A DNA stretch of 64,000 nt, from the NCBI GenBank assembly GCA_031395485.1, contig JANNUS010000012.1:149142-213141 (forward strand). The letters run 5' to 3'. This stretch comes from Cyclobacteriaceae bacterium. Lineage in GTDB: Bacteria > Bacteroidota > Bacteroidia > Cytophagales > Cyclobacteriaceae. The notes beneath the pieces are model-generated. The model had not been told where the DNA came from and did no database searches. It worked only from the letters and a program-made list of their open reading frames with translations. Both the position numbers and the translations under genes were made by a program. Each line of letters opens with the position of its first letter. Positions within the stretch are counted from its first letter, which is position 1. Positions 1-64,000 of the stretch are shown piece after piece.

Positions 1-1
1 C

Positions 2-2362
2 AGCAATGGCGTTAATACAAAGTACTTAGCCAACAATCGGCTTCAGTCCGTAAAGCAAACCTTCTTCTGGGCCGATGAAAACAATCGCAACACAACAGAC
101 CTAACCGCCTTTGCTGCTGCGTTTCTAAACACCAACCATCTTGGTAAATTCATTTCGCACTACGTGGTAATGAATGAAACGTTTAAAAACATGATGGTGC
201 TGCGGCCTTACCAATACTTTGCTACAGAAGCTATCATTAGGCAAGTTAGCACGAGCAACGAAAATGGATACATCTGGCACACTACGGGATCAGGTAAAAC
301 CTTAACTTCTTTCAAGGCCAGTCAGATTGTAATGGATTTGCCCCACGTGCACAAAGTGGTGTTTGTGGTAGATCGTAAAGACCTGGACTACCAGACCATG
401 CAGGAGTTCAACAGTTTTAAGAAAGGAAGTGTTGATGTTACGGATGATACCCGGTCGCTGGTCAAGCAACTCACCGATGAAACGAAGCTAGTACTCACCA
501 CCATTCAGAAGTTGAACAATGCCATCACCAAAGCGCATTACGAAAATCAATTAGCGCATTTAAAAGACAAGAAAATCGTTTTTATTTTTGACGAATGTCA
601 TCGCAGCCAGTTTGGCGAAACACGTGAGCGCATCACCAACTATTTTCAGAAGAGCCAGTTGTTCGGCTTCACCGGCACACCCATTTTTGCCGATAATGCC
701 AACAAGAATGAATTGGGCAAACGCACCACTAAAGATTTGTTCGGCAACTGCCTGCATAAATATGTAATCACCGATGCCATTCGCGATCAGAACGTACTGC
801 GCTTTGGTATTGAGTACGTAGGCAAGTACAAGCAAAAAGGAAATACTTTAATTGATATTGAGGTTGAGGATATTGATAAGAGTGAGGTATTGAATGATAC
901 CAGGCGACTGGAGAAAATTGCAGATTACATCATTGCTTACCACGGCCAGAAAACATTTAACAAAGAATACTCCGCGCTGTTTGCTACTACCAGCATTGAT
1001 ACCTTAATTAAATACTACGAGATATTCAAAAGAAAGAAACTGGCAGGCGAGCATGACTTACGCATTGCCACCATCTTTACCTTTGGCACCAACGAAGAGG
1101 ACGATGCAGCAAACGATTCGTTGCCCGATGAGGAATGGTCGATGGCTGCCGAGCCTGAAGCATTTTATAAACCAAGTCACAGCCGCGATAAATTAGAAGA
1201 GTTCATTGGCGACTATAACAAGCAATACGGCACTGCGTTTTCAACGAAGGACAGTCAGCAGTTTGAAAATTACTTCAAAGACATCAGCAAGCGATTAAAG
1301 GAAAGAGAGAAGGAAAGTTTCAATGATGAAAAAGATCGGCTGGATTTAGTGTTGGTCGTCAACATGCTGCTCACCGGTTTTGATGCCAAGAAGGTAAATA
1401 CACTTTATGTAGATAAAAACTTAAAGCATCACGGCTTGATTCAAGCCTTTTCAAGAACCAACAGAACATTGGGCGAACAAAAATCGCAAGGCAATATTTT
1501 ATGTTTCCGCAATCTGAAAGCAGCCACCGATACGGCCATCACACTTTTCTCAAACAAGGAAGCAATTGAAGAAATCATTTTGCCTCCGTATGAATCGATT
1601 GCCGGAAAGTTTGAGGAAGCATTAAACAATCTGTTAACGCTGGCACCCACCTGGCAAAGCGTTGATGAGTTAATAACCGAAGAACAGGAGCTTGCTTTTG
1701 TACAAGCTTTCCGGGCTTTGTTGCGCGTGAAGAATGTGTTGGCCTCTTACACCGATTTCAATTGGGCAGATTTAGGCATCGATGAACAAACCTTTGAAAA
1801 CTACAAGAGTAAATACCTTGATCTATACGATAAGGTAAGGCAAGACAATACCAAACAAAAGACCTCTATACTCGAAGATATCGACTTTGAACTGGAACTC
1901 ATTCACCGCGACCTGATCAATGTAGTCTACATTATAAAACTGTTGGCCAAGTTGAAGCAAGCTAAAACCAGCGAAGCCCAAAAGCAGAAGAAGGCAATAA
2001 TAGATTTGATAGGAGGTGATGTGCAGCTACGAAGCAAACGTGAGCTGATTGAAAAATTCATCGAAGAGAATCTCCCGCACATCGATGATGCCGACAACAT
2101 CCAGGATGAATTCGAAAAATACTGGCAAGATCAAAAAGTACTTGCCCTCGCAAAACTCTGCGATGATGAGCATTTAGACAAAGAGCAATTCAAAGCCTTA
2201 ATCGATACCTACATCTTCAATGGTCAAGACCCCTTGCGTGATGAAGTGTTGAAGTGTTTGGGCGATAGACCGAGTATTTTACAAGCGCGTGAAATAGGGG
2301 AAAGGATTATCAGTAAGATGAAGGAGTATGTAGAAGTATTTGTGATGGGGATGGTGGCGTAG
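2..2362 (+). CDS. hsdR: Type I restriction enzyme R subunit (HsdR); 5' end lies outside the window
   Basis: The frame stays open from base 2 through the listed ATG at 164. SF2 helicase motifs are present: TGSGKT (I), FDECHRSQ (II), FGFTGTP (III), QAFSRTNR (VI). A long helical C-terminal region is typical of HsdR. Confidence 0.9.
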   Translation, partial: SNGVNTKYLANNRLQSVKQTFFWADENNRNTTDLTAFAAAFLNTNHLGKFISHYVVMNETFKNMMVLRPYQYFATEAIIRQVSTSNENGYIWHTTGSGKTLTSFKASQIVMDLPHVHKVVFVVDRKDLDYQTMQEFNSFKKGSVDVTDDTRSLVKQLTDETKLVLTTIQKLNNAITKAHYENQLAHLKDKKIVFIFDECHRSQFGETRERITNYFQKSQLFGFTGTPIFADNANKNELGKRTTKDLFGNCLHKYVITDAIRDQNVLRFGIEYVGKYKQKGNTLIDIEVEDIDKSEVLNDTRRLEKIADYIIAYHGQKTFNKEYSALFATTSIDTLIKYYEIFKRKKLAGEHDLRIATIFTFGTNEEDDAANDSLPDEEWSMAAEPEAFYKPSHSRDKLEEFIGDYNKQYGTAFSTKDSQQFENYFKDISKRLKEREKESFNDEKDRLDLVLVVNMLLTGFDAKKVNTLYVDKNLKHHGLIQAFSRTNRTLGEQKSQGNILCFRNLKAATDTAITLFSNKEAIEEIILPPYESIAGKFEEALNNLLTLAPTWQSVDELITEEQELAFVQAFRALLRVKNVLASYTDFNWADLGIDEQTFENYKSKYLDLYDKVRQDNTKQKTSILEDIDFELELIHRDLINVVYIIKLLAKLKQAKTSEAQKQKKAIIDLIGGDVQLRSKRELIEKFIEENLPHIDDADNIQDEFEKYWQDQKVLALAKLCDDEHLDKEQFKALIDTYIFNGQDPLRDEVLKCLGDRPSILQAREIGERIISKMKEYVEVFVMGMVA

Positions 2363-2432
2363 GAATAATTAAATGTCCGATAAATGTGACTTTAATGGCC
2401 TGGAATACAATATTTTACATATTTTTACGGTG

Positions 2433-2452
2433 AGTTTAGTTATAACTAAACT
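2433..2452. promoter_or_regulatory. Perfect 20-nt palindrome AGTTTAGTTATAACTAAACT; candidate operator of the toxin-antitoxin module
   Basis: The sequence is self-complementary over all 20 nt and ends 3 nt before the toxin ATG at 2456. HTH antitoxins commonly autoregulate through such palindromes. Confidence 0.4.
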
Positions 2453-2455
2453 ATA

Positions 2456-2848
2456 ATGAATAGATTTGCGTTAACTAAGATATCTCAAGTTAAGGGTCAG
2501 ATTCAATTCTGCAAGCTCATTATCGATGGAGTCTGTCAGTTTGATGAATTCTGCCTTGAAATTGAGAAAGATGGGAATCTGAGTAAACAATTGAGCACAA
2601 TTTTTAGCCGGATGGATCAAGTAGCTGGAATGAAGCTTTTGCCAAAGGAAAAATTTAGAGATATAACACCGAAAAAGAGAAATGTTAAAGAGTTTGAAAT
2701 TAAAACAAAAGACCTCCGGGTCTACCTCATCAAAGAAGAGGGACATATTGTAATTCTGGGTGGTAAAAAGAGTACCCAATCAGAGGATATAAAACATTTC
2801 AGATCAATTAAAGATCGCTACTTACAATCTAAAAAATTATTACCATGA
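2456..2848 (+). CDS. RelE/ParE-superfamily toxin, Gp49/HigB-like
   Basis: 130 aa. The C-terminal pattern EFEIKTKDLRVYLIKEEGHIVILGGKKSTQSEDIKHF is typical of Gp49-like addiction-module killers. The toxin-first order and the ATGA overlap with the downstream HTH gene fit HigBA-type modules. Confidence 0.65.
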   Translation: MNRFALTKISQVKGQIQFCKLIIDGVCQFDEFCLEIEKDGNLSKQLSTIFSRMDQVAGMKLLPKEKFRDITPKKRNVKEFEIKTKDLRVYLIKEEGHIVILGGKKSTQSEDIKHFRSIKDRYLQSKKLLP

Positions 2849-3252
2849 AAAGCCGTGAGGAACTACTTCAATCTCCTGAGTATTGGTTCGAGGAAGCGCA
2901 AAATGAACTTTACCGACAAGTAGTTGACTATAAAGAGAAAATGGGTATCAATCAAACCCAGCTTGCTGAGAAGTTAGGGGTGAGCAAGGGTTACGTTTCC
3001 CAAGTATTAAAAGGTGAATTTAATTATACTTTAAAAAAGTTAATTGAGCTCTCATTAGCTGTTGGTAAAATTCCACAAATAGAATATAAACCTATTGAGC
3101 AAGTTTTACTTGAGGATAACAATACTCAATATCTTAAAGCTGAAACGTTCGATTCTACTAAACCAAGTATGACTATCCAAAAAACTAGTGTTGAAGCTCC
3201 TATTCAAACTTCAAAAGACTCAGTGTTTATCCTATTTGCCGAAGCAGTATAA
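2845..3252 (+). CDS. XRE-family helix-turn-helix antitoxin with an extended C-terminal tail
   Basis: HTH signature INQTQLAEKLGVSKGYVSQVLKG. The start overlaps the toxin stop (ATGA). About 45 residues follow the HTH domain and end in hydrophobic SVFILFAEAV. Confidence 0.75.
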   Translation: MKSREELLQSPEYWFEEAQNELYRQVVDYKEKMGINQTQLAEKLGVSKGYVSQVLKGEFNYTLKKLIELSLAVGKIPQIEYKPIEQVLLEDNNTQYLKAETFDSTKPSMTIQKTSVEAPIQTSKDSVFILFAEAV

Positions 3253-3270
3253 TTTTGAATATTGCAAACT

Positions 3271-3729
3271 ATGAGTGATACTCCCCAAATATTTTGGTCT
3301 ATTAAGGAAATCAAGGAAATTGAATTTTTTGTAGACGAGTTCAGTAAATTAGAATCAACTCTTGATTATAATTATAACGTAGACCTTCGCCCAGCTTCGG
3401 CTGAGGATGCAGTTCGTATGACCATTACGGCTACTTATATGAAAACAGGTACAAGTGATATTCTTATGAAAGGAAAAATCATGACTGTATTTCTAATAAG
3501 AGACTTAAAATCAATGGCAAGAATAAACGAAAATGGTACTGAAGAAGTTGATTTGCCAGAACCGTTATGGATAGCGTTGTTTAGTATTGCGTTTACCCAT
3601 GCGAGAGCCATTCTTGCAAGGAGTTCTGCAGGAACAAAGTACAGTCATATGATTTTACCACCAATAAATCCTCAAACCGAATTCAAAAAGCTTTTTGGGC
3701 CATTTTTGAAGAAGGGGCGGTTCGTTTAA
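3271..3729 (+). CDS. Hypothetical protein; SecB-like chaperone candidate
   Basis: 152 aa from ATG 3271, or 155 aa from TTG 3262, on the same strand just after the antitoxin. By eye it follows the SecB layout: alternating strands FWSIKEIKEIEFFV / VRMTITATY / IMTVFLIRDL, helix LWIALFSIAFTHARAILARS, then ILPPINPQTEF. Not verified by profile search. Confidence 0.4.
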   Translation: MSDTPQIFWSIKEIKEIEFFVDEFSKLESTLDYNYNVDLRPASAEDAVRMTITATYMKTGTSDILMKGKIMTVFLIRDLKSMARINENGTEEVDLPEPLWIALFSIAFTHARAILARSSAGTKYSHMILPPINPQTEFKKLFGPFLKKGRFV

Positions 3730-3865
3730 TTGGACTCTTTACTAATCTTTGCTAACGATTTCATAACTTATATTTTATAACAAAAGCTTATCAATAGCCA
3801 ATTACAGTATGCGGATGCATTTTAACGATTTATTTACTGTTCAAAATAACATGATCACCCTCAAG

Positions 3866-3892
3866 CTATCCTGAGTTTGCAACTCAGGATAG
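3866..3892. terminator. Hairpin between convergent genes (12-bp stem, 3-nt loop)
   Basis: CTATCCTGAGTT-TGC-AACTCAGGATAG lies between the plus-strand stop at 3729 and the minus-strand stop at 3906. Confidence 0.5.
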
Positions 3893-3905
3893 GGTCGTAA
3901 TTAAT

Positions 3906-4967
3906 TCAATGACTAATTTTAATTAGATAGTCGGCAATTTCTCTCGTCTCTTCGTTTGACAAAGTAGGTTTAAAATATCCGATGTATCCAAGCAGTTCAT
4001 CTAAAGTCAAAATTTTCACGTATTGAAATTCTTCCGTTGGCTTGTGGTTTATCAGAACAATAAGGTTTCGTATTGGAATTTTTCTTTCGCCCCAATGATG
4101 CTGATCAAGTTTAAAATGGGAATTACCAGAGAGTATTTTAAATAATGCATAGTTTGTCCTTTTTATCTGTTCAACAGGAGAGCGCAGACTTAAATTTTTT
4201 AATGATTCTTTGCTCCAGTTTTTTGTCTCAATAAGAAAAATACCAGCAGGTGAAATCAACAGATGATCGATTTGAATAGTTTTTATATAACTCTTCTCTT
4301 GACTATAATAAGTGGCTTTGGGAAAGGAATAGGAGAAGTCATTAATCAAAATGTATTCATCTGATAATGTTTCTAATTCCTTAGCTACTTTCTGTTCTCC
4401 TATAGCGCCATAAATAAAAGAATTGATCTCATCAATGACTCTTTTTTTTTGGTCTAGCTCATGTAAGGCAAGACCACTGCTTTCTGTAATTGCAACTTCA
4501 AAGTTTGAAACAAGGTATTGGTAGCGTGTGCGTTTTTTATCGAGCATGTTAACCTTAGGCTGAACAGAGGATGTGATGTTTGAATGAGAAGTCAGTTCCT
4601 TGTATTTGATCTTGATTAAGATAAAGAGAGCTTTAAAACTGTACGTGAACTCTTGAATAAAACTTTTGTGCGATTCCGCCAGCGCATCAAACTGCTGTCT
4701 TAACTCCTTAACTTCGGCATGCAATTTCTGCTGAATTTCTGTTTTATCATTCGTGACTTCATTCTCTAATTGTAAAATTCCTGCGCTTAAATTATTTCTT
4801 TCTTCTGTCAGCAAAAGCTTTTGATTGGACGTAAGTTGCTCTCGGGCAGTGGAGTAATGATTTTGAAAGGATATTAGTTCATCTAAGGAATTGAAGTCAA
4901 GTTTATTTTGAAGTAAATGTGCCTTGATTGTGGTAAGAGAGCCAACAGGGTTATAGACTTTGCACAT
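3906..4967 (-). CDS. NERD (nuclease-related) domain protein with a coiled-coil N-terminal half
   Basis: The C-terminal half has the NERD signature GAIGEQKVAKELETL...IDHLLISPAGIFLIETKNW. The N-terminal ~190 aa are heptad-rich (LQLENEVTNDKTEIQQKLHAEVKELRQQFDAL). Confidence 0.8.
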   Translation of the reverse strand: MCKVYNPVGSLTTIKAHLLQNKLDFNSLDELISFQNHYSTAREQLTSNQKLLLTEERNNLSAGILQLENEVTNDKTEIQQKLHAEVKELRQQFDALAESHKSFIQEFTYSFKALFILIKIKYKELTSHSNITSSVQPKVNMLDKKRTRYQYLVSNFEVAITESSGLALHELDQKKRVIDEINSFIYGAIGEQKVAKELETLSDEYILINDFSYSFPKATYYSQEKSYIKTIQIDHLLISPAGIFLIETKNWSKESLKNLSLRSPVEQIKRTNYALFKILSGNSHFKLDQHHWGERKIPIRNLIVLINHKPTEEFQYVKILTLDELLGYIGYFKPTLSNEETREIADYLIKISH

Positions 4968-5031
4968 AGTTGCTTGTCGAATTGCTAAGGTAAGCCCTTG
5001 GTTAATTAAATCAAATGAACAAATAGCGAGA

Positions 5032-6537
5032 TTATTTCAGGCTACTTAAATACTCAAGTATTCTAACCATCGCCAGCGTATCTAATTCACAATACGCTAA
5101 TAACTGCTTTCGTTGTAGTTGCTTGGTTTCTTCATCTTGATACTTTAGCTGTGAATACACCAAACTGGCCATTCCACCTTCTTGTATTCCCAAAGCATCA
5201 TATCGTAACTCAGGAATTAGAACAGGTAAAACCTTTTTGATCGAGTAGCGACCTTTAAACTCCGGGTGATAATACCATCGCTTTTGAAAGGGGATCATTA
5301 GGTCTACGATGCGTTCATCTATTGCCAGAAGTGCATCTTCATGCTGAGGATAGATTTTTGAAAGATCATTAATTCGCGCTTTTTCAAAGCCCATATTGTA
5401 ACAGAGGATACTTCCTGCTTGTCCGAGTACTCTTATCACTTCCTCAATCAATGCTTTACGTGGATCAGTTACACCATCTCCAAGAAAAGCATGGTGTTCT
5501 ATTTCGGTTCCATTCTCACGTTGAATGTGCAATGAGAACTGAAAGGGTATTTGTTGATAAGGGCTACTAACATCAAACTCCGGGATGCCTGGCATGATTG
5601 TCTCAAAGTCAAAGAAGCATAACGGATAGGTGAGTGGTTTCAGAAATTTCTTTATCTCCTCACTGTTAATGTGCGTTTCACCAGAACGGTAGTGAGCGAG
5701 TTGCATAGCAACATTTCCATTCAAATCATAATCTTCAGGTATTTCATCAAGGTGTTTATAGCCCTCCTCATAGAGCTTCCACGCTGTTTTAGGTGCAAGA
5801 TCAAAAACCGAATCAACTTTTGGTATGTGCGACCAGCAATGATTTGTGAAATCACATTCGTATGGTTCTGAACAATGTGAACCAATATCCACCTGGGGTT
5901 CTTTCCTTTCAGCCAACAATGACTCTAGTTCAGGAACCTTATTTGTTATGAATTCCTGTTGTTCAAATACCTCATTTAAAACAGATTCTGTTGTAAACAG
6001 TTGATTGATATCGAGCTCACCATTTCTTGTATACTGATTGTTCAGGTAGATAATTGAAATGTCTTGAAGTGATATTCCGCAATTCGTAACGACAAAGTAT
6101 TGAAGAGCTGCGTCCTGTATGTGCTGTTGTTTTACCGAAGTAGTGCTCTTTACTTCAAAACCATACCAGCCATCTTTCTTTTTAACAAGAATATCCAGCG
6201 CACACAGCACGCCTTCAAATTGAAAGGCAGCTTCATAGATAATAGTTTCACCTTGCTCAATAAATTCTTTAGTCTTGGCTACGGAGAAATGGTATGAGTA
6301 GGAGTCAGGAGGAGTAGCATCAACACCGCCCGGAAAAAGACTTTGTGCAAGTTCACCGATACGTGTACCAGAATCAAAAATCGCTTGTCCCTGCTCATCC
6401 CGTGGATTCTTCAAGTCAGGTCTGAACTTATGCAGGAATAGGCGCTTAGGGCATTGACAGCCATACATAAAGGTGGACTTGGAGAGGGTGTGTTTCATAG
6501 CACTAAAATGTTTAATTATTTTGACAGACTGTGTCAT
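5032..6537 (-). CDS. DUF2779-type protein: Cas4/RecB-like PD-(D/E)xK nuclease fused to an RNase-H/DnaQ-like exonuclease domain
   Basis: N-terminus LSKSTFMYGCQCPKRLF. Nuclease core ALDILV...YGFEVKS plus QDAALQY, and Cys cluster CSEPYECDFTNHC. The C-terminal half has FFDFET...YQQIPFQFSLH, YNMGFE and YCELDTLAM. Confidence 0.8.
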   Translation of the reverse strand: MTQSVKIIKHFSAMKHTLSKSTFMYGCQCPKRLFLHKFRPDLKNPRDEQGQAIFDSGTRIGELAQSLFPGGVDATPPDSYSYHFSVAKTKEFIEQGETIIYEAAFQFEGVLCALDILVKKKDGWYGFEVKSTTSVKQQHIQDAALQYFVVTNCGISLQDISIIYLNNQYTRNGELDINQLFTTESVLNEVFEQQEFITNKVPELESLLAERKEPQVDIGSHCSEPYECDFTNHCWSHIPKVDSVFDLAPKTAWKLYEEGYKHLDEIPEDYDLNGNVAMQLAHYRSGETHINSEEIKKFLKPLTYPLCFFDFETIMPGIPEFDVSSPYQQIPFQFSLHIQRENGTEIEHHAFLGDGVTDPRKALIEEVIRVLGQAGSILCYNMGFEKARINDLSKIYPQHEDALLAIDERIVDLMIPFQKRWYYHPEFKGRYSIKKVLPVLIPELRYDALGIQEGGMASLVYSQLKYQDEETKQLQRKQLLAYCELDTLAMVRILEYLSSLK

Positions 6538-6568
6538 TTAATGATCGAATGCTCAATTCCCCAACTAT

Positions 6569-6590
6569 GGCGCAAGCGTCCGCTTGTGCC
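6569..6590. repeat. GC-rich hairpin repeat GGCGCAAGCG-TC-CGCTTGTGCC (REP-like); related copy at 9605-9638
   Basis: Near-perfect inverted repeat. The same stem sequence, in inverted loop orientation, recurs at 9611-9632. Confidence 0.6.
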
Positions 6591-6645
6591 TTACTTGATC
6601 TAAATCTGGTCTTGTGCTAAAGTATAAAAGCATTTAGTTTAAAGG

Positions 6646-6711
6646 ATGAGCAGAAAGTACAAGTGCAGAGACAATGAGAAATTGTATTCCCAATCAGGTG
6701 CTAGGCTGTGA
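6646..6711 (+). pseudogene. Possible relic of an IS200-like / REP-associated tyrosine transposase N-terminus
   Basis: A 21-codon ORF encodes MSRKYKCRDNEKLYSQSGARL*. Its first ~14 residues resemble the MSRKYKF.D.DKLYF N-terminus I recall for Bacteroidota Y1 (RAYT-like) transposases. It sits among hairpin repeats. Recognition is from memory only. Confidence 0.25.
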
Positions 6712-6752
6712 CGAGTGGCGTATATTCTTTCGGCATATTTTCTCTTCTCTGT

Positions 6753-6781
6753 AGAGTCTCCCGTCTCGGGGACTCTGGCGG
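6753..6781. repeat. 29-nt exact repeat AGAGTCTCCCGTCTCGGGGACTCTGGCGG (bulged hairpin); second copy at 11295-11323
   Basis: Identical 29-mers occur in two long intergenic regions. Each contains the inverted repeat GAGTC(T)CCCG / CGGGGACTC. Confidence 0.8.
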
Positions 6782-6854
6782 CAATCATTCTATTTCATCC
6801 GCAGCGTCCAGAAGCAGAGACGCTGCGAGGAATTGACGTTTGTCTTTACCAACA

Positions 6855-6884
6855 CTTCGTAATGTGACATATTAACCCGATCTT
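6855..6884 (+). promoter_or_regulatory. 30-nt conserved motif CTTCGTAATGTGACATATTAACCCGATCTT just upstream of a membrane-protein gene; paralogous copy at 11460-11489
   Basis: 26/30 identical to 11460-11489. Both copies lie downstream of the 29-nt repeat and 9-23 nt before a plus-strand ATG. Confidence 0.35.
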
Positions 6885-6907
6885 AGTTTTGCGCTAAAAT
6901 TGAATAC

Positions 6908-7630
6908 ATGAATTTGACAAGTCAATCTCAGGAATTTTCACCCATGAAGTACGCAAGAATAGGTGGCGTCATCTATCTGGTCATCATTATGGCTGGTATA
7001 TTTGGTGAAGTCTTTGTGCGCAATGCACTGGTGGTATCGGGAGATGCAGTGGCCACGGCCAACAACATTATGGCTTCTCCACTTCTTTGGCGCATGGGTA
7101 TTGGTGTCGATCTGATCATGCAGTTGTGTGATATTCCGTTGATCATGATTTTTTATGTGTTGCTAAAGCCAGTAAATAAAAACCTTGCATTGCTCAACCT
7201 GCTTTTTAATTTAATACAAACCGCTGTTTTGGTTGTCAATAAACTCAATCTTCTGATTCCTTTATTTTTACTTGGAGATGCAGATTATCTAAAAGCAATT
7301 GACCCTCTTCAACTTCAGTCGTTATCGTATATGTTTATTAAGTTACACGGCTATGGTTTTGGTGTTGGTCTCCTATTTTTTGGTTTTGTGTGTCTGGTGG
7401 AAGGTCATTTGATTTTCAGGTCTGGCTTTTTTCCCAAAGCACTTGGCTTGTTATTGCAAGTAGCGGGAGTATGTTACCTCACAAATAGTTTTGCAATGAT
7501 TATTGCTCCGAAATTGGCCAATGTGCTATTCCCATATGTTCTGATGCCTCCATTGGTTGCTGAACTGTCCCTTGCCTTGTGGATGGTTGTGAAAGGCGTA
7601 GACGTTTCCAGGTGGAAACAGGTGCGTTAG
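6908..7630 (+). CDS. DUF4386-family integral membrane protein
   Basis: Multi-TM protein. The N-terminal pattern KYARIGGVIYLVIIMAGIFGEVFVRNALVVSGDAVATANNI is typical of DUF4386. The start may instead be the internal ATG at 6944. Confidence 0.6.
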   Translation: MNLTSQSQEFSPMKYARIGGVIYLVIIMAGIFGEVFVRNALVVSGDAVATANNIMASPLLWRMGIGVDLIMQLCDIPLIMIFYVLLKPVNKNLALLNLLFNLIQTAVLVVNKLNLLIPLFLLGDADYLKAIDPLQLQSLSYMFIKLHGYGFGVGLLFFGFVCLVEGHLIFRSGFFPKALGLLLQVAGVCYLTNSFAMIIAPKLANVLFPYVLMPPLVAELSLALWMVVKGVDVSRWKQVR

Positions 7631-7727
7631 GTTGATAGTCAACGCACGAACGTGAATTTTCAAAATTTAAGTATGAGTAAGGACCTGGACAAAAAGTCAT
7701 CCCATTGGCTATATTTATAAATAGTTT

Positions 7728-8291
7728 ATGGAAAAACTCGGACAGTATTTTAAGAGTCTAGGCTTTGAAGGAGACAGCCTAAAGCGAATTGTAGATTCAT
7801 TTTCGTTGCAGGCATTTGAAAAGAATGATTTTGTGGTGGAGTATGGAAAGACGAGCAAGTACATTGGTTTTATCAATAGCGGCATGTTTCAATATTATGT
7901 TTTGAAGGACGGAGAAGAAAGAACCTCGTACATCAGTATGGAGAATACATGGTTTGCATCTCTTCTTAGTTTCATAAATGAAACACCCGCTCAGGAAAAT
8001 GTAAGAGCACTAACGAATGGAAGCATTTACCTGATAGGTAAAACAAGTCTTAAAAAATTAGTAAACGAGGTGCCCGGTTTTAATGCCTTTTATATCGGCC
8101 TTTTAGAGCAATCGATCTGTGGCATAGACACCAGTCGTTTTGACCTTCTTGTCCTTACCGCAGAAGAGCGCTATCTGAAAATGCTTACGTCAGACCCCAA
8201 GCTCCTACAGCAAATCCCCTTACAATACCTGGCTTCCATGCTTGGCGTAACCCCGCGCCACCTCAGCAGAATAAGGAATACGATTCGCTAA
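7728..8291 (+). CDS. Crp/Fnr-family transcriptional regulator
   Basis: A cNMP-binding-like N-terminal domain plus the C-terminal HTH LASMLGVTPRHLSRIRN. Confidence 0.8.
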   Translation: MEKLGQYFKSLGFEGDSLKRIVDSFSLQAFEKNDFVVEYGKTSKYIGFINSGMFQYYVLKDGEERTSYISMENTWFASLLSFINETPAQENVRALTNGSIYLIGKTSLKKLVNEVPGFNAFYIGLLEQSICGIDTSRFDLLVLTAEERYLKMLTSDPKLLQQIPLQYLASMLGVTPRHLSRIRNTIR

Positions 8292-8299
8292 TTGCATTT

Positions 8300-8315
8300 C
8301 TGGACATTTGTCCAG
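8300..8315. promoter_or_regulatory. 16-nt perfect palindrome CTGGACATTTGTCCAG; candidate regulator binding site
   Basis: Self-complementary. It lies 9 nt after the Crp/Fnr gene stop and 53 nt upstream of the next ATG (8369). Confidence 0.3.
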
Positions 8316-8368
8316 CAGAAGCCTTTTCGGGCTCCCCACATTTGTATCGTCATTAAACAAAAGACGAT

Positions 8369-8848
8369 ATGAAAAAAAACACTAAAATCTCTAGTTTATT
8401 CTGCGCACTAGTGTTGGTCGCTGCGGCATCAACAAGCGCTTTCTCGCAAAGCCGGTTTTCAAAAAATGAATTAAGCATTAATGGGTTTAGAAATCCATCC
8501 GTGGGTCTTGAGTATCGCCACAAACAGGTATCCTACCATGCTGGGTATTATCCAACCGCTTTTGCGTCTGGTGAAACTACGAGCTTTCTGAAAGTCGGTG
8601 CTACTGCGTGGTTCTTGCCGGTTGGAAAAAAGGAAAATCCATCTTCCTTCTATGCCGGGGCATCGTATCTACGCGGTTTCAACCGCGACTATGAAAACAA
8701 AAATGCGTTGGGTATGGAAACTGGTTTTCGCTGGATGGTATGGAAAGGTCTTAACCTCCGGATTGGTGTAATCTCGGTGGCCACGCCTGGCGAAAGCTTG
8801 AAGATCAATCCAACCCCAGGGATTAGCTATTCATTTTTCTTTAAATAG
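8369..8848 (+). CDS. Small secreted / outer-membrane beta-barrel-like protein (hypothetical)
   Basis: Signal peptide MKKNTKISSLFCALVLVAAASTSAFSQ. Alternating aromatic/Gly strands and a C-terminal SYSFFFK. Confidence 0.5.
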   Translation: MKKNTKISSLFCALVLVAAASTSAFSQSRFSKNELSINGFRNPSVGLEYRHKQVSYHAGYYPTAFASGETTSFLKVGATAWFLPVGKKENPSSFYAGASYLRGFNRDYENKNALGMETGFRWMVWKGLNLRIGVISVATPGESLKINPTPGISYSFFFK

Positions 8849-8866
8849 AAATATCAATTTAATAGT

Positions 8867-9571
8867 ATGAAAACAAGTAAAACAATAGGAGGGTTATTCA
8901 TTGCGGGAGCAATTGCTTTATTTATTCCTTACAATATTCTGATCGTCATTTTTGAGTATCCTGATATTTTAAGGCAACCCACGGCTGTCATCTTAACCAA
9001 ATTTCATGAAGGAGGGGACTCATTAATTTGGACTTGGTTCGCTTTTGCAATAACAGGTATTCCGTTATTACCTGCTTATATTCTATTAGGACAAAAACTT
9101 GAACATAAAACTTCTCTGGCCCGCATGGCAACTACCATAGGTGTCATTGGTCTGATTGTCCAGATGATAGGTTTACTCCGTTGGACATTTGTCGTGCCTG
9201 TTTTGGCTGACACTTTTGTGAATGCTTCGGATGGTGCAACGAAAGCTGCTGCGGTGATCGCCTTCAAAACAATTCACCAATTTGGCGGAGTAATATTGGG
9301 GGAGCATCTCGGTCAGTTATTTACCATCGCATGGACCGTCATGATCTCCATCTCCTTACAACGATTACAAGTCATTCCAACGTGGGTGTCCTACTTGGCC
9401 TATGTGGCGTCTGCCATTTATCTACTCGCTCAGGCAGAGTTGTTTGCTACCGTTATGCCTTCTTTTCCGGTATGGGATTTAGCAGGGTTTATTGGCAGCA
9501 CGCTCTGGCTATTATGGCTTGTGATAATCGGAGTCTTCTTTTTGCGCTCTAAAAAACTTTTTGAAATCTAG
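8867..9571 (+). CDS. DUF4386-family integral membrane protein (second copy)
   Basis: Multi-TM. The motif IPYNILIVIFEYPDILRQP is characteristic of the family. Confidence 0.55.
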   Translation: MKTSKTIGGLFIAGAIALFIPYNILIVIFEYPDILRQPTAVILTKFHEGGDSLIWTWFAFAITGIPLLPAYILLGQKLEHKTSLARMATTIGVIGLIVQMIGLLRWTFVVPVLADTFVNASDGATKAAAVIAFKTIHQFGGVILGEHLGQLFTIAWTVMISISLQRLQVIPTWVSYLAYVASAIYLLAQAELFATVMPSFPVWDLAGFIGSTLWLLWLVIIGVFFLRSKKLFEI

Positions 9572-9604
9572 TAGTTAACCTAACTAACTGAAGTTAATAC
9601 TTGA

Positions 9605-9638
9605 AGCACTGGCACAAGCGGACGCTTGTGCCAGTGCT
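9605..9638. terminator. 16-bp-stem hairpin between convergent genes (AGCACTGGCACAAGCG-GA-CGCTTGTGCCAGTGCT)
   Basis: Perfect inverted repeat with a 2-nt loop, between the plus-strand stop at 9571 and the minus-strand stop at 9650. It shares its core with the hairpin at 6569-6590. Confidence 0.6.
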
Positions 9639-9649
9639 AGGTGTCGTAA

Positions 9650-10531
9650 TTATCCAGTGATGCGTTTCCACACAGGGTAGTTAAAAATTACCAATGCCAG
9701 AGCTATGACTGCATAGCCTGCGATTTGAACGGACGTAGCCGTTTCATTCACAACAAAAAAGGCCAGGATGAAATTAATCAATGGATTGATGTACATCAAA
9801 ATACCAATGGTAGCTGCGTTGATTTTATTCAGCGCATATAAATTCAGGAACAGCGGCAACACGGTGAAGAACAAGGCAATGCTGGCAACAATCACGTAAA
9901 ATCGTACGTCAACCACCACCGTTCCTACCAACTGCCCAAAGAAAAAGTTCATGATGATAAAAGCAAAAAGCACTTGCACGCCCAGTACAACCAGCCGGTT
10001 GAATCCCTGGTTTTTTCGTTGTGAGATCAAGTACAAGGCATAGGAGAAAGCGATCAGTAAACTGTAGCCCAACTCCGCTACATTGTTCATACCCAATAAC
10101 ACACAACTCAGTGCGCACAGCAAAATTGCGAACCACTGTATGGATAACATTTTCTCGCGTAGCAAAAAATAACCAAGGCCCGCGGTAATAACAGGGCAAA
10201 TCAGATAGGAGAAGGAGGCCGTTTTAATGTTGATTTCGTTCACCACGTAAATAAAGGCCAGCCAGTTGATGGTGAGTAAAATACCGCCAACTAACGTAAG
10301 GATGACCACGCGGTTTTTAGTAGATGCTTGCAGGGATGTAAAGTGTGTCCAGTTTTCACGGCTTTTTTTACGCATAAACGTCCCGATGATCACGATGAGA
10401 ATGACCAGCGAAAACAAAATACGGAAGTACAGAATCTCGCCTGCAGGGTGCGTGTTTACCGTGCGCAGTACCAGCGGAAAGAATCCCCAGATAAGAAAAG
10501 CCGCAATGGCTGACGCGTAGTGTTTATTCAT
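9650..10531 (-). CDS. EamA/RarD-family (DMT superfamily) transporter
   Basis: Ten predicted TM helices in a duplicated EamA-like arrangement. N-terminus AIAAFLIWGFFPLVLR. Confidence 0.7.
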   Translation of the reverse strand: MNKHYASAIAAFLIWGFFPLVLRTVNTHPAGEILYFRILFSLVILIVIIGTFMRKKSRENWTHFTSLQASTKNRVVILTLVGGILLTINWLAFIYVVNEINIKTASFSYLICPVITAGLGYFLLREKMLSIQWFAILLCALSCVLLGMNNVAELGYSLLIAFSYALYLISQRKNQGFNRLVVLGVQVLFAFIIMNFFFGQLVGTVVVDVRFYVIVASIALFFTVLPLFLNLYALNKINAATIGILMYINPLINFILAFFVVNETATSVQIAGYAVIALALVIFNYPVWKRITG

Positions 10532-10571
10532 TACTCTTGATTAATTCGATACATTGTGAAACCAGTGACAC

Positions 10572-11045
10572 TTATTTCTGATATTCAATTTTGGTGATCC
10601 TCCAAACAAACTGTGCCGTAGCTGTTTTCACAATAGCTTCATCACCCACTTCTTTCTTCAGTAGCGCCTGCGCCATGGGCGAGTCCATCGAGATGTAATC
10701 TTTCGCACCAATAAGTTCTTCACCACCCACAATGCGGAAACGATTCTTAAAACCTTTATCATTCTCAATTTCAACCCAGGCTCCAAACATCACTTTGCCT
10801 TCCTGGTAGGGTGAATAGTGTACAACTTTCAGGTTGCCAATGCATTTGCGTAAGTAAAGAATGCGGCTGTCAAGTTCGCGAAGTCGTTTTTTATTGTAGT
10901 GATAATCTGCGTTTTCAGAACGATCGCCCAGACTTGCCGCCCAAGACACTTTTTGTGTAGTGTCTGGCCGCTCCAACCGCCACAGGTGATCCAGCTCAGC
11001 CTTTAACTTCTCTAAACCTTCAGGCGTAATCAGCAGTGTTTTCAT
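10572..11045 (-). CDS. greB: Transcription elongation (cleavage) factor GreB
   Basis: ITPEGLEKLKAELDHLW...RPDTTQKVSWAASLGDRSENADYHYNKKRLRELDSRI. 157 aa with a Gre C-terminal domain. Confidence 0.8.
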   Translation of the reverse strand: MKTLLITPEGLEKLKAELDHLWRLERPDTTQKVSWAASLGDRSENADYHYNKKRLRELDSRILYLRKCIGNLKVVHYSPYQEGKVMFGAWVEIENDKGFKNRFRIVGGEELIGAKDYISMDSPMAQALLKKEVGDEAIVKTATAQFVWRITKIEYQK

Positions 11046-11294
11046 AATCGAGTTCGTGTCCGCATTCGGGTTTCCTCAAAATTATACATTTCATTGCTTC
11101 TCCACGTGTACATTTCATAGAGTGGGGATTGCCACAGGTTGCTCACACACATGCGATCACTCACACCTTTCCACCAGCGGTTGGGCAGGCGCAATGACGG
11201 AACTTTATGGTTTGCATTTTAATCAGCGCAATCAATTAATCAGGTTAATCAGCGATTCAAACAATTTAACGCACGAGCGTATTAACTTCCCTGC

Positions 11295-11323
11295 AGAGTC
11301 TCCCGTCTCGGGGACTCTGGCGG
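11295..11323. repeat. Second copy of the 29-nt repeat AGAGTCTCCCGTCTCGGGGACTCTGGCGG
   Basis: Identical to 6753-6781. Confidence 0.8.
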
Positions 11324-11459
11324 TTGTTCGATCTTTTACGCTCGCAGAGTCTTGCGCATCTGGGTAAATAATTAATGTATTGAGTTAGGGTAGCGATGAG
11401 CGATGCTGAAACTCGAAGATTTAAGTTGCCAACTCGGCCAAATCATAGATCGAGAATCT

Positions 11460-11489
11460 CTTCGATATGTAACATATTAGCCCGATCTT
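11460..11489 (+). promoter_or_regulatory. Second copy of the 30-nt motif (CTTCGATATGTAACATATTAGCCCGATCTT)
   Basis: 26/30 identical to 6855-6884. It ends 9 nt before the ATG at 11499. Confidence 0.35.
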
Positions 11490-11498
11490 CCGTCATAC

Positions 11499-12059
11499 AT
11501 GCTTATGAGTGAAGCATCCTTTTTTAAAATCCGTCTCTATTTTACAGGAATAGTGGCCATTGCCATTTGGTCGCTATTAACCTGGAATCATTATAATGGC
11601 GGCATACCGAGCCACCATATTTTAGCCAATAAAGATTTACCAGAAATCTCGAACGTATGGGGTGCACTTGTACTCCCTTTGCTAACATGGATACTTTTGT
11701 ATCGGGTACAAAAAAGAATTTTTAGACAGCACAAAGGCCATGCTGAAATATCTACAATCAAGCAGTCGTTATACGCGTTCATCATTTCATTGGCATACGG
11801 AATTATTACCGCTGGCTTCTTTTCATTCGGCTATTCAGACATGACGGGAAACATGATGCTAGGGATTTTTGGGCTTGCATTGTTCTTTCCGGTTTACCGA
11901 GCCGAATGCCTGCTTGGATTTATCATAGGTATGACCTTCACATTCGGTGCTGTGCTTCCAACAGCGATAGGGTCGATTCTCGCATTAATTTCTTTTGTGC
12001 TTTATCGTGGCTTTCGTCCCGCCATTTTATATGTGGTGTCTCGTGTTAGGAATAAATAG
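11499..12059 (+). CDS. Integral membrane protein (hypothetical)
   Basis: Five to six hydrophobic helices. No family recognised. Confidence 0.5.
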   Translation: MLMSEASFFKIRLYFTGIVAIAIWSLLTWNHYNGGIPSHHILANKDLPEISNVWGALVLPLLTWILLYRVQKRIFRQHKGHAEISTIKQSLYAFIISLAYGIITAGFFSFGYSDMTGNMMLGIFGLALFFPVYRAECLLGFIIGMTFTFGAVLPTAIGSILALISFVLYRGFRPAILYVVSRVRNK

Positions 12060-12124
12060 TCAGAAGAAATTCTGACTTCTACCAGAATTCTTTCGCCTAT
12101 CTTTATCATCATAAAAATATTGAC

Positions 12125-12322
12125 ATGACAGAAAGAGAATTGATGAAACTGGAAGCAACGATCCGAAGCAAAATGGAGGATATAAAAAAACGACACGTGA
12201 GCTTGAAAGATTCCGGTATTGGGGGGCTCATGAATTCATTAAAGAAAGTAGATGAAGCACTGTATGAAAAGATACTTCCTGAGTATAAGAAGATGGCCGC
12301 GAACTATAACATATTCAAATAA
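12125..12322 (+). CDS. Small helical hypothetical protein
   Basis: 65-aa ORF with charged helical composition. No family recognised. Confidence 0.35.
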   Translation: MTERELMKLEATIRSKMEDIKKRHVSLKDSGIGGLMNSLKKVDEALYEKILPEYKKMAANYNIFK

Positions 12323-12343
12323 AGGAAACAGGGAAATTTGCCT

Positions 12344-13021
12344 TTATTCAAACTTCACCATCACATTCCACAATTGATCAAACTGATGCGTGAAGGATTT
12401 AATTACCCCCGCTTCGCGCGTCACTAAAATATTTTCGTGGTTATAGCGTGCTGCACTCAGTGTCCAGTTGTAGCTGCCAGTAATCAATGTACGTTGATCG
12501 GCCAACATAAATTTGTGGTGCATGTGATTGGGCGTAGTATCCATCTTAACAGCAATGCCGGCTTTGGCAAGCTGCTCCACATCCGATCCCATATCAAATG
12601 ACTTATCATTATCCGTAATCAGCTTGATCTGAACACCTTTTTTATGAGCACTTAGTAAACTTTTTGTGATACTATCGTCACTGATGGTAAACACACAAAT
12701 ATGCAAGCGTGTAGTAGCGGTTTCAATTTGACGTATAATAACGTTGCGACACGCCTCACCCGGGCTAAAAAATGCATCCGTAGCTTCCGGTGCGGGTGCA
12801 ATCAATGCACTGTTGGCAGCCTTTATCCATTCAATAATAAATTGGCTATTGGTGGGCGTTATTTTTTGGCTTGCCAATTCATAAATCCAGCTCCGCAAAA
12901 AGTTTAGTTGATTTTGGTCGAGCAGCGCTTCACTCACAAGCGACTTGAAGGTCTTCTTTTCATCTTTTGAAAACACTTCATCTACAATACTACTTTCCAG
13001 GTGTGCCTTTAATTCGTCCAT
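12344..13021 (-). CDS. Phospholipase D-family (single HKD, Nuc/Zucchini-like) nuclease with an N-terminal extension
   Basis: HKD motif HMHHKFMLADQRTLITGSYNWTLSAARYNHENILV, plus LHICVFTISDDSI. Confidence 0.75.
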   Translation of the reverse strand: MDELKAHLESSIVDEVFSKDEKKTFKSLVSEALLDQNQLNFLRSWIYELASQKITPTNSQFIIEWIKAANSALIAPAPEATDAFFSPGEACRNVIIRQIETATTRLHICVFTISDDSITKSLLSAHKKGVQIKLITDNDKSFDMGSDVEQLAKAGIAVKMDTTPNHMHHKFMLADQRTLITGSYNWTLSAARYNHENILVTREAGVIKSFTHQFDQLWNVMVKFE

Positions 13022-13040
13022 TATTCGACCGCTAAGTTCC

Positions 13041-13433
13041 TCAACTCACAAGTCCTTTCTTCAGCTTTTGTTCTTCCGAATATATCCAAATGGAATAGCC
13101 ACCGATGGCGGTGCCAATTGGAAAGGAAAACAGTTTTAGACAACCTATTATTAAAGCGAATAAGGTTGCCCAAGATTTTCGGGTAAGCAAACCAATCCCC
13201 GCAATCAATGTAGGTACTGACAAAAAAAGAATTACAAAGACGGGCACATATTGAATGATGGACAGTATCCATTCTACAATCTTTTGATCTTCCGGATCAA
13301 CCTCTTGCAAGGCAAAGGAAAATATGAAAGAAAGAAAGGCGTTGAGCAAAAGCATACCGAAAATGGTAAGCGTTGCAGAAATAACATATACAATACCCAG
13401 TACTTTTTTATGACCATCGAGGCGAGCATCCAT
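13041..13433 (-). CDS. Small 4-TM membrane protein (hypothetical)
   Basis: Four hydrophobic helices. Its stop lies 19 nt before the PLD gene start on the same strand. Confidence 0.5.
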   Translation of the reverse strand: MDARLDGHKKVLGIVYVISATLTIFGMLLLNAFLSFIFSFALQEVDPEDQKIVEWILSIIQYVPVFVILFLSVPTLIAGIGLLTRKSWATLFALIIGCLKLFSFPIGTAIGGYSIWIYSEEQKLKKGLVS

Positions 13434-13563
13434 ATTATTGAGGTTTTGGGAAAGTTAGTGAATGGGCTGCGCTAAATCAAAAATCCACCATTCAATTTGT
13501 TAGTCCTGTTGGATACAGAGTAGAATGGTTTACTTTTGAGGCTCCACTAACAAAAAATTAGTT

Positions 13564-13836
13564 ATGGCAGTTTTTAACGTACAACAAGTAAAAGAAATCA
13601 ATGATCACATTGCCGAGATCACAAAAGCCATTAAACCGAAATGTGAAATTGGAGCACACGACAAAGTTACTCTCAGTACCTTGCTCAAGACTCAGTCTTC
13701 GAAGGAAGAATTAACCTTTTTTAAATGTAAACGCGAATTCTCGGATGCCATCGTTACGCATTTTGTTAAAGAGAAAGGCGTTGTTAAAAGCCGTTTTCAT
13801 AAAAACAATCAAGCCCACATCTTCATTGTAAAGTAA
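13564..13836 (+). CDS. Hypothetical protein
   Basis: 90-aa ORF in an otherwise empty region. No motif recognised. Confidence 0.3.
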   Translation: MAVFNVQQVKEINDHIAEITKAIKPKCEIGAHDKVTLSTLLKTQSSKEELTFFKCKREFSDAIVTHFVKEKGVVKSRFHKNNQAHIFIVK

Positions 13837-14012
13837 TCGTAGAACAATATCAACGCAAGTTATTGCGCCCATTCGTGGTCATTCTTTAAGGGAATATAGA
13901 CGGCCCCAGACTACACCGTGCATACTTCAGAGTCAACGGAACTTTGATCATGGTAATTATTGATTCGTGTTGACAAACACACTCCTTCTACAATTCACTA
14001 CCTTTATGCCAT

Positions 14013-14285
14013 ATGAATAACATACAATACTGGCAGATCATACGCGATGACGCTAAACGGACATTTGAAGTCTGTGGCCAGATTACCAATGAAAATTACT
14101 TCACCAATAAAACACATGCTATGCAAAAAGCTGGGATGAATGTTAGCTGTATGACACCCCCTGTAACTAATAAAACTTCCAGTAAAGACCTGATTAAAAT
14201 TATTGGTTATACAAAGGAAGACGGTTTGCAAGCAAGACTCTTGCGTCAATATGCTGAAATAGTGCGATCTGCTGATCAGTGGTGA
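14013..14285 (+). CDS. Hypothetical protein
   Basis: 90-aa ORF preferred over the antisense 81-aa ORF. No motif recognised. Confidence 0.3.
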   Translation: MNNIQYWQIIRDDAKRTFEVCGQITNENYFTNKTHAMQKAGMNVSCMTPPVTNKTSSKDLIKIIGYTKEDGLQARLLRQYAEIVRSADQW

Positions 14286-14396
14286 TAACTAATTTCTTCT
14301 GACTAATACGCAGTGGAAATACCCCAGTCTATATCAACGTTAAAATTACAGCGGCCAGCAATAGCATCGTAAAATGATAACCCGTGTTGATCCTGT

Positions 14397-16586
14397 CTAT
14401 TTCGAGCTCAAAAACTTCGTAAACGCTTCCTTGCTTGACATGAATTTGAAAACATCATCAAGCGAATAATAGGTAGATTTTTCTGTCGCAAGGTCATATG
14501 CGTATTCTACAAACTCAAGCGTTTGCGATTCAAAATTAAAGAGTATGGCGATGCTACGGATCTGTTCATTCGTGAGGCATTTTTCTTTCGTGACCAAACG
14601 GGCAGTGGCCATCTTATCATCACTAAAGGGCTTGGACTCTACTGCTTTGAGCGCACTATAATATTCTTTTTCGCTCATCTCGCAGGGCGGATCATAACTA
14701 TAAACTACAGTAGGCGATTGCGCTAATTCAACGGGTGCTTCTTCTTGTATCTCTACAGGGGGAGGAATAATTTGGACTGGCACAGCAACTACTCGAGGGT
14801 TAAATATGTCTTCAACAATAATGGATGAATACAAATTATCAAACATCTTAAACCCCGTGTAATCTGTATTTCGATCAATCATGGAATAAAATCCCTTGAA
14901 ATAATCTCGTTCATATAACATTGCTTGCATTCCTTCAGGAACTCGTACAGAGGAAAGTTGATCCCCGGTGATTAAATCACGCGCTAGATATCGACCCGGA
15001 GTTAGTTCCTGAGCAATTCCTTTATAACTGTCTGTATAAATGGTAACAAAAAGATCTCTTGGATCTCTTTGCTCGATAATTACAGAAGATGTTACGTCAT
15101 TAAACCCCAGAGATTTAAACACATCGGCACGCAAACTTTTGGTTAGGGTTAACGACTTACCACCATAGGCACCTTCATCATACAATGTAACACGCAAGCC
15201 CCTTGGAATTTCAATCGATGACACCGTGTTATTTCCAATCTCCAGCAATGGATATTCTCCGGGTGAGAGTTTCTTCAATGGGGCTGAGAAATCTTCTTGG
15301 TACAAGGTAACAAGGGGTAATGGGTCGTTTGTTTTTCCTACAATCATAGAGGAAGTAATATTATCAAAGTCACGGCCCGCGATAAAATCTGCGCTGGTAT
15401 TTTCGGTAAGGAGTAAAGACCGTCCAGAATAATTATTGCCATCAAAAAGTAACACCCAAACTCCTGGAAGAACTTTCACAGAAGAGAGTTCATCGTTTCC
15501 AATACCCAACTCATTCACGTAGTAATAGCCGGGTTCAAAACTTTTTACCTCACCTGCATAGTCATCTTGGTAGATCGTAACACGAGGAGTCAACTCCACT
15601 ACGAGTGACGAGGTTAAATTATTAAACTTGTTTGCATCAAAATATTCAGCGTTGGCATCTTCTTCAACTAAAATGGATTTACCCTTAAAGCCCGCTTGCT
15701 CATATAGTCTAAGTCGAACACCATCGGGCACTTTTACAGATGACAGCTGATCATTTCCAATACCCAGCACACCCATATCATAACGCCCGGGCGCAAACCT
15801 TTTTGATAGTCCGGAAAAATTGCCTTGATAAATTGTAACCATTGGAAATGCGGGATCATCAACGATTTCTTCTACAACGGGAACGGGGATAACTACAGAA
15901 GGGACAGGTTGTGGTAGCACAACTATGGGTAGTACAACCGGTATTGCTGGTTCGGGAATAACCTCAACATGAATGGAAGATGTTGCATCGTTGAAGCTTT
16001 TCTCTTTCAAAAAACTGATGCTTGCATCGCTGGTAAGTACGAGTGATTTCCCGCCAGATTCTGTATGCTCATAGAGTGTAACTTTCATTCCTTTCGGGAT
16101 TTTCACAGAAGAAAGTTGATCGTTATCAATACCTCCAAATTCAAAGAATTCGTAGTATCCAGAAGCGAGATTTTTTGATGCGCCCGAAAAATTATCTTTG
16201 TAGATTGTTGCTACCGGACCCGTTGGCACATCTGTAGGTAATTCCGCTACGATCAATGAAACATTTTGGATAACCTGACCAAAACCTTTACCCATGATAT
16301 GACGCATGTTTGCATCATCGGTAAGTATAAGGGATTCTCCCTGAAAATTATCTCTTTCATACAGTGTAACCTTCATGCCTGCCGGAACTTTAACAGACCG
16401 CACAATAGAAATTCCAAACTTTATTAATGATATATGATCATACTTCCCAACGCCAAGGGAATAATCACTGCCCGCGAAATCATCGGTATAAACCGTGATT
16501 TTTCTTGACTGCCCTTGTGCATAACACACATTTACTATAATGAGAAAAAATACTATCAGAGATAAGAGAGGGGCGGTGACTTTCAT
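14397..16586 (-). CDS. Secreted protein with six beta-gamma-crystallin-like domains and a C-terminal DUF4476-like domain
   Basis: Signal peptide from the internal Met (MKVTAPLLSLIVFFLIIVNVCYAQ). Six ~90-aa repeats carry Greek-key signatures (VTLYERDNFQGESLIL, LRLYEQAGFKGKSILV, VTLYDEGAYGGKSLTL ... TSSxxV). Pro/Val linkers. The C-terminus FSDDKMATARLV...FNFESQTLEFVEYAY is DUF4476-like. Confidence 0.75.
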   Translation of the reverse strand: MKVTAPLLSLIVFFLIIVNVCYAQGQSRKITVYTDDFAGSDYSLGVGKYDHISLIKFGISIVRSVKVPAGMKVTLYERDNFQGESLILTDDANMRHIMGKGFGQVIQNVSLIVAELPTDVPTGPVATIYKDNFSGASKNLASGYYEFFEFGGIDNDQLSSVKIPKGMKVTLYEHTESGGKSLVLTSDASISFLKEKSFNDATSSIHVEVIPEPAIPVVLPIVVLPQPVPSVVIPVPVVEEIVDDPAFPMVTIYQGNFSGLSKRFAPGRYDMGVLGIGNDQLSSVKVPDGVRLRLYEQAGFKGKSILVEEDANAEYFDANKFNNLTSSLVVELTPRVTIYQDDYAGEVKSFEPGYYYVNELGIGNDELSSVKVLPGVWVLLFDGNNYSGRSLLLTENTSADFIAGRDFDNITSSMIVGKTNDPLPLVTLYQEDFSAPLKKLSPGEYPLLEIGNNTVSSIEIPRGLRVTLYDEGAYGGKSLTLTKSLRADVFKSLGFNDVTSSVIIEQRDPRDLFVTIYTDSYKGIAQELTPGRYLARDLITGDQLSSVRVPEGMQAMLYERDYFKGFYSMIDRNTDYTGFKMFDNLYSSIIVEDIFNPRVVAVPVQIIPPPVEIQEEAPVELAQSPTVVYSYDPPCEMSEKEYYSALKAVESKPFSDDKMATARLVTKEKCLTNEQIRSIAILFNFESQTLEFVEYAYDLATEKSTYYSLDDVFKFMSSKEAFTKFLSSK

Positions 16587-16711
16587 AGTTCGCATTAGAT
16601 GAAACTTCAAGTTAACGAGATTTTGTTCGACTAAAAAAGTAGTACGCCAATACCATGCCATTACTTCGGCTAAACAATGTACTCGCTTTGGTGTTTATTA
16701 CGTATATTAAC

Positions 16712-17122
16712 ATGATGCCATTTTCTAAACTGATTTTTAGCTACCTGCTTACTGCATTGGTTTTCTTTGCCATCGATTTACTTTGGTTAGGAGTAATTGC
16801 AAAAAACCTGTATCGTAAATACCTCGGAAATTTTCTGAGTGATCAAGTAAACTGGACCGCGGCAATTGTTTTCTATTTTCTCTTCATAATCGGTATTTAT
16901 ATTTTTGCTATTCTTCCGGCTATTGAAAAGCAGTCGCTCATGCGGGCAATTGTTATGGGAGCATTGTTTGGCTTTTTTACGTATGCCACCTATGACCTCA
17001 CGAACCTCGCAACACTTAAAAACTGGCCATTGACCATTGTTTTTATTGACATTGCTTGGGGTTCAGTATTGACTGCATTGGTGAGTGCTGCTGGTTACTC
17101 CATTGTGCGATGGATAAACTAG
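16712..17122 (+). CDS. DUF2177-family membrane protein
   Basis: MMPFSKLIFSYLLTALVFFAIDLLWLGVIAKNLY. The start is taken at the internal ATG, which avoids a long leader. Confidence 0.55.
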   Translation: MMPFSKLIFSYLLTALVFFAIDLLWLGVIAKNLYRKYLGNFLSDQVNWTAAIVFYFLFIIGIYIFAILPAIEKQSLMRAIVMGALFGFFTYATYDLTNLATLKNWPLTIVFIDIAWGSVLTALVSAAGYSIVRWIN

Positions 17123-17874
17123 TTGAATTACTTCTGCCGGTAGCATTTTTATTGTGGATATATGCCACCGGATGGTTCATTATCTCAGTTTGGTTAAAGC
17201 GTAATGATGTAGCGGATATTGCCTGGGGTTTGGGGTATTGCCTCATATGTATATTTCTATTCCTGACTAAGCCGGCCTCAACGGTAACTATAGTTGTATA
17301 CGTATTAGTTTGGGTATGGGGAATTCGATTGAGTCTTCATATCTATTTCCGTAACAGAAATAGAACTGAAGATTTCCGTTACCAACAATGGCGTAAAGCG
17401 TGGGGCAAGGCTTTCTATTGGCGATCTTACCTTCAAGTTTATCTGCTGCAAGCCTTTTTTTTGCTCATCATTATCTCGCCTGTCCTAGTGTTAACTAGCA
17501 TCGATTCATCATGGTCTGTTTTTACAACAGTAGGTTTTTTAGTGTGGCTGATTGGCTTCTATTTTCAAGCTCTAGGAGATTATCAACTTTCGGTATTCAT
17601 TAAAATCAAAAAGCCTGCTGAAATCATGCAGCAAGGATTATGGAAGTACACACGGCATCCTAACTATTTTGGTGAGATATTGATGTGGTGGGGTATTTAC
17701 ATTATTGTATTGCCGCTTCCATACGGGTATTGGTTTATCGTGAGTCCGCTCACAATTACGATTTTATTAGCATTTGTTTCGGGTGTCCCCATGCTGGAAG
17801 AAAAGTACAAGGATAACCCTGTTTATTCAGTATACAAACGATCTACTCCTGCGCTATTTCCTAAATTTTGGTGA
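17110..17874 (+). CDS. DUF1295 / steroid 5-alpha-reductase-like membrane protein
   Basis: YTRHPNYFGEILMWWG motif, multi-TM. The start at ATG 17110 overlaps the upstream stop. Confidence 0.7.
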   Translation: MDKLVELLLPVAFLLWIYATGWFIISVWLKRNDVADIAWGLGYCLICIFLFLTKPASTVTIVVYVLVWVWGIRLSLHIYFRNRNRTEDFRYQQWRKAWGKAFYWRSYLQVYLLQAFFLLIIISPVLVLTSIDSSWSVFTTVGFLVWLIGFYFQALGDYQLSVFIKIKKPAEIMQQGLWKYTRHPNYFGEILMWWGIYIIVLPLPYGYWFIVSPLTITILLAFVSGVPMLEEKYKDNPVYSVYKRSTPALFPKFW

Positions 17875-17943
17875 TCATTTTATCGCTAAAATAAACTCGC
17901 ATGATCACCTAAAATGTTGCATTTTGCAGTATAACAATTGGCT

Positions 17944-18489
17944 ATGAAATGGGTTTGTAAACTCTATCTAAAATTAATTGGATGGAAAATTGGTAGCAGA
18001 CTAGATCCATCCATAAAGAAGTGCATTTTGGTGGCTGCTCCACACACCAGCAATTACGATTATCCTATTGCCTTGGCCACGTTGTATGCCTGTGGCGTGA
18101 AGGTTCGCTTTCTGGGTAAAGACAGTCTCTTTAAGTTTCCATTAGGGATACTGATGCGGGCCACGGGGGGTATTCCAGTAGATCGTTCGAAACACACTAA
18201 TATGGTTGAGTCCATGATTAATATGTTTCAACAGCATGAAGAACTTATTCTGATGATTCCGGCAGAAGGCACCCGCGGTTATGTGAAAGAGTGGAAGTCT
18301 GGGTTTTATCATACAGCCGTAGGAGCAAAGGTACCTATTGTTTTGGGCTATCTGGATTATGGAAAGAAGGTAGCTGGTTTTGGCGACTTATTCTATCCAA
18401 CCGGAGATTATCAAAAGGACCTTATAGAAATTCAGAGTTTCTACCGTCAGTTTATTGCACGACACCCGGAAAAATCCAGTCTGAATTAA
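17944..18489 (+). CDS. 1-acyl-sn-glycerol-3-phosphate acyltransferase-family protein (PlsC-like)
   Basis: HX4D motif in AAPHTSNYD, and a PAEGTR motif. Confidence 0.7.
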   Translation: MKWVCKLYLKLIGWKIGSRLDPSIKKCILVAAPHTSNYDYPIALATLYACGVKVRFLGKDSLFKFPLGILMRATGGIPVDRSKHTNMVESMINMFQQHEELILMIPAEGTRGYVKEWKSGFYHTAVGAKVPIVLGYLDYGKKVAGFGDLFYPTGDYQKDLIEIQSFYRQFIARHPEKSSLN

Positions 18490-18506
18490 AAATACACTGA
18501 TCACAT

Positions 18507-18908
18507 TCATACAACTTTTCTAATCTTTGAAGGATGGCTAAGTTTATAGTCCGTTGTGCGATTATCAATGTTAAGATCTTTCCGAACATAACCCTTTGTG
18601 TACTCCTTCACCCTTGCTTCAAACTCCAGTGTTGAGCCGTCTGTAAGCGATGCCTTCTCAAATCCCTTTGTGAAGCTAAACCAGATGTGGTCTGCTACTA
18701 TGCGGTTACTCTCCAGATCAACTACATTTTTCAATAGAATTGTTTCTTCCGTATAGCCCTTAAAACCAACCTTCTTTCCAAGCCGAACAAAAGTAGCTTT
18801 AAACTTTTTTCGTTTCCCGTTTACGGCTTCGAGATTTTTTCTCATAATGGAAAGATAGGGGCAATTAAACTTTTCGTATAACATGAGCGAAACTTTCTCT
18901 AACTTCAC
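18507..18908 (-). CDS. Hypothetical protein
   Basis: 133-aa ORF; the real start may be the internal Met at MRKNLEAVNGKRKKF. No family named. Confidence 0.4.
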   Translation of the reverse strand: MKLEKVSLMLYEKFNCPYLSIMRKNLEAVNGKRKKFKATFVRLGKKVGFKGYTEETILLKNVVDLESNRIVADHIWFSFTKGFEKASLTDGSTLEFEARVKEYTKGYVRKDLNIDNRTTDYKLSHPSKIRKVV

Positions 18909-18938
18909 TTATTCTCCGTAACCATAGACCTACATATT

Positions 18939-19295
18939 ATGACATCTGCTTCTAAATCCATCTACTACTTTGGTTTTTACCTTGCGATTCTTTCCGTGTC
19001 GCTCATGACATACCCGAACACATTACTTGAAATGTTTCAACTTTCACCTACCAATGAAGTGTGGATTCGTGTACTCGGTGCTGTTGTTTTAGACATAGCG
19101 ATATTGTACGTATTCATGGCACCAACGAACAATGTACTTTTCATGACGCTGACGGTATACGTGCGCATGTCTATCTTATTATGGTTTATTCTTTTCGTGG
19201 TACTGGACATTGCACCAATACGCTTAATTTTATTTGGCCTTGTAGATGCAGCAGGAGCAGGGTGGACATACTTCGCACTACGGAAAAAGGAATAA
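18939..19295 (+). CDS. Small membrane protein (hypothetical)
   Basis: Four hydrophobic helices. Preferred over two overlapping ORFs with non-protein-like composition. Confidence 0.45.
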   Translation: MTSASKSIYYFGFYLAILSVSLMTYPNTLLEMFQLSPTNEVWIRVLGAVVLDIAILYVFMAPTNNVLFMTLTVYVRMSILLWFILFVVLDIAPIRLILFGLVDAAGAGWTYFALRKKE

Positions 19296-19473
19296 TAGCA
19301 ATGTTGATGTCGCAATTCGTAGAGTACGTATTGCAACTCGATTTCTACAGGGGCTCCTTCCAGGTAACCCTCCAATTTTTTTAGCATGACGAAGCATTGG
19401 TCACATCCGAGATAAAAATTTTGGTGATCATGGTTGTTCCGTGTACTTTGCGTACGATTTAAACGTATAACAC

Positions 19474-19698
19474 ATGACCAAAACGAAACTAACCATCAAT
19501 AACAACGGGTCGGTTAAAATTGAAGGAGATTTTGAAATTGTTGATGGCAGCGGTAATGCGTATGGCCTGCAAGGCCGAACAGTAGTATCGTTGTGTCGCT
19601 GTGGTCATTCAGCAAATAAGCCATTTTGTGATGGCTCACACAAAGGCAACCTCGACCACACGGCCATTGCGTTTGAATTACCACCGCGTAAAGCATAG
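19474..19698 (+). CDS. CDGSH iron-sulfur domain protein
   Basis: CRCGHSANKPFCDGSH motif. Confidence 0.8.
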   Translation: MTKTKLTINNNGSVKIEGDFEIVDGSGNAYGLQGRTVVSLCRCGHSANKPFCDGSHKGNLDHTAIAFELPPRKA

Positions 19699-19790
19699 CT
19701 GCACATTTCTCATTTGGTATGGAGCAGCAGCATAACCGTTAATCTGTGTATGCATTGAATTTCATGTAAAAAGCATATTTTTGCGCCCGC

Positions 19791-20237
19791 ATGAAAAAAA
19801 TAATTGAATCAAGAAAGCTTTTAGGGGTTGATAAATCGGTTGAATTGAAGGATTTAAAAACCATTTATCGGAATTTTATGAAGGATTGGCATCCCGATAA
19901 ATTTCAGAATGATGATAAAGTTAAGCTGGAAGCTGAAGAGAAAAGTAAAGCATTTATTGAGGCATACCATCTATTAGTAAGTGTGGCACCCGAAACCCAT
20001 GCACAACAATTAACACAATATACCGAACTAGTTAATTCATCAAGAATTATCGGTTTTCAGTATAAGGGCCAAACATTGCAAATGAATTTTGCCGATGGCA
20101 GCAGCTATGAATACTTTGGGCTTCCCAAAAACATTTATGGAAAATTGGTAAATTCTGATACCCCTGACCGCTTTGCCCGAAGGCATATTTACCATGCTTT
20201 TATTTACAGAAAACTAGCCAAGGCTGTAGAGGTCTAA
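19791..20237 (+). CDS. J-domain (DnaJ-like) protein with a C-terminal KTSC domain
   Basis: J domain LLGVDKSVELKDLKTIYRNFMKDWHPDKF. The C-terminus IIGFQYKGQTLQMNFADGSSYEYFGLPKNIY is KTSC-like. Confidence 0.7.
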   Translation: MKKIIESRKLLGVDKSVELKDLKTIYRNFMKDWHPDKFQNDDKVKLEAEEKSKAFIEAYHLLVSVAPETHAQQLTQYTELVNSSRIIGFQYKGQTLQMNFADGSSYEYFGLPKNIYGKLVNSDTPDRFARRHIYHAFIYRKLAKAVEV

Positions 20238-20375
20238 CCGGAATCAATTCCGGGCGCAATTGTTAACTATAAATTAATACGCACGATCAGCGGAAAATTT
20301 CAAATAGTCAAGCAAAATCCTATATTGTGCAGGCTCTTTCCTGACTACTCAGGTAAGGTTTTACCTTAATAGGAG

Positions 20376-21917
20376 ATGTCTTTTCAGCAAATCAATCTTA
20401 AGTATGTAAAAGGTAAACAGGTTATTAGCCTTGCGGCTATTATCCTTTCAATAGTCGGTTTCTTACTTGATGCCTTTACCTATTACGATGTTTATTCTAC
20501 AAGTCAAGTTTGGGTTCAAAGCTTAAGTATTTTAATATGCATAACAGCACTGTTATTATTTCTAGTAAATCGAAATAAATATTCTGTCTTCGCATATGGC
20601 CTTCTATCATACTCCATAATTACCAACATCTTACTGACTACAATTTACATCCGAAGTTTTAAATCCTTCGTGAATTTTACAGAAGCTAATATACTTTCCA
20701 GGGATATATTATTTATCGTTTTTTATGTTGTCTTAAGTGGTTTTATAATCGGCAGAAAACATATTATCAGTCAAGGATTAATGCTTACAGGCTTGATCTT
20801 TTATTTTATCTTTATTCTGAAGGATGTTTTTTTTATCGAAAATGCTGCCATATACCTTGTAGCGTTAACAAGTTTTATTTATTCGCTGTATTTTTTTGTA
20901 GGTACACTCAATAAGTTAATTGCCGGGTTGGAAGAATCCATTACTGTAACGGATACTTTAAAGCAAGTCGAAAGCAGAAATAAACAGACACTTATTGAAT
21001 ATCAAAATTCGCTACTTAACCTGGCAAAAGATGAATCCCTTTTTAAGAATAGCATAGATCATTTGTTTCGAAGAATTTGTTCGCTTGCTGCCGAAAGCTT
21101 AAAAACAAGCCGGGTAGGCATCTGGATACTCGAAGATGAAAACAAGAAACTTGTTCGGAAGTACCTTTACGAATTGTCGGGTGGGAATGATGAGTATATT
21201 TTTCTCGAACAAAAGGATTTCCCTCAATACTTTAAAGCCCTGGATAAACCGTTTATCATGGCTATTAATGCCTTCGAGCACCCTGACACAAAAGAATTTT
21301 CAGATGTCTATTTAAAACCATTAGCGATTCATTCCATGCTGGATTGCCCAATTGTAATGGACGGTAGAATAGTAGGGGTAATTTGCTGCGAAAATCAACA
21401 TGATTACAAGCAATGGAGCACAGAAGATGTTTTGTTCATTCAATCGTTATCGGTACATATCTCTATTTGTTATAAGAATCTTCTAATTAATGATTTATTA
21501 AATCAGGTACGCAAACAGAATGTGGAACTCATTGAAAAGGGCAATGAAATTGGAACCATGAATGAGGAGTTAAACTCACTAAATGAAGAACTATTAACAT
21601 TAAATGATTCGCTCGAGATAACTGTAAAGCGAAGAACTTCTGAATTGGAAACTCAGAATAAGCAACTTACGGAATATGCCTTTATTAATTCTCATATACT
21701 ACGGGCACCGCTAGCTAGAGTATTAGGGCTCTCACACCTGATTTCTATTGGAGCACTATCCATACAGGATAAAGAATTACTGGATGCCCTCATCCTATCC
21801 ACCAATGAACTTGACGCTATTATTAAAAAGATCAGTGACCTCCTCTACGATGGGAATAATTTAAGCCGAAGCGATATTCAAACCCTCATTGATCGGACGA
21901 TAAACAAGATCGTGTAA
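20376..21917 (+). CDS. Membrane GAF-domain sensor protein with an H-box/DHp region but no visible ATPase domain
   Basis: About 6 TM helices, a GAF-like region (RVGIWILEDENKKLV...VGVICCENQ), the coiled coil NEELNSLNEELLTLN, and the H-box FINSHILRAPLARVLGL. The ORF ends ~80 aa later without N/G1/G2 boxes. Confidence 0.65.
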   Translation: MSFQQINLKYVKGKQVISLAAIILSIVGFLLDAFTYYDVYSTSQVWVQSLSILICITALLLFLVNRNKYSVFAYGLLSYSIITNILLTTIYIRSFKSFVNFTEANILSRDILFIVFYVVLSGFIIGRKHIISQGLMLTGLIFYFIFILKDVFFIENAAIYLVALTSFIYSLYFFVGTLNKLIAGLEESITVTDTLKQVESRNKQTLIEYQNSLLNLAKDESLFKNSIDHLFRRICSLAAESLKTSRVGIWILEDENKKLVRKYLYELSGGNDEYIFLEQKDFPQYFKALDKPFIMAINAFEHPDTKEFSDVYLKPLAIHSMLDCPIVMDGRIVGVICCENQHDYKQWSTEDVLFIQSLSVHISICYKNLLINDLLNQVRKQNVELIEKGNEIGTMNEELNSLNEELLTLNDSLEITVKRRTSELETQNKQLTEYAFINSHILRAPLARVLGLSHLISIGALSIQDKELLDALILSTNELDAIIKKISDLLYDGNNLSRSDIQTLIDRTINKIV

Positions 21918-21969
21918 CCCTTCTTTATCCGGAAATTATGTAATTTTCGGTTTCAAATAGGCTTGTCAT

Positions 21970-24606
21970 TTGCGTTTACCACTTCTCATACTATTCATTC
22001 TAGTTGCGTTCAAAATTTATGGGCAGTCACCTCAGATTGATAGCCTCCAGCAACGTCTTGAAAAGGAACCTGATCCTAAGCGGAAAGTGGAGCTTCTTAA
22101 TAAGCTATCGTTTGCATTTTTTGATTTTGATATAGAAAAGGCAAATTCCACTACACTGAAATCATTACGGTTAGCGAAAGAAATTGGTGATAAAGAGGGT
22201 GAAGGATGGGCATTGGCATATCGTGGACTTTATTTTTTTCTTAGTGGAAATTTAATGGAATCGCTCACTCACTTTGAGCAGTCTCTTTCCATTGCCAATA
22301 AGGTTGACAATAAAGATCTTCAGATGTATTCACTTACTCAATTTGGAAATGTATTCCGTGATAAAGGCTCATTCGATTCAGCACTTTTCTTCTATCAAAA
22401 AGCTGAACAAAAAAGTTTGGAAAGCAAGAATGACTATTATAGTTCCAACGTTAAGATAAATCTTACCCGGTACTATCTGCTTGTTCAAAAACCGGATGAG
22501 GCGTTGAGTACAGCCAAGGAGTGTTTGAAAATTCGAGAGAATCTAAAAGACTCCCTTTTGATAGGTGATATATGGATAGTGATGGGCAATTGCTATCGCG
22601 CAAAAGATGATTATGTGGAAGCTGAGCGCTATTATCAAAAAGTATTTCCATTAACGAATCGTGACTCAATTCTTCAGGGAGAGTATCTTAAGAATATGGG
22701 CGAAATATATTTTAGAAGCGGTGATTTTCTTCGTGCAATGAAAAACTGGAATCAAGTTCTATCCTATTATAGGGGCTATCATTATAAATATGCTTTAGCA
22801 GAACTATTGTTGAGAATAGGAACCGTATTTGAACAACAAGGTTATTATGATCTTTCGGTAGAATATCTTAACAGCGCTTTGGAAATTTCAGAACAGGCCC
22901 ATTACCAATACCTCGTTGGTAAAATATATCACGAATATGCTTGGGTTTATTTCTGGATTAAAGATTATCAACTTGCTTTACTCAGTAATAAAAAGGAGGA
23001 AGATATTTTTAATAAAACAGGATCTGAACTTGAGCTAGCATCGAGCTGGGATTTACGCGGATTGATTGAACGGAGGCTTAAAAAATACGATTCATCCCTG
23101 TATTATCATAATAAAAGTCTTGCTGAACGAACACGCATTGGAAATAAAGTTGATATATCTGCAGGGCTCTTCAATATAGGAGAGTTTTACATTGACACGC
23201 AAGATTATAAACTAGCATTATCATATTTTGTAAGAAGCCTTCAGATTGACAGAGGCCTTGGAGACAATTATGGAATAAGTTTAAACTACAATCGAATTGG
23301 CAAAATATATACGCAGCTTTCTGTTTATGATTCCGCTCAATTTTATTTAGATAAGTCAATAGAGTTAGCCATACCCACCTCATCGAATGAAATATTTCGT
23401 TCGAATTTTATAGATATGGCTGGTTATTATGAGAGAATTGGTGAACCTGAAAAAGCTATTCAGTACTACAAAAAGTATTATCAACTAACGGATAGTACGT
23501 TTAGTAAAGAAACCGCTCAGTCCCTCGCAGCATACCGCACATTGTATGATGTAGAAAGGAATGAACAGGAACTTTCACTATTGAATAAGGAAAATCAGTT
23601 GGGTAAAGCGAAAGTAAAAGAACAGCGAATTATCCTGACAACGGCAATAGCGGGTGTAATCATTCTGATGGCCATGGCCGTATTCTACTATCGGTTTAGC
23701 CAGAAACAAAAGAGAATCAACCAAACCCTGGCAGAAAAGAATGATGAAATTCAGGTGCAATCAGAAGAGCTATTGGAAGCCAATACGGCTCTCTCTGAAT
23801 TAAATGTAAAAATCGCTGAACAGAAAGAAGAAATTCAGGCGCAAGCAGAAGAGCTAACCGAAAGCAATCAGACAATTGTTGGCATTAATGAAGTTTTGGA
23901 AGAAAGGATCGAAGAACGCACATCCGAGCTTAAGCAAGCCTTTAAAGAATTAGATACATTCTTCTATCGGTCTTCCCATGATTTTAGAAGGCCGCTAACA
24001 ACATTTATGGGGCTGGCGGAGGTAGCACGGGTTTTAGTAAAAGACCCAACTGCCTTAGAGTTATTTGATAAAGTAAATGAAAACGCACAAAACCTGGATA
24101 AGATGCTTCGCAAGCTCCAATCGATAAGTGATGTGGGTGCTCAGGAACATATTTATAAAGAAGTCTTTATGAAGGAAATCTTCGAAATGGAGTTGCATAA
24201 ACTAAAACCTGAATTGGATAGCCTGAAAATCAAAACAGTGCTATCTGTTAAACTTGAAGCACCCTTTTATAGCTATACTGCGCTCGTAAAAATTATCGTT
24301 CAAAACCTCCTTGAAAATAGCGTTGCATTTTGTTCTTCTACTGCTCAAGTGATTCAACTTAGTGCTTATGAAATGCTTAACGAGGTTGTGCTAGAAGTGC
24401 AGGACAATGGCCTGGGTATTGAACCTGAATATTTGGATCGGGTATTTGAAATGTATTATCGAGCCAATGAACATTCTAAAGGCAACGGACTTGGCTTATA
24501 TATTGTAAAGAAGACTGTTCAAAAATTGAACGGTCGTATTGAGCTTAAAAGCCAGGTGGGCAGCGGCACAACTGTTATGGTATACTTTCCACATAATTTG
24601 AGCTAA
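21970..24606 (+). CDS. TPR-repeat sensor histidine kinase
   Basis: Signal/TM, ~500 aa of TPR-like repeats, a TM helix and a coiled coil. H-box SSHDFRRPLTT; ATPase boxes NLLENSVAF, DNGLGIEPEY, GNGLGLYIV. TTG start in the track. Confidence 0.85.
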   Translation: MRLPLLILFILVAFKIYGQSPQIDSLQQRLEKEPDPKRKVELLNKLSFAFFDFDIEKANSTTLKSLRLAKEIGDKEGEGWALAYRGLYFFLSGNLMESLTHFEQSLSIANKVDNKDLQMYSLTQFGNVFRDKGSFDSALFFYQKAEQKSLESKNDYYSSNVKINLTRYYLLVQKPDEALSTAKECLKIRENLKDSLLIGDIWIVMGNCYRAKDDYVEAERYYQKVFPLTNRDSILQGEYLKNMGEIYFRSGDFLRAMKNWNQVLSYYRGYHYKYALAELLLRIGTVFEQQGYYDLSVEYLNSALEISEQAHYQYLVGKIYHEYAWVYFWIKDYQLALLSNKKEEDIFNKTGSELELASSWDLRGLIERRLKKYDSSLYYHNKSLAERTRIGNKVDISAGLFNIGEFYIDTQDYKLALSYFVRSLQIDRGLGDNYGISLNYNRIGKIYTQLSVYDSAQFYLDKSIELAIPTSSNEIFRSNFIDMAGYYERIGEPEKAIQYYKKYYQLTDSTFSKETAQSLAAYRTLYDVERNEQELSLLNKENQLGKAKVKEQRIILTTAIAGVIILMAMAVFYYRFSQKQKRINQTLAEKNDEIQVQSEELLEANTALSELNVKIAEQKEEIQAQAEELTESNQTIVGINEVLEERIEERTSELKQAFKELDTFFYRSSHDFRRPLTTFMGLAEVARVLVKDPTALELFDKVNENAQNLDKMLRKLQSISDVGAQEHIYKEVFMKEIFEMELHKLKPELDSLKIKTVLSVKLEAPFYSYTALVKIIVQNLLENSVAFCSSTAQVIQLSAYEMLNEVVLEVQDNGLGIEPEYLDRVFEMYYRANEHSKGNGLGLYIVKKTVQKLNGRIELKSQVGSGTTVMVYFPHNLS

Positions 24607-24657
24607 GACAAACTTGCATGTATTTTTATTACCGTAATAACCCAACTAAAAAAACCT

Positions 24658-24867
24658 ATGGAAGTAAAAGACAGTAATGGTAATATTCTTAACGATGGTG
24701 ATTCCATAACATTAATTAAGGATTTAAAGGTGAAGGGCTCATCATCAAATTTGAAACGTGGTACAGTAGTAAAAAAAATTCAACTCACCGATAATGAAGA
24801 CGAAGTTGATTGCCGCATTGGTGGCAGTAGTATTGTGCTGCGAACAGAGTTCTTGAAGAAATCCTAA
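24658..24867 (+). CDS. PhnA/YjdM C-terminal-domain protein
   Basis: DSNGNILNDGDSITLIKDLKVKGSSSNLKRGTVVKKI matches the conserved PhnA C-terminal domain. Confidence 0.75.
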   Translation: MEVKDSNGNILNDGDSITLIKDLKVKGSSSNLKRGTVVKKIQLTDNEDEVDCRIGGSSIVLRTEFLKKS

Positions 24868-25688
24868 AATAGCGAAAGCTGAACTGGCTCACGAAGCGAA
24901 GCCGTGGGTATATACGTACGATCAGGATGAATAATATAGAGCTTCGTTTCATTGTACCGCGAGGCAATCACGATCTCTACCAGGCCTGCAATTTTCTTAA
25001 AAATATTCTCTACCAGCATTGGCGAATTATTATTCTTCGACAGGTGCGATAAAAACAAATGAGACATAAAGGAAGGCCGGTATTGTAAAAATAAATCGGC
25101 AGCTTGTTCATTAGACAAATGGCCATGCCCACCCCGAATGCGATTTTTCAAATGAAGTGGGTATACGCCCTGTTCTAACATTTGCGCATCATAATTAGCT
25201 TCCAGGAATGCCGCATGGCATTGGGCGAAATGATTGTTTACATGTTCGCATGGAGCCCCAATATCGGTGAAGATACCGACCGTAATACCTTCATACGATA
25301 CGATAAAACTACATGGATCAACAGCATCGTGGAGTTTCGGAAAACCAGTTACCACAAGTTGTCCAATGCGTATTGGTTCAAACGCATGGAACGGAACAAC
25401 GAGGTGCTCCTTTAGCCGTAATCTTGCCTGCTGTTTAGTTGGGCCCGTAATGTAAACCGGAATCTGATATTTTTTTGAGAGAGAAGCGATGCCCTTGGTG
25501 TGGTCGAAATGCTCATGCGTTACAAAAATTGCGCGTACATTTTTTATGGACACGTTAAGACGCTTCATCCGCAATTCAGTTTCACGGCATGATAGCCCCC
25601 CGTCAATCAAAACGGATTCATGTTGATTCCCTACATAATAACAGTTACCGTTGCTTCCGGAGTTTAGCGAGGCGATGGATAATGACAT
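24864..25688 (-). CDS. MBL-fold metallo-hydrolase
   Basis: THEHFDH metal-binding motif and an N-terminal SGSNGNCYYV. Confidence 0.8.
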   Translation of the reverse strand: MSLSIASLNSGSNGNCYYVGNQHESVLIDGGLSCRETELRMKRLNVSIKNVRAIFVTHEHFDHTKGIASLSKKYQIPVYITGPTKQQARLRLKEHLVVPFHAFEPIRIGQLVVTGFPKLHDAVDPCSFIVSYEGITVGIFTDIGAPCEHVNNHFAQCHAAFLEANYDAQMLEQGVYPLHLKNRIRGGHGHLSNEQAADLFLQYRPSFMSHLFLSHLSKNNNSPMLVENIFKKIAGLVEIVIASRYNETKLYIIHPDRTYIPTASLREPVQLSLF

Positions 25689-25810
25689 TGCTTAAGATAT
25701 AGGCATTTACTATTCTCAAATATCCTGAAAATTTCGAGAATGCATTTCGTAACTTGCGGAAAATACTTAACTACTGGGTAGTACGTTAATAATTAAAAAT
25801 ATTCTCATTT

Positions 25811-26461
25811 ATGAGTGACACAGTTCAGGAGAAGCGTCAACAAGGGCTGGGTGAAGAAATTGCGAACAGCATAAGTCACGGAATAGGCTTTCTGTTGGCT
25901 ATTGCAATTACACCTATACTTATCATCGCGGCCATTCCAAAGGGCACAGCAGCTGTTGTAGGGGCCAGCATCTTTGGCGCCACCATGATGATCCTATACC
26001 TATCATCGACATTGTACCATGCATTTCCACAAAGCAAAACAAAAAGGGTATTCCAGATTTTTGATCACGGAGCAATTTTTTTATTAATTGCCGGCACATA
26101 CACACCCTTTACATTAACGGTGCTGCCGGGTGCGTGGGGCTGGTCGCTATTCGGAATCGTTTGGAGTCTGGCTATTTTTGGTGTCGTTTTAAAATCTGTA
26201 AGTGGCGCCAAAACCAGTAAACTATCAGTAGCACTGTATCTTGGAATGGGATGGATGGCCGTATTGGCCGTACAGCCATTGTGGAACAGCCTGCCAGCTT
26301 GGGGTCTTTTTTGGTTGGCGGCAGGTGGAGCAATGTATACTGCGGGTGTGCTCTTTTTTGTTTACGACCATCGGGTTCGTTATCACCATTTCATCTGGCA
26401 CTTGTTTGTATTAGCAGGTACCATTTGCCATGTTATTGCAATACTTGCATATGTATACTAG
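25811..26461 (+). CDS. Hemolysin III / PAQR-family membrane protein
   Basis: Seven TM helices. EEIANSISHGIG, LYHAF and HLFVLAG motifs. Confidence 0.8.
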   Translation: MSDTVQEKRQQGLGEEIANSISHGIGFLLAIAITPILIIAAIPKGTAAVVGASIFGATMMILYLSSTLYHAFPQSKTKRVFQIFDHGAIFLLIAGTYTPFTLTVLPGAWGWSLFGIVWSLAIFGVVLKSVSGAKTSKLSVALYLGMGWMAVLAVQPLWNSLPAWGLFWLAAGGAMYTAGVLFFVYDHRVRYHHFIWHLFVLAGTICHVIAILAYVY

Positions 26462-26508
26462 CGATACTTTAGATTTTACCTCTCATTAAAAAATAATAAT
26501 TTTAGCAG

Positions 26509-28077
26509 ATGCAAATTTCAAAAAAGATTTTACTGACCAATTTACTACTAGCACTTCTGCTGGTTTCTTGTGGAGACGAAGGCACAAAAGTAAATGTACC
26601 AAAGCCACCAGAAGCGATTGACCTAACAGATTCCTTTTATTACGAGATAAACCTGGATGACCTTTCTGACGACACTTTTAAGGTTCGAATGTTCATTGAT
26701 AATTTAACATCTGCCAATGCGATATTTCAGTTTCCGGCAACCACACCCGGCACGTACGATATCCACGACATCGGCCGTTTTGTTATAGCTTTTAAAGCAT
26801 TTGATAACGATTACGAAGAGTTAGCGGTTACTCACCCCTCCACCAATCAGTGGCAATTGAGCGATCCGGAAAATACGGCCATTATTGAATTTGAAGTAAA
26901 GGAAACATTCGATACCCCCGTTGCGGAGCATGCTATTTATAAAATGGCTGGCACTTCAATTGAAACTGATCACACATTGTTCAATGCTTTTGATGTGCTT
27001 GGCTATCCAACCGGGCTCAAGGAACGTGATTTTTATCTCAACATTAGCTACCCTTCGGCATGGTCTGTAGGAACTTCTCTTTTAAAAGATGAAAATGGGT
27101 TTTATCACGCTACGGATTTCGATAAACTTGTCGATAGCCCGATACTGTTCGGTTATATTACAACAGCTCCAACTACCGTTGATGGCGCTAACATCAGCGT
27201 GTACACTTTTTCTAAAAACAATCTTATTCAATCATCCCAAGTTTTAGAATATATGCAGAATATACTGAGTGACGCGAGCGCGTTCCTCAATGGCCTACCA
27301 TCTTCGGTTGATCGGTACAGTTTTATATATCTATTTGATCAGTTCAATGCCGGAGCCCTCGAACATTCGTACAGCTCAGTTTATGTATTGAATGAGCAAT
27401 CGTATGCTAATAACTTAAGCTCTGTTAGAAGCATTGCAGCACACGAGTTTTTTCATGTGGTTACTCCGCTCAATATTCATAGCGAGATCATAGAAGATTT
27501 CAACTTCGCTGAGCCAACGCCCTCCGAACATTTGTGGTTGTATGAAGGTGTAACCGAGTGGGCGGCCCACACAATGCAATTCCGCAATGGGCACATCAGT
27601 ATGGCAACGTGGCTTGGCCGGTTCGCTTCGAAGAAAAGAAATACGGATTATTATGCTGGGTTATCAAGCCATAGAAGCTTGAGTCAGATGAGTCTTACCT
27701 GCTATGAAGCAGGTGGTGAGCAGTTTGGTAATGTTTACAACAGAGGCGCACTGGTTGCATCATTACTTGATATTCGGCTGCTTGAACTTTCGGGGGGAAC
27801 AAAAGGTTTACGCGAAATCATTCTTCAGCTTATAGAAACTTATGGACCCGAAAATGCATTCTCAGAAGAAAATTTCTTTAACGATCTGGCACAACTAACA
27901 GGATACCCAGATGAAATAACGGACTTTATGAACCGATATATTAAAGGAACAGATCTACTTCCCATCAATGAGTATTTTAATAAACTCGGTATCAGCTATT
28001 CGGATTATGAGTTCACTGTTAATACGCCAACAACCGAGCAGCAGGCCCTATTGGATGCATGGAAGATAAATTTATAG
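26509..28077 (+). CDS. Lipoprotein zinc metallopeptidase, M61-like
   Basis: Lipobox LLLVSCG. HEFFH followed ~30 aa later by LWLYEGVTEW. Confidence 0.55.
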   Translation: MQISKKILLTNLLLALLLVSCGDEGTKVNVPKPPEAIDLTDSFYYEINLDDLSDDTFKVRMFIDNLTSANAIFQFPATTPGTYDIHDIGRFVIAFKAFDNDYEELAVTHPSTNQWQLSDPENTAIIEFEVKETFDTPVAEHAIYKMAGTSIETDHTLFNAFDVLGYPTGLKERDFYLNISYPSAWSVGTSLLKDENGFYHATDFDKLVDSPILFGYITTAPTTVDGANISVYTFSKNNLIQSSQVLEYMQNILSDASAFLNGLPSSVDRYSFIYLFDQFNAGALEHSYSSVYVLNEQSYANNLSSVRSIAAHEFFHVVTPLNIHSEIIEDFNFAEPTPSEHLWLYEGVTEWAAHTMQFRNGHISMATWLGRFASKKRNTDYYAGLSSHRSLSQMSLTCYEAGGEQFGNVYNRGALVASLLDIRLLELSGGTKGLREIILQLIETYGPENAFSEENFFNDLAQLTGYPDEITDFMNRYIKGTDLLPINEYFNKLGISYSDYEFTVNTPTTEQQALLDAWKINL

Positions 28078-28124
28078 GGTTATGGAAAGATTCTTTATCT
28101 TACTTTCTGTAAGCGCTGCTGAGT

Positions 28125-28523
28125 ATGAAATTTTTCTTATTTATACTTTTTATTCCATTTGTTTTGTCATCCTGTTTTACTTTTCAGAGCATTTCAAAAA
28201 GAGAAGTGCTAACTGTGGAGAAAATTCGCGCGGAAATAAAACCAAATAAAATACATTGGGTAAAACTTAATACCGGAAAGGAGTTAAAGCTGTATGTAAC
28301 CCGTATCGACTCCGTATACATTTATGGTGAGGTTCATGAAAAGGATTCATATGGATTTCTCGTGAAGTATCCTTATGAGGACAAATTGGAGGCTCTCGCA
28401 AAAAATGCAAGTAAAGTATCAGTTCGCAAATTCAATCCTCGTTTAACAACAACTATTACTGTGGTGCCAATAATTTTGATTGTTATTGTCACTAATTCTG
28501 GTTTTGTGGGTTACGATTATTAA
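28125..28523 (+). CDS. Hypothetical lipoprotein with a C-terminal TM helix
   Basis: Signal/lipobox FVLSSC and a C-terminal hydrophobic segment. Confidence 0.4.
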   Translation: MKFFLFILFIPFVLSSCFTFQSISKREVLTVEKIRAEIKPNKIHWVKLNTGKELKLYVTRIDSVYIYGEVHEKDSYGFLVKYPYEDKLEALAKNASKVSVRKFNPRLTTTITVVPIILIVIVTNSGFVGYDY

Positions 28524-28552
28524 TTGAATATTTCTTTCAACTTTGTAATGCT

Positions 28553-28915
28553 ATGAAACCAGAGGAGTTAAATAAAATAGCAAATCACTGGTTTACTGCA
28601 TTCAATGAACAAAATATTGAAAAACTACTTTCGCTGTACCACGATCATGCAGAGCACTACAGCCCGAAGTTAAAAGCTCGTCATCCGGAAACGTTTGGAC
28701 TGATTAAAGGTAAAGATGCATTGCGAGTTTGGTGGCAAGACGCTTTTCAACGATTGCCTTCGCTGCGCTATAAAATTATTCGTCTGACTCCGTATGAAGA
28801 TCGCGTTTTCATGGAGTACATTCGGCATGTAGCGAGTGAAGAAGACCTATTGGTAGGGGAGATGCTTGAAATAATTAATGGGCTTATTGTGAAGTCTTTC
28901 GTTTTTCATTCCTAG
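28553..28915 (+). CDS. NTF2/SnoaL-like fold protein
   Basis: ANHWFTAFNEQNIEKLLSLYHDHAEHYSP is a typical SnoaL-like N-terminus. 120 aa. Confidence 0.6.
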   Translation: MKPEELNKIANHWFTAFNEQNIEKLLSLYHDHAEHYSPKLKARHPETFGLIKGKDALRVWWQDAFQRLPSLRYKIIRLTPYEDRVFMEYIRHVASEEDLLVGEMLEIINGLIVKSFVFHS

Positions 28916-28933
28916 TTTCTGAACAGGGTTGGT

Positions 28934-29092
28934 ATGAAAACAAAAGAATGTCCATCCTGTGCAATGAAGGTAGGTATCAACAGCAAAGCTTGCCCTATTT
29001 GTGCGTACGAATTTACCGATACAAATAGCCAAGGTTTAAAGTGGATTGCTATTTTACTGGCCTTGTTATTCCTTTTATACTTAATTCTATAG
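28934..29092 (+). CDS. Small zinc-ribbon membrane protein (52 aa; below the ORF-track cutoff)
   Basis: My translation is MKTKECPSCAMKVGINSKACPICAYEFTDTNSQGLKWIAILLALLFLLYLIL: a CxxC...CxxC knuckle plus a C-terminal TM helix. It is more protein-like than the antisense 78-aa ORF. Confidence 0.55.
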   Translation: MKTKECPSCAMKVGINSKACPICAYEFTDTNSQGLKWIAILLALLFLLYLIL

Positions 29093-29162
29093 CCGAATCC
29101 TATAGAAAATTCATGCAAAGAAAGTAGCTGACTACTTGCCCCATTCAATATTTATTTAATAA

Positions 29163-31655
29163 TTGCCTACGCAGAAAGGTTCTTTAATGTCCTTATTCAA
29201 TCGAATCAAAGATACGGCTGACCAATGGTATGCAATTTTATTGCATCGGATACATCCTTATTGGTTGTATGTAGAACCTTGGTACGTCAAGTTTGTGCTT
29301 TATTTTAAGGCTAATCGTTGGCTTCGTGTAACGACCTATATCACCGCTCCGCCATTCGCCATTTTTGTTTTGCTATTATTTGTTGTTTGGTTTGAAACGC
29401 CCTGGAATAGTGAATTGCGTAAAATTCGTAATCAGGTAGCCTCGGAAATATACAGTGCCGATAGCGTATTACTTGGGCGCTACTATATTCAGGACCGAAC
29501 AGAAGTAGGATATACCGACATAGCACCCGCTGTAATGGAGGCTTTGATTGCTACAGAAGACGCCCGATTTTATCAGCACGAAGGTGTTGACTATAGAAGT
29601 TTAGGAAGAGTAATTGTAAAATCTATTATACAACAAGATGAATCAGCAGGGGGCGGAAGCACGATAACACAGCAACTTTCAAAAAATCTATATCCACGAA
29701 AGCGATATTGGTTTTTCTCTATGCTCATTAATAAAATGCGCGAAGTTCGCACAGCTCTTAAATTGGAGGATATCTATTCGAAAGATGAGCTAATAACATT
29801 ATACTTAAATACAGTACCCTTTGCAGACAATGTTTTTGGAATTGAAGCAGCTGCCAATCGATTCTATTCCGTACGTGCTAAAGAACTCACCACCGATCAA
29901 TCAGCAGTTTTGGTAGGCATGCTTAAAGCAACGTACAGCTACAATCCTCGACTCTTTCCAGATCGCGCGTTAAAAAGGAGGAACATCGTGTTCCGTCAAA
30001 TGGTTAAATACAATTATCTTGACAGTGGAGTGCTGGATTCACTATCAAGTTTACCGATTGAGCTTGAGTATAACAAAATCTCACATCATCAGGGGCTTGC
30101 TCCATACTTCAGAGAGTATTTAAAAGCAGAATTGCTGGAGTGGAGTAGGAGCAATGAAAACGAGGATGGCGATAATTATAATTTATACACCAGTGGATTA
30201 AAAATTTATACCACCATCGATTCGAAACTACAATTGTATGCAGAGAATGCCGTGCGGCAACAAATGACCGAGATCCAAAAGACATTCTTTAATCATTGGG
30301 GAAAGGAGAAGCCTTGGAAAGGAAAAGAATCTGTACTGGAGCAAGCTATTCAACGATCGTCTCGATACTTAAAGTTAAAGGAATTAGGCCTCCCCGAAGA
30401 GGAGATAATGAAAGAACTTCAAAAGCCAGTACCGATGACATTATTCAGTTGGCAGGGCGTTCAAGAAGTGGTAGTGAGTCCAATAGATTCTATCATCCAC
30501 CATCTTCAATATTTGAATGCAGGATTTCTTGCTATAGAGCCTTCAAGCGGATCAGTAAAAGCTTGGGTTGGCGGCATCGACCATGATTATTATCAATACG
30601 ATCATGTTAATGTAAACACCAAAAGACAAGTTGGTTCAATTTTTAAACCCATTGTTTTTGCAACAGCGCTCGAACAAGGTGTATTACCGTGTAGTTTAAT
30701 TTCAGCTTCGCGGCCAACCTACATCGATAAGGAAGGTGTACCCTGGACCCCGCGCAATTCACAAATTGATTATGAAGTTGAATATTCAATGCGAGGTGCG
30801 CTTGCGTATTCGGTTAATACGGTTTCGGCTAAACTAATTCAAATGGCAGGCGTTGAAAACACAATTTCAATGGCGATGAAAATGGGCGTTAGCAGTGAAA
30901 TGCCCGATGTACCTTCCATTGCATTGGGCGCGTCTTCTATTTCGTTAATGGAGATGACAACAGTTTTTTCATGTTTCGCCAATCACGGCATATCTACCTC
31001 CCCCTTTTATATCAGCGAAATTTATGATAGCGATGGAAAAGTTTATAGTAATTTTAAATTAGCAGGAGGTGGCAAGCGTGTATTGTCTGAGGAGACGTCA
31101 GAGCTCATGATTTCTATGCTAAAAAGTGTTGTGAATGAAGGCACTGCCGGACGACTCCGATATCAATATGGAGTATATACAGATGTGGCCGGAAAAACAG
31201 GCACAACACAATCAAATGCCGATGGATGGTTTATGGCAATTACTCCTAAACTTGTTATTGGCACATGGGTAGGGGCCGATGACCCACGTATTCGCTTTCG
31301 CAGAACAGATCTAGGGCAAGGTTCCAGTACTGCATTACCTATTACGGCCGCCTTCCTGAAGCAAGTAAATAACGATATTAAATTTAAATCAGTTGCAGAT
31401 GCAAAATTCCCTAATCTTTCATCAACCCTACAAGGAAAATTGAGCTGCGATTTATACGAATTGAGTGATAAACTCGTCTTGAATATTCAAGAGTCTATTT
31501 TTAAGCGCGATTCTACTATTCAGGCAGACACATCCGTTACGACACTGCCTGAAACTTTTCTCCAAACTATATATAAACGGAAGTTAAAAATTAAAGTAAA
31601 CCAGGAACGCAGAGATTCCATTGCAAATACGGTGGAGATATTGGTTGGAGGATAG
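29163..31655 (+). CDS. mrcA: Penicillin-binding protein 1A (bifunctional glycosyltransferase/transpeptidase)
   Basis: GT51 motifs EDARFYQHEGVD and GGSTITQQL. Transpeptidase motifs SIFKP (SxxK), YSVN (SxN) and KTGTT. The start is uncertain (TTG 29163 or ATG 29187). Confidence 0.88.
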   Translation: MPTQKGSLMSLFNRIKDTADQWYAILLHRIHPYWLYVEPWYVKFVLYFKANRWLRVTTYITAPPFAIFVLLLFVVWFETPWNSELRKIRNQVASEIYSADSVLLGRYYIQDRTEVGYTDIAPAVMEALIATEDARFYQHEGVDYRSLGRVIVKSIIQQDESAGGGSTITQQLSKNLYPRKRYWFFSMLINKMREVRTALKLEDIYSKDELITLYLNTVPFADNVFGIEAAANRFYSVRAKELTTDQSAVLVGMLKATYSYNPRLFPDRALKRRNIVFRQMVKYNYLDSGVLDSLSSLPIELEYNKISHHQGLAPYFREYLKAELLEWSRSNENEDGDNYNLYTSGLKIYTTIDSKLQLYAENAVRQQMTEIQKTFFNHWGKEKPWKGKESVLEQAIQRSSRYLKLKELGLPEEEIMKELQKPVPMTLFSWQGVQEVVVSPIDSIIHHLQYLNAGFLAIEPSSGSVKAWVGGIDHDYYQYDHVNVNTKRQVGSIFKPIVFATALEQGVLPCSLISASRPTYIDKEGVPWTPRNSQIDYEVEYSMRGALAYSVNTVSAKLIQMAGVENTISMAMKMGVSSEMPDVPSIALGASSISLMEMTTVFSCFANHGISTSPFYISEIYDSDGKVYSNFKLAGGGKRVLSEETSELMISMLKSVVNEGTAGRLRYQYGVYTDVAGKTGTTQSNADGWFMAITPKLVIGTWVGADDPRIRFRRTDLGQGSSTALPITAAFLKQVNNDIKFKSVADAKFPNLSSTLQGKLSCDLYELSDKLVLNIQESIFKRDSTIQADTSVTTLPETFLQTIYKRKLKIKVNQERRDSIANTVEILVGG

Positions 31656-31708
31656 AACTGCCGTTACTTCTGAGCAAACATAATTTTTAAATCACCCGAT
31701 TGTTTCCC

Positions 31709-32545
31709 TCATTTTCGTTTTTGAATTTTACCAATGGCCTCCAGGTATTTTTCTTTTACCATCTTCCTGAAACGCATTGGGAATAACCGTTTAAACCACC
31801 AAAGTTTGCGAGCGCTTTTTGGTAAGATCACATAAAGCTCTCCATCGCCCGATCTTGTTAATACTTCTTGCGCTATTTCCTTGGGTTCAAGCCCGGATCT
31901 ATCTAACAAATATTGCGTAACCTTCCTTACTTTTTCGCCACCGCGAACACTTGCTGCAATGTTGGTTTTAAAATAGGAAGGCTGCACACATGAAATCTGA
32001 ATATTATAATCCATGAGTTCGCCATAAAGTGTTTCGCTTATGGCCACCACTGCTGCTTTTGTCATATTGTAAGGACCCATTTGTGGTGCGCAACTGATAG
32101 CAGCTAGGCTTGCAATGTTAATGATATGTCCTGATCGTTGCTGTTTGAAAATTGGGATGAAAATATGACATCCATACACAACGCTCAGCTGATTAATCCT
32201 CACCATCCACTCCCAATTGTCGAGTGAGTATTCTTCAAAAATTCCTCCATCACCGACTCCCGCATTGTTAATGAGAACATCGATACCACCTGATTCTTGC
32301 AAATAATTCCGAACTACTTGTTGATATTGCTCTCTATTCGAAACATCCAAGTGAAAGGAGAGAGGCTTCCCACCAAGCCGGATAATCTCTGCATGCGTAA
32401 TAGCAAGTTGGTCATCATTAATATCACTTATTCCTATTGTCCAACCATCCACGGCTAACTCAAGGCACAGCGCTTTACCAAGCCCAGATGCTGAGCCTGT
32501 AATAAATGCTCGTTTGTACGGATGGAGTTTAGAGAGTTTGTACAT
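31709..32545 (-). CDS. SDR-family oxidoreductase
   Basis: TGSASGLG cofactor motif and YNMTK (YxxxK). Confidence 0.8.
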   Translation of the reverse strand: MYKLSKLHPYKRAFITGSASGLGKALCLELAVDGWTIGISDINDDQLAITHAEIIRLGGKPLSFHLDVSNREQYQQVVRNYLQESGGIDVLINNAGVGDGGIFEEYSLDNWEWMVRINQLSVVYGCHIFIPIFKQQRSGHIINIASLAAISCAPQMGPYNMTKAAVVAISETLYGELMDYNIQISCVQPSYFKTNIAASVRGGEKVRKVTQYLLDRSGLEPKEIAQEVLTRSGDGELYVILPKSARKLWWFKRLFPMRFRKMVKEKYLEAIGKIQKRK

Positions 32546-32663
32546 ATTTAATTGAATGAAATGTAAAATAAAGTTAACGTCACTTCGAGGGAGGAACGAC
32601 CGAGAAGTCCCCTCTTGAGCGCTCTATAAGGGGATGTCTCACTCTGTTCGACATGACGGTATA

Positions 32664-33728
32664 CTAAATTTTCTGTTTATTTAATGAATCAACCCCCTGC
32701 TTCGACAAACTCTTAATCACCGTTAATAATCCGCCAAATCTTGGATCTTTTGAAAAGCCTTGCTTCCATCGTGCATAAATTTGTTGAGCAATGGCGGCAT
32801 TTTTAAATAATCCGAAAACATAATAGAATAGAATGTTAGAAACATCACGTCCACTCTTTTCTGCATAACAATCTACAAACTCTTTCCGCGATAAATTGCC
32901 GGGAAAAGAACTAAGATTGAATGACCTGAGTACGGGATCGTCACCAGCCTCAGACCAATAGGCTATACTGGCCCCAAGATCCATCAATGGGTCACCTACG
33001 GTAGCCATTTCCCAATCGAGCACTCCAATAATTTTTGTTATGTCCTGCTGGTCGAGAATAACATTGTCATATTTGTAATCGTTGTGTAGAAAAGTTGGAG
33101 TTTGATCGGTCGGTAAATTCTTGAGCAACCATTCAGCCAATAGATTCATTTCCATAAGAACATCAGTCTCAGCAGCATAATATCGTTTGATCCAACCTTC
33201 AGTTTGGCGATGTACATATCCTTCCGGTTTTCCAAGGTTAACTAATCCAGTTAGGTCGATATCAATTGCATGAAGCTCCACAAGGTTATTTACCAGTGCT
33301 TTTGAGAGATTTTTAAATACTGCAGCGCTAATAGAAAGCTTATGCACATTTGTTGCGCGTAAGATTACTCCCTGTATCCGTTCCATTATATAGAAGGGCG
33401 AACCAATGATTTCTTCCGATTCACAGTATACTATTGGGGTCGGGACTTTTGAATAGTGTTGTTTAAGCAGTGATAGCACTTTAAATTCGCGCCCCATATC
33501 GTGCGCTGATTTAATATTGGCACCAAGCGGAGGCCGTCTTAAAATAAATTCATTGTCCTTCGTTGTTAAACAAAAAGTTAAGTTTGAATACCCACTTGGA
33601 AATTGTGTGATTGTAAGAACCTTACCCAAATCTGGCTTGTGAGCGACCAAATAAGAATTTAATTTTTCCAGATCAGGAACTTCTTCTTCTCGTGCGTTAA
33701 TCGGTTGATCAATCGGTGGGCTAATCAT
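32664..33728 (-). CDS. APH-family phosphotransferase (ACAD10/11 N-terminal or LvaA-like kinase)
   Basis: Brenner motif LHNDYKYDNVIL and VLDWEMATVGDPLMDLG. The start overlaps the ACAD stop (ATGA). Confidence 0.8.
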   Translation of the reverse strand: MISPPIDQPINAREEEVPDLEKLNSYLVAHKPDLGKVLTITQFPSGYSNLTFCLTTKDNEFILRRPPLGANIKSAHDMGREFKVLSLLKQHYSKVPTPIVYCESEEIIGSPFYIMERIQGVILRATNVHKLSISAAVFKNLSKALVNNLVELHAIDIDLTGLVNLGKPEGYVHRQTEGWIKRYYAAETDVLMEMNLLAEWLLKNLPTDQTPTFLHNDYKYDNVILDQQDITKIIGVLDWEMATVGDPLMDLGASIAYWSEAGDDPVLRSFNLSSFPGNLSRKEFVDCYAEKSGRDVSNILFYYVFGLFKNAAIAQQIYARWKQGFSKDPRFGGLLTVIKSLSKQGVDSLNKQKI

Positions 33729-34939
33729 TTGCTTACGTCAAGCCCGTACGATTTTAAAATACTTTTCGCCAGTGTTGTTTTGTGCACTTCATCAGGACCA
33801 TCATAAATTCGCGCACCACGCTCGTGCCTGTACCAGAAGGATAGAAGAGTATCATCTGTTATTCCTAAAGCACCGTGGACTTGTATTGCTATATCAAGGA
33901 CCTTCATCAACACATCCGCAACAAAGAACTTGATCGTAGATATTTCTTCCTTCGCTGCCTTGGCTCCATCTTTCTCCATCGACAACGCAGTATGTAAGAC
34001 CATTAGTCTGGCGGCCTGAATGCTCGCACGACATTCAGCAATCCACATTTGAATAATTTGCTGATGGCCAAGCATACGTTGATCATCTAATTTGCGCGAA
34101 ACTGCACGCTTACACATTAAAACAAAAGCACGCTCACAAATGCCAATCCATCGCATGCAGTGATGGATTCTTCCAGGACCAAGTCGGGCTTGTGCAAGAG
34201 CAAATCCCCTCCCTTCATCTCCAATTCTGTTTGAAAGAGGCACTCGACAATCTGTAAACTTCATTTCGCTGTGGCTAAAATAATCTTCACCACCACCATC
34301 GCCCATTACCGAAATATTGCGCACACGCTCAGCGCCTTTGGCCTCCAGTGGAACTAGAATCATACTGGCACGTTCATATGAGTTTTTATTTTGTGAATCG
34401 GTCTGCGCCATCACAATTACAAAACTAGCGCCATCCGCCCCGGTAGTAAACCATTTATGTCCATTAATAACATACTCATCACCTTGACGAACTGCTGTGG
34501 TGGCCATGTGTACAGGATTTGATCCGGCAAACTCTGGTTCTGTCATGGCAAAGCATGAACGTATTTCACCCCGCTGAAGAGGTGTGAGATACTTCTCTTT
34601 GAGTTCCTTCGATGCAAACTGGTGCATCAACTCCATGTTTCCAATATCGGGAGCGTTGCAATTAAAAATGTAATGGCCGAGAGGTGATGTGCCCAGTAAT
34701 TCACTTACGAGAGCAAACTCTACGAGTGTCAACCCCAAACCGCCATCCTGTTCTGAGAGGTGAGGAGCAAATAGTTTTCCTTCTTTTGCCTTTTCCCGTA
34801 ACGATTTTAGTAGCGGAAGTGATTGACGAAATGGGTTGGTTACTACATCCAATTCAATTGAGTAAACATGCTCTTCCAGAAATTGCTTGTATTGTGGAAG
34901 TATTTTTTTCGTTCGCTCAGTTTGGAATAGTGCGCTCAT
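33725..34939 (-). CDS. Acyl-CoA dehydrogenase-family protein (ACAD10/11 / LvaC-like)
   Basis: CFAMTEPEFAGSNP, the C-terminal RIYDGPDEVH, 404 aa. Confidence 0.85.
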   Translation of the reverse strand: MSALFQTERTKKILPQYKQFLEEHVYSIELDVVTNPFRQSLPLLKSLREKAKEGKLFAPHLSEQDGGLGLTLVEFALVSELLGTSPLGHYIFNCNAPDIGNMELMHQFASKELKEKYLTPLQRGEIRSCFAMTEPEFAGSNPVHMATTAVRQGDEYVINGHKWFTTGADGASFVIVMAQTDSQNKNSYERASMILVPLEAKGAERVRNISVMGDGGGEDYFSHSEMKFTDCRVPLSNRIGDEGRGFALAQARLGPGRIHHCMRWIGICERAFVLMCKRAVSRKLDDQRMLGHQQIIQMWIAECRASIQAARLMVLHTALSMEKDGAKAAKEEISTIKFFVADVLMKVLDIAIQVHGALGITDDTLLSFWYRHERGARIYDGPDEVHKTTLAKSILKSYGLDVSK

Positions 34940-34950
34940 ACTATTTCATC

Positions 34951-35718
34951 TTAAATCGTAAAACCACCATCGGCTGTAAATACACTACCGGTGCAATAAC
35001 CAGATGCATCCGAAGCTAGAAATAAAGCAAGTGCTGCAATTTCTTCTGGCGTACCAATGCGTTTAATGGGTAACATCTTCATCATCAAACCCATAATTTT
35101 ATCATTGTTCCATAGTGCTTCACTAAATTTAGTTTTAATGAGGCCAGGGCAAATAACGTTTACACGAATATTATCATCGCCCCATTCTTTTGCCATTACT
35201 TTTGTTAGCGAAATCAATGCAGCTTTACTCACGCTGTAAATTCCTAGCCCGTGTTCCGGACGAATACCTCCAACGGAACTGATATTAATAACAGAGCCGG
35301 ATTTCTTTTCCTTCATAAGGGGATACACTTTCTTCGCTAGTTCAAATGGTCCCTTCACATTAACATTCATGATCTTATCAAATGCAACAGTATCCGTTTG
35401 CACCACCGGACCAAAAGAAGGATTTGCAGCTGCATTGTTTACAAGTATGTCAATAGCTCCAAATTTCGCTGTGGCTTGGCTAACTAAGTGATCTATATCT
35501 TTCGCATCACTAACGTTACATGCAATCGCATGCGCATATTGACCTTTGTTGGTAATAGATTTTGCAACAGCATCAATCGCTTCCTGTTTTCTACTCGATA
35601 CTATTACTTTCGCGCCCGCAGCAGCATAGATTTCGGCAATGGCTTGGCCAATTCCCTTACTGGCTCCCGTTACCAGAGCAACTTTTCCATCCAAACGAAA
35701 GAACTTTTGATTATCCAT
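34951..35718 (-). CDS. SDR-family oxidoreductase (3-oxoacyl reductase-like)
   Basis: TGASKGIG, NNAA and YSVSK motifs. Confidence 0.85.
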   Translation of the reverse strand: MDNQKFFRLDGKVALVTGASKGIGQAIAEIYAAAGAKVIVSSRKQEAIDAVAKSITNKGQYAHAIACNVSDAKDIDHLVSQATAKFGAIDILVNNAAANPSFGPVVQTDTVAFDKIMNVNVKGPFELAKKVYPLMKEKKSGSVINISSVGGIRPEHGLGIYSVSKAALISLTKVMAKEWGDDNIRVNVICPGLIKTKFSEALWNNDKIMGLMMKMLPIKRIGTPEEIAALALFLASDASGYCTGSVFTADGGFTI

Positions 35719-35824
35719 AAGTTAACTAGCAATCCCAAAAGATACCGAATTTCCTCAAAAACGAACCATTTCATTCACATAAGCACAGTTTACTCATGCA
35801 AGAATTCTCATAAATAGCGTTACC

Positions 35825-36463
35825 TTGCAAACTTATTATTTTGAATTGAGCCCAGCACATGACATAGCTTTGTATCACCCGATTCTTCATTCGGTGGCAT
35901 ACAATATTCTACGGTGTAAACAGGATGCAGAGGATATCGTGCAGGACACATTTTTAAAGTGGCTTAGCGTTGATCGAACTAAAATCCACAATACAAAAGC
36001 ATATTTAATAAAGTCTGTAACCAATAACTGCCTAAATCATCTCAATACACTCCGTAAAAAGAAAGAAGAATATTGGGATTCCAGCAAACTATCTCAACTC
36101 ATTGTTAAGTTTAAGGAGTCAGATTTTGCCCATTTGGACCTTGAAACTGAATTATCATCTGCTTTTAGAGTACTACAAACCAAATTAGAGCCTCTTGAGA
36201 GGGCTGCCTATTTATTGAAGGAAGTCTTTGATTTTGACTACGATGCCCTTCAGCAGGTTTTAAATAAGAAAGCAGATCATTGCCGTCAACTCTTCAGTAG
36301 AGCTAAAAAGAAGCTAAGTGAGGAAACTCCAAACCTTAGTTTTGATATTCCAAATAAGAACCAACTACTAGAAAGCTTTAAAAAAGCTTGTGAAGGACCA
36401 GCCACTCACTTCATACAGGACTTAAAAAGTGATATTTCTGCTAAACTTAGGCGGAAAGTGTAA
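35825..36463 (+). CDS. ECF-type RNA polymerase sigma-70 factor
   Basis: Region 2 DAEDIVQDTFLKW...AYLIKSVTNNCLNHL and region 4 LEPLERAAYLLKEVFDFDYDAL. TTG start in the track; the start is uncertain. Confidence 0.7.
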   Translation: MQTYYFELSPAHDIALYHPILHSVAYNILRCKQDAEDIVQDTFLKWLSVDRTKIHNTKAYLIKSVTNNCLNHLNTLRKKKEEYWDSSKLSQLIVKFKESDFAHLDLETELSSAFRVLQTKLEPLERAAYLLKEVFDFDYDALQQVLNKKADHCRQLFSRAKKKLSEETPNLSFDIPNKNQLLESFKKACEGPATHFIQDLKSDISAKLRRKV

Positions 36464-36562
36464 TTTTTTCTCCAAAATCTGTCACAAATACCGAATGCCC
36501 TTGTCTTACAGAGAATAGCCCGATAATAGGCTGCTTTTTAAGAACCTAAATCTATTGTTATC

Positions 36563-37333
36563 ATGTTAATCATTCTTGCATTCTTTGCCGCTCACTGGTA
36601 TCTATCGTTGTTTTTTCAAACTTTTTTCCTTCATCGATATGCTTCACACAAAGCATTTACAATGAGCCCTTTCACAGAAAAGGTATTTTTCGTTCTGACT
36701 TGGATATTTCAAGGGTCAAACTATTTAAGCCCTTTTGGATATGGTGTAATGCACCGGATGCATCATGCTTTTGCTGATACAGAAGACGATCCGCACTCAC
36801 CAAAATATGATGAAACCATCTTTAAAATGATGTGGAAGACGAGAACAATCTACTCAGCCATTGCCAATGGAACAATGATTGTTGAGAAGAGATTCACAGA
36901 GGGCGTACCTAAATGGAATACGTTCGACAAGTTTGCTCGCTCGTGGCCATCACGCCTTTTTTGGGGCGCTGCGTACGTTGCGTTTTATTTTCAGTTCGCT
37001 ACGGCTTGGTGGCTGTGGCTATTACTCCCGCTTCATTTTTTAATGAGTCCTATTCATGGTGCTGTTATTAACTGGTTCGCGCATAAATACGGATATCGCA
37101 ATTTCCCGGTGGGCGATACCTCACGTAATTTCCTTCCAGTAGACTTTTTGATGATGGGGGAGAGTTATCACAACAATCACCATAAATTTGGTTCTAGAGC
37201 TAATTTTGGAGGAATTCGATGGCATGAAATTGATCCAACCTTCCAGGTTATAAGACTATTAGATAAGGTAGGTGTAATTCGTTTAGCCGAGCGGAAGCAC
37301 ATCCGCATTGAGCGAATAAAAAAAGCTGCTTAA
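36563..37333 (+). CDS. Acyl-CoA / acyl-lipid fatty acid desaturase
   Basis: Three His boxes: HRYASH, HRMHH, HNNHH. The N-terminus is membrane-embedded. Confidence 0.85.
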   Translation: MLIILAFFAAHWYLSLFFQTFFLHRYASHKAFTMSPFTEKVFFVLTWIFQGSNYLSPFGYGVMHRMHHAFADTEDDPHSPKYDETIFKMMWKTRTIYSAIANGTMIVEKRFTEGVPKWNTFDKFARSWPSRLFWGAAYVAFYFQFATAWWLWLLLPLHFLMSPIHGAVINWFAHKYGYRNFPVGDTSRNFLPVDFLMMGESYHNNHHKFGSRANFGGIRWHEIDPTFQVIRLLDKVGVIRLAERKHIRIERIKKAA

Positions 37334-37376
37334 TCGATTGGAATTAGCCATGTTACAGGATTTAAATTATTCTGTG

Positions 37377-37384
37377 TATGTTTG
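37377..37384 (+). promoter_or_regulatory. Candidate Bacteroidota-type -7 promoter box (TATGTTTG = TAnnTTTG) for the cold-shock gene
   Basis: Matches TAnnTTTG 41 nt upstream of the csp ATG. No convincing -33 TTG was confirmed. Confidence 0.3.
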
Positions 37385-37424
37385 TGCCATTATTTAACAA
37401 CTATCAACATTTATTACAATTACA

Positions 37425-37616
37425 ATGGAAGGAACAGTAAAATTCTTTAACGAAGCCAAAGGTTTCGGTTTCGTAAAAGAGCAAGGAACAGAGAAAGAGT
37501 ATTTTGTACATGTATCCGGTCTTGTTGACAAGATTCGCGAGAATGACAAAATCACTTTCGAATTGAAAGAAGGAAAAAAAGGTTTAAACGCTGTTAACGT
37601 TCGCGTTGCAGGATAA
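37425..37616 (+). CDS. Cold-shock protein (CspA family)
   Basis: GTVKFFNEAKGFGFV (RNP1) and FVHVSGL (RNP2). 63 aa. Confidence 0.92.
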   Translation: MEGTVKFFNEAKGFGFVKEQGTEKEYFVHVSGLVDKIRENDKITFELKEGKKGLNAVNVRVAG

Positions 37617-37640
37617 TACTTTTTGAAATGCATTTGGTAA

Positions 37641-37665
37641 GCCCCCGATTACTCGGGGGCTTTTT
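37641..37665 (+). terminator. Rho-independent terminator after csp
   Basis: GCCCCCGA-TTAC-TCGGGGGC followed by TTTTT. Confidence 0.8.
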
Positions 37666-37688
37666 GCGTATTACCTAAATCTTTTCCT

Positions 37689-38900
37689 TTGCCTTTTACT
37701 CATTTTAATTTTGATCAGCGCCTGTTAGATGGATTATCATCGATGGGCTATTCGAAGCCTACCCCGATTCAAGAGAAGGCAATTCCAATCATTCTTAGTA
37801 AGAAAGATTTGGTGGCTTGTGCCCAAACAGGTACAGGAAAGACCGCTGCCTATATACTTCCTATATTGAATAACATCATTCACGCAGAAACCCGGCATCT
37901 AAATACATTAGTTATAGCGCCAACCCGTGAACTTGCTCAGCAAATCGATCAGCAGATTGAAGGGTTTGCATACTTTCTGGGAGTAAGTTCCATTCCAGTT
38001 TATGGTGGTGGTGATGGTGCAACGTGGGATATTCAGAAAAGAGCGCTAGAGGAAGGAGCCGATATTGTTATCGCTACTCCGGGGCGATTGATTTCATTAC
38101 TTGCAACAGGTATGATTAAGCTTGACCACCTCGAGCACCTCGTCTTAGATGAAGCTGATCGAATGCTGGATATGGGATTTTACGATGATATTATCAGAAT
38201 CATCAAGCAGCTACCCGCGAACAGGCAAACCTTATTGTTTTCTGCTACTATGCCACCAAGAATTCGAACACTGGCAGATAAAATTCTTAACAATCCAGAA
38301 ACTATAAATATTTCGATATCTAAACCTGCGGAAGGAATTTTGCAACAAGCTTTTGTTGTTTATGAGCCTCAGAAACTTGAGCTCCTAAAACACATTATTA
38401 AAGCGGATTCTCATAACAGTGTTTTGATTTTTGCATCCACAAAAGAAAACGTTAAAAAGCTAGATGCAACATTGCATAGGATTGGCTTAAAAGCAAAAGC
38501 TATCCATTCCGATCTGGAGCAAAGTGAACGAGAAAATATTTTACGAGAGTTTAAGAATAAAAAACTATCCATACTTATTGGTACCGATGTTCTGTCGCGT
38601 GGTATTGATGTGGATGGCATTAGTTTGGTTGTAAATTATGATGTTCCTCCTGATCCGGAAGACTACATTCATCGTATCGGTCGAACAGCACGTGCTGAAA
38701 CAACCGGAACAGCAATAACCTTTATCACAGAAATAGACCAACGCAAATTCTATAACATAGAGAATCTTATTGGACGCGAAATCCCAAAAATAACTCTTCC
38801 AGATGGTCTTGGAGAGGGGCCGGCATACCAACCGCAAATCAAGAGGGGTAAAGATTCAAAAAAACATTCAAATCATCGTAGAAACGGCAATCGAAGATAG
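37689..38900 (+). CDS. DEAD-box ATP-dependent RNA helicase (RhlE-like)
   Basis: Q motif GYSKPTPIQ, then AQTGTGKT, DEAD, SAT, HRIGRTAR, and a basic C-terminal tail. TTG start. Confidence 0.9.
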   Translation: MPFTHFNFDQRLLDGLSSMGYSKPTPIQEKAIPIILSKKDLVACAQTGTGKTAAYILPILNNIIHAETRHLNTLVIAPTRELAQQIDQQIEGFAYFLGVSSIPVYGGGDGATWDIQKRALEEGADIVIATPGRLISLLATGMIKLDHLEHLVLDEADRMLDMGFYDDIIRIIKQLPANRQTLLFSATMPPRIRTLADKILNNPETINISISKPAEGILQQAFVVYEPQKLELLKHIIKADSHNSVLIFASTKENVKKLDATLHRIGLKAKAIHSDLEQSERENILREFKNKKLSILIGTDVLSRGIDVDGISLVVNYDVPPDPEDYIHRIGRTARAETTGTAITFITEIDQRKFYNIENLIGREIPKITLPDGLGEGPAYQPQIKRGKDSKKHSNHRRNGNRR

Positions 38901-38932
38901 GCTGCTGTTATTGATGTTTGTCAAGCTTAATT

Positions 38933-39241
38933 TTACACGCTCATGCTATGAATTATTGCTTCTTCTTGTGGCGTGAACGAATCGCTGCCTTTTTCCCTAA
39001 TAAAATCATTCAATTTCTCGAGGCTAGCAAAAAAACGTAAACGGTACTTAAACACCGTTTTACTTCCAATGGCGACTTTAAAATCGCGCAGACTTACATT
39101 TTCATCAACCCAATAAAGTCCAATATTTTCTTCAGCAGCAACTAATCCAGGCATAAAATCAATTTCTGATTGCTTCACATGATGCAAAATTTCAGGCCCG
39201 CATCCTGCTTTACCATGAATATAAATTGTTATCCATCCCAT
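38933..39241 (-). CDS. Hypothetical protein
   Basis: 102-aa ORF. No family recognised. Confidence 0.35.
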   Translation of the reverse strand: MGWITIYIHGKAGCGPEILHHVKQSEIDFMPGLVAAEENIGLYWVDENVSLRDFKVAIGSKTVFKYRLRFFASLEKLNDFIREKGSDSFTPQEEAIIHSMSV

Positions 39242-39499
39242 ATCTTACTTGCCTGTTACTTCGAAAGGCTACGTTTTATTCTGCAATAATTACTTACTAC
39301 GGAATAACATTTTTTATTTAACTAGTTTAAAAAATATTCTGCTTTATGCTCCTCCATTCAATAGATGGTAGATACTATATAATACGAATCAACTAACTTA
39401 TAGTTACAAATTTACTACAATCAAACTGCTCTTTATGTTGGATGGAATTAATAAAAGTTTAATTTTATAATCAATGATATAAACTAATTTCCATTATCT

Positions 39500-40468
39500 A
39501 TGAAGCTGATAACCCTTGACAGAATGCTGGGCATTGATTATCCAATAATATTGGCACCCATGTTCTTAATCTCAAATACTAAAATGATAAAGGTTGCTTT
39601 GGAAAATGGAATCACAGCGGCTTTCCCTGCACTAAACTATCGGACTGATCAAGAATTGCGAGCAGCCATTCAAGATATTAAAGCTTATTCTACAAAACCA
39701 TTTGGGGTTAACCTGATTGTTAATAATTCAAATCCAAAGTATAAAGGTCAGCTTGATACTTTACTAGAGCTTAACGTTGCTTATATTATTACATCACTCG
39801 GTAATCCAAAAGAAGTTATTGAAAGGTGTAAGCCAAAGGGCATTAAGGTTTTTTGTGACGTTGTTGATCTTACCTATGCAAAAAAAGTTGAAGATTTGGG
39901 TGCAGACGCAGTAATTGCGGTGAATAATAGGGCAGGAGGACACGCAGGAAATTTAGGTCCTGAAGAATTGATTAAGCTGCTAAAGGAAAAATGCAACATT
40001 CCGATTATATCTGCTGGAGGAATTGCCACTGGCAAAGACCTTAATAAGGTTATGGACTGTGGCGCTATTGGTGCATCTATTGGTACTATCTTTATTGCTT
40101 GCGATGAAGCAGATATATCTGCGGAATACAAACAGGCAATGGTTGATTACGGAGAAAAGGACATTGTTAAAACTACAAAATTGTCCGGCTCTGCGCTTAC
40201 TGTAATAAATACACCTTATGTTCAAAGCTTAGGCACAAAAGCTAACTGGCTTGAGTGGATTTTAAACCACAATAAAACATTAAAGAAATACGCTAAAATG
40301 GTTCTTGCTTTCCGGGGAATGAAAGCTGTTGAAAAGGCAGCCTTTAGTGCTACCTATAAGACAGTTTGGTGCGCAGGGCCAGCAATTGAACACGTTAAAA
40401 GTATTCGCCCCCTTAAGGAGATCATCCGAACGCTTACAACGGAGTACAAATCACTACAGGAATCATAA
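39500..40468 (+). CDS. Nitronate monooxygenase / FabK-like FMN oxidoreductase
   Basis: GIDYPIILAPM, a TIM-barrel pattern, and AGGHAG / SAGGIATG motifs. Confidence 0.75.
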   Translation: MKLITLDRMLGIDYPIILAPMFLISNTKMIKVALENGITAAFPALNYRTDQELRAAIQDIKAYSTKPFGVNLIVNNSNPKYKGQLDTLLELNVAYIITSLGNPKEVIERCKPKGIKVFCDVVDLTYAKKVEDLGADAVIAVNNRAGGHAGNLGPEELIKLLKEKCNIPIISAGGIATGKDLNKVMDCGAIGASIGTIFIACDEADISAEYKQAMVDYGEKDIVKTTKLSGSALTVINTPYVQSLGTKANWLEWILNHNKTLKKYAKMVLAFRGMKAVEKAAFSATYKTVWCAGPAIEHVKSIRPLKEIIRTLTTEYKSLQES

Positions 40469-40479
40469 TTTAAATCACC

Positions 40480-41232
40480 ATGAATGAAGAAGTTCACTGG
40501 AATACAATTGCGTCTAAATACAACGAAGAGATTTTTGATGTATTTATAAGCGATAAAAATAAAAGGCTACAATCATACTTTAAAAAGTACGCTAATAAAA
40601 ATCATCATGTTATTGATTTCGGATGCGGCAATGGAAAATCATTCCCATATATAGCACCCATATTCAAATCAATTACCGCTGTTGACATCTCACAAAAGCT
40701 TCTAAATCAAGCGAAGAAAAGACCCTTCCAAAATATTATTTATAAACGATTAGACTTAACAAAGAAAAAATTAAACCTTTCAAAAGCAGATTTTATATTT
40801 TGCTGCAATGTTGCCATGCTACCTGAAATTGATAAAACCTATGCCATGATTGGTAATATTAAGAAGGCTTTGCGGGTAGGCGGAAACGCTATTCTTGTCT
40901 TGCCATCATTAGATTCTGTGCTATATTCTTCCTGGAGATTAATTGATCTCTACAAAAGAGAAGGTGTTACATCAGATAACATTCCGAACAGTGAGTTTGC
41001 CTATTTTAAAGCGAGTAAACGTGATATTATCCAAGGCATAATTCATATTAACGGGGTGCCAACGAAACACTTTGGCGCTTCAGAACTTGACGTGATCTTT
41101 AAAGAGGCAGGACTAACAATAAAAAAAATTGATAAGATAGAATATGCTTGGGACACTGAATTTGCAGAAGCGCCTAAAGGTATGACTGCCCCTTATCCGT
41201 GGGATTGGCTTGTTGACTGTACGAAGGACTGA
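40480..41232 (+). CDS. Class I SAM-dependent methyltransferase
   Basis: Motif I VIDFGCGNGK. Confidence 0.75.
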   Translation: MNEEVHWNTIASKYNEEIFDVFISDKNKRLQSYFKKYANKNHHVIDFGCGNGKSFPYIAPIFKSITAVDISQKLLNQAKKRPFQNIIYKRLDLTKKKLNLSKADFIFCCNVAMLPEIDKTYAMIGNIKKALRVGGNAILVLPSLDSVLYSSWRLIDLYKREGVTSDNIPNSEFAYFKASKRDIIQGIIHINGVPTKHFGASELDVIFKEAGLTIKKIDKIEYAWDTEFAEAPKGMTAPYPWDWLVDCTKD

Positions 41233-41247
41233 GATTATAAAAAATTA

Positions 41248-41643
41248 CTACTTCTTATCAGTGGCTAATACCATCTTCATTTTGTGCTTAACCCCAATTT
41301 CCATTACATCAACTAAATCTTGAACAGTAAGGTTATGGGGAAGTCTTATGATAACCGTGGGCTCAATCAAACCCTGACATTTTTTTACCAATTCCTGTTC
41401 TAGGCGATCAAACGAAACCTCGTCTTCATTTAAATAGTACCGTTTATTTTCGGTTACCGTAAGAGCAACTGTTTTTTTATTTAGCGCTTGATTTTCTTCA
41501 GATTTAGGAAGCAGAATTTTTATTACATTCGGATTCGCCACAGTAGAGATTATAAGAAAAAAAAGCAGTAAAAAAAACATGATGTCATTCAACGATGACG
41601 TTGCAACTTCTGCATGAAATGATTTCGATTTTCTTATTTTCAA
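41248..41643 (-). CDS. exbD: ExbD/TolR-family biopolymer transport protein
   Basis: The N-terminus LNDIMFFLLLFFLI has a single TM. The start overlaps the upstream ExbB stop. Confidence 0.8.
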   Translation of the reverse strand: MKIRKSKSFHAEVATSSLNDIMFFLLLFFLIISTVANPNVIKILLPKSEENQALNKKTVALTVTENKRYYLNEDEVSFDRLEQELVKKCQGLIEPTVIIRLPHNLTVQDLVDVMEIGVKHKMKMVLATDKK

Positions 41644-42299
41644 TTTTTTGATGGATTAGCGATAGACTGTAAAAAATCAAACACATCTTTTTGAATCTGA
41701 AGCGTAAATTGATGAATCTTTTGATGGAGCAAGTGATATGCAGAATATGCTAACACGCCCACAACCAATCCTGAACCGCTGGTAATCATTTTTTCATACA
41801 ATCCACCAGCAATAATACCAATGCTAATATTATCGGATAGCGATATATTGTAGAAAATTTGAATAATCCCTGAGATGGTTCCAATAAATCCAAGCATAGG
41901 AGCAACGCCTGCGATAATACCAAGATAGCCAGTGTGATTTTCCATTTCTGCCACCTGAATATTCGTAGCAGACTCAAGGGTGGACTCAATTTCACGAACA
42001 GGTCTGCCAATGCAATCTAAGCCGCTCAATATAATCATTCCGGTTGCTGATGCTTCCATACGGGCAAACGACTTAGCGCTGGCTATATCGCCTGAATTTA
42101 GAGTAGATCGAATATTTGAAATAAATTCCTTCTTATACTTAGCAGCCTTTGAAATGTAAAGATAACGTTCGATAAAAACGTATAATGCTGCAAGAGAGAG
42201 TAAGAAGATTGGTATCATGATTACACCCCCTTTGGAAAGGAGCTGAAACCAGGTCATGGATTCCGGAGTTTGTGAAATTTGTAAGAGCATCTTCATCAT
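41640..42299 (-). CDS. exbB: MotA/TolQ/ExbB proton-channel protein
   Basis: Three TM helices and a conserved C-terminal region GIIAGVAPMLGFIGTISGI. Confidence 0.8.
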   Translation of the reverse strand: MMKMLLQISQTPESMTWFQLLSKGGVIMIPIFLLSLAALYVFIERYLYISKAAKYKKEFISNIRSTLNSGDIASAKSFARMEASATGMIILSGLDCIGRPVREIESTLESATNIQVAEMENHTGYLGIIAGVAPMLGFIGTISGIIQIFYNISLSDNISIGIIAGGLYEKMITSGSGLVVGVLAYSAYHLLHQKIHQFTLQIQKDVFDFLQSIANPSKN

Positions 42300-42324
42300 A
42301 CTATTTAATAATATTAGATAAATT

Positions 42325-42357
42325 AAAAAAGTCAGGCTACTTGCAAACCTGACTTTT
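42325..42357 (-). terminator. Hairpin plus T-run on the minus strand after the TPR gene
   Basis: The minus strand reads GTCAGG-N11-CCTGAC followed by TTTTTT. This separates the TPR gene from the second exbB-exbD pair. Confidence 0.6.
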
Positions 42358-42389
42358 CTTTGGTGTTCAACTTTTGAGAATGGAAATCA

Positions 42390-43988
42390 TCATTTTAATT
42401 CCTTAAGTACTCCCAATGCCTGAGCATCATTTGGATCCAGTTCCAGTACCTTTTTCCAGAATGATATTGAAACCGGAATCTCAATTTTAAGATAATGATA
42501 ATAACCCAGATACTTATAGGCATCAATCAGATCCTTCTTATTCTTCTCCGGCTCAACAGAGCCAATCTCAATTACTTTTTCAAAATATGGTTTCGCCAAA
42601 CCTAATTCCGAATTGGGGTCTTGATTTGCTTTCACTTTACTCATCCAAACATAACCAATTGTTCTAACGGGCTGCATCTCAATCAGCTTTTGAAAAGTGG
42701 TGTCGGCTTTTTCAAATTGACTATTATAATAGTAGGCGCGACCCAATCCATAGAAATCAAGCGACATAGGTTTTTTCCTAATCTTCATTAGTGTAGAATA
42801 TGCTTCGATAGCCTCCGGAAATTTCTTAGCTTTTAAAAGTGCTTCCGCACGCAATAATGCTACATCCTCCTGATCTTGATTAAGCATCAAACTCTGTTGA
42901 AAACTAATTGCTGCCAACGAGTCCTGGTTTAACTTAAGCAAAAGTTTTCCATAATACGAGTAATCATTAGCCTCAACTTTATCCGCTGGAACCAGCGAAA
43001 AATATTTTGCAAAAGTCTTTTGACTTTCTGGAAGATCACCTGCTTCTACCAAGGAGTATGCATAGTACTTCAATGTAGTTGGTGTAACCTCAGGTCTGTC
43101 CAATAATTTTTTAAACACTTCATTCGCTTTGCTAAAATTTCTTGCCATAAATAAGAAGAATGCGTAACGCTGCTGTGTTTGAAACTCGTTAGGCTTTTCT
43201 GTCATTTTGAGATAAGCTTCATAGGCCTTAACTGCTTTTTCACCTTCCTTCATCGAGTAGTATAATTCTCCCAATTCTTTGTAGGCAAGCGTAAACTCAG
43301 GGTCGATGCTTAGAGCCTTTTGAAAATTTTCATCAGCCAATGAAAAATTCTGCGAACGCATGTAAACGAGAGCAATATTATAATACGGTTTGGCATTAGT
43401 GGGATCTAGCCTAACAGCCCGTTCACAGTTGGTAATCGCAGGTCCTCCCTTATTCTGCAATAGATCGGTTTCACCCATTAGCATGAATGTTTTTGGATTC
43501 GTTGAGTCTATTAATTTTGCCTTCTCCAATAGCTTTAACGCAGTCTCGGCATGTTTTGCATCAACTAAATAGGCCTCTGCAACAGCTTGCAATACAGCAA
43601 CATCCTTTGATTTGCTCATCGATAATGCTTTATCAAAAAAGACCTTAGCTTCAACAGTCTTTTTTTCTAACATTCGTATCGCACCTAAGCCAACATGGTT
43701 AATAGCTTCCTTTTCATTTACGCTAACTCCTTTCTCAAAAGATTTTAGTGCCTGGCCTGTTTCGCCAGTCTTAAGCTGTACATATCCTAAATAATAGTAC
43801 AATTTTGTGGCTAGCGGATAGGCAAGAATAGCCTTGTTAAGTCCTTCAATAGCTTTAGCCGGTTGATCTTTGTCTAACAAACGCTCTGCAATTTTAATAT
43901 CTGCATCTTGAGCAAAAACAGATACCCCGAAGGCTATCATACCAAACAAAAGCGCAACTCTTTTCATAAATTCAAAACTTTTTTTCAT
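42390..43988 (-). CDS. Secreted tetratricopeptide-repeat protein
   Basis: Signal peptide, then ~12 TPR-like units (e.g. YYNIALVYMRSQNFSLADENFQKALSIDP). Confidence 0.8.
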   Translation of the reverse strand: MKKSFEFMKRVALLFGMIAFGVSVFAQDADIKIAERLLDKDQPAKAIEGLNKAILAYPLATKLYYYLGYVQLKTGETGQALKSFEKGVSVNEKEAINHVGLGAIRMLEKKTVEAKVFFDKALSMSKSKDVAVLQAVAEAYLVDAKHAETALKLLEKAKLIDSTNPKTFMLMGETDLLQNKGGPAITNCERAVRLDPTNAKPYYNIALVYMRSQNFSLADENFQKALSIDPEFTLAYKELGELYYSMKEGEKAVKAYEAYLKMTEKPNEFQTQQRYAFFLFMARNFSKANEVFKKLLDRPEVTPTTLKYYAYSLVEAGDLPESQKTFAKYFSLVPADKVEANDYSYYGKLLLKLNQDSLAAISFQQSLMLNQDQEDVALLRAEALLKAKKFPEAIEAYSTLMKIRKKPMSLDFYGLGRAYYYNSQFEKADTTFQKLIEMQPVRTIGYVWMSKVKANQDPNSELGLAKPYFEKVIEIGSVEPEKNKKDLIDAYKYLGYYHYLKIEIPVSISFWKKVLELDPNDAQALGVLKELK

Positions 43989-44121
43989 TCTTCAGAGATT
44001 AAAAATACTTCCTGATACCTTCAAATTATTGCTTGCCAATACATTGCAAATAGCAGACCAATTAAGTAGTTAATGCTTAAACCATATTGAAAGGTTAAAT
44101 TTTCCGAAATATAACACTTCT

Positions 44122-45054
44122 TTAATCTTGATCGTAGTTGATCTCCACGATTCGAACAGGCATCGTTACCGGCACTAAACCAGCCTTTAATACCACGCGT
44201 TGGCCCTTATCACTTGCAACATATGTAAGAAAACCGCTTCCTAATCCTGATCGTGCTTCGCGTGAGATGATGATCACCTCACGACTAAGTGGGTAAAGAT
44301 TTTGCGCTATGTAAGCTTGATACGGCTGATAAAATTCCAATCTATTTTCTAAGGATGCTACGCGAATGGCTTTTAAAAAGGTATTAGCAGTTAAGTCTTC
44401 AGCATCACTCACCCAAGCCACTCCAATAAGGCCAATAGCGCTCTTTTTTTTGGAGACATAGTCGATGACACCTTCATTATTATTGACTGCAAAGCAGTTT
44501 GGCGGGATTGCTTTAATGCCCTGCAAAGTATCGCGGAGGTAACGAAGTATGCCTGAATTTGGGTGATCAAAAACTATTTCAATAGGAGCAGAGGGCGAAG
44601 TGGAATTGATTTGTTTCCAATTCACAATCTTCCCTTCTAAAATACCCTGAATATGTTCCCATCGCAAAATACTATCCCGGTTTTCAGTGTGAAGAATCAA
44701 GGCTATTGCATCTTTAGCCACGCTCATTTGTAGCCCAGGAATTTTCACCTTATCAAGTACACCCTGCTCATCAACAGTAAGTCTTCTGGTTACGATGGCT
44801 AACCGAACGCTATCACGCAAAAGAGAATTGATAGCATCGGCCTCGGATGTATAGACTGCCTGAATATGCGCATCTCGATAAGTACCCTCAAAGGCTTCAA
44901 TCTCTGCTTGGATGAGTGGCTGTAAAGATTGGTCTACGGCAATTTTTATAGTACCTGATGTAGTAGTATCCAATACCTTCCCACTTCTGTCACGATCTGT
45001 ACAGGAAGCATTGAGTAGTAAAAATAATATCAGGTGAATAAAATGGGCTCTCAT
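44122..45054 (-). CDS. PstS-family periplasmic substrate-binding lipoprotein
   Basis: The start is taken at the internal ATG (MRAHFIHLILFLLLNASC lipobox), which overlaps the upstream stop as ATGA. PBP-like fold motifs GTIKIAVD...GLIGVAW. Confidence 0.7.
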   Translation of the reverse strand: MRAHFIHLILFLLLNASCTDRDRSGKVLDTTTSGTIKIAVDQSLQPLIQAEIEAFEGTYRDAHIQAVYTSEADAINSLLRDSVRLAIVTRRLTVDEQGVLDKVKIPGLQMSVAKDAIALILHTENRDSILRWEHIQGILEGKIVNWKQINSTSPSAPIEIVFDHPNSGILRYLRDTLQGIKAIPPNCFAVNNNEGVIDYVSKKKSAIGLIGVAWVSDAEDLTANTFLKAIRVASLENRLEFYQPYQAYIAQNLYPLSREVIIISREARSGLGSGFLTYVASDKGQRVVLKAGLVPVTMPVRIVEINYDQD

Positions 45055-45257
45055 GTCTTGTTCACAAAGGCCTTCAGATATGCACGGTAACATCTAAAAA
45101 ATCCGTACAGTACCAATACCGAACCCAATGTTATGGAGGAGATAGGAGGAAGCTTAAAAAAATTATCGTATCGCCAGAGAATAACAACACCGATAACAAC
45201 ATAAAAAAATGGCATGACCACTCCAAAATATTTTAAAATTTTTTCGAAAGAAGTCAT
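45051..45257 (-). CDS. Small 2-TM membrane protein
   Basis: 68 aa with two hydrophobic helices, translationally coupled (ATGA) to the PstS-like gene. Confidence 0.5.
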   Translation of the reverse strand: MTSFEKILKYFGVVMPFFYVVIGVVILWRYDNFFKLPPISSITLGSVLVLYGFFRCYRAYLKAFVNKT

Positions 45258-45282
45258 GCCGAATACTATCCAAGATTTGTCC

Positions 45283-46077
45283 TTAGTCTAGCTTATATTT
45301 AATTGGGAGTACGTATTTAACCCTTACAGCTCGTCCGCTTTGCTTACCAGGTCTCCATTTTGGCATCAATTGAACAACACGCAGCGCTTCTTTATCGCAA
45401 TCTGCGCTAATACCCTTAATAACTGAAGCCTCACTGATCTTACCGTCAGCATCAACAACAAAGCCTACATAGACTGATCCTTCAACGTTCATGCGTCTGG
45501 CAGAAGCTGGGTACTTTACGTTTTTATAGATGAATTTATACATTGCTTCAATACCGCCTTCGAACTCTGGAGGTTGCTCTACCACCAAAAAAACTTTATT
45601 AACATCCTCCTTAACTTCTTCTACTGGTTCCTCAAAAATAACCTCGCCAGTACCTTCTACCGATTCAGTACCCGTTTCATTCTGTTTTATCTCCTCAATG
45701 GTAGGCATTTCTTCTTCCTCCACTACTTCCTTATCCGTTACTTTTGGAGGAAGAAACTTAATAACCGTTTTAATCGGTGGTGGGATTCTGATATCAGGAG
45801 GCGGTGGCTGATTAGGCGAAATTGGTGGTGGTTGATCAAGGTTAACTGTCATTTGCTTCAACTTACCATCATCTTCTGCTACATCGTTTGACCGAAAAAG
45901 ATCCTTCAACATTGGAAAAGCCAAAACAAAGACCATAACAAGCACGGTCATGCTTGTTGCAACAACCACAGTCTTAGAATACGATTTCCGATTTAGGTAA
46001 GCACCGTAGTCCTTATTCCTATTCTCAAATACAATATCTTCCCAGGATTGGGCTACTATTGTTGCGCTTTCTTTCAT
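45283..46077 (-). CDS. tonB: Energy transducer TonB
   Basis: N-terminal TM, Pro-rich spacer (DQPPPISPNQPPPPDIRIPPP), and a TonB C-terminal domain PEFEGGIEAMYKFIYKNVKYPASARRMNVEGSVYVGFVV. Confidence 0.9.
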   Translation of the reverse strand: MKESATIVAQSWEDIVFENRNKDYGAYLNRKSYSKTVVVATSMTVLVMVFVLAFPMLKDLFRSNDVAEDDGKLKQMTVNLDQPPPISPNQPPPPDIRIPPPIKTVIKFLPPKVTDKEVVEEEEMPTIEEIKQNETGTESVEGTGEVIFEEPVEEVKEDVNKVFLVVEQPPEFEGGIEAMYKFIYKNVKYPASARRMNVEGSVYVGFVVDADGKISEASVIKGISADCDKEALRVVQLMPKWRPGKQSGRAVRVKYVLPIKYKLD

Positions 46078-46586
46078 AGCTGCGATTCTTTTACCAATTC
46101 AACATCAATCGGGGTGATATCAACAAGCGCAAATCGTTGCACAGTGCTTATATTCATTTCGTCCATAATATCAACCATATTCTTGTATTTCGATTCGTCC
46201 ATGGCTTTGATTAGAACTACCAGTTTGGGTAACTCTGCCTTTTTCGCAAGCAAGGTCTTCCGTATTCCACTAGCCGAAAAATTACTGACTTCAACAACAG
46301 GGTTAGTAATACCTACATACCAGTATATTTTATCATTTTCACCAAGGACTAATGTCAGTACATTTTTTTCGTTTATCTCTGGCATTTCATCTCCCGGCTT
46401 GGGTTTCTCAGGCATTGTAATTTCCATTGTCTGAGGTTTATTTAAAGTAGTGGTCATTACGAAGAACGTAAGTAGCAAGAATGCTAAGTCCACCATGGGC
46501 GTCATATCAATACGCGTAGAGCCCTTTTTACTTCGAACTTTCGCTCCTTTTTTCTTATGTCCACCGCCTCCGCCTAAATCTGCCAT
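46074..46586 (-). CDS. exbD: ExbD/TolR-family protein
   Basis: IDMTPMVDLAFLLLTFF motif. ATGA overlap with tonB. Confidence 0.85.
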   Translation of the reverse strand: MADLGGGGGHKKKGAKVRSKKGSTRIDMTPMVDLAFLLLTFFVMTTTLNKPQTMEITMPEKPKPGDEMPEINEKNVLTLVLGENDKIYWYVGITNPVVEVSNFSASGIRKTLLAKKAELPKLVVLIKAMDESKYKNMVDIMDEMNISTVQRFALVDITPIDVELVKESQL

Positions 46587-46632
46587 ATAAGTTGTCTTTT
46601 AATGGTTATTATACTTCAACAATACGATGCAA

Positions 46633-47220
46633 TCAAGAGCCTTTTTCCATACTCGTGATCAGATTAAATCTGTTCACCTTCTTCTCAATCATGGTGTCGA
46701 TCACTTTCTTTACCACGGGGTAATTGGTGTCCCGATCCCCTTTTATTGCAATGCGTACATTGCGATTTGCCAAACGTGCTTGTAAAACCCAGTCTCCCAG
46801 TTCATTTTGGGCGGAGTCACAAGGTATCCCAGGTTGCTCAACAATTTTACGCTGCTCAGGATTCATCGACAGGAATTGCTTAAGGCTAGCAATAGGTACA
46901 CCAATACTTGACATAATTGCAAACGTTTTGGTCTCTTCAGGAGTAAATGAAAGGCCATAACGCTCACCAATTCTTCCAAGTAAATCTGCCCGTGTATGTT
47001 GGCCGTCTACATTAAAAAATACACGACCGTCCTTCCCAATTGTAATTGTCAACACATTTGTTTCTGGGATTTTTATTTCGGAAACAGATGAAGGTGTATC
47101 GACACTTACTGGTTCATCAGGTATAGCCGTTGCCGTAAGCATAAAGAATGTTACAAGAAGAAAGGCCAAATCCACCATCGGTGTCATATCAATTGGTGGG
47201 GCACTTCTAAGATTTGCCAT
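46633..47220 (-). CDS. exbD: ExbD/TolR-family protein
   Basis: IDMTPMVDLAFLLVTFFML motif. Confidence 0.85.
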   Translation of the reverse strand: MANLRSAPPIDMTPMVDLAFLLVTFFMLTATAIPDEPVSVDTPSSVSEIKIPETNVLTITIGKDGRVFFNVDGQHTRADLLGRIGERYGLSFTPEETKTFAIMSSIGVPIASLKQFLSMNPEQRKIVEQPGIPCDSAQNELGDWVLQARLANRNVRIAIKGDRDTNYPVVKKVIDTMIEKKVNRFNLITSMEKGS

Positions 47221-47239
47221 AGCTCAAATTACGTTATGA

Positions 47240-48052
47240 TTACTCTTTGTTACGAACAGTAAAATTCTGGATAATACTAAAGCTAGTCTCATCAATAGCA
47301 TGCGTAAGGGAGTCAATAGCACTTGTGAAATAGTTATAAAGAATAATAGCAATTGCTGAAGTACCAATACCAAGCGCAGTATTGATTAGCGCCTCAGAGA
47401 TACCGTTTGCTAATCCAACTGAATCGGGAGCACCAGCCGTTGCTAAGGCCGCAAATGCCTTAATCATACCCATAACAGTTCCAAGAAGACCAAGTAGCGT
47501 AGCTACAGAAACTATAGTTGCTAGAATTACAAGATTTCTCTCCAACATAGGCATTTCCAGCTGGGTTGTTTCTTCAATATCCTTTTGAACCAAAAGAACC
47601 TTCTTATCAGGATCTAATGAATTATTTTTTTGGAGTTCGCTAAACTTAACTAATCCAGCCTTTACCACATTGGCAACAGATCCCTTTTGCTTATCACATT
47701 CTGCAATAGCCTGTGCAATGTTATTTGTCGGCAAAAGATGTACAATCTTTTGAACAAACTTATTTACGCTGCCTTTCCCCTTTGCCCGGCTGATGGTTAT
47801 AAATCTTTCTATACCAAAAGTGATAGTCATCATTAACATCGAAATAAGGATTGGCACGATAAAGCCTCCTTTATAAACTACTCCGAAGTAATTTCCCGGT
47901 AATGGGTGATTATCTGGATTACTTCCTTGAAAGTTCTCGGGATTGCCCAATACATACAGGTAGAACAAAATAGCAATGATGATTTCTAACGGTATAACAA
48001 CAGCAGCAAAAACTGACTTCAGGCTATCCGACAAAGAATTTGAAGTTTTCAT
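47240..48052 (-). CDS. exbB: MotA/TolQ/ExbB proton-channel protein
   Basis: Three TM helices and a conserved LATIVSVATLLGLLGTVMGMI region. Confidence 0.85.
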   Translation of the reverse strand: MKTSNSLSDSLKSVFAAVVIPLEIIIAILFYLYVLGNPENFQGSNPDNHPLPGNYFGVVYKGGFIVPILISMLMMTITFGIERFITISRAKGKGSVNKFVQKIVHLLPTNNIAQAIAECDKQKGSVANVVKAGLVKFSELQKNNSLDPDKKVLLVQKDIEETTQLEMPMLERNLVILATIVSVATLLGLLGTVMGMIKAFAALATAGAPDSVGLANGISEALINTALGIGTSAIAIILYNYFTSAIDSLTHAIDETSFSIIQNFTVRNKE

Positions 48053-48389
48053 AATTTGAATTTAGGTGTTAAAGGTTTGTGTAATTGATAAGTTTAATAT
48101 TCGCGACAACAATGATCCCAATAAGTTTGGGCTCTAAACTAATGCGTTTATGACTGTATAACAAAATTTAATCCCGAAAGTGAAAAAAAATAATGGTTAA
48201 CGGTCAAATATTAAGGGCTTTTACTCAATTACATTTGGGAATACATCCCCAATACAAAACTTTATTCTTAAGCCTGATAATAATTCCTTAATGCAAACCC
48301 GCTTAGTAAGACACAGGATTGAGGTAAATAAAACAGAAAATGTACCTAAAGATGTGGTATAAAAGCGTTAAGAACTGATTTATGACGAA

Positions 48390-49028
48390 TTAAGAGGATT
48401 CCTGAGATCCCTTTGCTTGCTTACGCCATAGGGTATACACTGGTACAGCGGTAATGATAATAAGAGCCGGTATGATCAAATCAAGGCTATTAACAATCGA
48501 AGGAAATAATTTACCTAAATAGTAGCCGGACAAGCAAAGGGAGCTAATCCAGATGGTGGCCCCGGTGATATTAAGAATAAAAAATTTCTTCGAGTCAATT
48601 CGAATCAGCCCGGCAACAATGGGAATAAAGGTGCGAACAATTGGAAGAAACCTGCCAAAAATAAAGGCCATCATTCCATGCTTTGTATAGAAATCACGTG
48701 CGATGTCAATGAATTTTCTTCGGTAGAAGAAATTTTCCGGGCGGGTTTTCAAATATGATTCTGCCCATCTTCCGGTTAAATAGCCTACCGTTGAGCCAGC
48801 GACTGCCGCAGTTACAAGCAATATGACAAGTACAAAAATAGGAACATCAATGTATTTGCTATTCGCCAACAGACCTGCCGTAAAAACTACCGAATCTCCT
48901 GGCAGGAAGAACCCAAAAAAAATACCGGTCTCTATAAATATAATAGCCAGGAGAATAGATAGCCCACCCCATTGAATAATGGCTTCTGGATTAAACAAGT
49001 CGATGAATAAAAGTATCTCTTCAAACAT
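48390..49028 (-). CDS. DedA-family (VTT domain) membrane protein
   Basis: FFLPGDSVVFTAGLLA and GRFLPIVRTFIP motifs. Confidence 0.85.
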   Translation of the reverse strand: MFEEILLFIDLFNPEAIIQWGGLSILLAIIFIETGIFFGFFLPGDSVVFTAGLLANSKYIDVPIFVLVILLVTAAVAGSTVGYLTGRWAESYLKTRPENFFYRRKFIDIARDFYTKHGMMAFIFGRFLPIVRTFIPIVAGLIRIDSKKFFILNITGATIWISSLCLSGYYLGKLFPSIVNSLDLIIPALIIITAVPVYTLWRKQAKGSQESS

Positions 49029-49139
49029 ACTCTACAAGAATACCAGCAAAGGCAATGCTTTATAATCGAAAAAGGTAATGATGTACGAATTAATATTTGA
49101 AGTGCAAAAAAAAATATCGAATGACGGTTTTATATGAAG

Positions 49140-49601
49140 TCACTTTTGCTTCAGAAACAGATAATCAACGTACTTACCATTGCCTGAAATCTGAGCCTTA
49201 AGCTGTACGCCATCAAACGTATATTCTATTTTTTTTGGAAAGTCATGCTCTGAGTTTTCACAGATAAATCCCAAATCATTTATTTCAGTGACTTTAAAAT
49301 AAACGACTTGCTTATTTTCTGGAACATCAGCTACATAATAAATGGCATTGTCTTTAGCTAAAATACAAAACCGCTCTTTAAAAATAGTGTCCCGACCCTG
49401 CAATACTCCTCCGTGACCAGTAAACATTCCGTTCTCTTTTTTGCTCCATAGCTCGTATGCAGTCCTCCCGGATTTTGAAATATTAGTTCTATTCCAGCTC
49501 CCTGTTAGCCATTCAAATTTTTTTAAGTCTATATTGACGTCACCTTGGCTAAAGCAAGTGATTGATAGGGTTGTCAAGGTGGCTAGAAGTATGTATCCCA
49601 T
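49140..49601 (-). CDS. Secreted hypothetical protein (lipocalin-like?)
   Basis: Signal peptide. WLTGSWN and EHDFPKKIEY motifs are reminiscent of a conserved Bacteroidota DUF. Not verified. Confidence 0.4.
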   Translation of the reverse strand: MGYILLATLTTLSITCFSQGDVNIDLKKFEWLTGSWNRTNISKSGRTAYELWSKKENGMFTGHGGVLQGRDTIFKERFCILAKDNAIYYVADVPENKQVVYFKVTEINDLGFICENSEHDFPKKIEYTFDGVQLKAQISGNGKYVDYLFLKQK

Positions 49602-49700
49602 AAATTTTTCGAAATGCTTCGCGACTCATTTGAATTACTAGGTAAAATGAAGTGGGTCAGCTGAGGACTTTACCTGTGAAATTCGCTAGAGTATTGTTTA

Positions 49701-49732
49701 GTATTTCACCCCGACAACCCGGGGTGAAATAC
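49701..49732. terminator. 12-bp-stem hairpin GTATTTCACCCC-N8-GGGGTGAAATAC
   Basis: Perfect inverted repeat 14 nt downstream (minus strand) of the small basic ORF. No clear T-run. Confidence 0.4.
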
Positions 49733-49745
49733 TTGGAAGAAATCA

Positions 49746-49841
49746 CTAGCCTTTTTTAGCTCGTTTTTCCGCTCTTTTCTCTTTCAGTGTTTTTTTCGGT
49801 GCTTTCTTAGTTTCCTTCCGTGCGTCTTGTGCTTTTGCCAT
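49746..49841 (-). CDS. Small lysine-rich ORF (31 aa; below the ORF-track cutoff)
   Basis: My translation is MAKAQDARKETKKAPKKTLKEKRAEKRAKKG. It sits in a 287-nt gap and is followed by a strong hairpin. Confidence 0.35.
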   Translation of the reverse strand: MAKAQDARKETKKAPKKTLKEKRAEKRAKKG

Positions 49842-49888
49842 AAAATTTAGAATTTAAGATTCTCTTAAAATAAATAAAAAGTATTCAA

Positions 49889-52192
49889 TCAAGCAATTGC
49901 AATGGGTGCAGCAAGGCAACTATCGGGAATTTTAAACGAGTTCACTAGGGGCACAGCCTCCTGACGAACATCCCAGCAAAGTTGGTTTACTAATTTCCGA
50001 ATAGCTTTTGTCTTTACGCCTTCCATATAGCCCTGCTCCAAATACCATCCCTTATTCTCATCAATTTGCGACAGCGCAAATAGATCGCAAAGCTTTTTCA
50101 ATACAGCTTTACATCCTACGTCTTTGGTGTTATTTACTTGCAAAATAAATTGTTCGAGAATTATACGTTCAATGTAGGCAAGCCCAACCTGTACAAGATG
50201 ATGCTGGCAAACATTAAAAGCGTCAAAGGAATCCATACCCTCATCGATATGTCTTTTTAATCGCTTAGCGGAAGAAGTAAGAATGTCTCGTTCGCGATAT
50301 TTAAAAGCGTTTAACTGAAATTCAGGATCAAGCAGATGGTCTTCATCTGTATTGCGAATTATGATGGGATTCAATTCCGATAGGGAAGTCTTAGCCTGAT
50401 CTGCTACATAATTTAAAATCGAAAATACATTCATGTTACTAAACTCTTGTTTAAATTCAGTAAGCCTGCTTTTTGCTACAAGTTGCATAAGAACGGTATT
50501 ATCACCTTCAAACGTGGTATAGATATCGCTATCGTTTTTCAATGCATCAATCCGATTTTCAGATAGGTATCCCTTGCCACCACAACATTCACGGCACTCC
50601 TGAAGTGTGGAGGTAGTATACCAGGTTGTGACGGATTTAAGTCCGGCTGCCAAAGCTTCAATTTCTTGCATCTCCTCTTCCTTACGTTTCAAAAATCGAT
50701 CGGTTAAATATTGAAGCGAAAAGTGCAACGCATAAGCCTTTGCGAGCCTTGGCATTAGCCTCCTTTGATGTGTTCTGTAGTTCAAGATTGGTACTTCGGC
50801 CCCAGCCTCGGGTCCAAATTGCCTTCGCTGATCGCCATAACGGATGGCAATGGTTAATCCAGATTTTGAAGCCGATAAACCGGATCGTGGAATGCCAATG
50901 CGCCCACCCACCAATGTACCTAGCATGGTGAAGAACCTTCGGTTGTCGCTTGATATGGGGCTTTCAAATTTTCCGTCATCACTTACACCAGCAAACTTAT
51001 CGAGCATATTTTCTATCGGAATCACAACATTATTAAAATATATCACACCATTATCTACTCCGTTAAGCCCCATTTTTCTTCCGCAATCTTTTATAGTAAC
51101 GCCTTTCAGTGCATGGCCACTCGTATCACGAAGGGGCACTACAAATGCGCTAACACCATAATCCGTACCATCTAAAATTAATTTAGCAAACACCGTTGCC
51201 ATTTGTCCGTGTCGTGCTGCATTTCCGATATACTCTTTCCTCGCATATTCAGAAGGCGTATGAATCACAAACGCTTTCGCTGAATGATTGTACGTAGCCG
51301 TGGTTTCAATCCCTTTTACATTTGACCCATGATTTGTCTCTGTCATAGCAAAACAGCCTGGTATTTCCAGTGCGCCAATACCTCTTAAATATTTTTTATG
51401 ATGCTTTTCTGTTCCAAGAAAGTATACACTCATACCCCATAAGCCGAATTGTACACCAAATTTTATAACAAGACTTAAGTCGTGATAGCTGAGTGCTTCC
51501 ATAATGGCGAAGTAGGCAGCCATATCTCCTTTACCACCATATTCCGTAGGATAGGCAATTGCTCCGAAGCCTTGATCTGCAAGATGATGACACCACTGTA
51601 ACACTTTTTCACGATATATGTCAAGATTACCAGAATCAATATACTTGAATTCCGGATCGGAGATAATGGTTTTAACTTTTCGGATGGTTTCTGCATTTAC
51701 GCCATCCAGAAGTTTTGCCATTACATCAATATCAAATGTTTTCTGCGTGGCCTGCTCAGAAGTAATTGTTTTACGGCCGCCAGACTGAAACACAAACACG
51801 GCCTCTTGACTGATGAGCCCCAAGGAAGTTTCAATACCAATGAGGGATGGTATGGCATTGGTTACTGCTTCGCTAACCTTACCGTTGCCATTTAAGGTTG
51901 CTAGCTTGACACCTAAATCGATGAGGCTACTTTTATCTTCAGCGGTGCCTGCAACTTTGCTGATAGCCTCTCGCCACTGTATTAATTCATCAGGTGATGG
52001 GGGAGAGGCAGGGTCAATTTGTGATAGTAGAAATTTCCGTTCATGTTCCGTCAGCCATCCCTGACTATTTATTAATCCTTCAATTGCCGCAATCTCACTT
52101 GGTGTAAGCACTGCATCGTACCACACTGTGTAAAAGAGCGGAAGAAAGATATATAGTGATGAATTATCTTTTAACTGTTTTGAGTCAAGCAT
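49889..52192 (-). CDS. Acyl-CoA oxidase/dehydrogenase-family protein (long, ACOX-like)
   Basis: CFAMTETNHGSNVKG, TFEGDNTVL and CGGKGY motifs. 767 aa with an N-terminal extension. Confidence 0.8.
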   Translation of the reverse strand: MLDSKQLKDNSSLYIFLPLFYTVWYDAVLTPSEIAAIEGLINSQGWLTEHERKFLLSQIDPASPPSPDELIQWREAISKVAGTAEDKSSLIDLGVKLATLNGNGKVSEAVTNAIPSLIGIETSLGLISQEAVFVFQSGGRKTITSEQATQKTFDIDVMAKLLDGVNAETIRKVKTIISDPEFKYIDSGNLDIYREKVLQWCHHLADQGFGAIAYPTEYGGKGDMAAYFAIMEALSYHDLSLVIKFGVQFGLWGMSVYFLGTEKHHKKYLRGIGALEIPGCFAMTETNHGSNVKGIETTATYNHSAKAFVIHTPSEYARKEYIGNAARHGQMATVFAKLILDGTDYGVSAFVVPLRDTSGHALKGVTIKDCGRKMGLNGVDNGVIYFNNVVIPIENMLDKFAGVSDDGKFESPISSDNRRFFTMLGTLVGGRIGIPRSGLSASKSGLTIAIRYGDQRRQFGPEAGAEVPILNYRTHQRRLMPRLAKAYALHFSLQYLTDRFLKRKEEEMQEIEALAAGLKSVTTWYTTSTLQECRECCGGKGYLSENRIDALKNDSDIYTTFEGDNTVLMQLVAKSRLTEFKQEFSNMNVFSILNYVADQAKTSLSELNPIIIRNTDEDHLLDPEFQLNAFKYRERDILTSSAKRLKRHIDEGMDSFDAFNVCQHHLVQVGLAYIERIILEQFILQVNNTKDVGCKAVLKKLCDLFALSQIDENKGWYLEQGYMEGVKTKAIRKLVNQLCWDVRQEAVPLVNSFKIPDSCLAAPIAIA

Positions 52193-52289
52193 ACCAAGAG
52201 GGGTTGAACTAAGTAAAATTACAAAGGATTAGACTAATCTTGATTGGTATTATTCAACCAGAACACATGGTTTCAAGGTTGTATATACC

Positions 52290-53990
52290 TCAATCCTGTT
52301 TATATATTATTTTCCCATCAAAGATTGTCATTACCACTTGCGTTTCATGCGTTTTCATGGGATCGATGGTGAACAGGTCTTGAGAGAAAACTATGATATC
52401 CGCTAAAAATCCTACTGCTATTCGCCCTTTACTATTTTCGTCAAAGGAAGAATATGCACCCAAATGGGTATAGGCCAAAAGAGCATCTTCAATTTTTATC
52501 TTTTGCTCAGCCACCCAGCCCGACTCAGGCTGCCCTGTAGTGGTACGTCTTGTTACGGCTGTATGTAAGCCTCGAATAGGATTAAGGCTTACACACGCAG
52601 GCCAGTCACTGCTATAAACAAGAGTTGCATTGTTTTTTAAAAGTGATGCCCATGCAAAAGAATTGGGTAATCGGTTTTCACCAACAGCACTTGCCCACAC
52701 GGCCGTTGTACCGGGCTCTGCATGAATAGGCTCCATAGAGGCCAGTACTCCAATCTTTTTAAAACGAGGCATATCAGCTGAAGAAATCATCTCTATATGC
52801 TCAATTCGATGGCGTCTATCAGTGGTTCTATTGACATCTTGTGCAACCTCATATGCGTTTAAAGACTCCCGAACTGCCAAGTCACCAATAGCATGTGTAT
52901 AAATTTGAAATCCTAATTTATCAAAAGTAGTAACGAGCTCTTGATAGCGATCGAGTGGCAATCCTAATTCACCTTTTGGTAGAAGTTCATTTTCAGAAAC
53001 ATCACTGTACGGTTCAAGCATAGCTCCTGTATGGGATTCGATAACTCCATCGAGCATAAATTTCACTGCACTTGCTCGGATCATTGCACTCTTCCCAATT
53101 CGGTTTTTAATTTTCGTAAAAGATTCAATGTCGGTTGTTGTAGTGTGGCTTCCAACCGAAAATGCAGTTGAAGCTCGCACGGTTAATTCACCTTTACTAA
53201 GCAATTCTTCATACAATTGAAATTCCTCTGCCGATCCACTTGCATTTTGAAGACTGGTTATGCCAAGTGACGCGGCTAACTTCATTCCCATCCGTATCGC
53301 ATCGAGTTTCTCAGCTTGTGTTGGTGGTGGAACAAGTATACCGACTAATCCTTGCGCGCCTTCTTTTAATGCCCCGGTTGGCTCACCGTCTGAGTCGTGA
53401 ACAATCTCTCCAAACCCATTAAATTTAGTATTGCGATTTATATTGGCTAGCTCCAATGCTTTACTATTCACCCAAGCACTGTGACCGTCATAAGCCTTAA
53501 TAAAAATAGGCCGATCGCGAATCACCGCATCAAGCGAATGCTTTGTTGGAAGCCCACCTGGGAATTGAGTGTATTGCCAACCTCTGCCCGTGATCCACTT
53601 TTTTTCAGGATTATTACGGGCATATTCTTCAATTCGAGATGTCATGTCCTCAATTGTAGTTGCTCCCGTAAGGTCAACTTCCGATAAGCCCAAGGATCCA
53701 CTGAGGAAGTGAATATGGGCATCGTTGAAACCAGCGGTAACAAGTTTCCCTTCAAGGTCAATAACATTTGTATCTTTTCCAGCTAGTTTTTCTATTGCAA
53801 CAGATGTTCCGATCTGTACTATCTTATTTCCAGAAACAGCAAGTGCTTCTTTAAATGTAGATTTATCAGAGCCTGTCCAAATTTTACCGTTAATTAGTAT
53901 AAGGTCAGGATGAGCTTTTGTTTGAGAAGAAACCTGAAAAGAAAAAATGACAAGGAAAATTCCAATAAATGAAAATGCGTTGAACTTCAT
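52290..53990 (-). CDS. Secreted amidohydrolase-family metallohydrolase (YtcJ / Amidohydro_3-like)
   Basis: Signal peptide. NDAHIHF (HxH), internal H.IGD, and C-terminal SDWP motifs. Confidence 0.8.
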
Positions 53991-54095
53991 GGCAATTGTT
54001 TTTTGACAATTTAAGAAGTTTTACGAACGAAATATGATGGACAAGTCGTAATAGGATACTAAACATTTACCGCGCAAACTTGAGTTTTATAATTT

Positions 54096-55391
54096 CTACC
54101 GCAGGGTGAACCAGTATACACCCCGAACGCCAAGAAAATTAGCATTGATTCTCTCAATTCCCTTTTCGCCAAGCCCGTGTTGATAGAAAATTGATGTCTC
54201 CAGAATCTCGCTATTTTTTAACCGTTTACTCACACCGAGCGTGATGTTGAATGAGCCAGCGTAGAATGATGCGGTGTTCGATTCATACTCTGAGCCTAGG
54301 GTAAAGGTATCGCCCGCTAACGGATACGCATAGCTATACTCGAAAATCTGATGACGGTACATTAATGATGAATAGCCAACACTACCCAAGAGGTGCGCCG
54401 TTAAGGAAAATGGATATCGATACTTAAGTGCTATGGGTAATTCAAACATCCAAGAATCTATCTCCGCTGACTGAAGCGTGCCCAGGCTTTCATCAACATC
54501 GGGCAATGGTAATTTCATTAATACCGCATTATCAGAGATATCATAGTAACGTTTAGAATATTTTATACCTGTCTCGATCGAAAAGGATGGAGATAAAATA
54601 AAATCACCCAACATCCCGTACGTTAGCGCAATGGATCCTTGCTTGCCCTCAGAATAATATCCTTTTGCAAGTTCAACGGTAGGTCCTATGCGAATTCCAA
54701 TGCCTTGCTGATAGTGTTTTTCAAGATCACGAATTGTATTTGCAGAAAGTTTTTTTGCATTGTACTGTGCATCGAATGTCGAATTGTCCGGTACAGCATG
54801 GAAACTCTCTCTGTCAAATTCTCTAGGAATAAGTCGCTTAGAGAAGGATCGTTGATAAACTGACACTAGGGGGTTTACTTGATTACCATTAAATTTAAAA
54901 TACTCAAAGTTGTCGTTTACTACAGGCGTACTTTCGCTTCCGGAATCAAGTACAATGATTTCTTTTCTTGCAGCCTCTCGCTCTAATAATTTAATACGAT
55001 ACAACAATGATGTGTAAGTAGATGAGGGTTGCTCTCTAATTTCAATAATTCGAATTGTATCGGGTGATGTACTTTTTAGAAATGAAATCTCACTCTGCAG
55101 CTTACTAATTTCTTGCTGTTGAGTGTTAAGTGCTATTATTTTTTCGTTTAATATTTCTGTAGTGTTATTGCTCATAAACCACTGGCTCAGTATTATAATC
55201 AAGGTGCTCAATGCTATACCCGAACCTACCAACAACTCAGTTCTGTAAAGCGAATACCAGGGTATGCTCGAAACGGCACCCAGTTGGTGGTGCAACGTTG
55301 CCAGAGCCGTTGGATCAAACCCCGGGTATTCGTAGTCACCTACTTTATTTTTTATGCTATCGTCAAACCGTTGGTCATCCATTCTGTTCAT
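54096..55391 (-). CDS. Anti-sigma-like membrane protein with a C-terminal beta-barrel-like domain
   Basis: It overlaps the upstream ECF sigma gene by 17 nt. Single TM (LLVGSGIALSTLIIILSQWFM), coiled coil (QQQEISKLQSEISFLK), and a C-terminal ~200 aa of alternating aromatic/Gly strands ending YWFTLR. Confidence 0.55.
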   Translation of the reverse strand: MNRMDDQRFDDSIKNKVGDYEYPGFDPTALATLHHQLGAVSSIPWYSLYRTELLVGSGIALSTLIIILSQWFMSNNTTEILNEKIIALNTQQQEISKLQSEISFLKSTSPDTIRIIEIREQPSSTYTSLLYRIKLLEREAARKEIIVLDSGSESTPVVNDNFEYFKFNGNQVNPLVSVYQRSFSKRLIPREFDRESFHAVPDNSTFDAQYNAKKLSANTIRDLEKHYQQGIGIRIGPTVELAKGYYSEGKQGSIALTYGMLGDFILSPSFSIETGIKYSKRYYDISDNAVLMKLPLPDVDESLGTLQSAEIDSWMFELPIALKYRYPFSLTAHLLGSVGYSSLMYRHQIFEYSYAYPLAGDTFTLGSEYESNTASFYAGSFNITLGVSKRLKNSEILETSIFYQHGLGEKGIERINANFLGVRGVYWFTLR

Positions 55392-55941
55392 TCTTTATCC
55401 GATCACCATAATCACCTAACAATATTTTTTGCAATTTATTTCTTGATACTGAAAGATTAGATTTTGAAGTGCCTACACTTATATTCAGTATGTTGGCAAT
55501 TTCCTCATGCTTGTATCCCTCTATTGCAAACAGGTTAAACACCATCCGGTAGGATGGAGGAAGGCGTTGAATTGCTGCAATAATCTCTTGTTGCGATAAC
55601 TGATCTAGTACATTTTCATTCGTTGATTCATAGTGCGCATGTGAAATATCTAATGCATGATAGTGTTTCTCATTTCTCCTAAAATAATCGATCGCGGAGT
55701 TAATCATAACCTTTCGTAACCAGCCTTTAAATGAGAGGCCTTGAGAGTACTTATCAAGCTTAGTAAAGATTTTAAGAAACCCATCATTCAAAATCTCTAT
55801 TGCTTCATCCCGTGTTCTGGAATAGCGAAGGCAAACTCCCATTGAATACCCATAGTAATCCTTATACAGCCTGTCTTGGCTATTCCGATTCCCCTTTTTA
55901 CAGGAATCCAGCAGTTGGTATAGTTCTTTGTCGCTAATTGA
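55375..55941 (-). CDS. ECF-type RNA polymerase sigma factor; N-terminus unresolved (no canonical start; in-frame TAG just upstream)
   Basis: Region 2/4 motifs EILNDGFLKIF, WLRKVMINSAIDYFRR, LPPSYRMVFNLFAIEGYKHEEIA. The frame upstream of the listed Met (55842) encodes SISDKELYQLLDSCKKGNRNSQDRLYKDYYGYS, which is clearly sigma region 2. That stretch has no ATG/GTG/TTG back to a TAG at 55942-55944. Confidence 0.75.
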   Translation of the reverse strand, partial: SISDKELYQLLDSCKKGNRNSQDRLYKDYYGYSMGVCLRYSRTRDEAIEILNDGFLKIFTKLDKYSQGLSFKGWLRKVMINSAIDYFRRNEKHYHALDISHAHYESTNENVLDQLSQQEIIAAIQRLPPSYRMVFNLFAIEGYKHEEIANILNISVGTSKSNLSVSRNKLQKILLGDYGDRIKNEQNG

Positions 55942-56011
55942 CTAAATATTCATTCACTAAAGATAGCACGCAATTTTTGGTGAAAGGGTTGGTTTAGCTT
56001 GAGTCATTCCT

Positions 56012-58006
56012 TTAATCTTTCTTTAATACCCCTGATGTGCCCCTCTTTCGAAAAACAAACTCACCGCCCTCATCGCCACTCAACCTCAGCGGGCTTCCGA
56101 TGGGCGTTTGTCCGGACTCTTCTGCTACTTTCATTTTAACATGTTGAATTAGTTCACTTACTGCGAATTCATTTTTTTGATTCTCTTTTAAATAACTCAA
56201 TAAAACCCTTGCAAAAGGGCTGTTAGAGCCTATATCACCGTCCGAAACAACTTCGAGACGTCCAGATGCCAATCCCCAACGGGATCGGATTTTTTCAACT
56301 TTGTCCACATATCCAAAGCCTCTGTTTGGATCCGTGAAAAGTGACCCTGAAAAACACGCATCTGCAATGAGAAATGTGTGTTGCGAATTGATGCTCTCTA
56401 TAATTTTTAATATCGATGAGTTAGGTAAATATTCACCTTGTGCATTCGCGTTGGCATCTACGGGAATCCAATACCCTTCATTCAGGAGTTCATCAAAATA
56501 TCCGTGACCGGAAAAATAAATGATCAGGTTATCTTTAGCTGTTATTTTTTCAATGAGCCCGCGAAGTCCTTTGTATATATTATTTTGTGTTGCTTGTTCA
56601 TCTTTTAAAATTGTAATGTTCGATAACTCAAAATTGTAGGTTTGCATCAAAATGCTTGTAATATCATTGGCATCGTTTACTGCGTTATTCAACCTAGGCC
56701 AATGCTGATAACTATTAATACCAACTACAAGCAAAAAATTTCTAGCCACTAATGGATCATAATCCTCAATATCTCCTTTTCGGTTTACAGTAAACCTCTT
56801 CATAGCTATATTACCGTTGATGTCTGATGCTTCCAGTGTGATCAAGTTCTCACCCATCATCAAGGGGATATGGATAATGAATTTTCCGTTTTCACGGATT
56901 GGAGTTTCAATACCGTTGATTCTGAGGTTTCTCACTCCGTAGTCATCGAAAATAGAGCCATGAAGGGCAATGATATCCTTCGAATAATTAACGCGATCAT
57001 TTATAATACGTGCCGGGTCGGAAATATAGATCTGTGGAGATATGTTATCCTGCTCATCTTTAAAATTGAATATAGGCGGAATCTTTAAATCGGAGATGTC
57101 GTAAACACTAGCATATGGAACAAGGTCTTCGATAATACAAACTTGTTTGCCGTTGGGGCCAAAGCTTGAACTTAGCACTGCGCCAGAAAGCTTCCGGTAA
57201 ATAACATCTGGCTGATCTTTGTTAACAGAGAGAATGAAAAAGGATTCAGCGCCTGCTGCTAAGTATCTTCCATCGCTGCTGAATTCTAACGAATTTATTC
57301 TTCCACGGGTATTCAATATAGTTTCTATCAATGAGCCGGTTTCTATGTTCCAAAGGTTAACGGTACCATCGTGCCCGCCACTGGCAAGGGTTTTGGCATC
57401 GGGAGAAATCGCCAGACTTACGATCCACTCTTGCTCTTTTATCGGCAACTCATTTACTAAATTCCCAAGACCATCGTACAACGCAATGTTCTGCGTATTG
57501 CCGGCAACGGCCAGCAACCTGCCATGCTTACTCAGCGCGAGTGCACGAAGTACACCGCTTGTAGGAACATATCGAATAAGTTCTCCGCTTACTGACCTTA
57601 TCGAAATACCTTTTGCCGACATCACAACAATTTTTTCGCCAGACTCAAGATATCTACAAGCCAACAAGTTATTTTCAGGTACTCTGAAATCGTATTTGAC
57701 AGCTTTTGTCTTAGTGTTCCAGATAGTGATGTGCCCGTTGGAGTGGCATGCCATGACTGCCTCACCCTCATGATCAAAACTAAAGTCGCTTATTTTGCTT
57801 CCATACTTGAAGAATGCCGATACCTCAATTCCAGATCGATACAATTTTATTTTATTTCCTACCGCAAAACCGATAAGATCATTTTGAGGAGAGAATTTAG
57901 CTAAGTTTCCCTTGGCTAGCCCAAAACTTACTTTTTGGGGTACTTGCCCGAAGGAGACGACTGATACCACCATCCAAACAATAAAATATAGACTGCAATA
58001 TTTCAT
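56012..58006 (-). CDS. Secreted WD40-repeat beta-propeller / caspase-family (peptidase C14) protein
   Basis: Signal peptide. WD40-like repeats (GHDGTVNLWNIETG, HSNGHITIWNTKT). An Ig-like middle region. Caspase dyad motifs IIYFSGHG and FLIADACFSG. Confidence 0.85.
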   Translation of the reverse strand: MKYCSLYFIVWMVVSVVSFGQVPQKVSFGLAKGNLAKFSPQNDLIGFAVGNKIKLYRSGIEVSAFFKYGSKISDFSFDHEGEAVMACHSNGHITIWNTKTKAVKYDFRVPENNLLACRYLESGEKIVVMSAKGISIRSVSGELIRYVPTSGVLRALALSKHGRLLAVAGNTQNIALYDGLGNLVNELPIKEQEWIVSLAISPDAKTLASGGHDGTVNLWNIETGSLIETILNTRGRINSLEFSSDGRYLAAGAESFFILSVNKDQPDVIYRKLSGAVLSSSFGPNGKQVCIIEDLVPYASVYDISDLKIPPIFNFKDEQDNISPQIYISDPARIINDRVNYSKDIIALHGSIFDDYGVRNLRINGIETPIRENGKFIIHIPLMMGENLITLEASDINGNIAMKRFTVNRKGDIEDYDPLVARNFLLVVGINSYQHWPRLNNAVNDANDITSILMQTYNFELSNITILKDEQATQNNIYKGLRGLIEKITAKDNLIIYFSGHGYFDELLNEGYWIPVDANANAQGEYLPNSSILKIIESINSQHTFLIADACFSGSLFTDPNRGFGYVDKVEKIRSRWGLASGRLEVVSDGDIGSNSPFARVLLSYLKENQKNEFAVSELIQHVKMKVAEESGQTPIGSPLRLSGDEGGEFVFRKRGTSGVLKKD

Positions 58007-58731
58007 TTGCGCATATACAATTGATACGACACACCCGTTCTGAATTCAAAGCTGATAGGAAAACTAAGCAACAACTTGTTCTCAGGAAGATTCCTTCCGT
58101 ATACTTCGATAATTTTTAAATTAATTCCATTTGCTAACAAACGACTGAAGCCGAAGCCGACCCCAATCGTATGGATATTCTCCTCTACCAGATATGTTTC
58201 AAGCAAATCTTCACGGAGACCAGGGTCTTGAACTTCCAATGTTTTCGATTTATTCTTCACCGAAACTTTTTGGATGCCCATATTCACTATTGCATAGGCC
58301 TTAAATTTATTGAAACGAGCCATCGTAACACGCACATCAATTCCGATCTCACTGCTGTTGGAAGAGAAGGTTGTTTGCCCTAAAAAAAGCGGGCTTGGTC
58401 CACGAATTCCTGGTACATCAGAGTCAAATAATATTGATTCCGCTTCCAGTAGTAAAAGTGTTGCACTCAACGAGTGAGAAAAATAAATGCCTGCCTCTAA
58501 ATAGCTATTAATTGGGTAACGCCAACTTGCAGTAAGAATACTTGATCTATACTTCTGGTCGAATTCAAAATTATGACGCTCTGTAATGTCAGTGCCTACA
58601 TAATCATAGAAGCTCACGCCTTTATTGAACGATACCCCAAATTGAACTTGTATTTCATGGCTGCGCTGAGCCCATCCAGTATGAAGTGATAGGGTGTAAT
58701 AGAAGAATACAATAAGAGTAAACGTTTTCAT
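58003..58731 (-). CDS. Outer-membrane beta-barrel-like protein (hypothetical)
   Basis: Signal peptide MKTFTLIVFFYYTLSLHTGWAQ and alternating strands. The stop overlaps the caspase gene start (ATGA). Confidence 0.5.
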   Translation of the reverse strand: MKTFTLIVFFYYTLSLHTGWAQRSHEIQVQFGVSFNKGVSFYDYVGTDITERHNFEFDQKYRSSILTASWRYPINSYLEAGIYFSHSLSATLLLLEAESILFDSDVPGIRGPSPLFLGQTTFSSNSSEIGIDVRVTMARFNKFKAYAIVNMGIQKVSVKNKSKTLEVQDPGLREDLLETYLVEENIHTIGVGFGFSRLLANGINLKIIEVYGRNLPENKLLLSFPISFEFRTGVSYQLYMRK

Positions 58732-58899
58732 GGCTTGGTCTCCACATCACGAGCAAAACGGCTAATTGGTTGGTTGAACAACTGATTATAATTCAGTATC
58801 TGTGTTTTACAAAAATATTCTTTGCATCAACCAACGAATTCATCTGCTTTTGCGTGAGGGCTATGTTACTGTATCAACTTAAATTAAAACAATACTATT

Positions 58900-59637
58900 A
58901 TGAAAAAGCAATTTAGTATTTCCTTAGTCTTGCTTATGGCAATTTTCGGGGCTTGCAATAGTGACGAGCCTGTTCCGTTTCGGGAAAATCCTGGTGATAT
59001 GCCGTATCTAGTCGACATTGACCCAGATAATTTCCTAAACACTAACATTGTTGGCAACACGTTTTTTCCGCTTACATCACCACGCGCAACTACTTATATT
59101 GGTGATGACGATGGTGAGGTTATCAGAGTTGTGGAAGAATTCACAAGCGACACTAAACTTATTATGGGTGTTACTTGCGTTATTGTACGCGCACGTGAAT
59201 ACGAAAATGATGAATTAATTGAAGATACTTATGATTGGTATGCTCAGGATATAGAGGGAAACGTTTGGTATTTTGGGGAAGACTCGAAAGAGATTGAAAA
59301 TGGAATAGTAGTAAGCACACATGGATCGTGGGAGGCCGGAGTGGATGGAGCATTACCGGGAATCATAATGCTCGCCAACCCAATTGTTGGCTTGTGGTAT
59401 CGACAAGAGTTTTTTGAAGATGAAGCCGAAGATGTTGCGCAGATATTAAGCAGGGATGCTTCTGTAACTGTACCTTTTCAATCAGCGGCATTCACGAATT
59501 GTATACAAATTGCTGAATGGAGTTTGTTAGAGCCGGGCACAGTTGAACATAAATTTTATTCGGCTGGCGTTGGATTGGTAAGAGCTGTAAAAGTAAAGGG
59601 TGGTTCGGACTATGAAGATCTTACTGAAATTAACTAA
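58900..59637 (+). CDS. Hypothetical lipoprotein
   Basis: Lipobox MAIFGAC. No family recognised. Confidence 0.45.
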   Translation: MKKQFSISLVLLMAIFGACNSDEPVPFRENPGDMPYLVDIDPDNFLNTNIVGNTFFPLTSPRATTYIGDDDGEVIRVVEEFTSDTKLIMGVTCVIVRAREYENDELIEDTYDWYAQDIEGNVWYFGEDSKEIENGIVVSTHGSWEAGVDGALPGIIMLANPIVGLWYRQEFFEDEAEDVAQILSRDASVTVPFQSAAFTNCIQIAEWSLLEPGTVEHKFYSAGVGLVRAVKVKGGSDYEDLTEIN

Positions 59638-59643
59638 ACAATA

Positions 59644-59664
59644 CGGGCGGTAATGAACCGCCCG
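59644..59664. terminator. Hairpin CGGGCGG-TAATGAA-CCGCCCG between convergent genes
   Basis: 7-bp GC stem between the plus-strand stop at 59637 and the minus-strand stop at 59671. Confidence 0.55.
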
Positions 59665-59670
59665 CATTAT

Positions 59671-60198
59671 TTATTCTAGTATTGGATGATAACCTTCAGC
59701 AGGTCTTTCTTTCAAATGGTGATCCATGATAATGCGTGCACATGTATTCCAACGTAATATCGGATCATTATTTTCTCCCTTATTAATTGCATTGGCTTTT
59801 TCAAAGAGTAACATAGCCTCGCGATACCACTCATAGGCGTCAAAATCGGTACCCGGATTAGAGGAAGCTAAAGAAGCTGCACCTTGACGTTCATGAACAA
59901 TACCAGTATAGTATATTTTTGAGTACTCGTCTTTCAGACTGTTCGCCAGATCAAGGGCTCGTTTTGCTGTATGTGATGATGACTGTCCAAACTGATCGGT
60001 AAGAGCAAGCAATAATACCACCGAAGCTTTTGAATTGCCCGGGTCAACTTCAAGAATATCAAGGCAGATGCTTTCGGCTAGTTGAGGCTGATTTAGCAGC
60101 CTGTAATGCTCGGCTTTACCAAGGGCTGCTTCAACACCTTCTTTAGAAAGCGGCTTCAATTCAAACAAAGGTTTCTCGCTGGTTGTTGTTGATTTCAT
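59671..60198 (-). CDS. Helical (TPR-like) hypothetical protein, last gene of the sdh operon
   Basis: It starts 12 nt after the sdhB stop on the same strand. Helical-repeat composition (AESICLDILEVDPGNSKASVVLLLAL). Confidence 0.45.
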   Translation of the reverse strand: MKSTTTSEKPLFELKPLSKEGVEAALGKAEHYRLLNQPQLAESICLDILEVDPGNSKASVVLLLALTDQFGQSSSHTAKRALDLANSLKDEYSKIYYTGIVHERQGAASLASSNPGTDFDAYEWYREAMLLFEKANAINKGENNDPILRWNTCARIIMDHHLKERPAEGYHPILE

Positions 60199-60210
60199 AA
60201 CTCGAAAGAT

Positions 60211-60957
60211 TTATTTTTCGCTACTAAATATACGGAAAAGCTTCATGAGCGGATCATAAAATTTATCGGCAACGCGTTCTTTTAATGGAATAATAGCGTT
60301 ATCGGTAATGGTGATATTTTCGGGGCACACATTCGTACAGCATTTGGTAATGTTGCAAAAGCCAATGCCATGCGCATTCTTTAAATCTTCTCTGCGATCT
60401 TCTACATCCAGTGGATGCATCTCCAATGCTGCCGCATAAACCATATGCCTTGGTCCGGCAAATTCTTCATGCAAATTATGCTCACGCAATACGTGGCAAA
60501 CATCCTGACAAAGAAAACACTCGATACATTTTCTGAATTCCTGAACTCGATCAATATCACTTTGTGCCATTCGCCACGTTCCATCAGGAGCATCGGGAGG
60601 GCGGGGTTTGAATTGCCGTATTTTTTTCTTGATGCGATAGTTGATGGATACATCGGTTACTAAATCTCTGATTACCGGAAATGCTTTCATCGGTTGGATA
60701 GTTACCGGTTTGTCTTGAGGCATATCACTCATGCGCGTCATGCACATAAGTTTTGGATGCCCGTTAACTTCCGCTGAGCAGGATCCGCATTTACCAGCCT
60801 TGCAATTCCATCGAACGGCCAAGTCATTCGCGCTTTCTGACTGTATTTGATGCACAGCATCGAGCACCACCATACCTTCCGTAATGTCAGTTTCATATTC
60901 CTGAAACTGCCCACCGTTGGTATTCGTTCGCCAGATGTTGAACTTGAATTTTGGCAT
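60211..60957 (-). CDS. sdhB: Succinate dehydrogenase/fumarate reductase iron-sulfur subunit
   Basis: Cluster motifs CKAGKCGSCSAEVNG (2Fe-2S), CIECFLCQDVC (4Fe-4S) and CNITKCCTNVCP (3Fe-4S). Confidence 0.92.
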   Translation of the reverse strand: MPKFKFNIWRTNTNGGQFQEYETDITEGMVVLDAVHQIQSESANDLAVRWNCKAGKCGSCSAEVNGHPKLMCMTRMSDMPQDKPVTIQPMKAFPVIRDLVTDVSINYRIKKKIRQFKPRPPDAPDGTWRMAQSDIDRVQEFRKCIECFLCQDVCHVLREHNLHEEFAGPRHMVYAAALEMHPLDVEDRREDLKNAHGIGFCNITKCCTNVCPENITITDNAIIPLKERVADKFYDPLMKLFRIFSSEK

Positions 60958-62772
60958 TTACTTCATTTCATTTATAATCTCCTGTAAGTCATCCCGTAAG
61001 GCTTGCTTTGGAATTTGTTTAACAAGCATCTTTCCGCTTTCATCTTTTCGAATACTTATATTAACATTCCCGAATTCTTCACTCTTGTCGGGAAAATCTT
61101 CACGAAAGTGACCACCACGACTTTCCTTGCGCTCATTGGCGGCCTTGGCAATTGCTTCCGCTACCGTAAGCATATGTTTTAACTCAATGGCCGTGTGCCA
61201 TCCCGGGTTATATCCTCGATTACCTCCACACGCGACCGCTTTTTCCTGTTCCTGAAATGTTGCAATATTTTTAATGGCTTCTTCGAGTTCGTTTCCCAAG
61301 CGCACTATCCCGACAAGGCTTTGCATCATGTCTTGCAAACTAGACTGAATTTGAAATGGATTTTCTCCTTTGGTTTCTCTTTCAAAAGGTGCCAATGCCC
61401 AAGCTGAAATTTCTTCAACCTGCTTTTCTGAAACTATTACGGTTTGGTTTTCTTTAGCATACTTGGCGGCAAATTCACCCGCGCGCTTACCGAACACCAG
61501 CAAGTCAGAGAGGGAATTTCCTCCCAATCGATTCGCTCCATGAAGTCCTGCTGCGCATTCACCTGCAGCAAACAGGCCGGGCGTGCTGGTCATCTGTGTA
61601 TCCGCATCTACCCGAACGCCTCCCATAATATAATGCGTTGTGGGGCCGACCTCCATTGGTTCTTTGGTAATATCCACACCAGCCAATTCTTTAAATTGGT
61701 GATACATACTGGGAAGCTTTCGCTTAATATGCTCGGGGGCATTTGAAATTCTCTCTTTAATCCACGCTATGTCAAGAAACACACCTCCATGTGGCGAGCC
61801 GCGTCCGGCTTTCACTTCACGCATAATGCATCGCGCAACGTGATCGCGTGTTAATAATTCAGGCGGCCGCTTTGCATTTTTGTCGCCTTGGGTATAACGC
61901 CACCCTTCTTCTTCATCCGTAGATGTTTGCCCACGATAATTTTCGGGAATGTCATCAAACATAAATCTCCGACCCTGGTTGTTCCGCAACACTCCGCCTT
62001 CGCCACGCACTCCTTCTGTAATCAACAATCCGCGCACGCTTGGAGGCCACACCATGCCTGTAGGATGAAACTGAACAAACTCCATGTCGATCAATTCGGC
62101 ACCAGCATGATAGGCTAATGAAATACCACCTCCGGTACAGTCCCAACTGTTGCTCGATATTTTATAAATCCTACCCATACCACCCGTAGCAATGATCACG
62201 GCCTTTGCCTGAAATACTTTGAAGAGACCTTTCTCACGGTCGTAACTAAAGGCGCCTACAACTTTATCGCCTTCTTTCAATAAACTTACTACGGTATACT
62301 CTTGATAAATATCTACTTTTTGATGAATGGCATAATCCTGCAGCGTTCTAATCATCTCGAGGCCGGTGCGATCACCCACATGTGCAAGGCGCGGATATTT
62401 ATGGCCTCCAAAATTTCGCTGCAAAATCTTTCCATCCTCTGTTCTGTCAAACACAGCTCCCCAGGCTTCCAACTCTCGTACCCTGTCAGGCGATTCTTTC
62501 GCATGTAATTCTGCCATTCGCCAGTTATTTAAATACTGGCCGCCTCGCATTGTATCCGCAAAATGTACCTTCCAACTGTCGCGATCGTCAACGTTACCTA
62601 ACGCGGCCGCTACACCACCCTCAGCCATTACTGTATGTGCTTTTCCTAATAGCGATCTGCAAATAACGGCTACCGAAACACCCGCTGTGGCAGCTTCAAT
62701 AGCGGCACGCAGACCTGCACCGCCAGATCCAATCACTAATACATCGTGCTTATAAGTTTCGTAGTTCGCCAT
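60958..62772 (-). CDS. sdhA: Succinate dehydrogenase/fumarate reductase flavoprotein subunit
   Basis: VIGSGGAGLRAA FAD fold, KAHTVMAEGG (flavinylation His), FVQFHPTG, and RGEGG. Confidence 0.92.
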   Translation of the reverse strand: MANYETYKHDVLVIGSGGAGLRAAIEAATAGVSVAVICRSLLGKAHTVMAEGGVAAALGNVDDRDSWKVHFADTMRGGQYLNNWRMAELHAKESPDRVRELEAWGAVFDRTEDGKILQRNFGGHKYPRLAHVGDRTGLEMIRTLQDYAIHQKVDIYQEYTVVSLLKEGDKVVGAFSYDREKGLFKVFQAKAVIIATGGMGRIYKISSNSWDCTGGGISLAYHAGAELIDMEFVQFHPTGMVWPPSVRGLLITEGVRGEGGVLRNNQGRRFMFDDIPENYRGQTSTDEEEGWRYTQGDKNAKRPPELLTRDHVARCIMREVKAGRGSPHGGVFLDIAWIKERISNAPEHIKRKLPSMYHQFKELAGVDITKEPMEVGPTTHYIMGGVRVDADTQMTSTPGLFAAGECAAGLHGANRLGGNSLSDLLVFGKRAGEFAAKYAKENQTVIVSEKQVEEISAWALAPFERETKGENPFQIQSSLQDMMQSLVGIVRLGNELEEAIKNIATFQEQEKAVACGGNRGYNPGWHTAIELKHMLTVAEAIAKAANERKESRGGHFREDFPDKSEEFGNVNISIRKDESGKMLVKQIPKQALRDDLQEIINEMK

Positions 62773-63548
62773 TAGAATATTCTAAAGTCAGTCCAAATGC
62801 CCATGGAGCAAAGTCGTACGTATAAATCGGCAAACATTACCCCAAATAAACTGAACCATGCCCAATTCATATGTCGTTTATTGAGGCAACTAGAGCAATC
62901 GTATACTTTCTTCTGAACCGGGGATTTTGAAAGCCGGTCTTTAAACCCGCCAACAAGGTGACGGAAGGAGTGACAACCAAATGTGTATCCACCAAGTAAT
63001 GTAGCATTGAGTGCTAGCACTAATGTTCCCACTCCCATACCGAATGCTTTTTCATTTGTTTCCGGATCAATGAACCACATTGCTTTAAAAGCATCGTACG
63101 TAAGAACAAGCACAAACAGAATTGCGAGGTATAAAAAATAACGATGAATGTTTTGCATAATCAAGGGGAAAGAATTTTCACCGCGATAAGTTTTGCGAGG
63201 CTCTGAAACCGCGCACGCAAGTGGATCCGCCCAAAAAGACTTATAGTATGCGCCTCTATAATAGTAACAGGTGAAACGCATACCACCCGGCGCCCAAAGA
63301 ATTAGTAATGCAGGAGAAAAGGGAAGCACCATTGGCCACCATGAAGGTTTCGGTCCAAACCAACTATGTGGTGAGTTGCCAAAAATTTCGGGTGAATAAA
63401 AAGGGGAGAGGTAAGGGCCAAGTGCGTAATGCTCTCCCTGAAATGCAGCCCACGTGGCATAGACAATAAACATTGACAACCCTAGAAAAACAAAAAGCGG
63501 GCGAACCCACCATAAGTCTTTTCGTGCTGTAATGCCAAAATTCACCAT
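62772..63548 (-). CDS. Succinate dehydrogenase membrane anchor, non-b558 type (mycobacterial Sdh1 SdhC-like?)
   Basis: Multi-TM, 258 aa. The stop overlaps the sdhA start (TAATG). Cys/His cluster GCHSFRH ... DCSSCLNKRH. It does not resemble the usual Bacteroidota b558 N-terminus. Confidence 0.6.
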   Translation of the reverse strand: MVNFGITARKDLWWVRPLFVFLGLSMFIVYATWAAFQGEHYALGPYLSPFYSPEIFGNSPHSWFGPKPSWWPMVLPFSPALLILWAPGGMRFTCYYYRGAYYKSFWADPLACAVSEPRKTYRGENSFPLIMQNIHRYFLYLAILFVLVLTYDAFKAMWFIDPETNEKAFGMGVGTLVLALNATLLGGYTFGCHSFRHLVGGFKDRLSKSPVQKKVYDCSSCLNKRHMNWAWFSLFGVMFADLYVRLCSMGIWTDFRIF

Positions 63549-63642
63549 TCAGTAATCCTTATAATATTTCTATGAGATTAAAAAGAAATACTACAAAAAG
63601 CAAGACGCTTTAGGACTAGTCTGACAATGTAACTTATGGGAA

Positions 63643-64000
63643 CTATTTAAAATGGTAGAGAAAAACTATAGTTGCAGCAAATGCTGGCTTTGGGTTGTCC
63701 TTAACCTCCAATGTTACGTTCATCTCAGTTTTCGAGATACCGCGTAAGTTTGTTAATGCCTTCAACATTACACGCAATCGCACCTCCTGATTCACTAACA
63801 CAGGTTGATTGAATCTCAGGTTTTCAATGCCATAATTCACAAGCATTTTAAAGTTATTTACTTCTGCAACCTGCTCCCATAAATAAGGTATTAATGAAAG
63901 TGTGAGGTAGCCATGTGCAATGGTACTCTTAAACTGACTCTCTGTTGATGCCCGCTTTGGATCGATGTGAATCCATTGATGATCAAGCGTTGCATCCGCA
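63643..64000 (-). CDS. MaoC-family (R-specific enoyl-CoA hydratase-like) dehydratase; 5' end outside the window
   Basis: The frame is open upstream of the listed Met to the window end: DATLDHQWIHIDPKRASTESQFKSTIAHGYLTLSLIP, a hot-dog fold signature. Confidence 0.75.
   Translation of the reverse strand, partial: ADATLDHQWIHIDPKRASTESQFKSTIAHGYLTLSLIPYLWEQVAEVNNFKMLVNYGIENLRFNQPVLVNQEVRLRVMLKALTNLRGISKTEMNVTLEVKDNPKPAFAATIVFLYHFK

Follow-up and report, generated by a model that had tools for sequence, protein, structure and literature searches.

Toxin-antitoxin-chaperone (TAC) systems, whose chaperone doubles as a phage sensor, have recently been validated as a form of abortive-infection defence, and most of what is known about them comes from Mycobacterium and E. 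coli. To our knowledge, Bacteroidota are largely without a housekeeping SecB. In E. coli, TACs are proven antiphage systems (PMC9519451; Mets 2024, bioRxiv 10.1101/2024.02.24.581848). For E. coli HigBAC, the structural protein gpV of phage lambda was shown to divert the chaperone. The M. tuberculosis toxin HigB1 is filed under PF_gp49 (PMC11980606), and its antitoxin HigA1 carries a Val-Ala ClpX degron (PMC8165232). ChAD elements are C-terminal extensions of antitoxins; they differ in both length and sequence, and each pairs specifically with its own chaperone (Bordes 2016, PMC5105189; Mets 2024). Another validated TAC chaperone is CmdC. In addition, the uncharacterised phage defence candidate PDC-M64, which includes a three-gene cassette, was defined by its occurrence inside known defence systems, type I restriction-modification (R-M) among them; neither SecB nor TAC is mentioned in the main text of that paper or in those of its supplements that were examined (Payne et al. 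2024, bioRxiv 10.1101/2024.01.29.577857).

Here, we describe an operon in a 64-kb stretch of DNA from a Cyclobacteriaceae bacterium, referred to as the window. From the ORF calls, it was evident that positions 2456-3729 hold three tightly packed genes on one strand. The initial annotation had described a Gp49/HigB-like ORF overlapping an XRE-HTH ORF by ATGA, and shortly downstream a third same-strand ORF of 152-155 aa, the size of E. coli SecB. These ORFs were all found where it had placed them. The first two share the 4 nt of the ATGA, and an 18-nt gap separates the antitoxin stop from the ATG of the third gene at 3271. An alternative TTG start at 3262 would lengthen the third protein to 155 aa; both the public gene calls and the N-terminal ends of homologues point to the ATG, and the resulting 152 aa compare with 155 aa for SecB (sequence checked against PDB 5jtl). 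The three genes are thus co-directional, closely packed and in the toxin-antitoxin-chaperone order that marks a TAC. This arrangement is not due to chance, since each of the independent loci examined shows the same order. We consider it likely that the operon is a tripartite TAC system of the HigBAC type. The features are collected in Table 1.

Table 1. Features of the operon and its neighbourhood, in window coordinates.
Feature	Position	Strand	Description
HsdR, R subunit of a type I restriction enzyme, truncated at the window start	164..2362	+	Pfam EcoR124_C, SWI2_SNF2, T1R_D3-like, ResIII
Candidate operator palindrome	2434..2451		perfect 18-bp GTTTAGTTATAACTAAAC, GTTTAG-N6-CTAAAC
Toxin candidate	2456..2848	+	130 aa; putative divergent RelE/ParE superfamily member (Gp49/HigB-like)
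Antitoxin candidate	2845..3252	+	135 aa; N-terminal helix, XRE-type HTH, C-terminal tail
Antitoxin HTH	residues 30-72, nt 2932-3060	+	Pfam HTH_3
Antitoxin C-terminal tail	residues ~91-135, nt ~3115-3249 (feature 3115..3249)	+	beyond conserved core
SecB-like chaperone candidate (predicted)	3271..3729	+	152 aa from ATG 3271
NERD-domain protein, convergent with the operon	3906..4967	-	Pfam NERD, E 3.9e-16
DUF2779 / Cas4-like (PD-(D/E)xK plus RNase H-like)	5032..6537	-	DUF2779 6.3e-44; RNase_H_2 2.4e-5; PADLOC Cas4 9.5e-6

The toxin candidate matches TIGR02683 (RelE/ParE family toxin) with E 2.3e-6 and 27.9 bits, below the curated cut-off of 62.85, and the same model is matched by 34 of 38 members of the toxin family (best 1.7e-9). 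Pfam assigns no family to the window protein itself, and its Gp49 family is weakly matched by 3/38 toxin-family members. Homologues are named by JGI as a [quoted passage not shown]. The AlphaFold2 model (pLDDT 94) has a beta-alpha-alpha-beta3-alpha topology, and its best Foldseek matches in the PDB are HP0894, RelE, YafQ and S. pneumoniae HigB, at E values (0.17-1.5) that are not significant. The family has invariant basic or aromatic residues at K83, R88 and Y90, while R116, K119 and Y122 are nearly invariant. The Gp49/HigB-like label given to this ORF at the outset thus stands in part: the TIGR02683 and RelE-type fold matches agree with it, but the sequence matches lie below threshold and the fold matches fall short of significance.

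The antitoxin candidate was easier to place. Its HTH matches Pfam HTH_3 at E 2.5e-8 (34.2 bits, above the cut-off of 23), there are weak matches to NCBIfam models of the HigA and HipB types, and the gene lies 3' of the toxin gene, as an XRE-HTH antitoxin does in HigBA/Gp49 modules. Residues 1-90 form a conserved core with a mean identity of 61% across loci. What follows is a tail of about 45 residues ending SVFILFAEAV, which bears out the early description of some 45 residues past the HTH with a hydrophobic end. The tails of relatives cannot be aligned and range from 29 to 68 residues, although short motifs combining acidic with hydrophobic or aromatic residues recur among them (EPVFITL, EPEFIQF, QPVFITL, DNFITTTV). 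In form, this is a variable C-terminal extension of the kind described for ChADs, as the initial annotation had expected of a chaperone-addiction tail (PMC5105189). The published, Trp/Tyr-centred ChAD motifs of M. tuberculosis and E. coli HigA are not recognisable in the window tail. In five of 10 close relatives the final two residues are small and aliphatic (AV, AA, AA, IA, VA); such a pair resembles the Val-Ala ClpX degron of HigA1 and may, by analogy, act as a degron.

The nature of the third protein is less plain from its sequence. Searches against Pfam and NCBIfam returned nothing meaningful, and the proposed relation to SecB fails against the Pfam SecB family (PF02556), which the protein does not match at any threshold, even at E<=1. 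Among 122 family members, just one matches PF02556 (E 0.0026), so that the gathering threshold for canonical SecB is not reached; the NCBIfam SecB models are the sole NCBIfam models to recur, as weak matches, in these relatives (5/122 and 3/122). PDB sequence searches with the single protein and with a close-family profile gave no matches. A broad family profile ranked E. coli SecB first among PDB sequences, but at a non-significant E of 0.64. Pairwise alignment of the third protein with SecB reached a z of about 2.4, and hhalign of the family profile against one SecB sequence gave a probability of 8.6%, which is uninformative with a single-sequence template. More telling was the PADLOC model PD-T4-9_C (CmdC), matched by 14/122 distant family members (best E 4.1e-7) and not by the window protein itself. 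JGI names one member of the chaperone family SecB.

Structural prediction spoke more clearly. The AlphaFold2 model (pLDDT 87.4, pTM 0.81) has a four-stranded sheet (strands 9-21, 31-42, 47-58 and 64-76) and two helices (97-119 and 134-147), in agreement with the SecB layout that had been drawn by eye, except that the latter had missed one strand. When the model was compared with the PDB by Foldseek, the best 18 matches were all either SecB (1fx3, 1ozb, 1qyn, 5jtl) or Rv1957 (5mtw), with E from 1.2e-5 to 7.5e-4, probability 1.00 and TM up to 0.60-0.63, at 11-14% sequence identity with canonical SecB. Together with the CmdC and SecB model matches of the relatives, this structure comparison comes out in favour of the SecB-like third gene claimed initially. 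The SecB likeness of the third protein is thus supported at the level of the predicted fold, and at the level of sequence it is transitive and weak. The locus also shows that this SecB-like lineage escapes standard domain libraries.

A further element, reported here as new, lies just upstream of the toxin gene. The 18-bp palindrome of Table 1 stops 4 nt 5' of the toxin ATG and can be extended to 20 bp (AGTTTAGTTA/TAACTAAACT, 2433-2452). Across the 64-kb window, GTTTAG-N6-CTAAAC has a single occurrence, and it is found exactly once per locus, at -22 to -5 from the toxin ATG, in all 10 of the fetched close-toxin-family loci with upstream DNA (one of these, L001, being the same DNA as the window). 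The DNA flanking the palindrome is unrelated among these 10 loci. An RNA hairpin was considered and ruled out, and a protein-binding site is the better fit, because changes in the central 6 nt (in L004, L018, L019 and L021) are not matched by compensating ones, while the outer half-sites are invariant. We propose the palindrome as a candidate operator through which the HTH antitoxin may regulate its own operon. A scan for sigma-70 promoters and intrinsic terminators, with a tool that does not cover Bacteroidota promoters, gave no enrichment over shuffles and led to no promoter assignment.

The window was tabulated with 11 independent loci (L004-L007, L011, L012, L016 and L018-L021), and L008 was included as well. 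None of the independent loci examined departs from the toxin-antitoxin-chaperone order, even where chaperone identity is down to about 22%, and the chaperone gene always lies 3' of the toxin-antitoxin (TA) pair, separated from it by no more than about 20 nt. Compared with the toxin and with the antitoxin core, the chaperone is the faster to diverge in 36 of 36 locus pairs. The distribution of the chaperone gene is sporadic; its close family comprises 21 clusters at 90% identity, and the family as a whole has 874 cluster representatives at 50% identity; a broad-alignment profile search of a set of 5.8 billion proteins added few members. The closest relatives occur in Flammeovirgaceae, Cyclobacteriaceae, Mucilaginibacter and Marinifilum. 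A locus search with the close alignment recovered four genome loci and three metagenome loci, and none in viral contigs. Plasmid searches (tblastn and blastn with the third protein, the toxin and the toxin-antitoxin DNA) and a phage search (tblastn with the third protein only) returned no matches, and nothing therefore points to a plasmid or a phage as carrier.

The surroundings are those of a defence island. On the public contig, HsdR is 957 aa long and is preceded on its 5' side by HsdS and an embedded Abi_2 gene; type I R-M genes lie directly upstream of the operon in six loci. A truncated relative of the NERD protein, 62% identical, occupies the same position in L005. The GC content drops to 0.34 at the locus, compared with 0.43 in the flanks, and no Rfam or tRNA match turned up anywhere in the window. 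With relatives in Bacteroidota and type I R-M, NERD and DUF2779/Cas4-like genes on its flanks, the locus fits its earlier description as part of a Bacteroidota defence island.

The TAC reading draws its data from the gene arrangement, the folds and families of the proteins, the conservation of synteny and the operator-like palindrome, while the steps of its mechanism are inferred from characterised TACs. By analogy with these, the 130-aa RelE/ParE-type protein would be a translation-dependent mRNA endonuclease that the XRE-HTH antitoxin neutralises, and an antitoxin dimer bound to the GTTTAG-N6-CTAAAC palindrome would repress the operon. The disordered C-terminal tail would destabilise the antitoxin, through aggregation and/or ClpXP-type proteolysis directed by the aliphatic C-terminus, unless a tetramer of the SecB-like protein held the tail and kept the antitoxin stable. 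Diversion of the chaperone, for which an abundant, unfolded structural protein of a phage is the most plausible agent, would lead to loss of the antitoxin, and the freed toxin would stop translation and abort the infection. The neighbouring type I R-M, Abi_2 and NERD genes fit such a role in defence.

The most serious competitor to this scheme is a TA module whose SecB-fold third component works without chaperone addiction, be it as a second neutralising subunit, a toxin-binding adaptor or a dedicated phage sensor that switches the toxin on and does not stabilise the tail. The missing Trp/Tyr ChAD motifs would agree with this, as would a chaperone family too distant from SecB for Pfam to detect, and third components do differ elsewhere: PD-lambda-2C is needed for defence and not for neutralisation (PMC9519451). 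However, SecB and the TAC chaperone Rv1957 are the nearest matches to the fold, sequence links lead to CmdC, and every antitoxin paired with the chaperone family bears a long, variable C-terminal extension. Moreover, no other part of the operon evolves as fast as the tail and the chaperone do, as expected for a co-adapting binding pair. We regard this alternative as unlikely.

One could also ask whether the operon is a TA module at all, rather than a transcription-factor operon with non-toxic first and third proteins, since the toxin assignment by sequence is below threshold. Yet 34/38 homologues match the same RelE/ParE toxin model, the topology is RelE-like with top fold matches that are all RelE-type toxins, a toxin-to-HTH order coupled by ATGA is typical of HigBA/Gp49 modules (PMC11980606), and all three proteins match a PADLOC defence-candidate system, which makes this explanation very improbable. 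Least probable of all, and barely credible in our view, is that a housekeeping export chaperone of the SecB type merely sits beside an ordinary two-gene HigBA module. The SecB-like fold and size would suit such a protein, and a few SecBs recognised by Pfam are reported in Bacteroidetes (PMC4361572). Against it, the gene follows the TA pair within about 20 nt in every locus examined, has a sporadic distribution with a small close family (the 21 clusters mentioned above), sits in a low-GC defence island and changes more quickly than the genes beside it, which is not the behaviour of a core export factor.

If the operon is a TAC, it extends the class to Bacteroidota of the Cytophagia/Sphingobacteriia type and supplies a functional reading for the uncharacterised PADLOC candidate PDC-M64. 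Two of its features lend themselves directly to testing: the sharply conserved candidate operator, and the contrast between a chaperone/tail pair that evolves fast and a toxin and antitoxin core that are conserved. The finding is incremental and introduces no new principle. A wider view can be put forward tentatively, with a confidence that falls somewhat short of even: the locus may belong to a large, essentially unannotated TAC clade (the 874 chaperone representatives), listed only as PDC-M64, in which toxin, antitoxin core and operator hardly change while the tail and the SecB-like protein diversify fast as a matched pair. If this is true, the chaperone would be the phage-sensing part of the clade and the one exposed to the arms race, a single conserved "warhead" would be re-targeted to different phages by swaps of chaperone and tail, and the clade would provide a natural series for decoding the recognition code of SecB-like sensors.

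Comparison with known systems places the operon as follows. With canonical SecB, the export chaperone of E. coli and H. influenzae, the third protein shares its size, a four-stranded sheet with two helices at a TM of about 0.6, a helix-1 region that aligns at the equivalent position, and AR and L-x-P-[IV]-N-like motifs. Canonical SecB, however, is usually a solitary housekeeping gene working with SecA, whereas the third gene is linked in an operon to the TA pair in all loci examined. CmdTAC (PD-T4-9) of E. coli is likewise a tripartite TAC defence system, and it is its chaperone model that the 14/122 relatives match. Its toxin CmdT differs in being an mRNA ADP-ribosyltransferase instead of an RNase of the RelE type (PMC11618068), and the antitoxins of the two systems are unrelated.

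The PADLOC HMMs of PDC-M64 are matched by all three window proteins (toxin 5.1e-5, antitoxin 1.2e-6, third protein 9.7e-8 with PDC-M64C), and PDC-M64C is matched by 118/122 of the distant chaperone relatives. Going by HMM E-values alone, the components thus match PDC-M64B/C in one cassette, and a type I R-M context is common to both. Because the window matches are weak, we regard the operon as a probable relative of PDC-M64 rather than a demonstrated member.

It is with HigBAC, or Mtb-TAC (Rv1955-Rv1956-Rv1957 of M. tuberculosis and HigBAC of E. coli NT1F31), that the operon compares best. The operon differs in its host phylum, Bacteroidota, which goes unmentioned in the text of the 2013 TAC survey (seven phyla, not all of them named there) and in the other TAC papers searched. 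It differs as well in a chaperone that PF02556 does not detect, in a tail with short acidic-plus-VFI(T/L)-type segments in place of recognisable WxR...Y or D-aromatic-S/T ChAD motifs, and in a very strongly conserved candidate operator palindrome. The two have in common the toxin-antitoxin-chaperone order on one strand, a Gp49-like toxin of the RelE/ParE superfamily (a candidate in the window), an XRE-HTH antitoxin with a variable C-terminal extension, an aliphatic C-terminal pair comparable to the HigA1 degron, a third protein of predicted SecB fold with Rv1957 (5mtw) among its best structural matches, and a location in a horizontally acquired, defence-associated region. In our assessment, the operon is a divergent, unannotated member of an already known, HigBAC-like kind of TAC.

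The three genes that the initial annotation had read as a toxin, an antitoxin and a SecB-like chaperone are all present where it placed them, on a common strand and with the first two overlapping by ATGA. For the third ORF, the gene calls in public records and the N-terminal ends of 20 homologues both support the ATG as the start, which leaves an 18-nt gap after the antitoxin stop.

Features of the operon and its surroundings (window positions)
Feature	Position	Strand	Remarks
Palindrome GTTTAGTTATAACTAAAC	2434-2451		perfect; ends 4 nt before toxin ATG
Toxin-like ORF	2456-2848	+	130 aa
HTH ORF (antitoxin candidate)	2845-3252	+	135 aa; ATGA overlap with toxin-like ORF
Third ORF	3262 or 3271 to 3729	+	TTG 3262, 155 aa; ATG 3271, 152 aa
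Inverted repeat CTATCCTGAGTT / AACTCAGGATAG	3866-3892		perfect, 12 bp, 3-nt loop; between chaperone stop and NERD stop
NERD-domain gene	3906-4967	-	convergent with operon
DUF2779 protein gene	5032-6537	-	adjoins NERD gene; weak Cas4-like (PD-(D/E)xK) and RNase H-like matches

The third protein matched no Pfam family, even at E<=1, and nothing meaningful in NCBIfam; PDB sequence searches with the protein alone and with a close-family profile gave no matches. A word-indexed search returned only 21 close relatives (44-61% identity), none annotated, which have in common a strongly conserved C-terminal half, FSIAFTHARAILARSSAGTKY..LLPxINPxxEFKKLFG. An exhaustive profile search recovered 874 cluster representatives at E<=1e-3, of which 189 reach E<=1e-10, so the family at large is sizeable. 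The AlphaFold2 model, built from the 21-sequence alignment, has high confidence (pLDDT 87.4, pTM 0.81) and consists of a four-stranded antiparallel sheet (residues 9-21, 31-42, 47-58 and 64-76), then a long helix (97-119) and a second one at the C-terminus (134-147), matching the SecB layout previously proposed by eye. The proposed structural comparison bore this out as well: all 18 Foldseek matches in the PDB at E<=1e-3 are SecB from H. influenzae or E. coli (1fx3, 1ozb, 1qyn, 5jtl) or Rv1957, the M. tuberculosis TAC chaperone, with bound ChAD peptide (5mtw). Across these matches sequence identity is 11-14%; the top one reaches E 1.2e-5 with TM 0.60/0.63.

Links at the sequence level are weak and agree with this fold. 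Among 122 distant relatives, 118 match the PADLOC model PDC-M64C and 14 match PD-T4-9_C (best 4.1e-7), the model of CmdC. CmdC is the chaperone of the validated CmdTAC system. Only two NCBIfam families recur, both SecB models (matched by 5 and 3 members), Pfam SecB matches one relative (0.0026), and one family member is labelled SecB by JGI. With the broad family profile, E. coli SecB ranks first among 177,635 PDB sequences, yet at E 0.64; pairwise alignment with the verified E. coli protein pairs the equivalent helix-1 region (z ~2.4), with AR and L.P[IV]N-like motifs in common. We conclude that the third protein belongs to a divergent lineage with the SecB fold, one missed by current domain libraries. 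Some chaperone homologues (L007:3944-4591 and L018:3842-4369; Mucilaginibacter) have a charged, low-complexity C-terminal extension of 25-60 residues; canonical SecB likewise bears an acidic C-terminal tail.

The first protein has no Pfam match and reaches TIGR02683 (RelE/ParE family toxin) at 2.3e-6, under the curated cut-off. This model is matched by 34 of its 38 homologues (best 1.7e-9), Gp49 weakly by three, and many carry the JGI label 'putative component of toxin-antitoxin plasmid stabilization module'. Its AlphaFold2 model (pLDDT 94) has a RelE-like topology; the best PDB folds, HP0894, RelE, YafQ and S. pneumoniae HigB, are non-significant (E 0.17-1.5, TM <=0.51). The conserved K83, R88, Y90, K105, R116, K119 and Y122 would suit an RNase of the RelE/ParE superfamily. 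Among predicted viral proteins, the model has one strong structural match, an unnamed 127-aa protein (BFVD A0A345KZC1, E 1.8e-5, TM 0.67), which suggests that the toxin has phage-borne relatives.

The second protein is clearly an XRE-type HTH protein (Pfam HTH_3 over cut-off, residues 30-72). Its core, residues 1-90, aligns well across loci with 21 invariant positions, while beyond about residue 92 it is unalignable and variable in length. Over 36 locus pairs, mean identity is 61% for this core, 52% for the toxin, 33.5% for the chaperone and 23% for the antitoxin tail. The chaperone is less conserved than toxin and antitoxin core in every pair, which is why word-based searching yields 103 toxins and only 21 chaperones. 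The tails are polar, with short acidic-plus-hydrophobic/aromatic segments (DSVFILF, EPVFITL, EPEFIQF, QPVFITL, DNFITTTV). A pair of small aliphatic residues (AV, AA, AA, IA, VA) forms the C-terminus in half of the close relatives and recalls the Val-Ala ClpX degron within the M. tuberculosis HigA1 ChAD (PMC8165232). Published ChADs vary in length and sequence, are specific to the cognate chaperone and are recognised via aromatic residues (PMC5105189; PMC6377645; Mets et al., bioRxiv 10.1101/2024.02.24.581848). From their sequences, the tails appear compatible with this description; published ChAD motifs are absent from them.

The palindrome upstream of the toxin has the form GTTTAG-N6-CTAAAC, which occurs once in the 64-kb window (0.18 expected by chance) and exactly once, at -22 to -5, in all 10 retrieved close-family loci with upstream DNA (the window's own included), amid otherwise unrelated upstream sequence. 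Because its central hexamer varies without compensation, an RNA hairpin is disfavoured and the palindrome is a candidate site for a dimeric protein. The near-invariant antitoxin HTH fits such a putative site and, by analogy with other HigBA systems, the antitoxin may autorepress the operon through it. A sigma-70 promoter scan found none assignable.

In every related locus examined, whether reached via the chaperone (L004-L008, L011, L012/L014, L016) or via the toxin (L018-L021), the order is toxin, HTH antitoxin, chaperone, with overlaps or gaps of at most ~20 nt and a third gene matching the family HMM. This order is kept even where chaperone identity has dropped to ~22% and the toxin is longer and a relative at motif level only. 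The named hosts are Flammeovirgaceae, Cyclobacteriaceae, Mucilaginibacter and Marinifilum, so assignment to Bacteroidota is reasonable. A SecB fold could also denote a housekeeping SecB, and the operon might not be a toxin-antitoxin system at all; both are unlikely given the folds and the linkage of the three genes in every locus examined. A rival within the toxin-antitoxin reading is a third component without chaperone action.

The analysis shows the anatomy, folds, synteny, operator conservation, context and rate asymmetry of the operon, and of the readings considered a HigBAC-like TAC has the best support. The toxin would then be a toxic RelE-type RNase, and the antitoxin a repressor destabilised by its own tail, presumably through a protease. 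A SecB-like tetramer would shield that tail, allowing neutralisation and creating addiction; some trigger diverting the chaperone would free the toxin and cause abortive infection. For E. coli HigBAC, the chaperone is diverted by the phage structural protein lambda gpV (bioRxiv 10.1101/2024.02.24.581848), and TACs are proven antiphage systems (bioRxiv 10.1101/2024.02.24.581848; PMC9519451).

On public assemblies with identical DNA, hsdS and a full-length hsdR precede the operon. Embedded between the two is an Abi_2 (abortive infection) gene, which lies just upstream of window position 1 (L001:1291-2217, the same DNA). Type I R-M genes directly precede the operon in six loci (window/L001, L004, L005, L008, L011, L020). 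A 408-aa TIR-domain protein is encoded between hsdR and the operon in metagenomic L008 (1685-2911), and an IS (DDE_Tnp_1 transposase) sits inside hsdS directly upstream of the distant relative in L011 (558-2420). Downstream lie the convergent NERD gene and a DUF2779 gene (Pfam), the latter possibly another defence gene of the island. The inverted repeat between the chaperone and NERD stops has no T-run on either strand; it could act as a terminator for both sides or bind a protein. A Cyclobacteriaceae MAG (L005:4944-5630, - strand) holds a relative of the NERD gene (62% identity) at the equivalent position, so the HsdR-TAC-NERD segment appears to move as a unit; this relative, cut to 228 aa and without the NERD domain, may be a pseudogene. 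GC is 0.335-0.35 across ~2.5-5 kb (TAC and NERD genes) against ~0.43 in both flanks, consistent with horizontal acquisition.

Knowledge of TACs dates from 2011. Starting from Rv1957, a PSI-BLAST survey of 2013 listed 49 systems in seven phyla, and HigBAC, MqsRAC and CmdTAC defend E. coli (bioRxiv 10.1101/2024.02.24.581848; PMC9519451). All three window proteins match models of PDC-M64, an uncharacterised candidate including a three-gene cassette in the PADLOC guilt-by-embedding study, whose main text and supplements, in their accessible parts, mention neither SecB nor TAC (bioRxiv 10.1101/2024.01.29.577857). With these published TACs and PDC-M64 matches, the kind of system is already known and its relatives already flagged as defence candidates. 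What is added here is the TAC reading of the PDC-M64-matching lineage, its extension to Bacteroidota, the conserved operator-like palindrome, and the faster divergence of chaperone and tail relative to toxin and antitoxin core.
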